Virus record (IMG/VR): IMGVR_UViG_3300010266_000005 | Location: 1-33,838 of that record | Source of the DNA: a virus | DNA length: 33,838 nucleotides | Reading direction: 5' to 3' (one strand) | In this document: positions 1-33,838 of the stretch, one piece after another | Position numbering within the stretch: the first letter of the stretch is position 1 | How the letters are laid out: each line of letters opens with the position of its first letter | Position numbers and translations under genes: made by a program | The notes under the pieces: generated by a model | Databases searched by the model: none | What the model was told of the DNA's origin: nothing | What the model saw: only the letters and a program-made list of their open reading frames with translations

Positions 1-123
1 ACCGGCCACGACCACATGGGGAAGACGATCAATCCCGCCGGGATCGAGCTTTTCCCCGGCGCGACTGCCGGACATGGCGGCTACATCGACTTCCACTACA
101 ATAACAACGCCGACGACTATACC
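1..123. repeat. Terminal direct repeat. Bases 1-123 are identical to 33716-33838 (assembly overlap of a circular genome, unit length 33,715 bp).
   Basis: Read directly: accggccacgaccacatgggg...cgacgactatacc is present at both ends of the window. Confidence 0.95.
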
Positions 124-429
124 AGCCGCATCATTGAGGCGCCTTCCGGCCATGTGCAGCTGAACGGAAGTGAGATCATGACGCGGGCGAACATTATTTC
201 CGCTTGGAATGTAGCCGTTACATTTACAAATGGTATAGCCGAGTATAGTAATACTGCTATCAGAGGTAATTGCGTATGCTTTGCACAGTTTCGTGCCGGT
301 ACTGTAGCAAGCACCTTTCAAGATACTGCATTAGCTGTTCACATCCCGGCAAACGGAAAACTATCTATTGTTGCGAAAAATGGTGCAACATTTAGTACAC
401 ACCTTAATATCTTAATCCTCAATTTCTAA
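1..429 (+). CDS. Tail fibre protein, 3' part. It continues ORF 33641..33838 across the circular junction; the full gene is 33641-33715 plus 1-429, about 167 aa.
   Basis: Frame of 33641 ATG matches the frame of 1..429 after subtracting 33,715. Stop TAA is at 427-429. The motif GHGGYIDFHYNN..DYTSRII is common in Firmicutes phage fibre proteins (from memory). Confidence 0.7.
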   Translation, partial: TGHDHMGKTINPAGIELFPGATAGHGGYIDFHYNNNADDYTSRIIEAPSGHVQLNGSEIMTRANIISAWNVAVTFTNGIAEYSNTAIRGNCVCFAQFRAGTVASTFQDTALAVHIPANGKLSIVAKNGATFSTHLNILILNF

Positions 430-444
430 GGAGGTTCGGCAATC

Positions 445-783
445 ATGGAAATGTTTATTCATATCGAAAAGAACGCAGATGGCAGCCGCGCCTTCCAGTG
501 CGGCGGCAATATGCAGGAAGGACAGGCCTACTGGAACACCGACGCGGTGCCGCTGCCGGAGAAATTCCCGTGGGTGGAGATCGAGACAGCGGAGGTCTCC
601 CACGAGGCGGTCATGGATGGCAAAAAGGTCTTGTTCCCCGCCTTTACGCGGCTGGAGGTGGTGTCTGCCGGAAACGGCGAGGAGATCCCGGTGGAGACGG
701 CTGCTGTGCCGACCCAGCTGGACAGGGTGGAGGCACAGCTGGCGTATACCGCCATGATGACAGACACGCTGATGGAGGTGTGA
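445..783 (+). CDS. Hypothetical protein downstream of the tail fibre (XkdW-position protein).
   Basis: AAGGAGG RBS upstream of ATG 445. GC3-rich frame. Located between the fibre gene and the XkdX-like gene. Confidence 0.6.
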   Translation: MEMFIHIEKNADGSRAFQCGGNMQEGQAYWNTDAVPLPEKFPWVEIETAEVSHEAVMDGKKVLFPAFTRLEVVSAGNGEEIPVETAAVPTQLDRVEAQLAYTAMMTDTLMEV

Positions 784-784
784 T

Positions 785-919
785 ATGAGGGAACGCATTG
801 AAAAGTGGTACAAGCTGGGCTTGTGGACGAAGGACATGGTGCGTAACGCCGTGGCCAAGGGGAAGCTCACCGCGGCAGAGTACACCGAGATCACCGGCGA
901 GGCATACGGCGCGGTGTAA
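785..919 (+). CDS. xkdX: XkdX-family small phage protein (44 aa; below the ORF-track cutoff).
   Basis: Translation MRERIEKWYKLGLWTKDMVRNAVAKGKLTAAEYTEITGEAYGAV matches the XkdX signature (KWY..GLWT...V...V.KG.IT..EY..ITGE) as I remember it. ATG overlaps the upstream stop (tgATATG). Confidence 0.75.
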   Translation: MRERIEKWYKLGLWTKDMVRNAVAKGKLTAAEYTEITGEAYGAV

Positions 920-931
920 GGAGGTGACCGG

Positions 932-1261
932 ATGGAAGCATGGGAGAGCGTAGGCGTGCCGCTGATCGTGGCGCTGCTGACCTCCACCGCCCTGTGGGGC
1001 GTGGTGAGCAAGGTGATCCTCAAGCGGATGGAGCTGACGGCGAAACGCAGCAAGACCGATGAGGCGGAGCGGAAGATGCTGGTGGGACTGGCCCACGACC
1101 GCATCATCCACCTTGGCATGGTGTACGTCGAGCGGGGCTACGTCACGCAGGACGAGTACGAGAATTTGCAGGTGTACCTCTACGAGCCGTACGAGGAGAT
1201 GGGCGGCAACGGCAGCGCACGGCGCGTCATGGAGGAAGTGCGGAAGCTACCCATACGGTGA
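932..1261 (+). CDS. Membrane-anchored protein of the lysis cassette (N-terminal TM helix; function unknown, possibly holin-associated).
   Basis: AAGGAGGTG RBS. Hydrophobic segment VGVPLIVALLTSTALWGVV followed by a charged helical domain. Confidence 0.6.
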   Translation: MEAWESVGVPLIVALLTSTALWGVVSKVILKRMELTAKRSKTDEAERKMLVGLAHDRIIHLGMVYVERGYVTQDEYENLQVYLYEPYEEMGGNGSARRVMEEVRKLPIR

Positions 1262-1282
1262 GGCATACGGGGAGGCGTAAAA

Positions 1283-1357
1283 ATGGAGATCGTATACATC
1301 ATGATCGGTGCGTGTGTTGGCTTTTGTGCGGCGGCGCTGCTCAAAAGCGGGGAATAA
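1283..1357 (+). CDS. Possible 24-aa hydrophobic peptide MEIVYIMIGACVGFCAAALLKSGE.
   Basis: GGAGG RBS 6-7 nt upstream. Single TM-like segment. Very short, so speculative. Confidence 0.3.
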   Translation: MEIVYIMIGACVGFCAAALLKSGE

Positions 1358-1392
1358 AAGACAGGCGCAGACGCGCCGGAAAGGAAACTGTT

Positions 1393-1608
1393 ATGAAGCT
1401 GAACAACAAAGTATATGACACCATGAAGTGGTTGGTCATCATCGTGCTGCCCGCTGTGGCTACGCTGTACGCGGCTCTGGCGGGTGTGTGGGCATGGCCT
1501 TACCCAGACGAGGTGGTGACCACCATCACCGCCGTGGACACGTTCTTGGGCGCGGTGCTGTGCATCTCCACGGCGCAGTATCACAAGGAAAATAAACTGG
1601 AGGTGTGA
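1393..1608 (+). CDS. Holin (Dp-1/LL-H-like small holin, 71 aa).
   Basis: MKLNNKVYDTMKWLVIIVLPAVATLYAALAGVWAWPY...TAVDTFLGAVLCIS has two TM segments and lies immediately upstream of the endolysin. Internal ATG of track ORF 1258..1608 has an AAGGAAA RBS. Confidence 0.75.
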   Translation: MKLNNKVYDTMKWLVIIVLPAVATLYAALAGVWAWPYPDEVVTTITAVDTFLGAVLCISTAQYHKENKLEV

Positions 1609-1611
1609 GCC

Positions 1612-2430
1612 ATGCCGACGGTACAGGCTGTGGTGGCGCTGCTGGAGGGCGAGCGGGGCTATCTGGAAAAGAAGTCCAACGCCCAGCTGGACAGCAAGAC
1701 CGCCAACGCGGGGTATAACAACTACACCAAGTACACCCGGGACATCGACGCGGCGGGCATCAACGACGCACGGTATCAGGGGCAGGCGTGGTGCTGCAGT
1801 CTGGCGATCTGGCCGGAGCTGCACCTGTCCGGCGCGGCAGAGGCGCGGGAGCGGTTCTACCTGCCGGATCCTGCCAAGTGCAAGGCGTACAACTGCGAGT
1901 GGCTGGCGGGGTATTTCCGCAGCGCCGGAGCGTGGTATGTACAGCCGCAGGTGGGCGATTTCATTTTCTTCCGCACATCCCGGTATCGCTACGCCCATGT
2001 GGGGCGCGTGGTGGCGGTGGACAGCACGACGGTGTACACCATCGAGGGCAACACCTCCGGTGACGGCGGTGTGGTGGCAAACGGCGGCGGGGTGTTCCGC
2101 AAGTCGTATAGCCTCGGCTCGTGGAACATCGTGGGCTACGGCCGCCCGAAGTGGAAGGACGGCGAGCGGGACGCTCCCGCAGAGAAGAAGGAGGCAGAGA
2201 AGACTTTGGATATGCAGGTGCGGATGCTCAAGCGCGGCATGAAGGGCGCGGACGTGAAGACCCTGCAAGCGGCGCTGATCGCCTACGGGTTCTCCTGCGG
2301 CGCGGCTGGTGCGGACGGCGACTTCGGCAGCGGCACGGAAGCGGCGCTGAAGAAGTTTCAGACCAAGTACGGCCTCGGCGCTGACGGAATTGCAGGGAAG
2401 GGTACTTGGGGCAAGCTGCTGGGGGTATAA
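1612..2430 (+). CDS. Endolysin: N-terminal CHAP/NlpC-P60-type amidase-peptidase plus C-terminal PG_binding_1 domain.
   Basis: Cys motif GQAWCCS, His motif YAHVGRVV, and EGNTS. C-terminus LKRGMKGADVKTLQAALIAYGF..DGDFGSGTEAALKKFQ..YGL.ADGIAGKGTW is a classic peptidoglycan-binding repeat. Confidence 0.9.
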   Translation: MPTVQAVVALLEGERGYLEKKSNAQLDSKTANAGYNNYTKYTRDIDAAGINDARYQGQAWCCSLAIWPELHLSGAAEARERFYLPDPAKCKAYNCEWLAGYFRSAGAWYVQPQVGDFIFFRTSRYRYAHVGRVVAVDSTTVYTIEGNTSGDGGVVANGGGVFRKSYSLGSWNIVGYGRPKWKDGERDAPAEKKEAEKTLDMQVRMLKRGMKGADVKTLQAALIAYGFSCGAAGADGDFGSGTEAALKKFQTKYGLGADGIAGKGTWGKLLGV

Positions 2431-2436
2431 CGTGAA

Positions 2437-2476
2437 AAAAGATATCCCGCGCCGTATGGCGCGGGATATCTTTTTG
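2437..2476 (+). terminator. Intrinsic terminator ending the late/lysis operon.
   Basis: aaaagatatcccgcgcc-gtat-ggcgcgggatatctttt forms a perfect 17-bp stem with a T-run. Confidence 0.85.
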
Positions 2477-2497
2477 CCTTAAATTATAATTTTCTTC

Positions 2498-2527
2498 TTG
2501 ACATACCACGCAATGCGTGGCAATATA
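2498..2527 (+). promoter_or_regulatory. Promoter P1 of the accessory cassette, with an operator palindrome in the spacer.
   Basis: TTGACA (2498-2503), 17-nt spacer, TGg-CAATAT extended -10 (2518-2526). The spacer contains the perfect palindrome CCACGCA-A-TGCGTGG (2506-2520). Confidence 0.6.
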
Positions 2528-2578
2528 TAAACAGATCAAGAAAGGGTAGCCGCACAGCGGCAGAAAGGGAGGAACATC

Positions 2579-2786
2579 ATGGCTAAGACTTTTTTACAGC
2601 GTCACCTATGCAGTGTGGGGATCCAGCTTCTGCCGGGAGGCATGGTTTGACAACAAGGACGTCGCCGCCGACTTCGCGGCGCACGATTTCCGGGATGCCC
2701 CGGTCGCCCACACCTACCGCAAGGCGGACAGCATCCGCACCGCCGAGGAGCGCGTGGCCGCTACGGCAGTAGCGCTGACCCACTGA
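2579..2786 (+). CDS. Small ORF with an excellent RBS, interrupted by a frame change at a T6 run (2590-2595). It gives 23 aa as written and about 68 aa if one T is removed.
   Basis: GGGAGG RBS 6 nt before ATG 2579. The downstream GC3-rich open frame (YSVTYAVWGSSFCREAWFDNKDV...ALTH, stop 2784-2786) has no start codon of its own. Confidence 0.35.
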
Positions 2787-2864
2787 TAGCGGCAACAACG
2801 CTTCTGGTGGGGTTGAGCGCATCAGCCCCACCCCATGAAAATTTTTGAACAGGAGGAACAGAGC

Positions 2865-3401
2865 ATGAACGCACAGGAGCTGATTTTGCGGCACAGGATC
2901 TCCCTGAAACTCGACGAACACGGCCAGCCCACAGGAAATCTGGTTGTGTACCGCGCCGACAAAGCGGCTCTTGCCGCTATCAAAGCCGCAAAGCCGGAGA
3001 TCGTGCCCACGCTGCTGGAGCAGCGAGAAACCGCCCTCCGCGCCGAACAGGAGCGGCAGAAGAAAATCGCCGCCATTCCCGGACTGCGGGAGATTGAAGC
3101 CGCCCGCGCCGATCTGGTAAACTGGAAACTGGAATTTGACGCCAGCTTTGACGGCGAGAACGGCGGCGGCGTGGGTGTCCGTCCCAAGCCTAAGTATGAC
3201 ATGGATGCCATGTACGCCCAGTACCCCCGCGCCAAGGCGTATCTGGACGCTGCAGATTTTGCGGCGTCCGAAAACGACGCAAAGTCCGCAGCCGGCATGA
3301 TGGCGCTGGAGGTCATCATCAACGGCGACAACCACGAGCAGGCCATCGCCGCCATGAACAGTGCGTGGGCGGCACACTGCGGACGGAATATTTGGGACTA
3401 A
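2865..3401 (+). CDS. Hypothetical protein (178 aa), accessory cassette.
   Basis: AGGAGG RBS before ATG 2865 (the ATG at 2835 lacks an RBS). Protein-like composition. No family recognised. Confidence 0.6.
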   Translation: MNAQELILRHRISLKLDEHGQPTGNLVVYRADKAALAAIKAAKPEIVPTLLEQRETALRAEQERQKKIAAIPGLREIEAARADLVNWKLEFDASFDGENGGGVGVRPKPKYDMDAMYAQYPRAKAYLDAADFAASENDAKSAAGMMALEVIINGDNHEQAIAAMNSAWAAHCGRNIWD

Positions 3402-3413
3402 GGGGGCTATGTC

Positions 3414-3743
3414 ATGGCAAACATGGAGATCAACACCCACGGCAGAAAAATCAACATGGCGGATCTTGCAGAAGCGTCCGAATATACCAGGGGCCTCGGC
3501 TCCCGCACGGGGGAGTACATGGAGATTTTTTACGACAAGTCCACCGGCGAGGTATGGGGAAAGTATCACTGGGACCGCGAGGAATGGACGGTCTACCACG
3601 ATGATGATGTTATCAAGGTCGGCCTCGCAATCCGTTTCAAATCCCCGCAGCGTATCGCGGACATGATTGCCCGAACCTTGACGGAAGAAGAAGGCTGGGA
3701 GCGCGAGAACGCCACATATCTGGCGGGCGGCGCGCAGTCATGA
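3414..3743 (+). CDS. Hypothetical protein (109 aa), accessory cassette.
   Basis: AAGGGGG RBS 7 nt upstream of the ATG. No family recognised. Confidence 0.6.
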   Translation: MANMEINTHGRKINMADLAEASEYTRGLGSRTGEYMEIFYDKSTGEVWGKYHWDREEWTVYHDDDVIKVGLAIRFKSPQRIADMIARTLTEEEGWERENATYLAGGAQS

Positions 3744-3749
3744 CGGTGC

Positions 3750-3778
3750 TTGACATTTCCTACGCAGCGTGGTAAACT
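3750..3778 (+). promoter_or_regulatory. Promoter P2 (near-consensus) driving the repeat-like RNA.
   Basis: TTGACA (3750-3755), 17-nt spacer, TGg-TAAACT (3770-3778). The spacer holds ..CCTACGCAGCGTGG, related to the P1 operator. Confidence 0.6.
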
Positions 3779-3811
3779 ATTTTTGTCGGATGCAAGAGGC
3801 GCTTGCATCTG

Positions 3812-3844
3812 GTGCGGCGCAATCCCGCCGCCGTGGATTGAAAT
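3812..3844 (+). CRISPR. Solitary type I-C-like CRISPR repeat unit GTGCGGCGCAATCCCGCCGCCGTGGATTGAAAT. Single copy, not an array.
   Basis: A 6-bp GC stem with a 6-nt loop is followed directly by GTGGATTGAAAT, the conserved 3' end of I-C repeats as I remember them (GTCGCGCCCCGCACGGGCGCGTGGATTGAAAC; GTCGCACTCTACATGAGTGCGTGGATTGAAAT). Confidence 0.55.
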
Positions 3845-3874
3845 AGTGAGAAGGACAAACACTTCAAGCGCAGG

Positions 3875-3908
3875 AAAAGCACCGGGCTTCCGGTGCTTTT
3901 CCTTTTTT
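3875..3908 (+). terminator. Intrinsic terminator.
   Basis: aaaagcaccgg-gctt-ccggtgctttt (11-bp stem) followed by ccTTTTTT. Confidence 0.85.
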
Positions 3909-3926
3909 GCAAAGAAAGGATAAGAT

Positions 3927-4265
3927 ATGACTGACAAACTGTTTTACACCATCTTCAGCGCGGCGCTGGATGCCGCCGACCGCGATAACTTTATCTCCGA
4001 CTGGGCGCTTTCCTCTGTCTGGGATGACGCCGCAAACATCCCAGCGGAACGCATCGCTGTACTTGGCGGCATATGGGATGCCGCCCACCTGACGATCCGC
4101 GACATCCGCCAGCATACCGGCCTATCCCAAGCGGCCTTTGCCACGCGCTACTGCATCCCCACCCGCACGCTGGAGGACTGGGAGCGCGGCGCTCGGAGCT
4201 GCCCCGACTATCTCCGTCTCCTGCTGGCACAGGCAACCGGAGCATATCAGCGGCCGTGGGGATAG
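3927..4265 (+). CDS. HTH DNA-binding protein (XRE/MqsA-like C-terminal HTH). Candidate regulator of the cassette (aca-like).
   Basis: IRQHTGLSQAAFATRYCIPTRTLEDWERGARSCPDYLRLLL is the typical G-LSQ..FA....IP.RTL..WE.G.R.P..Y...LL motif. Confidence 0.7.
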   Translation: MTDKLFYTIFSAALDAADRDNFISDWALSSVWDDAANIPAERIAVLGGIWDAAHLTIRDIRQHTGLSQAAFATRYCIPTRTLEDWERGARSCPDYLRLLLAQATGAYQRPWG

Positions 4266-4307
4266 CCCGTTGTCATTTCGTTGTCAAAAGTTGTTTTTAT
4301 TAAGCGC

Positions 4308-4338
4308 AAAGCCGTCCGCAAGGCTGGACGGCTTTTGT
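4308..4338 (+). terminator. Terminator of the accessory cassette.
   Basis: agccgtcc-gcaaggct-ggacggct followed by TTTTGTG. Confidence 0.6.
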
Positions 4339-4383
4339 GCTGGCTCGGACGCGCGGCGAGCCTAAAATCCTTGTAAATAAAGA

Positions 4384-4417
4384 GAAACCCGCCTGATCGT
4401 TGCAATCAGGCGGTTTC
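4384..4417. terminator. Bidirectional hairpin. On the minus strand it lies just downstream of the tRNA 3' fragment.
   Basis: gaaacccgcctgat-cgttgca-atcaggcggtttc forms a 13-bp stem with one bulge. T-rich on both sides. Confidence 0.6.
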
Positions 4418-4423
4418 TGGTTT

Positions 4424-4452
4424 TGGAGCAGGGTACGGGAGTCGAACCCGTT
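4424..4452 (-). other. attP core: 3' fragment of a tRNA gene (T-arm, acceptor 3' strand and CCA).
   Basis: Minus strand reads ACGGG-TTCGACT-CCCGT-ACCCTGC-T-CCA. No matching 5' acceptor strand or D/anticodon arms lie upstream, so this is a fragment. It sits directly 3' of the integrase gene. Confidence 0.75.
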
Positions 4453-4490
4453 GAAAAAACTGGTATACGCTGCTTAAATACTCGCTTCTT

Positions 4491-5621
4491 TCAAACTTCC
4501 GTTGCCATTTTGTTGTCAAAGTAGGCATCAATAGACTTGTCGATTTCTGCCATTCTGTCATCCATCGTGTAGGCGTAGACCTGCTTGTACACCCAGTCGT
4601 CGGACCAGCCGTTTCGCTCCTGCGCGTATTTTGATTCCACGCCCAGGCGGACCATGATGGCGGCGTTGGCGTGGCGCAGGTCGTGGAAGCGGCAGCGGGG
4701 AATGCCGGCGGCAGCGAGGCCGCGAATAAAGCGATTGTAGAGCGTCTGGCCGGAGACTGGAACGATGTAGCCCTCACTGCGTCCGGTGGCATCTATCAGA
4801 GCCTGAATGTGGGCGGGGACAGATATCCGGCGATCGCCGGAAAAGGTCTTCGGCGGCTTTACCTCGTCGCCATGTTCGCCGGAGACAATGGCGCGGCAGA
4901 TATGCAGCCGGCCTCCGGAGATATCCTCGAACCTGGCGCCGCGGATCTCCGACATGCGCATCCCCATCCACAGCGCCATGAGCACGGGCAGCTCCATGTC
5001 CGTGCCGGAGAATGCCGCGATGATCTTGCCAATCTCGGCGTCCTCAATCCTGCGCAGCTCCACTTTCCGCTTCTGCGGAAGAATGATAGAGATCTTTGAA
5101 TCTGGCGCAAACTGCTTGAGGACAGAGACAAGAAGTCCTTCAACGTTTCGGATATACTTGGGGCTCTTCCCGTTTTTCACCATCTTTCCGATCTCCCGCT
5201 GGATCTGCTCGGAGGTGATAGAGGAAGCCGGCAGTTTCATCAGGCTTGGGAAGGATGTTTTTGCGAGGCGCTTGTACTCTGCGGCGGTGGAGGGGGAGAT
5301 CACGCCGTCCCGGGATTCGATGTACTTTCGGTAAGCCTCCCTCAAGGTCATGGTCGAGGCGGCCTTTTCGGGCGCCTTCAGACCGTGCTTGATGGCCATG
5401 GCCTCGGCAATGGCTTCCTCCTTGGTCTCGCGCGTGATGGACACGTCCTGCCCGTTGACGCGGACACGGCAGGCCCACGAGCCGCTGGGAAGCTTCCGGG
5501 CGGTGGGCGTGTGGGCGGTGTTCTTGCTGCGCTGCTCCCGGACCTGCCGGGCGCCGCACCATTTGCAGTAGACGGAGTCGGCGTCTATCTCGCGGCCGCA
5601 GCCCTTATTCTTGCACTGCAT
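4491..5621 (-). CDS. int: Tyrosine integrase with an N-terminal zinc-ribbon.
   Basis: MQCKNKGCGREIDADSVYCKWCG (CxxC..CxxC). Catalytic region MRMSEIRGARFEDI, RFHDLRHANA, and ..YAYT.. (R..HxxR..Y). Confidence 0.9.
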   Translation of the reverse strand: MQCKNKGCGREIDADSVYCKWCGARQVREQRSKNTAHTPTARKLPSGSWACRVRVNGQDVSITRETKEEAIAEAMAIKHGLKAPEKAASTMTLREAYRKYIESRDGVISPSTAAEYKRLAKTSFPSLMKLPASSITSEQIQREIGKMVKNGKSPKYIRNVEGLLVSVLKQFAPDSKISIILPQKRKVELRRIEDAEIGKIIAAFSGTDMELPVLMALWMGMRMSEIRGARFEDISGGRLHICRAIVSGEHGDEVKPPKTFSGDRRISVPAHIQALIDATGRSEGYIVPVSGQTLYNRFIRGLAAAGIPRCRFHDLRHANAAIMVRLGVESKYAQERNGWSDDWVYKQVYAYTMDDRMAEIDKSIDAYFDNKMATEV

Positions 5622-5795
5622 GGCATGACCTCCCTCCTTTTGAGAAAGCGGTGCCCGAATCGGACACCGCCTCTATCTGCTCCTCTTTCCGCGGCAAATC
5701 TGCCGCTTACATATATTTTTGCAAAGAATTTACGTTTTACTGGATATATTCTGTCGAAGTGGTACAATAAAGGTACCATTGAGGAGGGACGCGAC

Positions 5796-5906
5796 ATGAG
5801 CGAGTGGGAGGAGGACTTGTTGGCGTTGTTCGACAGTCTGGACGAAGCGGCGCGGGCCGAGGCCCTGGCGGCCGCACTGAAAATCATTGGCGGCGAGATC
5901 CTCTAA
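5796..5906 (+). CDS. Possible 36-aa acidic helical peptide MSEWEEDLLALFDSLDEAARAEALAAALKIIGGEIL.
   Basis: GAGGAGG RBS. TGg-TACAAT extended -10 at 5760-5768. Terminator hairpin directly downstream. Confidence 0.35.
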   Translation: MSEWEEDLLALFDSLDEAARAEALAAALKIIGGEIL

Positions 5907-5909
5907 GAG

Positions 5910-5932
5910 ACGGTGCCCGATTCGGGCACCGT
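5910..5932. terminator. Hairpin acggtgccc-gattc-gggcaccgt plus T-run. It is a member of the GGTGYCCGANTCGGRCACC palindrome family.
   Basis: 9-bp perfect stem followed by TTTTATTTTT on the plus strand. Confidence 0.7.
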
Positions 5933-5933
5933 T

Positions 5934-6254
5934 TTATTTTTCCCGCTCCCGTCTCAGGCGGAGCATAAAGGCAAACAGTTCGTTCCGCTGCTCAGCGGTC
6001 ATGCTGTCCAGCAGGCGCATAAACTCCTGCCGCACCGGATCCGGCGGTGTCTCCTTTTCCCCCAGCAGGTCGGAGACGGTGCAGTCCAGGTATTGGGCCA
6101 GCAGTTGCACCTTGGCCACAGAGGGCGTCGTGCCCTTGTTTACGTCCGTGATGAAACTGGTTCCAACGCCGCTTTCGCGACAAGCTACCGTAGGCTTGAC
6201 CCCTTTTACTCGACACCTTTCTTTGATATTTCTTACAAAAAGCTCTTTGTCCAT
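5934..6254 (-). CDS. XRE-family HTH regulator. Candidate CI-like lysogeny repressor.
   Basis: NIKERCRVKGVKPTVACRESGVGTSFITDVNKGTTPSVAKVQLLAQYLDCTVSDLLGE is a classic Cro/CI-type HTH. It has the same orientation as int. Confidence 0.8.
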   Translation of the reverse strand: MDKELFVRNIKERCRVKGVKPTVACRESGVGTSFITDVNKGTTPSVAKVQLLAQYLDCTVSDLLGEKETPPDPVRQEFMRLLDSMTAEQRNELFAFMLRLRREREK

Positions 6255-6274
6255 AGTGGCCTCGTCAAGTGAGA

Positions 6275-7192
6275 TTATAGGAGTTTCAGAAACTCCTGTT
6301 CGGATATCACGGCAATTGATGCGCCCTTTGCATTGAGCGCGGCCGCCTTTTCCTCCTTATCGCTCATGCCGTCGCAACCGACGATGATTTCGTCCTGCTC
6401 TCCGACCACCAAATAGTGGGTCTTTTTTGATACGGCGCTTTTTACAGTGGCGCCGGCAGCCTCTGCGAGGGATTTGGCTGCTGCGCGCGGAAAGCTCAAC
6501 GCACCAGTAAATACGACGGCCTTGCCGTCCAATTCTCCACCTCGGCATATGTCACCGACTGATATTGGACACGTTCCTGACGCAGACTTTTGAAGATAGG
6601 ATCGCAGTGCAGCATTTCGTTCGCCTTTGCTGTGAAGCGCATGATCCAGCCTGTTGTCACTGCAAAGCCAAGATAGGATTGCTCCACACGCGCGACAATC
6701 CTCAAGCGCATCGTGAAAGCGCGTCATGTAACCGATTTTCTCGCATGCATCAGATAGCTTACTGTAAGGATGACCAGTGACTCGCCCGTAAAGAGTCATC
6801 ACGTCAAAGCAGCGGGCGAAGCAATCTCTAATAGTTCCCTCCGCCGCCTCCAAAAAACTGGCGTCAAAAGAAACATTCCATCCTGCGGTGTACGGGGATG
6901 CAGATACAAATTCTGCGAAAGCGCCAATCACCTCGTCGATGGTTGGGGCAGTAGCGACCATATCCTCCGTAATCCCAGTTAACTCTGTCACTGTGGACGG
7001 TATAGGGGACTCCGGATTGACGTAGGTTTTGTAACTATCGCTCTCGTGGTGCTTAATGTATCGCACCGCGGCGAGTTGGATGATTCTGCAGGTCTGAGGA
7101 TCAACTCCTGTGGTTTCGAGATCTATGACCACATAGTCGGACAGACCTTCCGGGCCACTAAAAGGCATGACGTGAGATGTGTCTTTATTCAT
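6275..7192 (-). CDS. DEDDh (DnaQ-like) 3'-5' exonuclease fused to a C-terminal BRCT domain.
   Basis: ExoI VVIDLETTG, ExoII WNVSFDASFL, ExoIII HDALEDCRA. C-terminus GKAVVFTGALS..AKSLAEAAGATVKSAVSKKTHYLVVGE...ISEQEFLKLL resembles the LigA BRCT domain. Start moved to ATG 7192, which has a GGAGG RBS. Confidence 0.8.
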   Translation of the reverse strand: MNKDTSHVMPFSGPEGLSDYVVIDLETTGVDPQTCRIIQLAAVRYIKHHESDSYKTYVNPESPIPSTVTELTGITEDMVATAPTIDEVIGAFAEFVSASPYTAGWNVSFDASFLEAAEGTIRDCFARCFDVMTLYGRVTGHPYSKLSDACEKIGYMTRFHDALEDCRACGAILSWLCSDNRLDHALHSKGERNAALRSYLQKSASGTCPISVGDICRGGELDGKAVVFTGALSFPRAAAKSLAEAAGATVKSAVSKKTHYLVVGEQDEIIVGCDGMSDKEEKAAALNAKGASIAVISEQEFLKLL

Positions 7193-7258
7193 GATGCGCC
7201 TCCGATGTAGACGATATAGACAAAACGTAACCGCTAAAATTGTGAACGCAAACAATAA

Positions 7259-7309
7259 ATGAGAAATTTAGCATTATCTATTGACAATGAGAAATTTCTC
7301 ATTTATGCT
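7259..7309 (+). promoter_or_regulatory. Rightward promoter with two operator copies.
   Basis: TTGACA (7281-7286), 17 nt, TATGCT (7304-7309). The perfect 16-bp palindrome ATGAGAAATTTCTCAT (7287-7302) fills the spacer. A second copy, ATGAGAAATTTAGCAT, is at 7259-7274 (14/16 identical). Confidence 0.65.
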
Positions 7310-7349
7310 TAGCTTGTCCCTCAGATGAGAACGAGAGGGAGGTGAGAAG

Positions 7350-7511
7350 ATGGAAGACCTTCGCACGGTCCTGACGCAGGACATCGCTGACTTTGCCCGT
7401 CGTGTGCTGGCTGGCAATGGCACCCCACAGGAAGTGGCGGCGCTGCCCAGCCTGCTGATGTGGCACAGCGGTGTCAATCCTCCGGCAGAAGATCCTGAAG
7501 CGCAGTCTTGA
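7350..7511 (+). CDS. Small hypothetical protein (53 aa).
   Basis: GGGAGGTG RBS before ATG 7350. MEDLRTVLTQDIADFARRVLAGNGTPQEVAALPSLLMWHSGVNPPAEDPEAQS. Below the ORF-track cutoff. Confidence 0.45.
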   Translation: MEDLRTVLTQDIADFARRVLAGNGTPQEVAALPSLLMWHSGVNPPAEDPEAQS

Positions 7512-7656
7512 CGGCCTGTCGTATGGCTGCGTTGTTCAGGCGGATTCTATCGGGCTCCATGTTCTTCCCTGTCTGTTGTTGTTTGAGGGTTTCCACTGGG
7601 TCTTGCGCAGGTTGTATCCCCCTCGGAAAAACGGGTGTGTAGATGTTTACTGACAT
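7474..7656 (-). CDS. Small hypothetical protein (60 aa), possibly translated from a leaderless mRNA.
   Basis: Internal ATG of track ORF 7474..7689. The -10 element TGgTATAGT ends 4 nt before the ATG. Its 3' end overlaps ORF 7350-7511 convergently. Confidence 0.4.
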   Translation of the reverse strand: MSVNIYTPVFPRGIQPAQDPVETLKQQQTGKNMEPDRIRLNNAAIRQAVKTALQDLLPED

Positions 7657-7660
7657 GAAC

Positions 7661-7702
7661 ACTATACCACCCTTTTTTCCGGCGCGCAAGGTGAAATTTC
7701 AC
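7661..7702 (-). promoter_or_regulatory. Leftward promoter plus the 12-bp palindrome GTGAAATTTCAC.
   Basis: Minus strand reads TTGCGC (7684-7689), 17 nt, TGg-TATAGT (7661-7669). The palindrome at 7691-7702 shares the GAAATTTC core with the 7259/7287 operators. Confidence 0.45.
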
Positions 7703-7719
7703 GATTGGAGGTGAATCAA

Positions 7720-7911
7720 GTGCGGATCAAGGAGTACCGAGAGCGCACCGGCATGACGCAGGAGGCGCTGGCGGACAAGCTGAACGTCGACCGGTCTGTG
7801 ATCAGCTACTGGGAGCGAGGCAAGGCGACGCCCTGCAAGAAGCACCGCGCCATGCTGTGTGCGATCTTGCAGTGCACGGAGACGGAGCTGATGAGCGACG
7901 CCGCTCACTGA
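7720..7911 (+). CDS. Cro-like XRE HTH protein (63 aa).
   Basis: GGAGGTG RBS then GTG 7720. RERTGMTQEALADKLNVDRSVISYWERGKATP. Confidence 0.75.
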   Translation: MRIKEYRERTGMTQEALADKLNVDRSVISYWERGKATPCKKHRAMLCAILQCTETELMSDAAH

Positions 7912-7943
7912 GGTCAGCATAGCGGAGAAAGGAGGAGTTGTCC

Positions 7944-8390
7944 ATGGCAAGGGACGGCGGAAACATCTACCAGACCGCCCGGAAAGCGGCGGGTCTGACG
8001 CAGGAGGCCGCGGCGGAGCGGCTGGCGGTCAGCGACACCAGCATCCGCGCCTACGAGTCCGGGGAGCGGCTGCCCGGCGACGACATCGTGGCTCGGATGT
8101 GCGCGGTGTACAACGTGCAGTATCTGGGCTTGCAGCACCTGCAGCTGAAGACGGCGCTGCTGCCGGACTGCGTACAGGGGGCGCGTCCGGAGCCTCTGCC
8201 GGTGGCAGTGATCAAGCTGGTGCGTCGAGTGATGCACTTCGCGGAGGCGCACCGCAGTGACCAGCTGATGGAGATCGCCGAGGACGGCATCATCAGCGAC
8301 GGCGAGCGGGCACTTTTTGATGAGATCGCCTGTGAGCTGGGGGATATCGTGCAGGCCGCACTGGCCTTGCAGTACGCAGAGGAGGTGTAG
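7944..8390 (+). CDS. XRE-family HTH protein with a C-terminal helical domain (148 aa).
   Basis: ARKAAGLTQEAAAERLAVSDTSIRAYESGERLP. AAAGGAGGA RBS before ATG 7944. Confidence 0.75.
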   Translation: MARDGGNIYQTARKAAGLTQEAAAERLAVSDTSIRAYESGERLPGDDIVARMCAVYNVQYLGLQHLQLKTALLPDCVQGARPEPLPVAVIKLVRRVMHFAEAHRSDQLMEIAEDGIISDGERALFDEIACELGDIVQAALALQYAEEV

Positions 8391-8392
8391 TG

Positions 8393-8641
8393 ATGCCCCG
8401 GACGGTTTTGAGCGCGAAAACGGACGCCGCCAAGGACATGGCGGTACGCATCAAGGCGCAGGCCTACGCCCTGCACGGCGGTCTGGACGGCATGGCGCGG
8501 GCGGCGGGCATGAGCCGCAGCACCATCTACGCCCGGATCCGGGACCTGCCCAGCTGCTCCGGCAAGGAGATCGCGGCTATCGCCAAGGCGGCGCGCATCC
8601 CCAAGGACGAGCTGTTCGCCGCATGGGCGAAGGCGTGCTGA
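8393..8641 (+). CDS. Small HTH-like protein (82 aa).
   Basis: GAGGAGGTG RBS. ..MARAAGMSRSTIYARIRD.. is an HTH-like segment. Confidence 0.6.
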   Translation: MPRTVLSAKTDAAKDMAVRIKAQAYALHGGLDGMARAAGMSRSTIYARIRDLPSCSGKEIAAIAKAARIPKDELFAAWAKAC

Positions 8642-8653
8642 GGAGGTGACGGG

Positions 8654-8929
8654 ATGCCAATGTGGAACTATCTGGATCTCCGACACCCCGATATGCGGCC
8701 CCCTCTGGGCCAGGCGGTGGTGGTGCGCACGGGGTCGCTGAGTTTTGCCAAGGACGCCACCTACCGCGTGGGGCACTTCGCGACGGACCCTCGGGAGCCG
8801 GACGCCCGGAAGTTGTGGTTTTACCGGAGCGGCGGCGGCATTGAGGATCCCGCCCGCTGGAAGAAATACTACACCGATATCCGCTTCATGCCGCTGGATA
8901 CGCCGGAGGGAGGTGTGATCTGTGGATAG
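8654..8929 (+). CDS. Hypothetical protein (91 aa, DUF551-like by eye).
   Basis: GGAGGTG RBS. Coding-like composition. Confidence 0.55.
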   Translation: MPMWNYLDLRHPDMRPPLGQAVVVRTGSLSFAKDATYRVGHFATDPREPDARKLWFYRSGGGIEDPARWKKYYTDIRFMPLDTPEGGVICG

Positions 8930-9092
8930 CTGGGCAATGGCGGTGCAGTACATCTGCGCGGCAGCCGGTGCGGCGGCCGTCGTCCGCTGGGTGGACGGCT
9001 GCGGCAAGGCGCAAAAAAAGAACCGCCCTCTGGGTGGAGCCAGAAAGCGGTTCAGTGAGTCGAAGCGCATGCGCTTCTCACGAGCAAGATAA
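8922..9092 (+). CDS. Possible small membrane protein (56 aa, GTG start).
   Basis: GGAGGTG RBS 6 nt before GTG 8922. Hydrophobic WAMAVQYICAAAGAAAVVRWV followed by a basic tail. Below the ORF-track cutoff. Confidence 0.35.
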   Translation: MDSWAMAVQYICAAAGAAAVVRWVDGCGKAQKKNRPLGGARKRFSESKRMRFSRAR

Positions 9093-9136
9093 TTATACCA
9101 GAGCCGGGAGGCTTTTACAAGGGGGTAAGGACTGCC

Positions 9137-9907
9137 ATGAGTAAAAAATTTGAACAGCCCGCCTATTGGGGCGTCATCCCTGCCCCCGTGCGGTACGACG
9201 ACCGCCTCCCTGCCAACGCGAAGCTGCTGTATGGCGAGATCTCCGCATTGTGTGACAGGAAGGGCTTCTGCTGGGCGAAAAACGACTACTTCGCCGAGCT
9301 GTACGGCTGGTCATCGGATACGGTGACGCGGCTGATCCGGAAACTCCGGGACGCGGGCTATCTGACGGTGGAGATGGTGCCTACGGCCACCGGCAGCGAA
9401 CGCCGGATTTTTGCCGGTGTTTGCACAAGGGGTGTCGGCAAAAATGCCGAGACCCCTCTCGGCAAAAAAGTCGGGGGGGTGTCGGCAAAAAAGTCGACCC
9501 CCCACAATATAAGAACAGATAATTATAATATAACCCCCATACCCCCATTGGGGGCAGGTGTGCAAAAACGTGTGCACAAGGGTGTGCCGCGGGAGCAGCC
9601 GGACTGGAAGCCGGAGCGCTTCGCGGGGATGTGGAGCTACTACCCGGCCAAGGGGCGGCGGAACAAGCAGCGGGCCATGGACGCCTGGGACAAGCTGAAG
9701 CCGGACGACGCACTGATCGCCCGGATCGGGCGGGCGCTGGAGAAGCTGCTGGCCACGGAGGAGTGGCAGCGCGGCATTGGCATCCCCCACGTGGCCACGT
9801 TCCTGAACGGGCAACGGTGGAAGGACGCTGACGAGCTGGACGCGCCCTCCCCTGCCGTGCAGGCATCCACCCGTGTGCAGGAGAGGAAGGGTGACTACGA
9901 GATATGA
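9137..9907 (+). CDS. Replication initiator / replisome organiser (N-terminal winged-HTH, linker encoding the origin, C-terminal domain).
   Basis: LPANAKLLYGEISALCDRKGFCWAKNDYFAELYGWSSDTVTRLIRKLRDAGYL is a typical phage/plasmid initiator HTH. Iterons lie inside the gene. It is directly followed by a DnaB-like helicase. Confidence 0.7.
   Translation: MSKKFEQPAYWGVIPAPVRYDDRLPANAKLLYGEISALCDRKGFCWAKNDYFAELYGWSSDTVTRLIRKLRDAGYLTVEMVPTATGSERRIFAGVCTRGVGKNAETPLGKKVGGVSAKKSTPHNIRTDNYNITPIPPLGAGVQKRVHKGVPREQPDWKPERFAGMWSYYPAKGRRNKQRAMDAWDKLKPDDALIARIGRALEKLLATEEWQRGIGIPHVATFLNGQRWKDADELDAPSPAVQASTRVQERKGDYEI
9432..9540. repeat. Putative replication origin: three iterons plus an AT-rich block inside the initiator gene.
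   Basis: The core TCGGCAAAAA starts at 9435, 9459 and 9482 (23-24 bp apart); the second and third copies continue as TCGGCAAAAAAGTCG (9459-9473, 9482-9496). AT-rich cacaatataagaacagataattataatataac is at about 9503-9535. Flanked by direct repeats TGCACAAGGG(G)TGT at 9422 and 9573. Confidence 0.6.
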
Positions 9908-11238
9908 CAACAGACAGCCCGATCCAGTCCCAGCGGCTGGCGACGGCGCAGGCCGCCGTGCTGGGCGCGATGCTGATCGACGCGGACTGCATTGCTGATG
10001 TGCTGGCGGATACGTCGGAGGCCATGTTCGTGTCGTCGGCCTACCGCACGGTGTACGGCTGCATCCGGCAGCTGTTTCAGGCGGCGCAGCCGGTCGACCC
10101 CGTGACGGTGGGCGCGGCACTGAAGGAGCGCGCCGGGCAGGACTACGGAGAGCTGTTGGTGCAGCTGATGGACGTGACGCCCACCAGCGCCAACGTGGGC
10201 TCCTACGTGGAGATCCTAAAGCGGGAGAGCATCGTGTGGCGGCTGCGGAGCATCGGCGCGGCGCTGGCGGAGACGGAAGATCTCCCGGCGGCGGAAAAGC
10301 TGATGGAGAAGGCCAACGCCGCCATGAGCCTGAAGTCCGGCGTGGAGGTCTGGGACATGACCCAGATGTGGGAGAACTTCTCCGTACGCCATGAGGAGAC
10401 GGAGAAGCCGGAGTACATCCGCTGGGGGTATGACTTTATCGACGAGCGGGTATACACAACCCGGGGCGACTACTGCGTCATCGGCGGATATCCCAGCGCC
10501 GGAAAGACGTGTCTGGCGCTGGGCATGGCCATGAAGATGGCGGAGCGGTACCGGGTGGGCTTTTTCTCCTTCGAGACGGACAAGGCCAAGCTGGCCGACC
10601 GCATCATGTCCGCCAAGGCCATGATCGACCTGAGCGACATCAAGCAAAACAAGCTGGGCGAAAAGGAGTGGGAGGAGCTGGCCTACGCGGCGTCCAGTCT
10701 GAGCAGGACGGGCCTGCAGATCATGCAGTGCAGCGGCTTTACCGTGGCGGACATCCAGTCCGTGGCGCTGTCCCGGCACTATGACGTGGTGTTCATCGAC
10801 TACCTGCAGCTCATCGAGGCGGACGGACGGAGGGGCTGGAGCCGTCCGGAGGAGGTCAGTTCCATCAGCCGCGGCCTGCAGCGGATGAGCCACGAGCACG
10901 GCATCACGGCGGTGGTGCTGTCCCAGCTGACGCCGGACGCCGGGTGGAAGAAGGCCGAGGCTCCCACCATGTACGACCTGCGCGAGAGTCGACAGATTAC
11001 CATGGACGCGGACGCCATCTTCCTGCTGTATCTGGAGGATCCGGAGGACCGCTCCGGGGCGCGCGTCCTGAAATGCGACAAAAACAAGGACGGACAGGCG
11101 GGCTGGTACAAGGTGATGCAGTTTCAGGGCCGCATCCAGAGCTTCCGTCCCATGCCGAAGCCGGTGGAGAAGGCGGCGCCGCTTCCGGCGCAGGTCAGCT
11201 TTCACGAAATCAAAGACGACGGCGACGTGCCGTTCTGA
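9904..11238 (+). CDS. dnaB: DnaB-like replicative DNA helicase.
   Basis: N-terminal AQAAVLGAMLID.. DnaB-N signature. Walker A GGYPSAGKT. ..VFIDYLQLI.., ..VVLSQL.., LRESRQI. Confidence 0.85.
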   Translation: MTTDSPIQSQRLATAQAAVLGAMLIDADCIADVLADTSEAMFVSSAYRTVYGCIRQLFQAAQPVDPVTVGAALKERAGQDYGELLVQLMDVTPTSANVGSYVEILKRESIVWRLRSIGAALAETEDLPAAEKLMEKANAAMSLKSGVEVWDMTQMWENFSVRHEETEKPEYIRWGYDFIDERVYTTRGDYCVIGGYPSAGKTCLALGMAMKMAERYRVGFFSFETDKAKLADRIMSAKAMIDLSDIKQNKLGEKEWEELAYAASSLSRTGLQIMQCSGFTVADIQSVALSRHYDVVFIDYLQLIEADGRRGWSRPEEVSSISRGLQRMSHEHGITAVVLSQLTPDAGWKKAEAPTMYDLRESRQITMDADAIFLLYLEDPEDRSGARVLKCDKNKDGQAGWYKVMQFQGRIQSFRPMPKPVEKAAPLPAQVSFHEIKDDGDVPF

Positions 11239-11249
11239 GAGGAGGGCCT

Positions 11250-11441
11250 ATGCAGGTCGGCGACAAGGTTACATACGTTCCCTTCGTGTTGCGCTACGCA
11301 AAGGACACGGAGCTGCGGGCGCCCAGCGTGACGGTGCCTGTGGTCTGGGTGCATCCGGAGGGCCGCTTTGCGGTGGTGGAGCGCAGCATAGGGCGGTACA
11401 AGTATCGGGAGTGCGTCCCGTGCATAAAAACGAAAAAGTGA
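11250..11441 (+). CDS. Small hypothetical protein (63 aa).
   Basis: GAGGAGGG RBS before ATG 11250. Internal start of track ORF 10944..11441. Confidence 0.5.
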   Translation: MQVGDKVTYVPFVLRYAKDTELRAPSVTVPVVWVHPEGRFAVVERSIGRYKYRECVPCIKTKK

Positions 11442-11451
11442 GGTACGAGCA

Positions 11452-12240
11452 ATGAAAACCATAGCGATCATGAACTTGAAGGGCGGCGTGGGGAAAACCG
11501 TCACGGCCATCAATCTGGCGGACGCCCTGCGGCGCGCCGGCAGACGGGTGGTGCTGGTGGACTGCGACGGGCAGATGAGCCTGACGCGGTTCTACTTCCC
11601 GGATCTCGACCCGGACAACGCCGCCACGGTGGCGGATGTGCTGGAGGGCGAGGCGGAGCCCGTGTGGAGCGACAGCACCATCCCCGTGGACGCCGGCGGC
11701 CTTGTGCAGCTGCTGCCGGCATCCAGCGCCCTGTACGGGCTGGATGTGCGGGCGCTGAAAAGCAGCATCCACAGCATCAGCTCTCTGCGGGACTTCCGTG
11801 ACGCGGCGGCGGTCGACGGCATGGACTACATGATCTTTGACTGCCCTCCCGGCTTCACTGCGGCAAGCTGTGCGGCGCTGATGGCGGCAAACGAGGTGGT
11901 CGTCCCCATGGTGGTGGATGGCTTCTCCGTCTGGGGCGTCAGCGACATGGCGGCGCAGATCAACAGCATGAGGGCTGCCAACCCCGCTATCAGGGTGGCC
12001 GGCGTTTTGATCTGTCAGTGGCACAACAGCGAGGTGGTGCGACAGGGCGAGGCGCTGCTGCGAGGCTTGAGCCTGCCGGTGTTCACGTCGGTGATCCGTC
12101 GGACGGAGAAGGTGCCGGAGAGCACGTTCTCCCGGCAGCCGGTCATGGACTATAGCCCCCGCAGCGCGGCGGCGGCCGACTACCGCGCATGGGTTTGGGA
12201 GTATCTGATGGAGGGAGGTGCAGACCGTGGCGAAGTTTGA
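11452..12240 (+). CDS. parA: ParA/Soj-family partition ATPase.
   Basis: Deviant Walker A MNLKGGVGKTVTAINLA, plus ..VLVDCDGQ.. and ..IFDCPPG.. Confidence 0.85.
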   Translation: MKTIAIMNLKGGVGKTVTAINLADALRRAGRRVVLVDCDGQMSLTRFYFPDLDPDNAATVADVLEGEAEPVWSDSTIPVDAGGLVQLLPASSALYGLDVRALKSSIHSISSLRDFRDAAAVDGMDYMIFDCPPGFTAASCAALMAANEVVVPMVVDGFSVWGVSDMAAQINSMRAANPAIRVAGVLICQWHNSEVVRQGEALLRGLSLPVFTSVIRRTEKVPESTFSRQPVMDYSPRSAAAADYRAWVWEYLMEGGADRGEV

Positions 12241-13786
12241 CATGGGTGAGTTTGCCAAGACGCTGGCGCAGCCGGTGTCCGAGTCGGGCACCGGGCGGGA
12301 GCAGATCGAGTACATAGACATGGATCTTCTGGACAGTGACCCCGGCAACTTCTACGAGCTCCGCGATTTGGATAGTCTGGCGGACAACATCGCTACCATC
12401 GGCCTCCAGCAGCCCATCCGGGTGCGGGACGGCGAGAACGGTCACGCGGTGATCGTCTCCGGCCACCGCCGCGTGGCGGCTATCCGCAAGCTGGTGGAGG
12501 ACGGGCGGACGGATCTCCGCGAGGTACCCTGTATTCGTGAAAAGGGTGATGCGTCTCCGGCGCTGCGGGAGCTGCGCCTGATCTACGCCAACAGCAGTAC
12601 CCGCGCGCTGAGTTCCCCGGAGATCTCCCAGCAGGTGGAGAAGGTGCGGGAGCTGCTGTACCAGCTGAAGGAGGAAGGCTACGAGTTCCCCGGCCGCATG
12701 CGGGATCATGTGGCCGAGGCCTGCAAAATCAGCAAAAGCAAGCTGGCGCGGCTGGATGTTATCCGGAAGGGCTTGGCTCCTGGCATCCGGAAATTCTACT
12801 GGGACGGCCCCCAGAGTAAGAGTTTGAGCGAGGATGCGGCCTACACCCTCGCCCGTCTTCCGGTGGACGTGCAGCGTCAGGTGGTTGATGCATACCGCGG
12901 TCAGGCCCAGGGCGACAGCGGCCTGAAATATCTCTACGCAAGCACGGTGGAGGCTGTGACTAAGTCCGTGAGCAAGGTTAACGGTAGCCCGGCGAAGTGC
13001 CCCGATGGCGCGGCATGCTCGCACAAGGATGCGCAGGTCTCCCATACCATCAAGGTGAAGGTCAAGAGCCGCTGGTCGGACTGCGGGTGTGAGTATGGCT
13101 GCTGCGCGAAGTGCAGCTCGCTGCAAAGCTGTAAAGATGTGTGTCCAAATTTGATTGGCAAGCAGAAGGAGCTGAAGGCCGCCGCCAAGGCGGAGCGGCA
13201 GCGGGAGGCGGCCGAAAAAGAAGCGCGGCAGCGGCCGGACGCAGAGCGCGTCGGCGCCATCTGGCAGAGGTTCGGCGCCCTGCGCGAACGGGCAGGCCTG
13301 ACGCCGAAGCAGTATTTTGAGAAAATCGGCTGCCCATATAGCGGGCTTATTGAGAGGGCGGAATCTCTCGAAGCCGGCCGCGAGAAAATCGAGCCAAACG
13401 AAGGACTTCCGTTCGGCTACAATGTTGGCCTGTCCCATATCAATCAATGGGTGGCTGCGGCGGATACGCTGGGCTGCAGCGTGGATTACCTGATGCTGCG
13501 CACCGGCGAGCCGCGTATGGCGGATGAAGTGGCCGCCGTCCCGCGGGTCTGCGCCAGTCAGATGGCGCTTGCCGCGTGGATGCCCGGCGGCACGACGCCG
13601 GCAGAGCCGTGTGACGTGGTGGCGGAGTTCGACCTGAGCAGCGACGGCGAGCTGACATCTCGCTCGCTCTGCCGGTGGGACGGTGAGGCGTTCCGGTTCG
13701 GGAAGAGCAGAGACAAGATCGAGGTGCGTGTCGTCCGGTGGCTGGCGCTGCCGGAGGTGGAAAAGGAGGATGGTAACGATGATTGA
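12227..13786 (+). CDS. parB: Large ParB-like protein: N-terminal ParB/Srx domain, Cys-rich cluster, coiled-coil, XRE-type HTH, and a C-terminal domain.
   Basis: NFYELRDLDSLADNIATIGLQQPIRVR..VIVSGHRRVAAIRKL (ParB box). Cys cluster CPDGAACSH...CGCEYGCCAKCSSLQSCKDVCPN. ..LGCSVDYLMLRTGEP is an HTH ending. Start is uncertain (GTG 12218, GTG 12227 or ATG 12242). Confidence 0.75.
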   Translation: MAKFDMGEFAKTLAQPVSESGTGREQIEYIDMDLLDSDPGNFYELRDLDSLADNIATIGLQQPIRVRDGENGHAVIVSGHRRVAAIRKLVEDGRTDLREVPCIREKGDASPALRELRLIYANSSTRALSSPEISQQVEKVRELLYQLKEEGYEFPGRMRDHVAEACKISKSKLARLDVIRKGLAPGIRKFYWDGPQSKSLSEDAAYTLARLPVDVQRQVVDAYRGQAQGDSGLKYLYASTVEAVTKSVSKVNGSPAKCPDGAACSHKDAQVSHTIKVKVKSRWSDCGCEYGCCAKCSSLQSCKDVCPNLIGKQKELKAAAKAERQREAAEKEARQRPDAERVGAIWQRFGALRERAGLTPKQYFEKIGCPYSGLIERAESLEAGREKIEPNEGLPFGYNVGLSHINQWVAAADTLGCSVDYLMLRTGEPRMADEVAAVPRVCASQMALAAWMPGGTTPAEPCDVVAEFDLSSDGELTSRSLCRWDGEAFRFGKSRDKIEVRVVRWLALPEVEKEDGNDD

Positions 13787-13949
13787 CGTGAAGATTGACA
13801 AGGGCGTAAGCACCATGACGTTTGCCGGAAGTGGGCTGGAGATCGCCGCTGAAATCTGTATGATGGTTCACGGGCTGTATACGCAGCTGTACCACCGCGC
13901 CGGCCCTGCGGTGTTGATCGCCGCGCTGCGGGAGAAGGTGAATGCATGA
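13779..13949 (+). CDS. Small hypothetical protein (56 aa).
   Basis: AAAGGAGG RBS. Overlaps neighbouring genes in operon style. Confidence 0.45.
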   Translation: MIDVKIDKGVSTMTFAGSGLEIAAEICMMVHGLYTQLYHRAGPAVLIAALREKVNA

Positions 13950-14140
13950 CCAGAAAAAGGTACGTTAAGCTGCTGATGGCCTGCGGTCTCCCGCGGAACT
14001 ACTGCCAGGCGGCAGCTTGGGTTGCGAGGGAGACTGGACCCTCTTATCGGACCGACATGGAGGACTGGCTGAATTCTTTTCGGATCCGATGGCTTTTGCG
14101 CTTAAGGATGAAGACAGCAAGTATTTCTCGCGCTGCATAG
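13946..14140 (+). CDS. Small hypothetical protein. The 3' end is probably in another frame (see finding), giving 13946..14172 with a -1 shift at T4 14077-14080.
   Basis: ATGA overlap with the upstream gene. The C-terminal 20 aa in the written frame are Arg-rich and atypical, while the -1 frame is protein-like and ends in a TGATG overlap with the next gene. Confidence 0.45.
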   Translation: MTRKRYVKLLMACGLPRNYCQAAAWVARETGPSYRTDMEDWLNSFRIRWLLRLRMKTASISRAA

Positions 14141-14171
14141 ACATCTTGCGGCAAGCGTTGGGGGTGGAGTG

Positions 14172-14372
14172 ATGGTTAAAGTGTTCTGCGATATGTGCGG
14201 GCGCGAGATCGACTACGAGGTTGACGGCGTGAATCTGGATTTTAATCACTACGGCGTTGTGAGTTTTAAGAAACCATTTTCTGCGGAGAAGCAACTGTGC
14301 CTCTCTTGCGCGGCCAGGGTCTGCAACTTCGTAGAGAACGGCGCAAGAGAAGAGGAGGCCGAACATGCGTGA
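14172..14372 (+). CDS. Small zinc-ribbon-like protein.
   Basis: CDMCGRE ... CLSCAARVC (CxxC..CxxC). Confidence 0.55.
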   Translation: MVKVFCDMCGREIDYEVDGVNLDFNHYGVVSFKKPFSAEKQLCLSCAARVCNFVENGAREEEAEHA

Positions 14373-14562
14373 CGAAGATCTGTTGGCCGCGCTGCGGCGG
14401 CTGAAGGTGGAGACCGGAAGTCTGGTGTGCCTGGGCTGCGGCTATGAGCACAACTGCGGCGTTCATGGGTGCGCAATTCTGCGGAAAACGATCGCATGGC
14501 TGGAGCAGACGCTGGCAGAGGGCAGGCCTATCAGCGTCATGGAATATCGTGATGAGCGCTAA
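14365..14562 (+). CDS. Small Cys-rich protein.
   Basis: GAGGAGG RBS. VCLGCGYEHNCGVHGC. Confidence 0.55.
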   Translation: MRDEDLLAALRRLKVETGSLVCLGCGYEHNCGVHGCAILRKTIAWLEQTLAEGRPISVMEYRDER

Positions 14563-14821
14563 GGTGAACCCGCGGCGGGTACCTCGAACAGAGGCTGACG
14601 TGGCGGCCGCCTACGCAAAGGGCGTCACCGAGGGCCTGAATCGCGGCATCGAGCTGATGCTGTACGTGCTGATCGACAAGCACGCCGCGCCGATGGAAGA
14701 CGTGCAGCAGTTGGCCGCGGAGCTGAACCATGCCGCCGAGTGCGTGGCGGAGGGGTATGTCACCTGGGCCGGCGTGCGGCGCATGCTGAAGGAATACAAC
14801 GTGGAGGTAGAGTTGGTATGA
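14552..14821 (+). CDS. Hypothetical protein (89 aa).
   Basis: Internal ATG of track ORF 14444..14821, after the overlap with the upstream gene. Coding-like composition. Confidence 0.5.
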   Translation: MSAKVNPRRVPRTEADVAAAYAKGVTEGLNRGIELMLYVLIDKHAAPMEDVQQLAAELNHAAECVAEGYVTWAGVRRMLKEYNVEVELV

Positions 14822-15018
14822 TGGGCATTGTGGAGTCGGCCGAAGTCCTGAGGGCGTATCTGGATGAGTCTGCCGCGCGCGTTCCGCCTAAGGTCTACGG
14901 AGCCATATCCACGGCAGTGGTCGTGATGGATGCTGTGAGCAAAGCGATTGATGCGGCGCAGTGTGTCATGGCTGACAGCTTGCAAGCGGTTTGCGTGGAG
15001 GCTCAAGATGGACGGTGA
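14818..15018 (+). CDS. Hypothetical protein (66 aa).
   Basis: ATGATG overlap with the upstream stop. Coding-like composition. Confidence 0.45.
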   Translation: MMGIVESAEVLRAYLDESAARVPPKVYGAISTAVVVMDAVSKAIDAAQCVMADSLQAVCVEAQDGR

Positions 15019-15796
15019 AGGACGCTGGATCTGTATCCGGCAGCGGGCAGGCCCGCTGGTGAAGGAGCAGCGTGCTGTCCGGCCGCGGCTCAGCCAGTAC
15101 GACAGCCCGTATGAGCGGGCGGAGAAAAATAAAATCCTCCGCCCGCCGCGGGACTCCGGCGTCTGCCGGACGCGCATGGATCGCCTGGAGCTATTGCTGG
15201 CGCTTTTCGGTTTTGATGGGTGGAGCTACACGCTGACTTTTGACGAGGCGCATTTGCCACCCAGCTTTGCAGAGGTCCGATTATGCTGGCGCCGATTGCT
15301 CTACCAAATGAAGAAGTGGCATGACGGCGTGACGCCTGACTATGTCTACCTCATCGAGGGGCGCCATGGGGATCATCGATATCACATGCATCTTACGGTG
15401 CGATACAATGACTTCCCGCCCATGACCATGGAAGATCTCTGGAGGCAGGGATACATCATCTCGTCGCAGCCCCTGCTGCTGGGTGCGTTTGACAGCTATC
15501 GGCGTACTGCCAGATACTACTGCAAGGAGCGCAGCGACGGCATTGTCATTCCGATCGATGCCAGGACGTGGGTGGCGTCGCGCAGTCTTGCGCGGCAGTT
15601 GCCGCCGCCTGAATACTTCCGATCTGATTCGGGCCGCATTGAGATTCCGGACGATTGCCGGGTGTGCGGCCGGTATACGGTGGATAACGGGTTTGGCCAC
15701 TACCAGTATGGCTGGTACATCGAGCAGGATCCTCTCCATCCGACTGTGATAGACGGGAAGCGTATGCCGCATCAAGGCGGTTTTGGTATGTACTAA
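15008..15796 (+). CDS. HUH-superfamily rolling-circle Rep-like endonuclease.
   Basis: Motif I WSYTLTFDE, motif II (HUH) HRYHMHLTV, motif III (Tyr) RTARYYCKE, in canonical order. GGAGG RBS before ATG 15008. Confidence 0.65.
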   Translation: MDGEGRWICIRQRAGPLVKEQRAVRPRLSQYDSPYERAEKNKILRPPRDSGVCRTRMDRLELLLALFGFDGWSYTLTFDEAHLPPSFAEVRLCWRRLLYQMKKWHDGVTPDYVYLIEGRHGDHRYHMHLTVRYNDFPPMTMEDLWRQGYIISSQPLLLGAFDSYRRTARYYCKERSDGIVIPIDARTWVASRSLARQLPPPEYFRSDSGRIEIPDDCRVCGRYTVDNGFGHYQYGWYIEQDPLHPTVIDGKRMPHQGGFGMY

Positions 15797-15852
15797 ATAG
15801 TAAATGTAACTTGTGATATAGTTGAACAAATCACGAAAAGGAGGAAAACCCC

Positions 15853-16062
15853 TTGCGTATCACATCCGAATACGGTACAATATCCCCAAGGAGCGATGGG
15901 TGGTTGACCTGTCCCAGGTGCAACCGCAATCGACACTTCCTGCGGGTGCTGCCCGGCACATCCGCCACGGAGCTGCCTGTGTACTGCCGGGACTGTAAAA
16001 CGGAGATCATCCTGCATATCGAGCAAGAGGCCGGAGCGTTGAACGCCGGAGCCCATGATTAG
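15853..16062 (+). CDS. Cysteine-rich KTR-family small protein.
   Basis: AAGGAGG RBS then TTG start. CPRCNRNRHFLRVLPGTSATELPVYCRDCKTEIIL matches the CP.C..K....I...T.L.NFP.YC.KCK.E pattern as I remember it. Confidence 0.6.
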   Translation: MRITSEYGTISPRSDGWLTCPRCNRNRHFLRVLPGTSATELPVYCRDCKTEIILHIEQEAGALNAGAHD

Positions 16063-16163
16063 ACACCACACGTTGGTGCTGCGTCATGGTCTCCGGCGTT
16101 TTTGTTTTGCCGCGAGGTGATAGCCGCGAGCCGGAATGCCGGAGACGAAGACGGGAGGAACAC

Positions 16164-16511
16164 ATGGGCATTTCAGCAAGCAGGCTCGCGGAGCTGCGCG
16201 GGCTTCTCGAGTCGGGGGCGGAGCATGAGTTCTACTCCTGGCCAGAGTGGCGGCGGCTGCGCCGGGAGGTGCTCGCGGTTGATAACTGCGAGTGTCAGGA
16301 GTGCAAGCGGCGCGGCGTGTACTCCAAGGCCAGTATCGTCCATCACATCAGGCATCTGCGCGATCGCCCCGACCTGGCACTGTCCGTTTACGATGGCGAT
16401 TCCCGGCAGCTGGAGGCCGTCTGCAAGCGCTGTCACGAGGAGCTGCATCCGGATAGCCAGCGGCAATACGCGCCGCCTGCGCCGCCTCTGACGCCGGAGC
16501 GGTGGGACTGA
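16164..16511 (+). CDS. HNH endonuclease (packaging-associated type).
   Basis: CECQECKRRG....VHHIRHLRDRPDLAL....LEAVCKRCHEELH. GGGAGG RBS before ATG 16164. Confidence 0.85.
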   Translation: MGISASRLAELRGLLESGAEHEFYSWPEWRRLRREVLAVDNCECQECKRRGVYSKASIVHHIRHLRDRPDLALSVYDGDSRQLEAVCKRCHEELHPDSQRQYAPPAPPLTPERWD

Positions 16512-16849
16512 CCCCCCCTCGAAAAAACGCCCCTCGCGTCTTTTTTGCTACTCGTGGGGGTCCAGGACATTCCAGCGATTTCCGCGTCTGCGCGTCGCCG
16601 CGCTGCGCGTGGGCGCGAGGATCGCCGGGCAATTCCAGAATGAACTGCGGTTTTGCGGGGCGGGCAGCCCCGGAAGTACTCTTCTCCTTTTTCCTCGGTT
16701 CGGGCGGCTCGTCCGCCCGTCCCGCAAAGCCGCAGAAGAATGCCTCGGGCTGGTCATCCGAAGGCCTGCGCTGGATGCGCGGGGTATTGACGTAGGCTGT
16801 TTGGCCTGAGGCGGACGCGGTGTCCGAATCGGGCACGGGAGGTGACTTA

Positions 16850-18079
16850 ATGCGAATCGAGAACAGACCGCTGGCGGAGCTGACGCCGTATCGAGCCAAC
16901 GCCAAAAAGCACGACGCCGCGCAGGTGGCCAACGTGGCGGAGAGCATCCGGCAGTACGGCTTTGTGCAGCCGGTCGTGGTAGACCGGGACGGCGTGATCG
17001 TCATTGGTCACTGCCGCGCCCTGGCGGCGGAGAAGCTGGGCATGGTTGAGGTGCCCTGCGTCTGCGTGGATGATTTGACGCCGGAGCAGGTGAACGCTCT
17101 GCGTCTTGTGGACAACAAGAGCAACGAGAGTCCTTGGGATCTCGACCTTCTGGGCGCCGAGCTGCCGGAGCTGGATCTGTCAGCGTTCGATTTTGAGTGG
17201 GGCGAGTTGCCCGGCGCGGGATTTGACATCGGCTCCCCCGCTGCCTGTGCTGCCGCTGTTTCTGAAAATCCTTTAAGCGACGAAGACCCCGACTACCAGT
17301 CCTTTGTGGAGAAATTCATGCCAAAGAAAACGACAGACGACTGCTACACGCCGGAGAATGTCTACGCGGTAGTTAAGGATTGGGCCGTTGATCGTTATGG
17401 CTTATCTGGCGCGGAGGTGCTGCGCCCGTTCTATCCGGGTGGCGATTATAGGGCGGTGACCTATGACGAGAATGCCGTTGTTATAGATAACCCGCCCTTC
17501 TCAATCATCTCCGAGATCTGCAACTGGTACATGCAGAATGGCGTCCGATTCTTTTTGTTTGCCCCGGCTCTTACGCTTCTGGGCATTGGTCGAGGACGCC
17601 TGAACTATATTGCCTGCGGAGCCCCTGTCGTATTCGAGAACGGCGCAAATATAAGTATCTCCTTCGTGACGAACATGGGAGACTTCGCGGTGGAATCCGC
17701 TCCTGATCTCCGAGGACTCCTTAAGGCTGCAAACGACGAAAACTTGAGCGCAGCCCGAAAGGATCTCCCTGTGTACTCCTATCCGGCGAACGTTTTGACC
17801 GGCACAATGGTGCAATACTTTTCCTCGCATGGTGTGGATTTCAGAGTTCCCCGCGCCCACCTGTCATTTATTCGGTCTTTGGATTCTCAGCGCGAGAAAG
17901 GCAAGGGGCTCTTTGGTAGTGGCTTCTTGATTTCGGAGAAAGCAGCGGCAGAGAAAGCAGCGGCAGAGAAAGCAGCGGCAGAGAAAGCAGCGGCAGAGAA
18001 AGCAGCGGCAGAGAAAGCGGCGGCAGAAAAATGGCAGCTCTCTGATCGGGAAAAAGCCATCGTTGCGTCTCTTGGCTGA
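16850..18079 (+). CDS. ParB-like nuclease domain fused to an N6-adenine-type DNA methyltransferase domain, with a C-terminal EKAAA repeat tail.
   Basis: N-terminus LTPYRANAKKHD..QVANVAESIRQYGFVQPVVVD..VIVIGHCRALAA. C-terminal domain DCYTPENVY and VIDNPPFS (motif IV NPPF). Start is at ATG 16850 after a GGGAGGTG RBS. Confidence 0.75.
   Translation: MRIENRPLAELTPYRANAKKHDAAQVANVAESIRQYGFVQPVVVDRDGVIVIGHCRALAAEKLGMVEVPCVCVDDLTPEQVNALRLVDNKSNESPWDLDLLGAELPELDLSAFDFEWGELPGAGFDIGSPAACAAAVSENPLSDEDPDYQSFVEKFMPKKTTDDCYTPENVYAVVKDWAVDRYGLSGAEVLRPFYPGGDYRAVTYDENAVVIDNPPFSIISEICNWYMQNGVRFFLFAPALTLLGIGRGRLNYIACGAPVVFENGANISISFVTNMGDFAVESAPDLRGLLKAANDENLSAARKDLPVYSYPANVLTGTMVQYFSSHGVDFRVPRAHLSFIRSLDSQREKGKGLFGSGFLISEKAAAEKAAAEKAAAEKAAAEKAAAEKAAAEKWQLSDREKAIVASLG
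17936..18030 (+). repeat. 15-bp tandem repeat gagaaagcagcggca, about 6.3 copies (five perfect, the sixth with one A>G change), in-frame (EKAAA)n.
   Basis: Read directly from the sequence. Copies start at 17936, 17951, 17966, 17981, 17996 and 18011. Confidence 0.95.
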
Positions 18080-18098
18080 AGAAGGGAGGTGCTTTAAG

Positions 18099-18707
18099 TT
18101 GCCCCAGTTTAGAGAATTTGACCGAAAGCAATTTGAGAGCCTGTGCGGCATGCAGTGCTCCGTGGAGGAGCTGTGCGGTTGGTTTGGCTGTGATGAGACA
18201 GCTCTAAATACTTGGTGCGTGGACACCTACGGTGAGGAATTCCGGAGCGCGTTTGACCGGCTGGCTATGATGGGACGCATTGCTCTGCGCCGCGACCAGG
18301 TCGCCGCAGCGAAGAAGAATGTGTCCATGGCGCGGCATCTGGAGGCGCAGCGGGCGGGTCACGACGCGCCCCCGCAGAAGCGGAAGAACTACCGCCTGAC
18401 GGACGCCTATAAGGAGCTTCGGCAGTCGATGCTGCAGAATCTGATCGACAGAGATCTTGACGGCGACGTGTACCGGGACAAGGTGCAGGAGTATATGGAC
18501 TTCTGGGTGAGGCGGCAGGAGCTGCGGGACGACATCGCCCGGCGCGGGCTGACCGTCACGGATGACCGGGGACGGCTGATGGAGAACCGCAGCGTGTCGC
18601 TGGAGATCCAGGTCTCCCGCCAGATGCTGGCGATCTTCACCACGCTGGGCTTTAAGGAGGACGCTCTGGCGGCTGCCGCCCGGGGCGATGACGACGATGA
18701 GCTGTGA
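18099..18707 (+). CDS. terS: Terminase small subunit (P27-like C-terminal region).
   Basis: Lies immediately upstream of and overlaps TerL. ..YMDFWVRRQELRDDIARRGLTV.DDRGRLMENRSVSLEIQVSRQMLAIFTTLGF. GGGAGGTG RBS then TTG 18099; the start is uncertain. Confidence 0.65.
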   Translation: MPQFREFDRKQFESLCGMQCSVEELCGWFGCDETALNTWCVDTYGEEFRSAFDRLAMMGRIALRRDQVAAAKKNVSMARHLEAQRAGHDAPPQKRKNYRLTDAYKELRQSMLQNLIDRDLDGDVYRDKVQEYMDFWVRRQELRDDIARRGLTVTDDRGRLMENRSVSLEIQVSRQMLAIFTTLGFKEDALAAAARGDDDDEL

Positions 18708-20373
18708 GATCCCCGCGGAGGTTCTGCGCTATATCGAGATCGTCGAGTCCAATAATCCCCGCGCCTGTCCTGAGCAGCACGCACTGGTGGCGATGATCCG
18801 CCGCGTGTTCGACACGGAGGACATCTACGTGGACACGGAGCAACTGCGCCGGTACCTGAGCCTGCTGCGCTACTTCCCTTATGAACGGCTGTTCCCGTGG
18901 GAGGAGTTCCTCCTCGCGCTGTGGGACTGCACCTACCGCGCCGACGGTCGGCCGCGGTGGAAGAAGCTGCTCTGCATGGTGGGACGCGGTGCAGGCAAGG
19001 ACGGTTTCATCGCCTTTGACGGCGCATGCTCCATCTCCCCCTACAACCCCGTAAAGAACTACAACGTGGACGTGTGCGCCAACAACGAGGAGCAGGCGGT
19101 CACGCCGGTAAAGGATCTTTCCGAAGTCCTTGAATCCCCCAAGTGGGAGTCGAAGCTTAACCGGCACTACTACCACACCAAAGAGATGGTGCAGGGCCGG
19201 AAGAACAAGGGCGTGATGAAGGGGCGCACCAACAACCCGAAGGGGCGGGACGGTATGCGCTCCGGCAAGGTTGTCTTTAACGAAGTCCACGCCTTTGAGA
19301 ACTACAACAACTACAAGGTTTTCGTCACCGGCCTGGGCAAGGTTGGACAGCCGCGCATCGGGATGTTCACGTCCAACGGCGACGTGTCTGATGGCCCGCT
19401 GGACGACTTCATAGCCCAGGGGCGGCGGATCCTCTTCGAGAACGAGGCGGAGCCGGAGGGCGGCTATCTCCCGTTCATCTGCTGCCTGGAAAACCGGGAG
19501 CAGGTCAACGACCCGGAGAACTGGTTCATGGCGAACCCATCGCTGTCCTATGTCCCCCACCTACGGCAAGAGATCGAGGAGGAATACGCGGACTGGCTGG
19601 TCAATCCGGAGCAGAACGGAGACTTCCTGACGAAGCGGATGGGCATCCGCGCCGGCCAGCTGGAGATCAGCGTGACGGACTATGCCAAGGTCAAGGCGAC
19701 CAACCGGCCGCTGCCGGATCTCCGCGGGAAGTCCTGCGTGGCCGGCATCGACTACGCGGAGATCAACGACTGGGCAAGCGTCAATCTGCACTTCCGTGTG
19801 GGCGCGCAGCGTTATGACATCAGCCATTCGTGGGTCTGCCTGCAAAGCCGGTCGCTCTCCCGCATCGTCGCCCCGTGGCGATCCTGGGCAGAGGCGGGGA
19901 AGCTGACGGTGGTGGACGATGTGAGTATCGACCCCAACCTTCTGGCGGACTACCTGAAGGAGATGGGCTTGAAGTACAACATCGTCAAGCTGTCGATGGA
20001 TCACTTCCGCTGGACGCTGGTGAGCGACGCCATGCGGCGCATCGGCTTTGACGCCAGGGACAAGAACCGCGTGAAGCTGGTTCGACCCAGCGACATCATG
20101 CAGGTTGACCCGGTGATTCAGGAGTGCTTTGACCGCGACCTGTTTACATGGGGTGACAACCCGCCCCTGCGCTGGGCGGTGAACAATACCAAGAGAGTAC
20201 GCAGCGGCCAACGTGCCGGTACGAATACAGGGAATTTTTACTACGCCAAGATCGAACCGAAGAGCCGGAAGACGGATCCGTTCATGGCTCTGGTGGCATC
20301 TATGACCGAGGAGGCGGTGCTTGGCACCGGCGAGCCGGTAAAGCTGCCGCCCATCGGCGCGATCCGGCTATAG
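18688..20373 (+). CDS. terL: Terminase large subunit.
   Basis: Walker A-like VGRGAGKDG. Size and position fit. C-terminal nuclease-like region. Confidence 0.85.
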   Translation: MTTMSCEIPAEVLRYIEIVESNNPRACPEQHALVAMIRRVFDTEDIYVDTEQLRRYLSLLRYFPYERLFPWEEFLLALWDCTYRADGRPRWKKLLCMVGRGAGKDGFIAFDGACSISPYNPVKNYNVDVCANNEEQAVTPVKDLSEVLESPKWESKLNRHYYHTKEMVQGRKNKGVMKGRTNNPKGRDGMRSGKVVFNEVHAFENYNNYKVFVTGLGKVGQPRIGMFTSNGDVSDGPLDDFIAQGRRILFENEAEPEGGYLPFICCLENREQVNDPENWFMANPSLSYVPHLRQEIEEEYADWLVNPEQNGDFLTKRMGIRAGQLEISVTDYAKVKATNRPLPDLRGKSCVAGIDYAEINDWASVNLHFRVGAQRYDISHSWVCLQSRSLSRIVAPWRSWAEAGKLTVVDDVSIDPNLLADYLKEMGLKYNIVKLSMDHFRWTLVSDAMRRIGFDARDKNRVKLVRPSDIMQVDPVIQECFDRDLFTWGDNPPLRWAVNNTKRVRSGQRAGTNTGNFYYAKIEPKSRKTDPFMALVASMTEEAVLGTGEPVKLPPIGAIRL

Positions 20374-20383
20374 GAGGTGGGCA

Positions 20384-21568
20384 ATGGCACTTAATTTTTG
20401 GAAGTGGCTCGCCGGAGGCAGGGCTCGTTCTCCCACTACGGTGGAGATCACGTGCCGCGATCTTCTGGCAGCGACGCAGGAATTCCAGCTGCGGGACACC
20501 TGCTTCTGGATCTGCGCGAACATGATCGCCAACGCCGTCGGGCGTTGTGAGTTCCGGACATTCCGGGAAGGAAAGGAAGTTCGGGAGCGCGAACACTATC
20601 TCTGGAACGTAGAGCCGAACGTGAACCAGAACTCCACGGCGTTCCTGCACAAGCTGGTGGCAAAGCTGCTGGTGGACAACGAGGTGCTGGTCATCGGCAC
20701 CCGGCAGCGGGAGGGCTATGACGCGTTGGTCGTGGCGGACAGCTATATGACCGGCGGCAGCTACCCCAGCAAGCAGAACGAGTACACGAACGTGCAGGTG
20801 GGGGACGTGTCCTACGAGAAGACCTTCCGCGAGCGGGAGGTACTGCATCTGACGCTGAACCACTTGGACATCAAGCCGGTGCTGGATGGCCTGTACGGCT
20901 CCTACGTGCGGCTCATCGATGCCGCCATGCGGCGGTATGCGTGGGACAAGGGGCAGCACTGGAAAGTCCACGTGAGTCAGCTGGCCTCCGGCGCGGATGA
21001 CTTCACGCAGAAGTTCTCGCAGATGATCGAAGAACAGGTGAAAACCTTCCTCGACTCTGATGGGGCAGTCTTGCCGGAGTTTGAAGGCTACGCCTATACG
21101 AACGAGGGCGGCAAGGCTGCCGTAGAGCTGTCGGACATCCAGAGCCAGATGAAGGACATCTTTGCGTTCACAGCGAAGGCGTTCCAGATCCCGGCGGTAC
21201 TGGTGGATGGCAGCATCCAAGGCACGGAGGACGCGCAGGGCAGATTCCTGACCGGCTGCATCGATCCCATCTGCGATCAGCTGCAGGAGGAGATCAACCG
21301 CAAGCGGTACGGCTACGACCGGATCCAGCGCGGCGACTATCTCCGCATTGATACCAGCAGCATCCGCCACTTCGATATGTTCGCCAACGCGGCGAATGTG
21401 GAGAAGCTGGTCGGCTCCGGTGTGTTCTCCATCAATGAGGTCTTGCGGGCGGCGGGTCTGCCCGCCATCCCTGAGGACTGGGCGGACAAGCACTATCTCA
21501 CGAAGAATATTGCAACGTTGGGCGCGGAGACCTCCGTGCTCGGCGGCGCGGAAGGAGGAAACGCATGA
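20384..21568 (+). CDS. Portal protein (HK97-type).
   Basis: Size of about 394 aa. Located between TerL and the ClpP-like protease. Confidence 0.8.
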   Translation: MALNFWKWLAGGRARSPTTVEITCRDLLAATQEFQLRDTCFWICANMIANAVGRCEFRTFREGKEVREREHYLWNVEPNVNQNSTAFLHKLVAKLLVDNEVLVIGTRQREGYDALVVADSYMTGGSYPSKQNEYTNVQVGDVSYEKTFREREVLHLTLNHLDIKPVLDGLYGSYVRLIDAAMRRYAWDKGQHWKVHVSQLASGADDFTQKFSQMIEEQVKTFLDSDGAVLPEFEGYAYTNEGGKAAVELSDIQSQMKDIFAFTAKAFQIPAVLVDGSIQGTEDAQGRFLTGCIDPICDQLQEEINRKRYGYDRIQRGDYLRIDTSSIRHFDMFANAANVEKLVGSGVFSINEVLRAAGLPAIPEDWADKHYLTKNIATLGAETSVLGGAEGGNA

Positions 21569-22335
21569 GGAAACCCCTTTGGGAAATCAAGCAGGCCGCG
21601 GAGGGCGTCCTGCAGCTCTACATCTACGGTGACGTAGAAGGCGAGGAGTTCGATTGGGAGAACTGGCGGTTTGTCCAGAGCGACAACAGCGCGGAGCACT
21701 TCCGCGAAGAGCTGGCGAAGCATCCCGACGTGTCGCGCATCGAGATCTACATCAACAGCTACGGCGGCAGCGTCTTTGAAGGCACGGCGATCTACAACCA
21801 GCTGAAGCGCCACCCGGCGCGGAAGGTGGTGCACGTGGACGGCTTTGCTTGCTCCATCGCCTCCGTGATCGCCATGGCGGGCGACGAGGTGATCATGCCG
21901 CGCAACACCCTGATGATGATCCATAACATGTGGGTGTGTGCCTGTGGCAATGCCGCGGAGCTGCGGAAGGCGGCGGATGATCTGGATGTCATCAACACTG
22001 CGGGGCGGCAGGCGTATTTGCAGAAGGCCGGCGACAAGCTGACGGAGGAGCGTCTGTCGGAGATGATGGATGCGGAAACGTGGCTGAACGCTGAGCAGTG
22101 CGTTGAGCTCGGTCTCGCGGATCGCCTTGCCGACACCGACGCTGACATGAGCGGCGCGGCCGCCATCCTGCAGAAGATGAACGCCGGCATGGAGCAGCAT
22201 CTCCGGTATCAGAAGTCGCTGGCGGCGCAGCTCCGCGACCTGGCAGCGGCACCCTCGGTACCTGCGCCCAACAAGGATCCCCAGGGCGGCGGAAGCCCTG
22301 AAAAAAATAACAAAGTTCTCGGATTGTTTTCTTGA
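21565..22335 (+). CDS. ClpP-family head maturation protease.
   Basis: INSYGGSVFEGTAIYNQL, GFACSIASVIAMAGD, and MMIHN (Ser/His catalytic context). Confidence 0.85.
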   Translation: MRKPLWEIKQAAEGVLQLYIYGDVEGEEFDWENWRFVQSDNSAEHFREELAKHPDVSRIEIYINSYGGSVFEGTAIYNQLKRHPARKVVHVDGFACSIASVIAMAGDEVIMPRNTLMMIHNMWVCACGNAAELRKAADDLDVINTAGRQAYLQKAGDKLTEERLSEMMDAETWLNAEQCVELGLADRLADTDADMSGAAAILQKMNAGMEQHLRYQKSLAAQLRDLAAAPSVPAPNKDPQGGGSPEKNNKVLGLFS

Positions 22336-22355
22336 GAATCGAAAGGAGAAAAAGA

Positions 22356-23831
22356 ATGAACAACAACGACATTCGCACCCGCGAGGAACTGCGGCAGGCT
22401 CTCCAGCAGGCTGCCATCTCCGGCGACACCGGCGCGTTCTCTTCCGTCCTGGATGAGATGATGCAGCGCATCAGTCTGGACATTCAGGCCGAGTACGAGC
22501 AGAGGTTTGATGACCTGCGGCAGGAAGTCGATTCCCGCATCCTCGCCCAGCGCGGCGTCCACCAGCTGACCAGCGAGGAGCGCAGCTACTACCAGAAGCT
22601 GGCCGCAGCTATGCGCTCCACCGACCCCCGGCAGGCTGTCACCGGTCTGGATGAGACGCTGCCCAAGACGGTGATTGACTCCGTCTTTGACGAGCTGCAG
22701 ACGGCACATCCCCTGCTGAGCCGCATCAACTTCCGCGCCACCGGCGGCGCCGTCGAGATCATGGTAAACACCAACGGCTATGAGGAGGCCGTGTGGGGCG
22801 AGCTGTGCGACGACATTGTCAAGGAGCTGACCGCTGGCATTAAGAAGATCCCCACCACGCTGCTGAAGCTGTCCGCATTCCTGCCTGTCTGCAAGGCGAT
22901 GCTGGAGCTGGGTGCGGAGTGGCTGGACAACTTCATCCGCCAGACGCTCTATGAGGCTCTGAGCAACGGTATGGAGGCGGGCATTGTCTCCGGCGACGGC
23001 AACAAGAAGCCCATCGGCATGATCCGTCAGGTGGGCGACGGCGTCACCGTCACCGGTGGCGCATACCCCGAGAAGGCTGCCGTCAAGGTGGATGATCTGT
23101 CCCCCCACACTGTGGGCAACCTGCTGTCCATCGTGGCGGCTGATCCCAACGGCAAGCCTCGCCGTGTCCGGGATGTGATCCTGCTGGTGAACCCCCAGGA
23201 CTACCTGCAGAAGGTCATGCCCGCCACCACGCTGATGGCGCCGGACGGCACCTACCGTAACGACGTCCTGCCCTATCCCATGGACATCATCCAGACCCAC
23301 GCACTGCCCCGCGGCAAGGCTGTCATCGGTATCGCTTATCGTTATCTGGCGATGGCAGGCACCTCCCCCGAGGGCCGCATCGAGTACAGCGACCACTACC
23401 GCTTCCTGGAGGACGAGCGCGTCTATCTGATCAAGGCCTACGCCAATGGTATGCCTCTGGATAACAACGCGTTCCTGGTGCTGGATATCTCCGGCCTGAC
23501 GCCCGCCACCTACAAGGTGACGCAGGTGGATCCTCCCGCAGCGTCTACCGACGCCACGCTGACCGCTCTGACCGTGGGCGATCTGGCTCTGGCCCCCGCG
23601 TTCGCCTCCGGCACGCTGACCTACACCGCGACCACCACCAGCGCGTCTGATGTGGTGACCGCTGTGCCTGGCAACGCTGCGGCTGCCATGAAGCTGACCG
23701 TGAACGGCACCGAGATCAACAATGGCACCGCTGCCACGTGGAAGACCGGCAGCAACGCTCTGCAGGTCGTTGTGACCGCTGCTGACGGCACCACCACCAA
23801 GACCTACAAGGTCACCGTCACCAAGTCTTAA
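22356..23831 (+). CDS. Major capsid protein (HK97 fold family) with a C-terminal Ig/cadherin-like beta-sandwich extension.
   Basis: Follows the protease. N-terminal coiled delta-like region. C-terminus ATLTALTVGDLALAPAFASGTLTYTATTT...TTKTYKVTVTKS. Confidence 0.8.
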   Translation: MNNNDIRTREELRQALQQAAISGDTGAFSSVLDEMMQRISLDIQAEYEQRFDDLRQEVDSRILAQRGVHQLTSEERSYYQKLAAAMRSTDPRQAVTGLDETLPKTVIDSVFDELQTAHPLLSRINFRATGGAVEIMVNTNGYEEAVWGELCDDIVKELTAGIKKIPTTLLKLSAFLPVCKAMLELGAEWLDNFIRQTLYEALSNGMEAGIVSGDGNKKPIGMIRQVGDGVTVTGGAYPEKAAVKVDDLSPHTVGNLLSIVAADPNGKPRRVRDVILLVNPQDYLQKVMPATTLMAPDGTYRNDVLPYPMDIIQTHALPRGKAVIGIAYRYLAMAGTSPEGRIEYSDHYRFLEDERVYLIKAYANGMPLDNNAFLVLDISGLTPATYKVTQVDPPAASTDATLTALTVGDLALAPAFASGTLTYTATTTSASDVVTAVPGNAAAAMKLTVNGTEINNGTAATWKTGSNALQVVVTAADGTTTKTYKVTVTKS

Positions 23832-23833
23832 CG

Positions 23834-24148
23834 GTGGCGGGCGCGGTGAACGCCGCGCTGCTGTCGTCCGTCAAGCTCGCCTGCAGCATCACCTGGAGCG
23901 ATGAGGCTACGGACGCCAAGGTGTCCGACCTTATCGCCTCCGGGGAGGCATATATTGACGGGAAGCTCGGCGCGGCCGGGGACTATGAGACCCCCGGGGA
24001 GCCATTGACACTGCTGAAGGAATACGTCCGGTATGGCTTAAGCGACGCTCTGGACGTGTTTGAGTCGAACTACCTAAATCGGCTTCTGGCTATGCAGAAT
24101 GACAGGCAGGTGAGAAATTATGCGGAAGGTACCGTTTCGTCCTGCTGA
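23834..24148 (+). CDS. Head-tail connector (gp6-like).
   Basis: ..DEATDAKVSDLIASGEAYIDGKLG.. pattern and position after the capsid gene. GTG start without a clear RBS. Confidence 0.6.
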   Translation: MAGAVNAALLSSVKLACSITWSDEATDAKVSDLIASGEAYIDGKLGAAGDYETPGEPLTLLKEYVRYGLSDALDVFESNYLNRLLAMQNDRQVRNYAEGTVSSC

Positions 24149-24503
24149 CCGGCAAATCACCCAGCCCTACCGGGACGGCGTGGTCAAGATCTACACCGTA
24201 GCGGACGCCGCCCAGCCCGGATACCAGCCTAAGCCTACACCTACGCTGGTGGAAACGTTGTTCTACGCGGAGCGGCGCGTCGGCCTGCAGCGGTATTACA
24301 GCGGCAAGCAGGCGCAGGTGCAGGTGGAGCGCGTGATCCGGACACAGACGCGGCCCACGGTGAATCCTCAGTGCATCGCTGTCACGGAGGATGGCACGCA
24401 ATACGGCATCGAGCTGGTGCAGCAGCTGCAGGACGTCTACCCGCCGTCCATGGATTTGACGCTCATCCGGATCGAGCAGAAGTATGAGGTGTCCAATGAG
24501 TAA
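24120..24503 (+). CDS. Head closure / head-tail adaptor protein.
   Basis: ITQPYRDGVVKIY......LFYAERRVGLQRYYSGKQAQVQVERVIR is an SPP1 gp16-like pattern. Confidence 0.65.
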   Translation: MRKVPFRPADRQITQPYRDGVVKIYTVADAAQPGYQPKPTPTLVETLFYAERRVGLQRYYSGKQAQVQVERVIRTQTRPTVNPQCIAVTEDGTQYGIELVQQLQDVYPPSMDLTLIRIEQKYEVSNE

Positions 24504-24858
24504 TAAGCGAAATGTGTCCAAATCGGACACCGACAGGACGCCTCTGTGGGCGCAGCGGATCATCGCGGCGCATATCGCCGTGACCGATGCCGTCAGCCAC
24601 GGCGGGCGCATCCAGTCCGACCGTTACCTTGTCTGGCAGGAGGACGGCGCGAACGACTTCGAAGCTGGCGGCGTCCATGCTGAGAAAGCGGTCACCGGCT
24701 CCACAGATCTATTCACGAAGCAGGAGTTTGACCCATGGCGGGATGAGCTGGAGGCCGCCTTTGACGCGGCAGAGATCGTCTGGAGCCTGAACAGCTGCCA
24801 GTTCGAGGAAGAAACCGGCTTCTGGCACTACGAGTGGGACTGGGAGGTGTTTGCCTGA
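24496..24858 (+). CDS. Head-tail joining / tail completion protein (hypothetical).
   Basis: Position in the connector module. Start is ambiguous (24484 or 24496). Confidence 0.5.
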   Translation: MSNKRNVSKSDTDRTPLWAQRIIAAHIAVTDAVSHGGRIQSDRYLVWQEDGANDFEAGGVHAEKAVTGSTDLFTKQEFDPWRDELEAAFDAAEIVWSLNSCQFEEETGFWHYEWDWEVFA

Positions 24859-25343
24859 TGGCGCGGTTCGAGTTCTCCGGCATCAACAACTACATCTCGC
24901 AGCTAAACAAACTGCAGCAGTCCACCAAGGACGGCGTGGTGGGCAAGACGGTCTATGCCGGCGCCGAGGTCGTGGCTGATTCGGTGCGGCGCGCGATACA
25001 GGCTCTGCCTGTGGGCGACGGCCGCGCCCGAGATGGAGGCTTAGTTGACACAGTCACCCTGCCGCAGAAGGCGGGGCTTCTGGATGGCTTTGGCATTAGC
25101 CGCATGAAGGACGACGACGGCTTCATCAACGTCAAGCTGGGCTTTGACGGATACAACTCGACAAAAACCGAAAAGTATCCCAACGGCCAGCCTAATGTCC
25201 TGATTGCCAGATCTGTCAACAGCGGCACTACCTTTCGCAAAAAGACGAAGTTTGTGGACAAGGCCGTGAACTCCGCCAAGAAGGCGGCGGAAGCGGCAAT
25301 GGACGCGGCGTGCAGCCGCGAAATTGAAAAAATCATGAAATAG
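24858..25343 (+). CDS. HK97 gp10-family tail-completion protein.
   Basis: MARFEFSGINNYISQLNKL....KTVYAGAEVVADSVRRAIQ is a typical gp10-family N-terminus. Confidence 0.65.
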   Translation: MARFEFSGINNYISQLNKLQQSTKDGVVGKTVYAGAEVVADSVRRAIQALPVGDGRARDGGLVDTVTLPQKAGLLDGFGISRMKDDDGFINVKLGFDGYNSTKTEKYPNGQPNVLIARSVNSGTTFRKKTKFVDKAVNSAKKAAEAAMDAACSREIEKIMK

Positions 25344-25354
25344 GAGGTGCTGCT

Positions 25355-25963
25355 ATGAGCGCAGCAGGAAAGGTCTGTACGGGCTTCAGCAAGCCCTACG
25401 TGGCCAAATATGCCAACGCTGGCGGCGTGGTCACCTACAGCGGCGTCATGCTGCTGGCGCGTGGCGTCAGCGTGTCCCTGTCCCTGAATACCACGGACGA
25501 AAACACGTTCCACGCCGACAATATCTCCGCGGAGACGGCGGCGGCTGTTTTCGCAGACGGCACCGCCACACTGACCGTTGACGGGCTTCTGGCAGCGGCG
25601 GAGAAGTTTGTCCTCGGCCTGCCTGAGGCCACCGAGGTCCAGGCGGGCGGCAGCGCGGTACAGGTCTCCCACTACGGCGACGGCATGGAGATCCCCTATG
25701 TGGGCATCGGCTTTATCGTCCGCTATCAGAGCGGCGGCGTGGTGACCTACGCGCCCGTGGTGCTGACGAAGGCGCGGTTCCAGCAGCCCGGTCTGGATGC
25801 CGCTACGCAGGAAGAGTCCATCGACTGGCAGACGCAGGAACTGACCGCCACGCTGATGCGCGACGACACCACCAACCACGACTGGAAACTGGTGGGCGCT
25901 GATCAGCCCACTGAGGCAGCCGCTGAGGCTGTCCTCAAGGCGATTCTGGGTGGCGCGGTGTAA
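25355..25963 (+). CDS. Major tail protein.
   Basis: Position upstream of the chaperone and tape measure genes. Strong RBS. Size of 202 aa. Confidence 0.75.
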   Translation: MSAAGKVCTGFSKPYVAKYANAGGVVTYSGVMLLARGVSVSLSLNTTDENTFHADNISAETAAAVFADGTATLTVDGLLAAAEKFVLGLPEATEVQAGGSAVQVSHYGDGMEIPYVGIGFIVRYQSGGVVTYAPVVLTKARFQQPGLDAATQEESIDWQTQELTATLMRDDTTNHDWKLVGADQPTEAAAEAVLKAILGGAV

Positions 25964-25976
25964 GGAGGAGGCGTCT

Positions 25977-26345
25977 ATGCAGATCTACGGCAGAGAAGTT
26001 GGCTTCCGCTTCACGGTGGGCGCCTCCGCTAAGATCTCCGACCTCTGCCCGGACGGCGATATCACCCGTCTGGGGGAGGTACTGGATGGCCAGTATGGGC
26101 AGATCACCCGCGACACGGCAGCCATTATGGCGGCCCTGAGTGAAGGGTACGAGCAGGCGCGCGCCTTCGAGGTGCCTGGCCATAAGCCTGACCCTCTGAC
26201 TGTTGACGAGCTGTTTTCGCTGCGCCCCAGTGAGTTTAACGCTTTGCAGCAGGAGGCGCTGGCGTCCTGGGCGGAGGACAGAAAGCCTACGGTGGAGGTA
26301 GAGCCCGAAAAAAAAGAAAGCGGCAAGGCGCAGGCGTCCAGCTGA
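25977..26345 (+). CDS. Tail assembly chaperone (G-like).
   Basis: Lies between the major tail protein and the tape measure. Acidic C-terminus. Slippery A-run near the 3' end. Confidence 0.75.
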   Translation: MQIYGREVGFRFTVGASAKISDLCPDGDITRLGEVLDGQYGQITRDTAAIMAALSEGYEQARAFEVPGHKPDPLTVDELFSLRPSEFNALQQEALASWAEDRKPTVEVEPEKKESGKAQASS

Positions 26346-26521
26346 ACCTTGCTTGGCTCCTGTTTTACGGGCGAAAGCTAAATATGGGGAGGCAGGAGAT
26401 CATGGTCACGCGATACGGTGAGATGCTGGACATGATCGCCTGCCTCGCCATTTATAACGGGGCTACCCCCAAGAAAAAACAGAAACACTGGACATTTGAC
26501 GAAGCTATGAAAGTGAGGTGA
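25977..26521 (+). CDS. Tail assembly chaperone GT-like fusion made by a -1 programmed frameshift at A AAA AAA (26309-26315).
   Basis: The -1 frame is open from the slippery site to TGA 26519-26521, just before the tape measure ATG at 26526. The extension ...LNLAWLLFYGRKL..TRYGEMLDMIACLAIYNG looks protein-like. Confidence 0.65.
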
Positions 26522-26525
26522 GCCT

Positions 26526-28580
26526 ATGGCTGTGAACATTGGCCCTAAGATCGGCGTAGACGGCGAGGCGGAGTATCGCCGACAGATCAGCCAGATCATC
26601 CAGCAGTCCAAAACGCTGGAGAGCCAGATGAAGCTGGTGGCTTCGCAGTTTACCGCTGCCACGACGGCGGAGGAGAGGAATGCCAAGACCGCCTCCGTAC
26701 TGACCAAGCAGATCGATGTGCAGCGTGAGCGCGTGAAGCTTCTGGCGGAGCAGGCCGGCAAAGCGGCCGCCAAGTACGGCGAGAGCGACGAGAAGACCCA
26801 GAAGTGGCAGCAGGCGCTGAATGAAGCCACTGCCACGCTGAACAAGATGCAGGGCGAGCTGCGCGACGCCTCCAGTGGCGTAGAGGAGCTGGGCGATGAT
26901 ATGCGCGAGGGCAGCGAGAAGGCCTTGTCCTTCGGCGATGTCCTGAAGGCCAACGTCGCTTCTGACTTTATCGTTTCCGGCATCAAGGCCATGGCGTCAG
27001 CCATCAAGGAGGCTGCCGCAGCGCTTGTGGATCTCGGCAAGCAGTCCATTATGGGCTTTGCCGAGCAGGAGCAGCTCATCGGCGGCGTGGATACCCTGTT
27101 CAAGGAGTCCTCCGCGCAGGTGCAGCAGTATGCCAACGACGCTTACAAAACTGCCGGCCTGAGCGCGAACCAGTACATGGAGACGGTGACCAGCTTCTCC
27201 GCATCCCTGCTGCAGTCTCTGGGCGGCGACACGGCTGCGGCGGCTCAGAAGGCCGACCAGGCTATTACGGACATGTCCGACAACGCCAATAAGCTGGGCA
27301 CGGACATGACCAGCATCCAGAATGCCTATCAGGGCTTCGCCAAGCAGAACTACACCATGCTGGACAACCTGAAGCTGGGTTATGGCGGCACTAAACAGGA
27401 GATGGAGCGGCTGCTCGCAGACGCCGAGAAGTTCTCTGGAATCAAGTACGACATTTCCAGCTATGCCGACATCGTGGACGCCATCCACGTGGTGCAGACG
27501 GAAATGGGCATCACGGGAACGACGGCAAAGGAGGCGTCGACCACCATCCAGGGCAGCGCCAATGCCATGAAGTCGGCGTGGAGTAACCTTATCACCGGCA
27601 TGAGCAACGAGAATCTAAACCTGGACAAGCTGGTGCAGAATGTGATCGACAGCGTCAACACCTTCGCAGACAACCTGCTGCCGCGTCTGCAGATCATGCT
27701 GCCGCGCTTTGTTCAGGGTCTCACGCAGTTGATCTCCGGCATGATCCCCTATGTAGCGCCGGCTCTGGAACTTCTCCTACCGCCGCTTGTCGAGGGGGTC
27801 GGCGGTCTGGTATCCGGCATCGTGCAAGCGCTTCCTGCTGCCGTAGAGGCGATAGCCGCGGTCGTGCCGATGCTGGTCGAGCAGATCACGATCCTGCTGC
27901 CGCAGATCCTGAACGCCGGCATTGATATCATTGCCGCCCTTGCGTCGGGCATCGGAGAAAGCCTCCCGGCGCTGATCCCCGCGGCTGTTGACGCCATCAT
28001 CACCGTGGCCGAGGGTCTGGTGGACCATGTGGATGAGATCATCATCGCGGCGGGATCTCTTATCGCAGGCTTGACGCAGGGTCTGATCGAGGCGCTGCCC
28101 CGTCTGGTGGTGCGGCTGCCGGAGATCATCGGCGCCATTGTCAAGGGCCTCCTGTCCGGAATGGCTTCTATCGGTGAAGTCGGGTCGCAGCTGGTTCACG
28201 GCCTATTTGATGGAATCTCCAATGCGGCATCTTGGCTTTATGACAAGCTTCGGGGCTGGGTAAGTGATGTCCTGGGCTGGGTCAAGGGCTTGTTCGGCAT
28301 TCATTCCCCGTCTAAGGTCTTTGCGAATGAGATCGGAAAATTTATCCCGCCCGGCATCACGCTGGGCGTAGAGCAGGCCATGCCGAGGGCTATGCGCGAC
28401 ATGAGCGCAGAGCTGTCCGCGCTGTCGGCGCTGCCCACACGCGGCGGCACGACCACTAACATGGGCGGCGTAGTGCTGAACGTCTACGGCGCTGAGGGGC
28501 AGGATGTCAACGCACTGGCGGATGCTGTTATGTACAAGCTGCAGCACGCGGTGGAGCGCAGAGAGGCGGTGTTTGCATGA
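26526..28580 (+). CDS. Tape measure protein.
   Basis: 684 aa, coiled-coil and Ala/Gly-rich hydrophobic repeats, in the canonical position. Confidence 0.9.
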   Translation: MAVNIGPKIGVDGEAEYRRQISQIIQQSKTLESQMKLVASQFTAATTAEERNAKTASVLTKQIDVQRERVKLLAEQAGKAAAKYGESDEKTQKWQQALNEATATLNKMQGELRDASSGVEELGDDMREGSEKALSFGDVLKANVASDFIVSGIKAMASAIKEAAAALVDLGKQSIMGFAEQEQLIGGVDTLFKESSAQVQQYANDAYKTAGLSANQYMETVTSFSASLLQSLGGDTAAAAQKADQAITDMSDNANKLGTDMTSIQNAYQGFAKQNYTMLDNLKLGYGGTKQEMERLLADAEKFSGIKYDISSYADIVDAIHVVQTEMGITGTTAKEASTTIQGSANAMKSAWSNLITGMSNENLNLDKLVQNVIDSVNTFADNLLPRLQIMLPRFVQGLTQLISGMIPYVAPALELLLPPLVEGVGGLVSGIVQALPAAVEAIAAVVPMLVEQITILLPQILNAGIDIIAALASGIGESLPALIPAAVDAIITVAEGLVDHVDEIIIAAGSLIAGLTQGLIEALPRLVVRLPEIIGAIVKGLLSGMASIGEVGSQLVHGLFDGISNAASWLYDKLRGWVSDVLGWVKGLFGIHSPSKVFANEIGKFIPPGITLGVEQAMPRAMRDMSAELSALSALPTRGGTTTNMGGVVLNVYGAEGQDVNALADAVMYKLQHAVERREAVFA

Positions 28581-29284
28581 TTTTTTGGGCCGGGAGATCC
28601 TCCGATGACGTCCACGTCGTGGTGGAGCGCTACCCCAGCGTGGAGCTGGCCGGGCGCAAGCTGGACACCCAGTCCGTGCCCGGCAGGAACGGCGACCTGC
28701 TGTTCCCGCAGAATGCCTACCAGAACTACGTGCAGTCCTACGAGATCTACGTCAGCGCAGAGCGCATCCGGCTCCCCCGCGCCATGCGGGAGGTGGCCAA
28801 CTGGCTCTGCGGCCCCGCCGGGTACCAGAAGCTGGAGGACAGCTACGACGTGGAGACCTACCGCAGGGCCTACTTCGCAGGGCCGCTGGATGTGGAGAGC
28901 ATCCTGCACCGGTTCGGCAGGGCGACCATTGAGTTTAACTGCCAGCCGCAGCGGTTTCTCCGCGTTGGCGATCTGGCGGTGCAGGCCGTGCAGGGACAGG
29001 TGCTGCTGAATCCTACGGCATTCGCCGCGCTGCCGCTGATCACCGTCACCGGCACGGGAGCCGGCACCCTGACGGTGGGCGATGTGACCGTCACCATCAA
29101 CAGCATGCCTCGCGGCGTGATCGTGCTCGATTCGGACACGCAGAACGCCTACTACGGGGCGTTTAACCTCAACAGCACTATCTCCGCGCCGGAGTTTCCC
29201 ACGCTGCAGGCCGGAGAAAGCGCCGTCCGCTGGACGGGCGGCATTACAGGCGTGGAGATCATCCCGAGGTGGTGGACACTATGA
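28577..29284 (+). CDS. Distal tail protein (Dit).
   Basis: ATGA overlap with the tape measure gene. Size and position fit. Confidence 0.75.
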   Translation: MIFWAGRSSDDVHVVVERYPSVELAGRKLDTQSVPGRNGDLLFPQNAYQNYVQSYEIYVSAERIRLPRAMREVANWLCGPAGYQKLEDSYDVETYRRAYFAGPLDVESILHRFGRATIEFNCQPQRFLRVGDLAVQAVQGQVLLNPTAFAALPLITVTGTGAGTLTVGDVTVTINSMPRGVIVLDSDTQNAYYGAFNLNSTISAPEFPTLQAGESAVRWTGGITGVEIIPRWWTL

Positions 29285-31344
29285 AACCGATTCTGTATGA
29301 CGCCGACCGCACAAGCTTCCCGGCGGGCGTTGACAATGGGCTGGGCGTCCTCGCAGACGCCATGTCCTGCAAGGTGACGCAGGAGCTGAACGGTCAGTAC
29401 GAGCTGGAGCTGCACTACCCGGTGGAAGGCATCCACTACGGAGAGATCGCGCTGCGCGCCATTCTCCGGGCTACCGTTGGCCCAGACGGCAAGATGCAGC
29501 CCTTTAGGGTATACCGCATCGTGCCGGGCATGAACGGCACAGCGGCCATCTACGCGCGGCACATCGCCTATGATCTCGGCGGCTATGTGGTGTCTCCATT
29601 CACGGCGGCAGATGCGCCCTCCGCTGTGGCGGCTATTAAAAGCCACGCGATGCCGACGAGCTTCCCCTTTGCGCTGACGACCGACAAGACCACCGTGGCC
29701 GCCATGGCCGTGACGGTTCCCTCCAGCGCGTGGGGTCTGCTGGGCGGCCAGCAGGGAAGTCTGCTGGATGTGTACGGCGGCGAGTACGAATTTGACGAGT
29801 GGGCAGTGCGGCTGCTGACGCGACGCGGAGCGGACCGCGGTGTGTCGGTGCGGTACGGGAAAAACCTCACCGATCTGACGCAGGACGCCAGCTGCGCCAA
29901 CTGCTACACGGGTGCGGTGCCGTATTGGCGGGGTAACGACATCACTGTCACGGCCGCGCCGGTGTATGCGGAGGGCGACTTTGGGTACACGCGGCTTATG
30001 CCGCTGGATCTGTCCTCCAGCTTCGAGCAGCAGCCAACGAAGGCGCAGCTACAGGCCGCAGCTTCCTCCTACATCAAGCGGAATCGCATCGGCGTCCCCG
30101 CGGTGAGCTGGGATGTAAAGCTGGCGCTGCTGGCGCAGTCCTCCGGATACGAGGATGTGGCGTTCCTGGAGCAGATCTATCTGGGCGATACCGTGGGCGT
30201 CTACTTCCACCGTCTGGGTGTGGACGCCAAGGCGCGGGTGAACAAGATCATCTGGGACTGCCTGCTGGAGCGCTACGACAGCGTAGCTCTTGGCAGTGTG
30301 AAGGCCAACATCGCGGCCACTATTGCCGGCCAACAGAAGGAGATCGACGCCAAGCCGTCCGCTTCTCTGGTCGAGAAGATTTCCTCCAGCCTGGCAGCTG
30401 CCCTCTTGGGGGCGAATGGCGGCGCCGTTCGTCTTCTGGACACGAACGGCGACGGAGAGCCGGACGAGCTCTATATCGCCGACGATCCGGATCCCACCAA
30501 GGCCAAGAAAGTCTGGCGATTTAACTATGAGGGCTGGGCCGCCAGCAGCACCGGCTACAATGGCCCCTACACGATGGGCGCTACCATTGCTGGGGGAATC
30601 CAGGCGTGGATGATCACCGCCGCGCATCTGATTGCCGGCACAATCTCCAGTGAACAGAAGAACTTCTTTATTAACCTCGACGGAGGTACCATCGACACCA
30701 GCGCTACCGGCGCGACCTATAAAAACTCCGAATACTCGCAGGCGGATGCGGATCGTTCCGCGCAAATCACGGTCGGTATGGTAGAGCCGACGTTATCTGA
30801 TTACGAGAAGTTGGATGTCAACGGCGACGGGCGCATAACCGTCAGTGATACCGTGCAAATCCAGCAGATCATCGGTGGAGCGCGGACAGTGAACTTCACT
30901 ACACGGTGGCGACTGCGCATCGATCCTGCCGACGGAAACAACCTCCTGAAGATCTATCGTGTCTACCACAACAACATCACTGGCGCGGACACTGAGAACA
31001 TCGTCTTGTCTGCTGGTTTTGCAAATGTGAAAGCAAACTCCGTTGAGGCTGTGAATTTGGTCGCGCAAGAAGCAATCGAGGCGGAAAGCGCGAGCTTTAG
31101 CACGCTGAAAGTCGAGGGGAGAAACTACCAGCCGTTTGAGAAGAAGCCCATCGGCTATGTCGTCTGCTGTACTGGCGGGAGCGATAATCAGGCGACCTGC
31201 TTCATCCCAGCAGGCACCTCCGGCACTTTCCAGTGCGCGTCAAACGACTGGTACTGCGCTTTCTCGTTTGATGGCAGCGGTGGGGCATCGAAAACAGGAG
31301 GAACGGGGACTGTCGATTCGGTGGAAACAGTTTACAACGGATAA
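29281..31344 (+). CDS. Tail-associated lysin-like protein (Tal; prophage-tail-endopeptidase N-terminal fold) with C-terminal extension domains.
   Basis: MKPILYDADRTSF...VTQELNGQYELELHYP is a typical Tal N-terminus. Follows Dit. Confidence 0.75.
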   Translation: MKPILYDADRTSFPAGVDNGLGVLADAMSCKVTQELNGQYELELHYPVEGIHYGEIALRAILRATVGPDGKMQPFRVYRIVPGMNGTAAIYARHIAYDLGGYVVSPFTAADAPSAVAAIKSHAMPTSFPFALTTDKTTVAAMAVTVPSSAWGLLGGQQGSLLDVYGGEYEFDEWAVRLLTRRGADRGVSVRYGKNLTDLTQDASCANCYTGAVPYWRGNDITVTAAPVYAEGDFGYTRLMPLDLSSSFEQQPTKAQLQAAASSYIKRNRIGVPAVSWDVKLALLAQSSGYEDVAFLEQIYLGDTVGVYFHRLGVDAKARVNKIIWDCLLERYDSVALGSVKANIAATIAGQQKEIDAKPSASLVEKISSSLAAALLGANGGAVRLLDTNGDGEPDELYIADDPDPTKAKKVWRFNYEGWAASSTGYNGPYTMGATIAGGIQAWMITAAHLIAGTISSEQKNFFINLDGGTIDTSATGATYKNSEYSQADADRSAQITVGMVEPTLSDYEKLDVNGDGRITVSDTVQIQQIIGGARTVNFTTRWRLRIDPADGNNLLKIYRVYHNNITGADTENIVLSAGFANVKANSVEAVNLVAQEAIEAESASFSTLKVEGRNYQPFEKKPIGYVVCCTGGSDNQATCFIPAGTSGTFQCASNDWYCAFSFDGSGGASKTGGTGTVDSVETVYNG

Positions 31345-31356
31345 GGAGGGATCTCT

Positions 31357-31938
31357 TTGAATGTTAAACAGGCTATTTCGCTAAATCTGTCCGCCGACAC
31401 CATTCCTGCTCGTCTGCACATGGTGCAGGGCGATAGCAATTCCCGGACGATCGTAGCCACGCTGTGGGACGGTGCGCAGCCGTACAGCGTGCCGGCCGGC
31501 GCATCTGTCATGATTCGATTTCGAAAGCCGGATGGCACTGGCGGACTGTATGATACTACGGAGGGCGGCGCCAAAGTTACCGCCTCCGGCAATACCGTGA
31601 CAGCTCCAGTGGCCACGCAGATGCTGGCCGTAGCTGGGACCGTGTGCGCACAGGTCGATATCTACGGCACGGAAACAGGAAAACGAGCCGAAAAGCTCGC
31701 TACATTCTGCTTCTTTGTAGACGTGTTGCCTAACGCCTACGCTGATGCTGAGATCATTAGTAGTGACTACTACAGCATTGTGGCAGAACAGATCTCGTCC
31801 GCCGTGAGCAGCGCCGCAAGCGCAAGGGAGAGCGCATCGTTGGCTCAGCGGTATGCAGAAATGGCCAGCAGCGCATCTGTATCGGCATCAGTAAGCGGGA
31901 CGAAGCTCGTCATTTCCACTGCCGGGCAGGTAGGATAA
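31357..31938 (+). CDS. BppU-like baseplate upper protein.
   Basis: ..ARLHMVQGDSNSRTIVATLWDG.QPYSVPAGASVMIRFRKPDGT.. is a BppU_N-like pattern. GGAGGG RBS then TTG start. Confidence 0.6.
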   Translation: MNVKQAISLNLSADTIPARLHMVQGDSNSRTIVATLWDGAQPYSVPAGASVMIRFRKPDGTGGLYDTTEGGAKVTASGNTVTAPVATQMLAVAGTVCAQVDIYGTETGKRAEKLATFCFFVDVLPNAYADAEIISSDYYSIVAEQISSAVSSAASARESASLAQRYAEMASSASVSASVSGTKLVISTAGQVG

Positions 31939-31962
31939 CGCATTGATGGGAGGTGTGCAAGC

Positions 31963-32277
31963 ATGGATTCTATTCGCGTTGATGTCGGGGTCTACACGCT
32001 GCTGGAAGTCGATCTTTCCGAGTTCGATTTCACCGGCATAAAAAAAGTGATTATGACAGTTAAAAACAATCGCTGCAGGGACATTCTCTTCGAGCGCGAA
32101 TTTTCAACGGCAGAAATCCACGCCGTGACGATCACGCCCGAGGAGAGCTGGCTCCTGCGCGATGCCGCCGAATACGACTTCGACGTTTTGGCCGACGACG
32201 GAAAGCGGTACAAGAACGGTGACAACGGGAAGATCGTCCTGCGGAGGGGGTGCGGAGTATGCAGCGCATCGCAGTAA
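31963..32277 (+). CDS. Hypothetical tail/baseplate protein (104 aa).
   Basis: GGGAGGTG RBS. Coding-like composition. Confidence 0.55.
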   Translation: MDSIRVDVGVYTLLEVDLSEFDFTGIKKVIMTVKNNRCRDILFEREFSTAEIHAVTITPEESWLLRDAAEYDFDVLADDGKRYKNGDNGKIVLRRGCGVCSASQ

Positions 32278-32522
32278 AAAACGTCCCAGAGCAGGCTATC
32301 GGCGCATCAAACGCCCCGACGCAGGTCATCGGGGTGAGAAATGATTACAAGGTCATTATCGGCGCTGAACCATATAACGGACCGTACGAAGTCACCCCCT
32401 CAGCCGAAACACAGGTCCTTCAGACGGCCGATCGGCGCGCAACAGAGAACATCGTTGTAAATCCGATCCCAAAGAACTACGGGCTTATCACGTATAACGG
32501 GTACGAAATTACGGTATCTTGA
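32259..32522 (+). CDS. Hypothetical tail fibre-associated protein (87 aa).
   Basis: ..IVVNPIPKNYGLITYNGYEITVS motif. Start is ambiguous (GTG 32250 or ATG 32259). Confidence 0.5.
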   Translation: MQRIAVKNVPEQAIGASNAPTQVIGVRNDYKVIIGAEPYNGPYEVTPSAETQVLQTADRRATENIVVNPIPKNYGLITYNGYEITVS

Positions 32523-32536
32523 TGGAGGAATTAAAT

Positions 32537-33199
32537 ATGTCAAAAAATGTAGTCATCAACGGCGTAACCTATTCCGGCGTCCCCTATGTCAATATCCCAC
32601 TGGCCGACGGAAGCGGCTATGCGAAGTTCGTCGACACCGATTCCGGCGATGCGGCGGCTTCTGACCTCCGGAGCGGTAGAAAAGCGTGGGTGGACGGCAG
32701 CGAGGTGGTCGGGAATGTCCCAACTCGTTCTGCACCTGACGTTTCTGTGAACGGAAAGAGCGTGACACTGCCTGCCGGCATGTACGATGAATCCGTCACG
32801 AAGAACGTGGCGGACGGCAGCGTAACTCCCAGCGCAGCCGTGACGGGAGATGAAATCGGAGAGGCGGTTTCCGAGTATCCTGTCGAAGTAACGCCGTCTG
32901 CGTCGGTTTCCGCTGGTTATGTCAGTGGCGACAAGTCCGGGGCGAAGGTAACGATGTATATCCAGGTCGAGGAGAAGGTTGCAACGCCGGCCGACTCCGC
33001 GCAGGATATCACGCCAACTGCAGGGAAACTGCTGAAAAAGGTTCACGTGAATGCCGTTGGCCTGTCTGGTAACGCCTCCCCTTCTGATGTTCTCAACGGA
33101 AAAACCTTCTACGGCTCCAGTCTGGAAAAGATGACTGGAACGGCAACTGTCCCCATTGTGGGGCAGGATAGTACGACTAAGGTGCTGACGATTTCCTGA
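32537..33199 (+). CDS. Tail fibre / receptor-binding protein candidate 1.
   Basis: GGAGG RBS before ATG 32537. The N-terminus is paralogous to that of ORF 33212. Confidence 0.6.
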   Translation: MSKNVVINGVTYSGVPYVNIPLADGSGYAKFVDTDSGDAAASDLRSGRKAWVDGSEVVGNVPTRSAPDVSVNGKSVTLPAGMYDESVTKNVADGSVTPSAAVTGDEIGEAVSEYPVEVTPSASVSAGYVSGDKSGAKVTMYIQVEEKVATPADSAQDITPTAGKLLKKVHVNAVGLSGNASPSDVLNGKTFYGSSLEKMTGTATVPIVGQDSTTKVLTIS

Positions 33200-33211
33200 A
33201 AGGAGGCTGCC

Positions 33212-33637
33212 ATGGCGCAGGATGTTAAAATTGCCGGCGCAACTTATATGGGCGTGCCGAGCATTGAAGTCCCGAATGTGGGCGGCGGAAATGCCGTGTT
33301 TGTCGACACGTCTGATGCGGATGCGACCGCAGACGATATCCTTCAGGGCAAAACGGCGTATGTCAACGGACAAAAGGTCTTCGGGACAGGTAGCGACGGC
33401 AGCAACAAGTATCTGCCATTAACGGGCGGCACACTGACCGGCAATCTCTATGGCAAATACTTTTCTGGAACTTTGCTGCAGACAACGGAAGCGAGTAACT
33501 TGGGGAAGACTCCTCCGTATATCGCGGTTTTAGATGGAAACGGGTGGATCTATAAACGAACACCTGCTGAGATCCTGCAGGATATCGGTGCCTCCGCAAT
33601 TACCGTGGAGGGGCACACTTTGAAGATCGGAGGATAG
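33212..33637 (+). CDS. Tail fibre / receptor-binding protein candidate 2.
   Basis: AAGGAGG RBS. N-terminus VKIAGATYMGVPSIEVPNVGGGNAVFVDTSDADATADDILQGKTAYVNGQKVFG parallels ORF 32537. Confidence 0.6.
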   Translation: MAQDVKIAGATYMGVPSIEVPNVGGGNAVFVDTSDADATADDILQGKTAYVNGQKVFGTGSDGSNKYLPLTGGTLTGNLYGKYFSGTLLQTTEASNLGKTPPYIAVLDGNGWIYKRTPAEILQDIGASAITVEGHTLKIGG

Positions 33638-33640
33638 CAT

Positions 33641-33838
33641 ATGGCTACAAACTATGTTGACAGCCTCAATGTTGGAAATGTTGACTACGCGCTAAAAGAT
33701 TCGGGGGCCGCGAGAACCGGCCACGACCACATGGGGAAGACGATCAATCCCGCCGGGATCGAGCTTTTCCCCGGCGCGACTGCCGGACATGGCGGCTACA
33801 TCGACTTCCACTACAATAACAACGCCGACGACTATACC
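33641..33838 (+). CDS. Tail fibre protein, 5' part (continues at 124..429 after the duplicated junction).
   Basis: ATG 33641 follows a GGAGG RBS. The ORF runs off the window end and is in frame with 1..429. Confidence 0.7.
   Translation, partial: MATNYVDSLNVGNVDYALKDSGAARTGHDHMGKTINPAGIELFPGATAGHGGYIDFHYNNNADDYT
33716..33838. repeat. Second copy of the 123-bp terminal repeat.
   Basis: Identical to 1-123. Confidence 0.95.

Follow-up and report, generated by a model that had tools for sequence, protein, structure and literature searches.

In acr–aca operons, which are described for Aca1–Aca14 and include those of Aca1 of Pseudomonas phage JBD30 and Aca2 of Pectobacterium phage ZF40, variable small genes are followed by a conserved HTH gene within one operon, and this arrangement is also seen in the cassette described here. 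In the aca1, aca2, aca10 and aca12 operons, the DNA motif overlaps the promoter, the predicted transcription start is 10–15 nt past the motif, and the 5′ UTR contains a conserved hairpin (PMC13551039); the inverted repeat overlapping the promoter, the predicted start and the 5′ UTR hairpin are shared with the cassette (PMC13551039, PMC12282945). Unlike in the acr–aca operons, the cassette has a single palindrome, located in the spacer between the −35 and −10 elements, a PDB profile search with its HTH protein (phrog_25567) detects no kinship with any Aca of solved structure, and in those cassettes that carry an RNA gene, a second promoter, this RNA gene and a strong terminator part the HTH gene from the cargo genes.

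RNA inhibitors of CRISPR-Cas are the second group of systems with which the cassette can be compared. Solitary repeat units (SRUs; Racr, RNA anti-CRISPRs) have a promoter within 250 bp upstream (PMC10651486), and at the RacrIC1–acrIC5 locus of a Bifidobacterium pseudocatenulatum prophage, a solitary I-C repeat mimic adjoins small candidate inhibitor genes, as in the cassette (PMC10651486). RacrIC1 is bicistronic with an acr gene (PMC10651486), whereas the cassette RNA has its own promoter; moreover, the stem of the cassette RNA is unlike that of every natural repeat found, and the protein encoded beside it (F0) has no PDB match by sequence or fold. The cassette RNA is absent from the compared part of the published SRU tables (PMC10651486), which may be explained by this dissimilar stem. 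The viral crRNA-like RNAs, referred to as Cracr (Cas/CreT-repressing RNAs), share with the cassette a single repeat-like element, a shortened 'spacer', a rho-independent terminator and linked protein Acr candidates, and they are defined by a spacer-like part of which at least nine PAM-proximal bases match, beside a PAM, the promoter of a cas or creT gene of the host (bioRxiv 10.1101/2024.10.29.618823). A solitary repeat with its own consensus promoter and terminator is the layout of both the Racr and the Cracr RNAs, which cluster with acr genes (PMC10651486; bioRxiv 10.1101/2024.10.29.618823).

A third comparison concerns AcrIIA32 (an Acr domain and an Aca13 domain) and the AcrIIA1-type bifunctional regulators of Streptococcus and Listeria phages, which, like the cassette HTH protein, have two domains with a C-terminal DNA-binding part, and whose acr promoters, as in the cassette, have inverted repeats between the −35 and −10 elements. 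Sequence similarity of the HTH protein to these regulators is not detected. The Listeria AcrIIA1-type loci sit beside lysis genes, like the cassette.

Loci of the acr–racr–aca type are a known kind of locus, to which this cassette would add a member. As judged from its sequence and that of its relatives, it is probably an anti-defence cassette of this type, residing in an accessory slot of a temperate gut Bacillota phage.

Layout and boundaries of the cassette

The cassette is found in a stretch of viral DNA of 33,838 nt (33.8 kb; the whole of the DNA analysed, here called the window), in the slot between the lysis genes and attP/int. It consists of promoter P1, a frame-broken small ORF, a 178-aa ORF, a 109-aa ORF, promoter P2, a repeat-like RNA, an HTH gene and a terminator, in this order:

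2436–2453 and 2458–2475 (arms): upstream (late-operon) terminator; −32 kcal/mol, z −8.5
2498–2526, + strand: promoter P1; −35 TTGACA (2498–2503), 17-nt spacer, extended −10 TGgCAATAT (2518–2526; CAATAT at 2521–2526)
2506–2520, within the P1 spacer: operator, perfect palindrome CCACGCA-A-TGCGTGG (CCACGCAATGCGTGG); predicted HTH-binding site
2533–2578, + strand: 5′ UTR predicted for transcripts from P1; −8.6 kcal/mol, z −2.1
2579–2786, + strand: F1, pseudogene; cargo gene of 68 aa disrupted by a frameshift
2865–3401, + strand: F4, 178 aa, cargo gene of unassigned function; dN/dS 0.10
3414–3743, + strand: F0, 109 aa, cargo gene of unassigned function; dN/dS 0.31
3750–3778, + strand: promoter P2; TTGACA, 17 nt, TGgTAAACT; scan score 10/12 with TG
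3785–3909, + strand: small RNA of about 120 nt, predicted transcript with GTCGG start; fold −57 kcal/mol, z −4.6
3787–3811, + strand: RNA hairpin 1
3814–3831, + strand: RNA hairpin 2
3833–3844, + strand: I-C handle GTGGATTGAAAT; unique in the window, 0.08 expected
3845–3871, + strand: spacer-like stretch, 27 nt, with internal hairpin
3872–3903 and T run, + strand: RNA terminator
3927–4265, + strand: HTH gene, 112 aa, conserved N-terminal domain of about 55 aa and C-terminal Xre-type HTH; Pfam HTH_3 E 3e-6, phrog_25567 5e-16
4303–4341, + strand: closing terminator-like hairpin; fold −25.8 kcal/mol, z −4.4

The earlier note had described a self-contained unit at this place, and all of its features are found in position. 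The comparison of loci also defines where the unit begins: the left boundary is placed about 15–20 nt upstream of the P1 −35 element, because the flanks further upstream differ between loci. The anti-CRISPR-locus architecture proposed in the same note is likewise recovered, with variable small ORFs bracketed by a conserved operator-promoter and a terminal HTH gene.

The P1 operator and the HTH protein

The palindrome in the P1 spacer is indeed perfect, and it occurs only once in the window, where matches with at most two mismatches are at chance level (7 found versus 4.2 expected). P1 is kept in more than 120 loci. In the relatives, both half-sites of the operator are invariant and its centre varies (AAT/ATT/AAC), giving the general form CCACGC-N3-GCGTGG in the −35/−10 spacer; a literature search with the operator string gives no match. 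In the window, the −10 element agrees with the consensus at only three of six positions, being weakened by a T>C change at its first base, and P1 is missed by the consensus scan here because of this weak −10. The 95%-identical relative L063 has TGGTAATAT, and there P1 is called by the scan at 10/12 with TG. The predicted transcription start lies about 13 nt 3′ of the motif and is followed by a conserved 5′ UTR hairpin (GCCGC-ACA-GCGGC, 2549–2561), just 5′ of the ribosome-binding site of the P1 transcript. This hairpin is preserved through two-sided changes in the loci L053 and L046, and different stems occupy its place in L058, L060, L217 and L220.

The operator and the HTH gene are linked across loci, as is found from searches in both directions. 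A search with the P1 promoter recovers at least 120 related loci, and an HTH-family gene lies 0.35–1.65 kb downstream of the P1-type promoter in 111 of 123 distinct loci, most of the remaining 12 being cut by contig ends; conversely, the P1-type operator-promoter is present in 47 of the 50 loci retrieved via the HTH protein. The same pairing extends across classes, as it occurs in Streptococcus phage PH15, in which the endolysin gene is followed by TTGACA-AAGCACGCAATGCGTGC-TATAAT, two small unannotated ORFs and an HTH homolog (ORF58; 34% identical to the HTH protein of the window, matching phrog_25567 at 1e-50), and in which the operator GCACGCAATGCGTGC is nearly that of the window. In two further cassettes, both holding F4 cargo, other types of HTH protein occur with other palindromes at the same position in the −35/−10 spacer: L060 has an unrelated 53-aa HTH protein and the palindrome ACGCTAATATTAGCGT, and L220 has a protein with an N-terminal HTH and the palindrome ACCATATATGGT, which is present twice. 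On the basis of this co-occurrence, the PH15 pairing and the operator swaps, the HTH protein is predicted to bind the P1 operator, and it most likely shuts the cassette's own promoter P1, which would make it an Aca-like autorepressor.

The earlier suggestion was that one repressor, possibly the HTH protein, controls both P1 and P2; such control is likely for P1, and for P2 it finds no support. The sequence CCTACGCAGCGTGG at 3759–3772 in P2 resembles the P1 operator only in a degenerate form that is not conserved. Of 33 distinct P2 sequences, only 22 retain the right half GCGTGG, and the left half CCTACGC of the window is an exception, most relatives having CCTGCGC, CCCGCGC or CCTGTGC (one to three mismatches); at P1, in contrast, neither half-site varies. 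Given this variability of the left half, the comparison does not back a joint regulation of P1 and P2, and P2 is rejected as a second operator, its site being more than two mismatches away from the P1 pattern at N3 spacing.

The HTH gene has a dN/dS of 0.21 among relatives, and the protein has 298 cluster matches. In loci that lack the RNA, the HTH gene and the cargo gene before it overlap (ATGA); in the window the HTH gene sits behind the strong RNA terminator, and its expression here therefore rests on assumed read-through. In the PDB profile search, its nearest solved relatives are Atu1735, HigA2 and generic Xre/434-type HTH domains, and no Aca- or Acr-named chain is matched; Aca11 (N-terminal HTH) and Aca13 (non-canonical helix), judged from their descriptions, look unlike the HTH protein. 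A further family, Aca12 (140 aa), comes from Streptococcaceae phages. The relationship with the antitoxins Atu1735 and HigA2, together with a weak NCBIfam MqsA match, would fit a toxin–antitoxin or abortive-infection module, with the HTH protein as antitoxin. We consider this very improbable, as the similarity is limited to the HTH of about 40 residues, the partner genes come from about 35–40 unrelated families, none with a toxin domain, and one to five cargo genes lie 5′ of the HTH gene, with no fixed two-gene pair.

These families are unannotated and occur between operator and HTH gene in more than 40 arrangements, many of the cargo proteins having 60–140 aa with a large surplus of acidic residues. 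The cargo is exchanged under a constant operator and regulator. A broader proposal is put forward tentatively. The phrog_25567 HTH protein and its CACGC-N3-GCGTG operator might represent an undescribed Aca-type regulator, common to temperate phages whose range extends from Streptococcus to gut Clostridia of high GC, and marking an anti-defence island with at least 35 uncharacterised inhibitor families; in its I-C branch, the RNA gene might provide a Cascade decoy or regulatory guide as well as a leaky terminator that meters the repressor.

A predicted small RNA with the layout of a type I-C repeat

P2 ends 7 nt before the first base of the repeat-like RNA. The order GTCGG, 10-bp hairpin and handle GTGGATTGAAAT agrees with published I-C repeats and also with natural I-C arrays (GTCGGCCCCCACACGGGGGCCGTGGATTGAAAT) on contigs of 58–64% GC, so that the CRISPR-repeat mimic reported in the initial reading is found to have the type I-C repeat layout. 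The mimic is solitary, occurring once in the window, with neither cas genes nor further repeats. A looser scan finds 26 real I-C arrays, with GTCGG..CCGTGGATTGAAAT repeats, in the metagenome collection. The layout of the RNA and both of its flanks equal those of I-C repeats; its stem sequence is unlike the repeats of the 26 arrays, and no repeat-spacer-repeat with the stem of hairpin 1 is found in this collection. When compared with Rfam, the RNA belongs to no family, giving only sub-threshold sRNA and terminator look-alikes.

Two length variants of the RNA exist, one of which has two hairpins before one handle, and base pairs are conserved over 30 distinct sequences, in which the promoter, both hairpins and the terminator are kept. 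In part of the relatives, the handle has drifted (to GGGTTGAAAT, GGATCGAAAT or GGATTTAAAT). The internal hairpin of the spacer-like stretch is kept through sequence change (GAAGG/CCTTC, GAAGGG/CCCTTC, GAAGGAC/GTCCTTC), and the first four bases of this stretch, which would be the seed, are the most variable ones. Both properties count against a guide role of the Cracr kind. A TTC with an adjoining match to the seed of the spacer-like part is not found in the flanks of the 26 I-C loci, which are not known to be loci of the hosts. The best match of a spacer of the 26 natural arrays to the window or its relatives is only 28/34, without a TTC PAM; this unconvincing match and the absence of arrays with the stem of the RNA weigh against the anti-defence reading.

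The repeat-like unit, the stretch of about 27 nt and the 3′ hairpin resemble a crRNA precursor, having a terminator in place of the second repeat, and virus-borne mini-arrays are known (PMC10651486; bioRxiv 10.1101/2024.10.29.618823). It could therefore be supposed that this is a phage-borne mini-CRISPR (one repeat, one spacer), using the host I-C machinery against competing phages or host genes, with unrelated neighbouring ORFs. This is improbable: the spacer-like part is conserved in diverged phages together with its internal hairpin, it is shorter than the 33–35-nt spacers of natural I-C arrays, its seed bases vary most, and it has no match in the compared phage loci and I-C loci.

The RNA is present in only about 40 of the 111 cassettes. 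The remaining cassettes contain nothing that points specifically to CRISPR, and no repeat mimics of other CRISPR types are seen in the non-coding gaps of the cassettes without the I-C RNA.

The cargo genes

The small ORF at the start of the operon had been noted as frame-broken, and the comparison with intact relatives locates the lesion, a T6 run at 2590–2595 instead of the T5 of the otherwise conserved 68-aa gene. F1 is intact in 37 related loci, with a dN/dS of 0.33. The frameshift is also present in two assemblies from other samples, L065 and L067, whose cassettes are 100% identical to that of the window and which also have the −10 T>C change; because both changes are shared by these assemblies, an assembly error is unlikely. 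All four genes (F1, F4, F0 and the HTH gene) are under purifying selection, as seen from dN/dS, and the ORFs at 2865–3401 and 3414–3743 are real genes. Their description as unrecognisable holds: neither has a match in Pfam, PHROGs, NCBIfam, PADLOC or PDB.

F4 belongs to a large, unannotated family, of which 849 cluster representatives are recovered at E ≤ 1e-3 and in which the loop E-x-GGGVG-x-R-x-x-P does not vary. Its AF2 model is of high confidence (pLDDT 92) and has no match in PDB at E ≤ 0.001 (Foldseek), the sequence has no match in Pfam, PHROG and PADLOC, and no additional domains are found in F4-family fusion proteins and distant members. F0 is a narrow family (126 clusters), present in 39 of the first 50 viral loci and, with few exceptions, followed immediately by the RNA module; its AF2 model (pLDDT 86) has no match in PDB and BFVD at E ≤ 0.001 (Foldseek). 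For the cargo and HTH proteins together, searches by sequence (Pfam, PHROGs, NCBIfam, PADLOC, PDB sequences) and by fold (Foldseek, F0 and F4 against PDB and F0 also against BFVD) find no known Acr, Aca or anti-defence homologue, a negative result that speaks against the anti-defence reading. We infer that the cargo proteins are candidate inhibitors of CRISPR-Cas or other defences. A strongly constrained large family with an invariant Gly-rich loop, such as F4, is unusual for the fast-evolving Acr proteins and counts against this assignment.

F4 also recurs beside lysis genes in other phages, and in two of four such phages an HTH gene is present. That this large conserved family adjoins lysis genes even without the HTH gene is one of several observations that fit a generic moron or lysogenic-conversion cassette, in which HTH-controlled genes would serve the lysogen by superinfection exclusion, prophage-encoded defence or effects on host physiology, and the RNA would be a piece captured from a host CRISPR leader with its first repeat, now functionless or repurposed. 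Morons classically occupy the slot that separates lysis genes from attP, an anti-defence role is neither demonstrated nor indicated by homology for any of the cargo, and the drift of the handle would be in keeping with such an RNA. Nevertheless, this explanation appears rather unlikely, as the cargo genes encode dozens of tiny proteins, many of them strongly acidic, which have neither enzymatic nor membrane domains and are not matched by PADLOC. The preservation of the RNA promoter, hairpins and terminator is unexpected for a relic, and autoregulation through an operator within the promoter is a design that limits an early expression burst.

Proposed mechanism

If the cassette is an anti-defence cassette of the acr–racr–aca type, its mode of action can be envisaged as follows. 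At entry or induction, the host sigma-70 RNA polymerase would fire P1, and the cargo proteins would be made; with F1 inactivated, those of the present cassette are F4 and F0. From P2, an abundant RNA of about 120 nt would be transcribed, with its first base being the first base of the I-C repeat mimic. Its hairpin and GTGGATTGAAAT handle would be offered to Cas5c, which recognises such a handle, and the processed RNA would comprise a handle of 11 nt, a non-guide sequence of about 27 nt and the 3′ hairpin of the terminator. Cas5c, Cas7 and Cas8c might then be occupied by this RNA, which would serve either as a Racr-like decoy or, in the manner of a Cracr, as a short guide without immune function, while the cargo proteins would inhibit CRISPR-Cas or other defences. 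A small share of the transcripts would pass the RNA terminator, allowing translation of the HTH protein, and an HTH dimer bound to CCACGC-N3-GCGTGG between the −35 and −10 elements of P1 would shut the operon once the early burst is over, in the way known from Aca proteins.

To our knowledge, few anti-CRISPRs are known for gut and oral Bacillota hosts, which are hard to culture. If the proposal is correct, the pattern TTGAC-N3-SCACGCAWTGCGTGSTA, used together with a single HTH family, would serve to find anti-defence cassettes in the phages of these hosts and would yield dozens of small candidate inhibitors. It would also add a type I-C RNA anti-CRISPR with a stem unlike the natural repeats found here; given this dissimilarity, such RNAs may escape searches based on repeat similarity. 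The cassette would then be a natural example of a unit that joins protein inhibitors with an RNA decoy and a repressor, with a terminator between the RNA and repressor genes.

Occurrence of the cassette in other elements

The terminase of the window has no close relative among named phages, and when the HTH peptides are compared with genome contigs, the only match listed is a distant one, from Rhodobacterales. The P1 −10 element is weakened and F1 is broken in this lineage, and the cassette may therefore be partly decaying here. The same cassette is found in differing elements: the endolysin that precedes it is not always the same, and it also occurs in another phage context and in a chromosomal element that has an rve integrase.

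Position of the cassette and overall reading

The window comes from a temperate siphovirus-like phage of the human gut with a Bacillota host, and the cassette at 2498-4338 occupies an accessory slot between the endolysin/terminator and integrase modules. The feature positions given in the earlier note were all confirmed by a direct check of the sequence, and the features considered here are as follows.

Ends at 2430: CHAP/PG_binding_1 endolysin (domain match)
2436-2475: strong terminator, directly after the endolysin (fold z -8.5)
2506-2520: palindrome in the spacer of promoter P1
2549-2561: 5' UTR hairpin GCCGC-ACA-GCGGC, after the P1 operator and start
2579-2786: F1, 68-aa gene family, frame-broken here
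2865-3401: F4, 178-aa gene
3414-3743: F0, 109-aa gene
3750-3778: promoter P2, called at 10/12 with an extended -10
3787-3811: RNA hairpin 1, 10 bp
3814-3831: RNA hairpin 2, 6 bp
3833-3844: single-stranded GTGGATTGAAAT, after hairpin 2
3927-4265: HTH gene, 112 aa
4424-4452, minus strand: sequence reading as a tRNA-like gene 3' end (...GGGTTCGACTCCCGTACCCTGCTCCA)
4491-5621, minus strand: tyrosine integrase

The cassette is best read as an anti-defence cassette of the acr-racr-aca type, in which a promoter under operator control is combined with small, exchangeable candidate inhibitors, an RNA that mimics a type I-C repeat, and an autorepressor resembling Aca proteins. It is another example of an already known kind of system. 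When the earlier acr-aca reading is compared with related loci, the architecture and the operator-regulator pairing are well supported, but the common control of P1 and P2 that formed part of it is not supported. An anti-CRISPR activity of the RNA can reasonably be inferred, and for the cargo proteins, encoded between P1 and the HTH gene, an anti-defence activity is suggested through guilt by association only. What makes the cassette valuable is how widely the regulator/operator family extends, from Streptococcus phages to phages of high-GC gut Clostridia, and how many uncharacterised families of cargo can be located through it.

The segment at 4424-4452 has a weak match to the Rfam tmRNA 3' end (E 0.05), and a full tRNA is not found there by ARAGORN; its location beside the integrase fits a probable attP core. 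The sole Rfam match of the window at gathering score is a DUF3800-VIII RNA at 16744-16810 (plus strand; 40.7 bits, cut-off 40.2), unconnected with the cassette. A 326-aa protein (6275-7255, minus strand) that combines an RNase_T exonuclease domain with a BRCT domain at its C-terminus is encoded next to the CI-like repressor gene (5934-6254), a pairing that is unusual for a lysogeny module.

Pairing of the probable P1 operator with the HTH protein

P1 consists of a consensus -35, a 17-nt spacer with the perfect palindrome CCACGCAATGCGTGG, and TGgCAATAT, and the predicted transcript start lies 13 nt past the operator end. No second copy of this palindrome occurs in the window, looser matches being at chance level. 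The palindrome is most likely the operator of the HTH protein, which would bind it and repress P1, because the two co-occur, because they are also paired in phage PH15, and because other regulators are accompanied by different palindromes.

The HTH protein matches Pfam HTH_3 and phrog_25567 and has 298 relatives, counted as clusters, among gut metagenomes. Among 50 viral loci fetched via this protein, the P1 pattern lies 0.3-1.4 kb upstream of the gene in 47, with constant half-sites and AAT, ATT or AAC as the centre. A search in the opposite direction, using only the promoter-operator pattern, found at least 120 viral loci; an HTH-family gene is present downstream in 111 of the 123 distinct promoter-bearing segments obtained, and most of the others end at contig ends. 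The Streptococcus phage PH15 is from another bacterial class than the window phage, and its gene order is endolysin, TTGACA-AAGCACGCAATGCGTGC-TATAAT, two small ORFs without known function, and ORF58. The latter is a full-length homolog of the HTH protein (34% identical; phrog_25567 match at 1e-50), and thus the operator core CACGCAATGCGTG has stayed linked to the protein despite a large distance. Cassettes that pair F4 with another regulator show another palindrome at the same promoter position, namely ACGCTAATATTAGCGT in locus L060 (with an unrelated 53-aa HTH) and two copies of ACCATATATGGT in L220 (with an N-terminal-HTH protein). At this position the F4 cassette of L217 has two copies of CACCAA-N-TTGGTG.

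Some phages have tandem operator-promoters, and others have single-gene operator-promoters without a nearby HTH gene. The loci concerned are L133 (sites at 1185 and 1931), L141 (with roughly 680 nt between its two sites), L163 (an internal site), L183 and L193. This suggests that the HTH protein may control further operons in trans.

Besides its Xre-type HTH, the protein contains an N-terminal domain, about 55 residues long, that is conserved. The profile search of the PDB matched Atu1735, HigA2 and generic 434/Xre domains only, with no solved Aca, AcrIIA1 or AcrIIA32 among the matches. It differs from Aca11 (N-terminal HTH) and Aca13 (non-canonical helix), as judged from their published descriptions only; Aca12 is a 140-aa protein of Streptococcaceae phages.

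Exchangeable cargo between conserved ends

The upstream flanks of the cassette vary by locus, and similarity starts about 15-20 nt before the -35. Besides the loci where it follows an endolysin terminator, the cassette is found in a different phage setting and, next to rpoB, in a chromosomal element that carries an rve integrase. Between the promoter and the HTH gene, approximately 35-40 unrelated families occur in more than 40 arrangements. These comparisons show a mobile cassette whose ends are conserved and whose content is exchanged.

F4, F0, F1 and the HTH gene are all protein-coding, as judged from the pairwise dN/dS among relatives (0.10, 0.31, 0.33 and 0.21, respectively). Many cargo families are 60-140 aa long with a strong acidic excess, such as C4 (89 aa, 23 acidic versus 8 basic residues). 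Pfam, PHROGs and PDB sequences offered no annotation for cargo families other than C14 and C16 (HTH-domain matches) and C11 (unnamed and tail-fibre PHROGs). The F0 model (pLDDT 86) has no significant fold match in the PDB (best E 0.56) or BFVD (best E 0.03; uncharacterised proteins only), and no PDB match was found for the F4 model (pLDDT 92). The F4 family comprises 849 cluster representatives of about 170-190 aa with an invariant E-x-GGGVG-x-R-x-x-P loop, and no annotation was found for it anywhere. In four other phages F4 lies beside lysis genes among small ORFs without known function, adjoining an HTH gene in two. A few members of this family are fused to N-terminal regions without known identity.

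In L062 (MT835551, 2626-3318), a 230-aa ORF combines, in a single frame, a CxxC-rich zinc-ribbon-like region, resembling the 198-aa cargo F8, with the HTH domain. It is possibly a cargo-regulator fusion and recalls AcrIIA32 and AcrIF24, which are fusions of Acr and Aca.

The type I-C repeat-like RNA

The RNA module (3785-3909) is present in about 40 of the 111 cassettes, directly 3' of F0 or of a remnant of the F0 3' end. Its predicted start is the G of GTCGG (3785), 7 nt past the P2 -10, and GTGGATTGAAAT is followed by a spacer-like part of 27 nt that contains a small internal hairpin, and by a 14-bp terminator with a T run. The module folds well (z -4.6), as does the final cassette terminator (z -4.4). 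Base pairing is kept in nearly all of the 30 distinct RNA sequences; covariation support is thin, since a clear two-sided change affects one pair only, within the terminator. A shorter variant in relatives is without the second hairpin and reads GTCGGATGCAGGAGGCGCTTGCATCCGTGGATTGAAAA, which is one complete repeat-like unit.

This layout is the same as that of published type I-C repeats, which read GTCGC, stem, loop, stem, GCGTGGATTGAAAT (PMC4521832, PMC6519985), in agreement with the CRISPR-repeat mimic noticed earlier. The metagenome scan gave 26 real I-C arrays with a period of 65-68 and repeats ending in CCGTGGATTGAAAT. Among them is the repeat GTCGGCCCCCACACGGGGGCCGTGGATTGAAAT, on contigs of 58-64% GC, in which both single-stranded flanks are the same as in the phage RNA, whereas the stem is different; no array bearing the stem of the phage RNA occurs in the metagenome collection. 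Spacer 34 of L083, a high-GC I-C array with the repeat GTCGGCCCCCACACGGGGGCCGTGGATTGAAAT, agrees with window 12668-12701 in 28 of its 34 bases, and no TTC PAM is present; this match is too weak for host assignment.

Racr units, which are RNA anti-CRISPRs, are solitary repeat units with their own promoter, clustered with acr genes, such as RacrIC1, which adjoins acrIC5 in a Bifidobacterium prophage (PMC10651486), and the window RNA is likewise a solitary repeat-like unit, with a predicted promoter of its own. Its sequences do not occur in the portions of the Racr supplementary tables (PMC10651486) covered here. The order of a single repeat-like element, a short spacer-like stretch and a terminator is shared with Cracr (bioRxiv 10.1101/2024.10.29.618823). 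A decoy is favoured over a guide by two features. Variability within the spacer-like part is highest at its first four bases, and the internal hairpin persists despite sequence change (GAAGG/CCTTC, GAAGGG/CCCTTC, GAAGGAC/GTCCTTC and, in L012, AAGAAGG/CCATCTT).

P2 and the proposed expression of the HTH gene

The P2 spacer in the window is CCTACGCAGCGTGG. In the 33 distinct P2 sequences compared, most left halves read CCTGCGC, CCCGCGC or CCTGTGC, with 1-3 mismatches to CCACGC, and 22 of the sequences retain an intact GCGTGG right half. Judged by these half-sites, P2 does not amount to a second operator. At most a half-site is kept, overlapping the TG of the extended -10, and therefore control of P1 and P2 by one repressor, as had been proposed, is not supported.

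Where a cassette lacks the RNA, the stop codon of the gene before the HTH gene overlaps the HTH start codon (ATGA), and the HTH gene would therefore be co-transcribed from P1. In the window, 23 nt separate the T run of the RNA terminator from the HTH start codon. Since no promoter fits in this gap, the HTH protein would be made by read-through of the RNA terminator, from P2 or P1, which would give a low repressor supply, partly independent of P1.

Lineage-specific changes and the 5' UTR hairpin

P1 was missed by the consensus scan because its -10 scores only 3/6; in a 95%-identical relative the site is TGGTAATAT, called at 10/12. The window lineage has T>C at the first -10 base (2521). The small ORF described earlier as frame-broken is indeed a conserved 68-aa gene, F1, with T6 at 2590-2595 instead of T5 (+1 T). 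Across the cassette, the window sequence recurs with 100% identity in two assemblies from other samples, so that three assemblies in total carry both changes, and the 95%-identical relatives have neither; these are therefore likely to be real, derived changes of this lineage. They may reflect down-tuning or decay of the cassette.

The 5' UTR hairpin is maintained through two-sided changes in relatives, and different stems are present at the same position in cassettes with other operators. The same promoter/TSS/UTR-hairpin anatomy has recently been described for the aca1, aca2, aca10 and aca12 operons (PMC13551039). An element of the form ..ATCAAGA..stem-ACA-stem-AGGAGG is common to cassettes differing in operator and regulator (window 2536-2575; L053; L058 3960-3995; L060 3725-3758; L217 2465-2495; L220 1745-1770). 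Its stem varies (GCCGC, GCCGCC, GGGC, GGGG), the hairpin and its location before the ribosome-binding site are constant, and it recalls the Aca-associated 5' UTR RNA motifs of PMC13551039.

Follow-up and report, generated by a model that had tools for sequence, protein, structure and literature searches.

A conserved phage RNA gene that most likely imitates a single type I-C CRISPR repeat-plus-guide unit

Described crRNA-like RNAs of viruses and hosts, and how the locus compares

RNA anti-CRISPRs (Racrs) are solitary repeat units, and a type I-C representative, RacrIC1, has been validated (Camara-Wilpert et al., Nature 2023, PMC10651486). A second class, the Cracr RNAs, is carried by viruses and plasmids and consists of a pseudo-repeat, a pseudo-spacer and either a terminator or a second pseudo-repeat; it is defined by a match of at least 9 PAM-proximal nucleotides to the host cas or creT promoter and by similarity to CreR/CreA (Liu et al., bioRxiv 10.1101/2024.10.29.618823). 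CreR and CreA themselves are crRNA-like regulators of the host (Shmakov et al., PMC10120712; Liu et al., bioRxiv 10.1101/2023.03.10.532045). Viral mini-arrays that act in inter-viral conflict carry at least two repeats identical to those of the host, and their spacers match related viruses (Medvedeva et al. 2019, PMC6858448; PMC11656645). As for the type I-C proteins, published work shows that Cas5c reads the base of the stem together with U22-G23-G24 and the 3′ overhang and ignores the loop and the 5′ overhang, and that the handle, clamped by Cas5c and Cas7.7, nucleates a Cascade which has no subunit holding the 3′ stem-loop.

Here, we analysed a stretch of 33,838 nucleotides of viral DNA (IMG/VR record IMGVR_UViG_3300010266_000005; the window), in which an earlier note had proposed that a phage lacking cas genes encodes a solitary type I-C repeat-like RNA with its own promoter and terminator. 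The anatomy of the locus, the handle and its single copy support this proposal, and the locus is most likely a small conserved RNA gene that imitates one I-C repeat-plus-guide unit, to hijack or blunt host immunity. It is a new family within the recently described class of RNA anti-CRISPRs and viral crRNA-like RNAs rather than a system of a new kind; with Racrs and Cracr candidates for type I-C already in print, its novelty is lower than the earlier note implied.

The RNA shares with Racrs that it is a single repeat-like prophage unit with its own transcription and no cas genes, solitary and intergenic, away from repeats. Its GTGGATTGAAAT tail signals type I-C specificity, its place is an accessory region beside small uncharacterised genes and an HTH gene, and its expected effect would be competition for Cas5c and Cas7. 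With regard to the acr/aca neighbourhood of Racrs, an HTH gene is adjacent in both gene contexts described below, and p109, the small protein encoded upstream, resembles no known protein. However, Racr candidates were found through near-full-length repeat similarity, whereas the likeness here is limited to the handle and to having a hairpin, and the unit does not occur in the part of the SRUFinder candidate table that was compared. RacrIC1 lies 11 nt downstream of an AcrIC5 homologue and shares its transcript, whereas this RNA has its own promoter, and it additionally carries a covarying 5′ hairpin and a selected pseudo-spacer, neither of which a decoy needs.

The Cracr architecture is present in full, with one pseudo-repeat, one pseudo-spacer and a rho-independent terminator exactly as in CracrVA1. 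The RNA is also phage-borne, I-C candidates of the class have been reported, and the constraint on its pseudo-spacer is stronger at the PAM-proximal end. Yet the class is defined by the host promoter match, and in the window, 0.8 Mb of phage loci and 1 Mb of I-C array loci only chance-level TTC-plus-seed matches turned up; no host-side copy of the pseudo-repeat was found in a metagenome scan, in which all real matches lay in phage context; and the reported I-C examples are two-spacer arrays, in contrast to the single unit with a 5′ hairpin found here. CreR and CreA likewise combine a degenerate repeat with a short guide, and bring about Cascade binding without cleavage through partial complementarity, but they reside inside cas loci, whereas this RNA is always in phage DNA. 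With viral mini-arrays it has in common a cas-less virus and a repeat-plus-spacer unit relying on host Cas proteins; it differs from them in having one divergent repeat, not at least two host-identical ones, and no match to a virus in the collections searched. We also saw other promoter-driven I-C mini-arrays in IMG/VR phages (loci L145/L122/L164, L168 and L178). These have a consensus promoter, the same handle (one with the UGGGUUGAAAU variant) and pseudo-spacers of about 30 nt, and their last unit runs straight into a terminator hairpin, but their hairpins are canonical (GTCGC...GCG), they comprise 2-3 units, and their pseudo-spacers and phages are unrelated.

Anatomy, distribution and gene neighbourhood of the module

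A near-consensus promoter, a 5′ hairpin, a hairpin with the handle, about 30 nt of single strand and a strong terminator all lie within positions 3750-3908 of the window, in crRNA sense orientation (Table 1). The earlier note had located the promoter, the repeat-like unit, the spacer-like segment and the terminator correctly; the hairpin that it placed at 3785 is also present, with a stem of 10 bp by folding and not the 8 bp it described. The promoter scores 10/12 with a TG extension, is the sole promoter-like site on the + strand in 3000-5000, and puts the predicted transcription start at about G3785. The 5′ element resembles the hairpin (5′) half of an I-C repeat minus the handle. It is followed by the 33-nt repeat-like unit (3812-3844), a GC stem with a 6-nt loop and then the exact type I-C handle, whose hairpin is the predicted recognition hairpin of Cas5c, with the cut predicted after G3833. 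The exact 12-mer is present in a single copy in the window (about 0.0014 expected by chance), and the statement that the window holds no second full repeat was borne out, as none was found even at up to 2 mismatches. The spacer-like segment 3845-3878 is mostly unpaired in the fold, and the 5′ arm of the terminator, GAAAGCACCG, is kept in all lineages. As a whole, the 124-nt transcript folds at -57 kcal/mol (z = -4.8 against shuffles), and 0 of 200 shuffles folded as well. Rfam returned nothing at the gathering threshold in the region, its low-score matches being driven by the terminator, and no cas genes occurred among the Pfam marks on 21 kb of the same contig. The remaining ORFs of the window, judged from their translations only, look like phage structural and replication genes.

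Table 1. Features of the RNA module and its neighbours in the window. Identity is the mean pairwise identity among 29 unique cassettes.
Feature	Positions	Strand	Identity	Description
p109, small acidic protein	3414..3743	+		linked upstream gene; pI 4.9
Sigma-70-type promoter	3750..3778	+	0.91	TTGACA 3750-3755, 17-nt spacer, TG-n-TAAACT (3773-3778)
5′ element	3785..3811	+	0.98 (hairpin)	GUC + 10-bp hairpin, loop AGGCG (fold)
Pseudo-repeat hairpin	3812..3833	+	0.95	G3812-C3832, U3813 bulged, 6-bp stem GCGGCG/CGCCGC, loop CAATCC, then G3833
Type I-C crRNA 5′ handle	3834..3844	+	0.97	11 nt, UGGAUUGAAAU; exact match
Pseudo-spacer (psiS)	3845..3872	+		~28 nt single-stranded; 34 nt (to 3878) if counted to the GC core of the terminator
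Intrinsic terminator	3872..3908	+		14-bp stem (pairs within 3872-3903), GCTT loop, T6
112-aa protein with C-terminal HTH_3	3927..4265	+		HTH_3 E 3e-6; phrog_25567; Aca-like by position
Flanking CDSs			0.73 and 0.82	third codon positions of flanks 0.69-0.73

The same module was found once each in 64 fetched phage or metagenome loci, which hold 37 distinct RNA sequences, the window included. All 64 occurrences belong to phages or prophages, and none is part of an array or adjoins cas genes. A metagenome scan with a loose pattern gave 38 loci, 8 of them chance matches and the rest phage cassettes, again with no array or cas-linked copy. At the end of the prophage, in its lysis-integrase accessory region, the module lies beside an HTH gene, and it occurs in two unrelated neighbourhoods, p109-RNA-HTH and XRE-RNA, indicating that the unit from promoter to terminator moves as a self-contained module. 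By their pseudo-spacers, types A, B, B′, C, D and D′ were distinguished, and types B and D carry equivalent promoters. Type A, C and D loci nearly all have p109 immediately upstream of the RNA and the HTH_3 gene 3′ of it; in type A the terminator lies about 20 nt before this HTH gene, for which no separate promoter is evident and which is therefore probably reached by read-through of the terminator. In type B, a different HTH gene (XRE) lies immediately upstream, and no same-strand gene follows the RNA. Against the PDB, the HTH_3 protein gave weak HigA-like matches only. For p109, we found no match in Pfam, PHROG or PDB sequences and no similarity to known anti-CRISPRs; its 126 homologues are all close, and its confident AF2 model (pLDDT 86) has no fold neighbour in the PDB by Foldseek (best E 0.43). 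By its position, p109 is an anti-CRISPR candidate.

The analysis supports a temperate phage from uncultured human-gut Oscillospiraceae. A related prophage is inserted in the tmRNA gene, adjoining an smpB gene that encodes a protein with 99% identity to the SmpB protein of an Oscillospiraceae MAG, which backs the host guessed in the earlier note. The tmRNA-smpB attachment site is present, for example, on ERZ28642018 scaffold_167. In an I-C array of the same metagenome, one spacer (L200) is identical at 28 of 33 positions to a conserved site of the phage family, without a TTC PAM.

We then compared the pseudo-repeat with natural type I-C repeats. The same handle was present in 683 of 699 repeat-like units from 120 IMG/VR loci with I-C arrays. 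The 11-nt 3′ overhang of I-C repeats (UGGAUUGAAAU/C), with UGG after the cut site, was found in the pseudo-repeat, and so was a hairpin of about 7 bp abutting the cleavage site (the 6-bp stem plus G3812-C3832, ending one base before U3834). The features that Cas5c needs are kept, namely the stem base, UGG and the 3′ overhang, while the loop, the 5′ overhang and the stem sequence are unlike those of the natural repeats found. Similarity to the natural hairpin half (GUCGC...GCG) was low, the best of 174 halves reaching 13/21 with gaps and the median being 8; the 5′ GUC overhang is missing from the pseudo-repeat, and the 5′ overhang differs between lineages (UGGU vs CGGA). Where I-C repeats form arrays beside cas genes, all 64 loci hold one copy each. 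The earlier note had called for an alignment with CRISPR repeats of candidate hosts; in the collections searched here no counterpart emerged: the hairpin matches no repeat in the metagenome scan, among the 174 natural halves, or in GTDB representative genomes scanned for CGCCGCCGTGGATTGAAAT, the CGCCGCC stem variant only, where 10 chance matches in coding DNA and no array were obtained. The GTDB pattern was too narrow in that most family members have TGCCGCC, and YGCCGCCNTGGRTTGAAAT covers this common T variant. A host CreR-like element with the pseudo-repeat was likewise absent from the metagenome scan, in which an element with a different pseudo-repeat would be missed.

Conservation and covariation

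The two hairpins and the handle are conserved well above the flanking genes (Table 1). Within the promoter, the -35 and key -10 bases are nearly invariant, while in the terminator the loop drifts freely (identity 0.58) and the arms hold 0.90-0.96. Compensatory changes were found at 11 pairs, compared with 3.9 in shuffles, and 97.5% of cells were paired, compared with 40-56% when the 3′ partners were slid by 1-3 columns. In the 5′ hairpin, both partners differ at 7 of the 10 pairs when lineages B and D are included, with 99.7% of cells paired, and the loop RGGCG and the leading GUCG are invariant. Five pairs of the pseudo-repeat stem are invariant; the sixth is G-U, G-C or A-U and is unpaired in 7/37 sequences. 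At one pair of the terminator, 5 sequences carry G-C in place of A-U, a compensatory change. In the handle, UGG and UUGAAAU are invariant in 37/37 distinct sequences, and the sole variant, A4 to G, is also present in degenerate natural I-C repeats. A large clade combines a T.T mismatch at the top stem pair with the A-to-G change in the handle, and four loci alter the base before the cut site, natural variants having A or U there; these changes could be decay. Taken together, the recurrence of the module, its conservation above the flanks and the compensatory base-pair changes indicate that it is not a chance feature.

Two other candidates were rejected. A coding reading of the mechanical ORFs at 3750-3923 (+) and 3593-3937 (-) is excluded by frame-breaking indels (1-nt and 4-nt) together with the stem covariation, and a small hairpin within the pseudo-spacer, GAAGG/CCTTC, showed no covariation and had one pair unpaired in 12/37 sequences.

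The pseudo-spacer and the readings of the RNA

The RNA likely acts by way of I-C Cas proteins, whatever its exact mode. A reading absent from the earlier note fits best, that of a viral crRNA-like regulatory RNA: a Cracr-like anti-CRISPR RNA that would be cut by Cas5c and loaded into Cascade as a pseudo-guide, which we hold tentatively, at somewhat less than an even chance. A sequence-specific guiding role, as opposed to that of a mere decoy, is also a tentative claim, somewhat short of an even chance.

The main rival is a pure decoy of the classical Racr kind, which would titrate Cas5c and perhaps Cas7 through dead-end subcomplexes, with no sequence-specific role for the spacer arm. It agrees with a solitary repeat-like unit that has its own promoter and sits in a prophage without cas genes, with the experimental validation of RacrIC1, with the lack of a pseudo-spacer target in the collections searched, and with hairpins and a handle that are better conserved than the pseudo-spacer. 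Nevertheless, pseudo-spacer identity is 0.89 at positions 1-12 and 0.82 at positions 13-28, well above the approximately 0.70 at third codon positions of the flanks, and a 7-nt block, AGAAGGA (3849-3855), is invariant in the 31 type A sequences. Among the paired positions from 1 to 14, 8 are invariant, 4 show transitions only and none is a transversion site; the sole proximal transversion falls on position 12, one that Cascade flips out, and the most variable position of all, 24, is likewise flipped out. The contrast in transversions between the proximal and distal parts is not significant (Fisher p = 0.09), and positions 1, 3 and 4 vary, though they are expected to be most critical for the seed. 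The PAM-proximal pseudo-spacer reads AGYRAGAAGGA in type A and ATAATTTAGAAC / ATGTTAAAAAGC in type B. In lineage B the pseudo-spacer diverges far faster than its immediate flanks, also against a pure decoy: 10/30 positions differ in a 30-nt window spanning all 26 nt of it, compared with about 97% identity over the 900 nt upstream and only 5 differences in the 90 nt that follow. The conservation indicates purifying selection on the pseudo-spacer, and both it and the hot spot in lineage B imply that the sequence matters, which argues against a pure decoy. Moreover, Racr candidates of the SRUFinder type resemble a known repeat closely along their length, whereas this hairpin matches none. The decoy that the earlier note had offered as its first reading is thus possible as far as it goes but incomplete, as it has no need of a selected spacer-like segment, and we regard it as unlikely to be the whole explanation.

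The second reading of the earlier note was a one-spacer mini-array, by which the phage would give host Cascade a guide of its own choosing against rival phages or plasmids with a TTC-flanked protospacer, for superinfection exclusion. The crRNA geometry (handle plus about 30-35 nt), the position in the lysogenic-conversion region and the several distinct pseudo-spacer types are all in keeping with it. The searches did not bear it out: no protospacer was found for three spacer types (A, B and C) in 50,697 INPHARED phage genomes by BLAST, nor in about 0.8 Mb of related phage loci, and in IMG/VR, where exact 18-21-nt cores were used and diverged protospacers could be missed, the matches were self loci or chance-level AT-rich matches with no PAM or extension. 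The check that the earlier note had asked for, a match of the spacer-like segment next to a PAM, therefore came out negative in INPHARED and IMG/VR. Further searches gave no target beyond chance level. A TTC/TTT-plus-seed site, as for self-regulation, was absent from the window and related loci beyond chance level, and in 1 Mb of I-C array loci TTC-plus-seed matches were at chance level only. A TTC plus 10-nt seed match recurred in four loci inside a phage gene, which we take to be Gp157-like, at a frequency expected by chance. In the reverse direction, 589 spacers from 120 IMG/VR I-C array loci gave no convincing match to the window when searched against the phage family. The pseudo-spacer variants are homologous and point-substituted, not exchanged as a whole unit, unlike freshly acquired spacers; there is a single repeat only; two cassettes with different pseudo-spacers share one host contig; and neither the host-identical repeats nor the spacers matching related viruses of published mini-arrays are seen. 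The notion that the terminator must replace the hairpin of a downstream repeat is also unnecessary, as I-C Cascade has no subunit for the 3′ stem-loop. A mini-array against competitors is therefore improbable.

A function apart from CRISPR, as a base-pairing or protein-binding phage sRNA or an attenuating leader of the HTH gene with the handle as a relic, would be in line with the Shine-Dalgarno-like purine-rich block AGAAGGA, with the promoterless HTH gene shortly after the type A terminator and with a host not tied to any I-C system, but it is just as improbable, as all 37 distinct sequences keep the handle and UGG while nearby positions without a function drift, the hairpin and the handle join just as they do in a Cas5c substrate, the type B RNA has no gene to lead into, no start codon follows the Shine-Dalgarno-like block and the indels exclude coding, and no Rfam family matches.

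On the pseudo-guide reading, the strong promoter of the module would drive a prophage transcript of about 120 nt, and, going by the published requirements of Cas5c, the host enzyme would recognise the pseudo-repeat hairpin, UGG and the 3′ overhang and cut after G3833. The 3′ product, consisting of the 11-nt handle, the pseudo-spacer of about 30 nt and the terminator hairpin, would be captured by the Cas5c-Cas7 clamp, and a Cascade-like complex would form; a second repeat would be superfluous, since I-C Cascade does without a protein-bound 3′ stem-loop. Cas5c, Cas7 and Cas8c would thereby be drawn away from genuine crRNAs. Given the selection on the pseudo-spacer, the complex would most likely also be steered to a site, which we speculate to be a partly complementary, PAM-flanked one, likeliest in the host, for example a cas promoter. 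There it would bind and repress without cleaving, as shown for Cracr RNAs, and the net effect would be that the prophage and its relatives are shielded from I-C immunity. In its fullest form, a one-repeat, terminator-capped pseudo-guide would reprogram the Oscillospiraceae I-C Cascade onto a conserved host site (the cas operon or another gene), with the 5′ hairpin as an accessory element (a second Cas5c-binding decoy or a stabiliser) and p109 as a co-operating anti-CRISPR with a novel fold; that all of this holds together is doubtful.

The family adds to RNA-based CRISPR countermeasures a well-populated and strongly selected group from phages of abundant, uncultured gut Oscillospiraceae. The mimic retains only what Cas5c reads, so that searches by repeat similarity such as SRUFinder are likely to miss it, which suggests that the class is under-counted. 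In addition, the selected pseudo-spacer hints that 'solitary repeats' may be guides and not sponges, the layout of one repeat plus a terminator suggests a compact expression format for type I-C guides, and p109 is brought forward as a candidate new anti-CRISPR. If the pseudo-guide reading holds in its fullest form, the RNA would be the first I-C single-repeat Cracr and a natural minimal scaffold for I-C guides.

The RNA gene and its family

All the elements that the earlier note had listed, namely a promoter, a 5′ hairpin, a repeat-like unit, a spacer-like segment and a terminator, were present in the sequence of 3300-4400 (table). Consensus scanning of 3000-5000 gave the promoter 10/12 with the TG, as the sole promoter-like site on the plus strand, and also picked up the terminator. 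Folding of 3785-3908 as RNA gave −57 kcal/mol (z = −4.8), with three predicted helices and with neither the handle nor the spacer-like segment base-paired. Base composition predicts about 0.0014 copies of the 12-mer GTGGATTGAAAT in the window, which has one; neither a second copy with up to two mismatches nor a direct repeat of the repeat-like unit was found there.

Features of the phage genome and of related or comparator loci, with mean pairwise identity over 29 unique type A/C cassettes
Feature	Position	Strand	Identity	Remarks
p109 gene	3414-3743	+	0.725 (third positions 0.69)	small acidic protein, pI 4.9; stop at 3743
Promoter			0.91	
-35 box TTGACA	3750-3755	+		
Promoter spacer	3756-3772	+		17 nt
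-10 box TAAACT	3773-3778	+		TG before it
5′ element, GTCG and hairpin	3785-3811	+	0.98	
Repeat-like unit (pseudo-repeat) GTGCGGCGCAATCCCGCCGCCGTGGATTGAAAT	3812-3844	+		
Pseudo-repeat hairpin			0.95	
Handle	3834-3844	+	0.97	
Spacer-like segment	3845 to ~3878	+		~30 nt, purine-rich single strand
Spacer-like positions 1-12			0.89	
Spacer-like positions 13-28			0.82	
Terminator	3872-3903	+		14-bp stem, then T6
Terminator arms			0.90-0.96	
Terminator loop			0.58	
HTH gene	3927-4265	+	0.82 (third positions 0.73)	112 aa
Tyrosine integrase	4491-5621	-		ORF translations / Pfam marks
Palindrome GGTGYCCGAWTCGGRCACC	5646-5669; 5908-5931; 12270-12293; 16815-16838			GC-rich, 20-24 nt, four copies
Rfam DUF3800-VIII RNA motif	16744-16810	+		40.7 bits, just above the gathering score of 40.2
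Tandem 15-nt unit GAGAAAGCAGCGGCA	17921-18040			six units, encoding EKAAA repeats
Cassettes on OIXQ01000053.1	L089 1-1434; L070 36129-42868			
Prophage integrated at tmRNA gene, beside smpB	L093 10502-12475; tmRNA 11005-11351			tag peptide DNTNTVAVAA
Promoter-driven I-C mini-arrays	L145 2516-2755; L168 2581-2947; L178 8629-8868	-		2-3 pseudo-repeats

Hairpin-plus-tail pattern scans returned 33 loci from IMG/VR and 38 from the metagenome collection, one more came from a scan that used the spacer-like segment as anchor, and seven distinct sequences (eight loci) without surrounding similarity were excluded as chance matches. The family, the window included, thus comprises 64 loci with 37 distinct RNA sequences, all in phage or prophage context and with exactly one RNA copy per locus (64/64). 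In types A, C and D, lineages told apart by the spacer-like segment, the order is p109, RNA and the 112-aa HTH gene, usually with an integrase near; type B belongs to an unrelated phage group, whose RNA lies between an XRE-type HTH gene on its upstream side and a convergent lysin gene downstream. What the two neighbourhoods have in common begins at the -35 box and ends with the terminator, so that the unit behaves as a self-contained mobile gene rather than as the leader of one ORF. The 73-kb metagenome contig OIXQ01000053.1 carries two p109-RNA-HTH cassettes, one of type A and one of type D, with different spacer-like segments, so related prophages with different RNA versions can share a host chromosome.

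Pair counts on the 37-sequence alignment showed 97.5% of cells paired, compared with 40-56% when the 3′ partners were slid by 1-3 columns, and double changes at 11 pairs versus 3.9 in shuffles. Seven of the 10 pairs of the 5′ hairpin are compensated across lineages (GATGCAAG/CTTGCATC, AGTATGAG/CTCATACT, GGTGCAGA/TCTGCATC). This stem covaries freely, but no lineage departs from the loop RGGCG, the leading GUCG or the GG linker (3811-3812), which suggests that the 5′ hairpin may bind a specific ligand rather than just protect the 5′ end. In the pseudo-repeat stem five pairs are invariant, and the sixth is G-U, G-C or A-U, or T.T in one large clade. Mechanical ORFs overlapping the region were rejected as coding because of frame-breaking indels and the stem covariation. 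Taken together, 3785-3908 is a real, structured and strongly selected RNA gene.

The upstream protein, p109, is restricted to this phage group, with 126 close homologues, and had no match in Pfam, PHROG or PDB sequences. Its confidently predicted structure (pLDDT 86) comprises a helix, three strands and a long C-terminal helix, with no fold neighbour in the PDB. By position only, p109 is a candidate new anti-CRISPR, with which this profile is compatible but for which it is not evidence. The 112-aa protein carries a C-terminal HTH_3 domain, and in type B a different HTH gene adjoins the RNA; an HTH regulator linked in both contexts gives the arrangement a likeness to acr-aca loci.

Probable mimicry of the type I-C Cas5c substrate

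Type I-C repeats form a 7-bp stem with a pentaloop and overhangs of 2 nt and 11 nt; U22-G23-G24, the stem base and the 3′ overhang are recognized, while the loop and the 5′ overhang are dispensable (Lemak et al. 2021, summarising Nam et al. 2012). According to cryo-EM work, Cascade is nucleated when Cas5c and Cas7.7 clamp the 5′ handle, and in the complex the I-C crRNA lacks a 3′ stem-loop partner (O'Brien et al. 2020). The tail of the repeat-like unit is the I-C handle in sense orientation, and every one of the 37 distinct RNA sequences keeps UGG and UUGAAAU. The phage RNA retains exactly the features required by the published biochemistry, whereas its dispensable parts resemble no natural repeat. 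The best-scoring hairpin half among 174 distinct repeat-like units, taken from 120 I-C array loci in IMG/VR, reached 13 of a possible 21 in gapped comparison (median 8). No array with this stem and tail was found in the GTDB representatives, scanned for the CGCCGCC variant, or in the metagenome collection. The handle variant UGGGUUGAAAU of one clade and an A or U before the cut site occur likewise in degenerate natural I-C repeats. We conclude, from the published requirements, that the unit is probably a functional mimic of the Cas5c substrate and not a copy of a particular repeat. The earlier interpretation was right in part: the proposal of an I-C crRNA mimic without cas genes stood. No Cas family appeared among the ORF translations read and the Pfam marks on the ENA contig.

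An IMG/VR scan for I-C arrays provided comparators from phages unrelated to the window (L145/L122/L164, L168 and L178), each with a consensus promoter, canonical I-C pseudo-repeats and ~30-nt pseudo-spacers. In L145/L122/L164 the last unit runs directly into a terminator, as in the phage RNA, and one unit has the UGGGUUGAAAU handle; in L168 transcription begins just ahead of a bare handle and L178 ends in a degenerate second repeat. The ending of L145/L122/L164, together with the phage RNA, makes one repeat followed by a terminator a recurrent natural I-C design.

Readings of the spacer-like segment

The RNA probably acts in one way or another through I-C Cas proteins. Our tentative preference is for a crRNA-like anti-CRISPR RNA in the manner of the viral crRNA-like regulatory RNAs (Cracrs), in which Cas5c would process the RNA and Cascade would load the product as a pseudo-guide. 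AGAAGGA (positions 5-11) does not vary across 31 type A sequences, in which the base-paired positions among 1-14 comprise eight invariant, four transition-only and no transversion sites. The sole proximal transversion lies at position 12, a base that Cascade flips out, and position 24, flipped out as well, is the most polymorphic, with three alleles. Four transversion sites fall in positions 15-28, but the proximal/distal contrast is no more than suggestive (Fisher p = 0.09). A caveat is that seed positions 1, 3 and 4 are variable, though every change there is a transition. In lineage B, L001 and L055 are ~97% identical over 900 nt upstream, match at 20 of 30 positions across the spacer-like segment, and at 28, 27 and 30 of 30 in the next three intervals, a sharp local divergence hot spot. 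Above-neutral conservation in one lineage and faster-than-flank turnover in another indicate that the spacer-like sequence matters. Such a pattern would be expected from a guide whose complementarity is partial and PAM-proximal, and it fits the published Cracr, with one pseudo-repeat, a pseudo-spacer with 10 nt matching a cas promoter, and a terminator (bioRxiv 10.1101/2024.10.29.618823). The window, the related loci and 1 Mb of I-C array loci yielded no target, the matches there occurring at chance frequency. A recurrent match inside a phage gene, which we take to be Gp157-like, was rejected as being of chance frequency.

The earlier note had also offered a decoy, that is, a solitary repeat unit acting as an RNA anti-CRISPR (Racr). 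The I-C mimicry without cas genes speaks for this, but a pure decoy is less likely and incomplete as an explanation, since it leaves unexplained the invariant AGAAGGA, the lack of transversions at paired positions and the lineage B hot spot. A mini-array directed against competing phages, its other reading, is very improbable. Searched by BLAST in 50,697 phage genomes, the three main spacer-like types hit nothing but the element itself; exact 18-21-nt cores in IMG/VR returned only family members and a handful of AT-rich coding matches, which lacked a PAM, did not extend and were about as frequent as chance predicts; and 0.8 Mb of related phage DNA gave no match. Moreover, the types can be aligned with one another and are separated by point changes and small indels, with no wholesale replacement, whereas published mini-arrays have repeats identical to the host's and spacers matching viruses (Medvedeva et al. 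2019, PMC6858448; reviewed in PMC11656645). An sRNA or leader unrelated to CRISPR is equally hard to credit, the unit shared by two neighbourhoods arguing against the leader of a particular ORF.

The phage, its host and the RNA class

Positions 1-123 and 33716-33838 are an identical 123-bp terminal overlap, indicating a complete, circularly permuted element of ~33.7 kb, which corresponds to ENA contig ERZ27241758 k141_121360. ORF translations and Pfam marks on this contig identified a CHAP / PG_binding_1 lysin and a holin, DnaB, ParA and ParB, and terminase, portal, protease, capsid, tape measure and tail genes; the window is a small temperate siphophage. The RNA gene sits in an accessory region with lysis genes on one side and the integrase on the other. 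Two GGTGYCCGAWTCGGRCACC palindromes overlap the starts of ParB-like genes (12218-13786 and 16820-18079), and these palindromes might be parS-like sites or regulatory hairpins of the phage ParA/ParB module. The last copy directly follows the DUF3800-VIII motif. The GAGAAAGCAGCGGCA units lie inside the 419-aa ParB-like / methylase-like ORF 16820-18079.

In L093, a related integrated copy, the RNA cassette is the final element ahead of the host tmRNA gene and smpB. The SmpB is 99% identical to a protein from an Oscillospiraceae MAG, which points to an uncultured gut Oscillospiraceae host, as had been guessed. An unrelated second phage region (P22-type portal) lies ~2.5 kb further along. An I-C array from the same gut metagenome (L200 1-400, repeat GTCGCCCCCCGCACAGGGGGGCGTGGATTGAAAT) has a spacer 28/33 identical to L046 7978-8010, a motif that recurs at 23-27/33 in 21 other loci of the phage family and, read on the opposite strand, looks like an RBS/start-codon region. 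A TTC PAM is absent from every site matching this spacer; the match may be a trace left by I-C immunity to relatives of the window phage.

Racrs (one validated for I-C) and Cracrs (with I-C candidates) are already published, and the RNA joins a known class. Distinctive here are the covarying 5′ hairpin, a hairpin unlike any catalogued repeat, and the conserved p109-RNA-HTH cassette.
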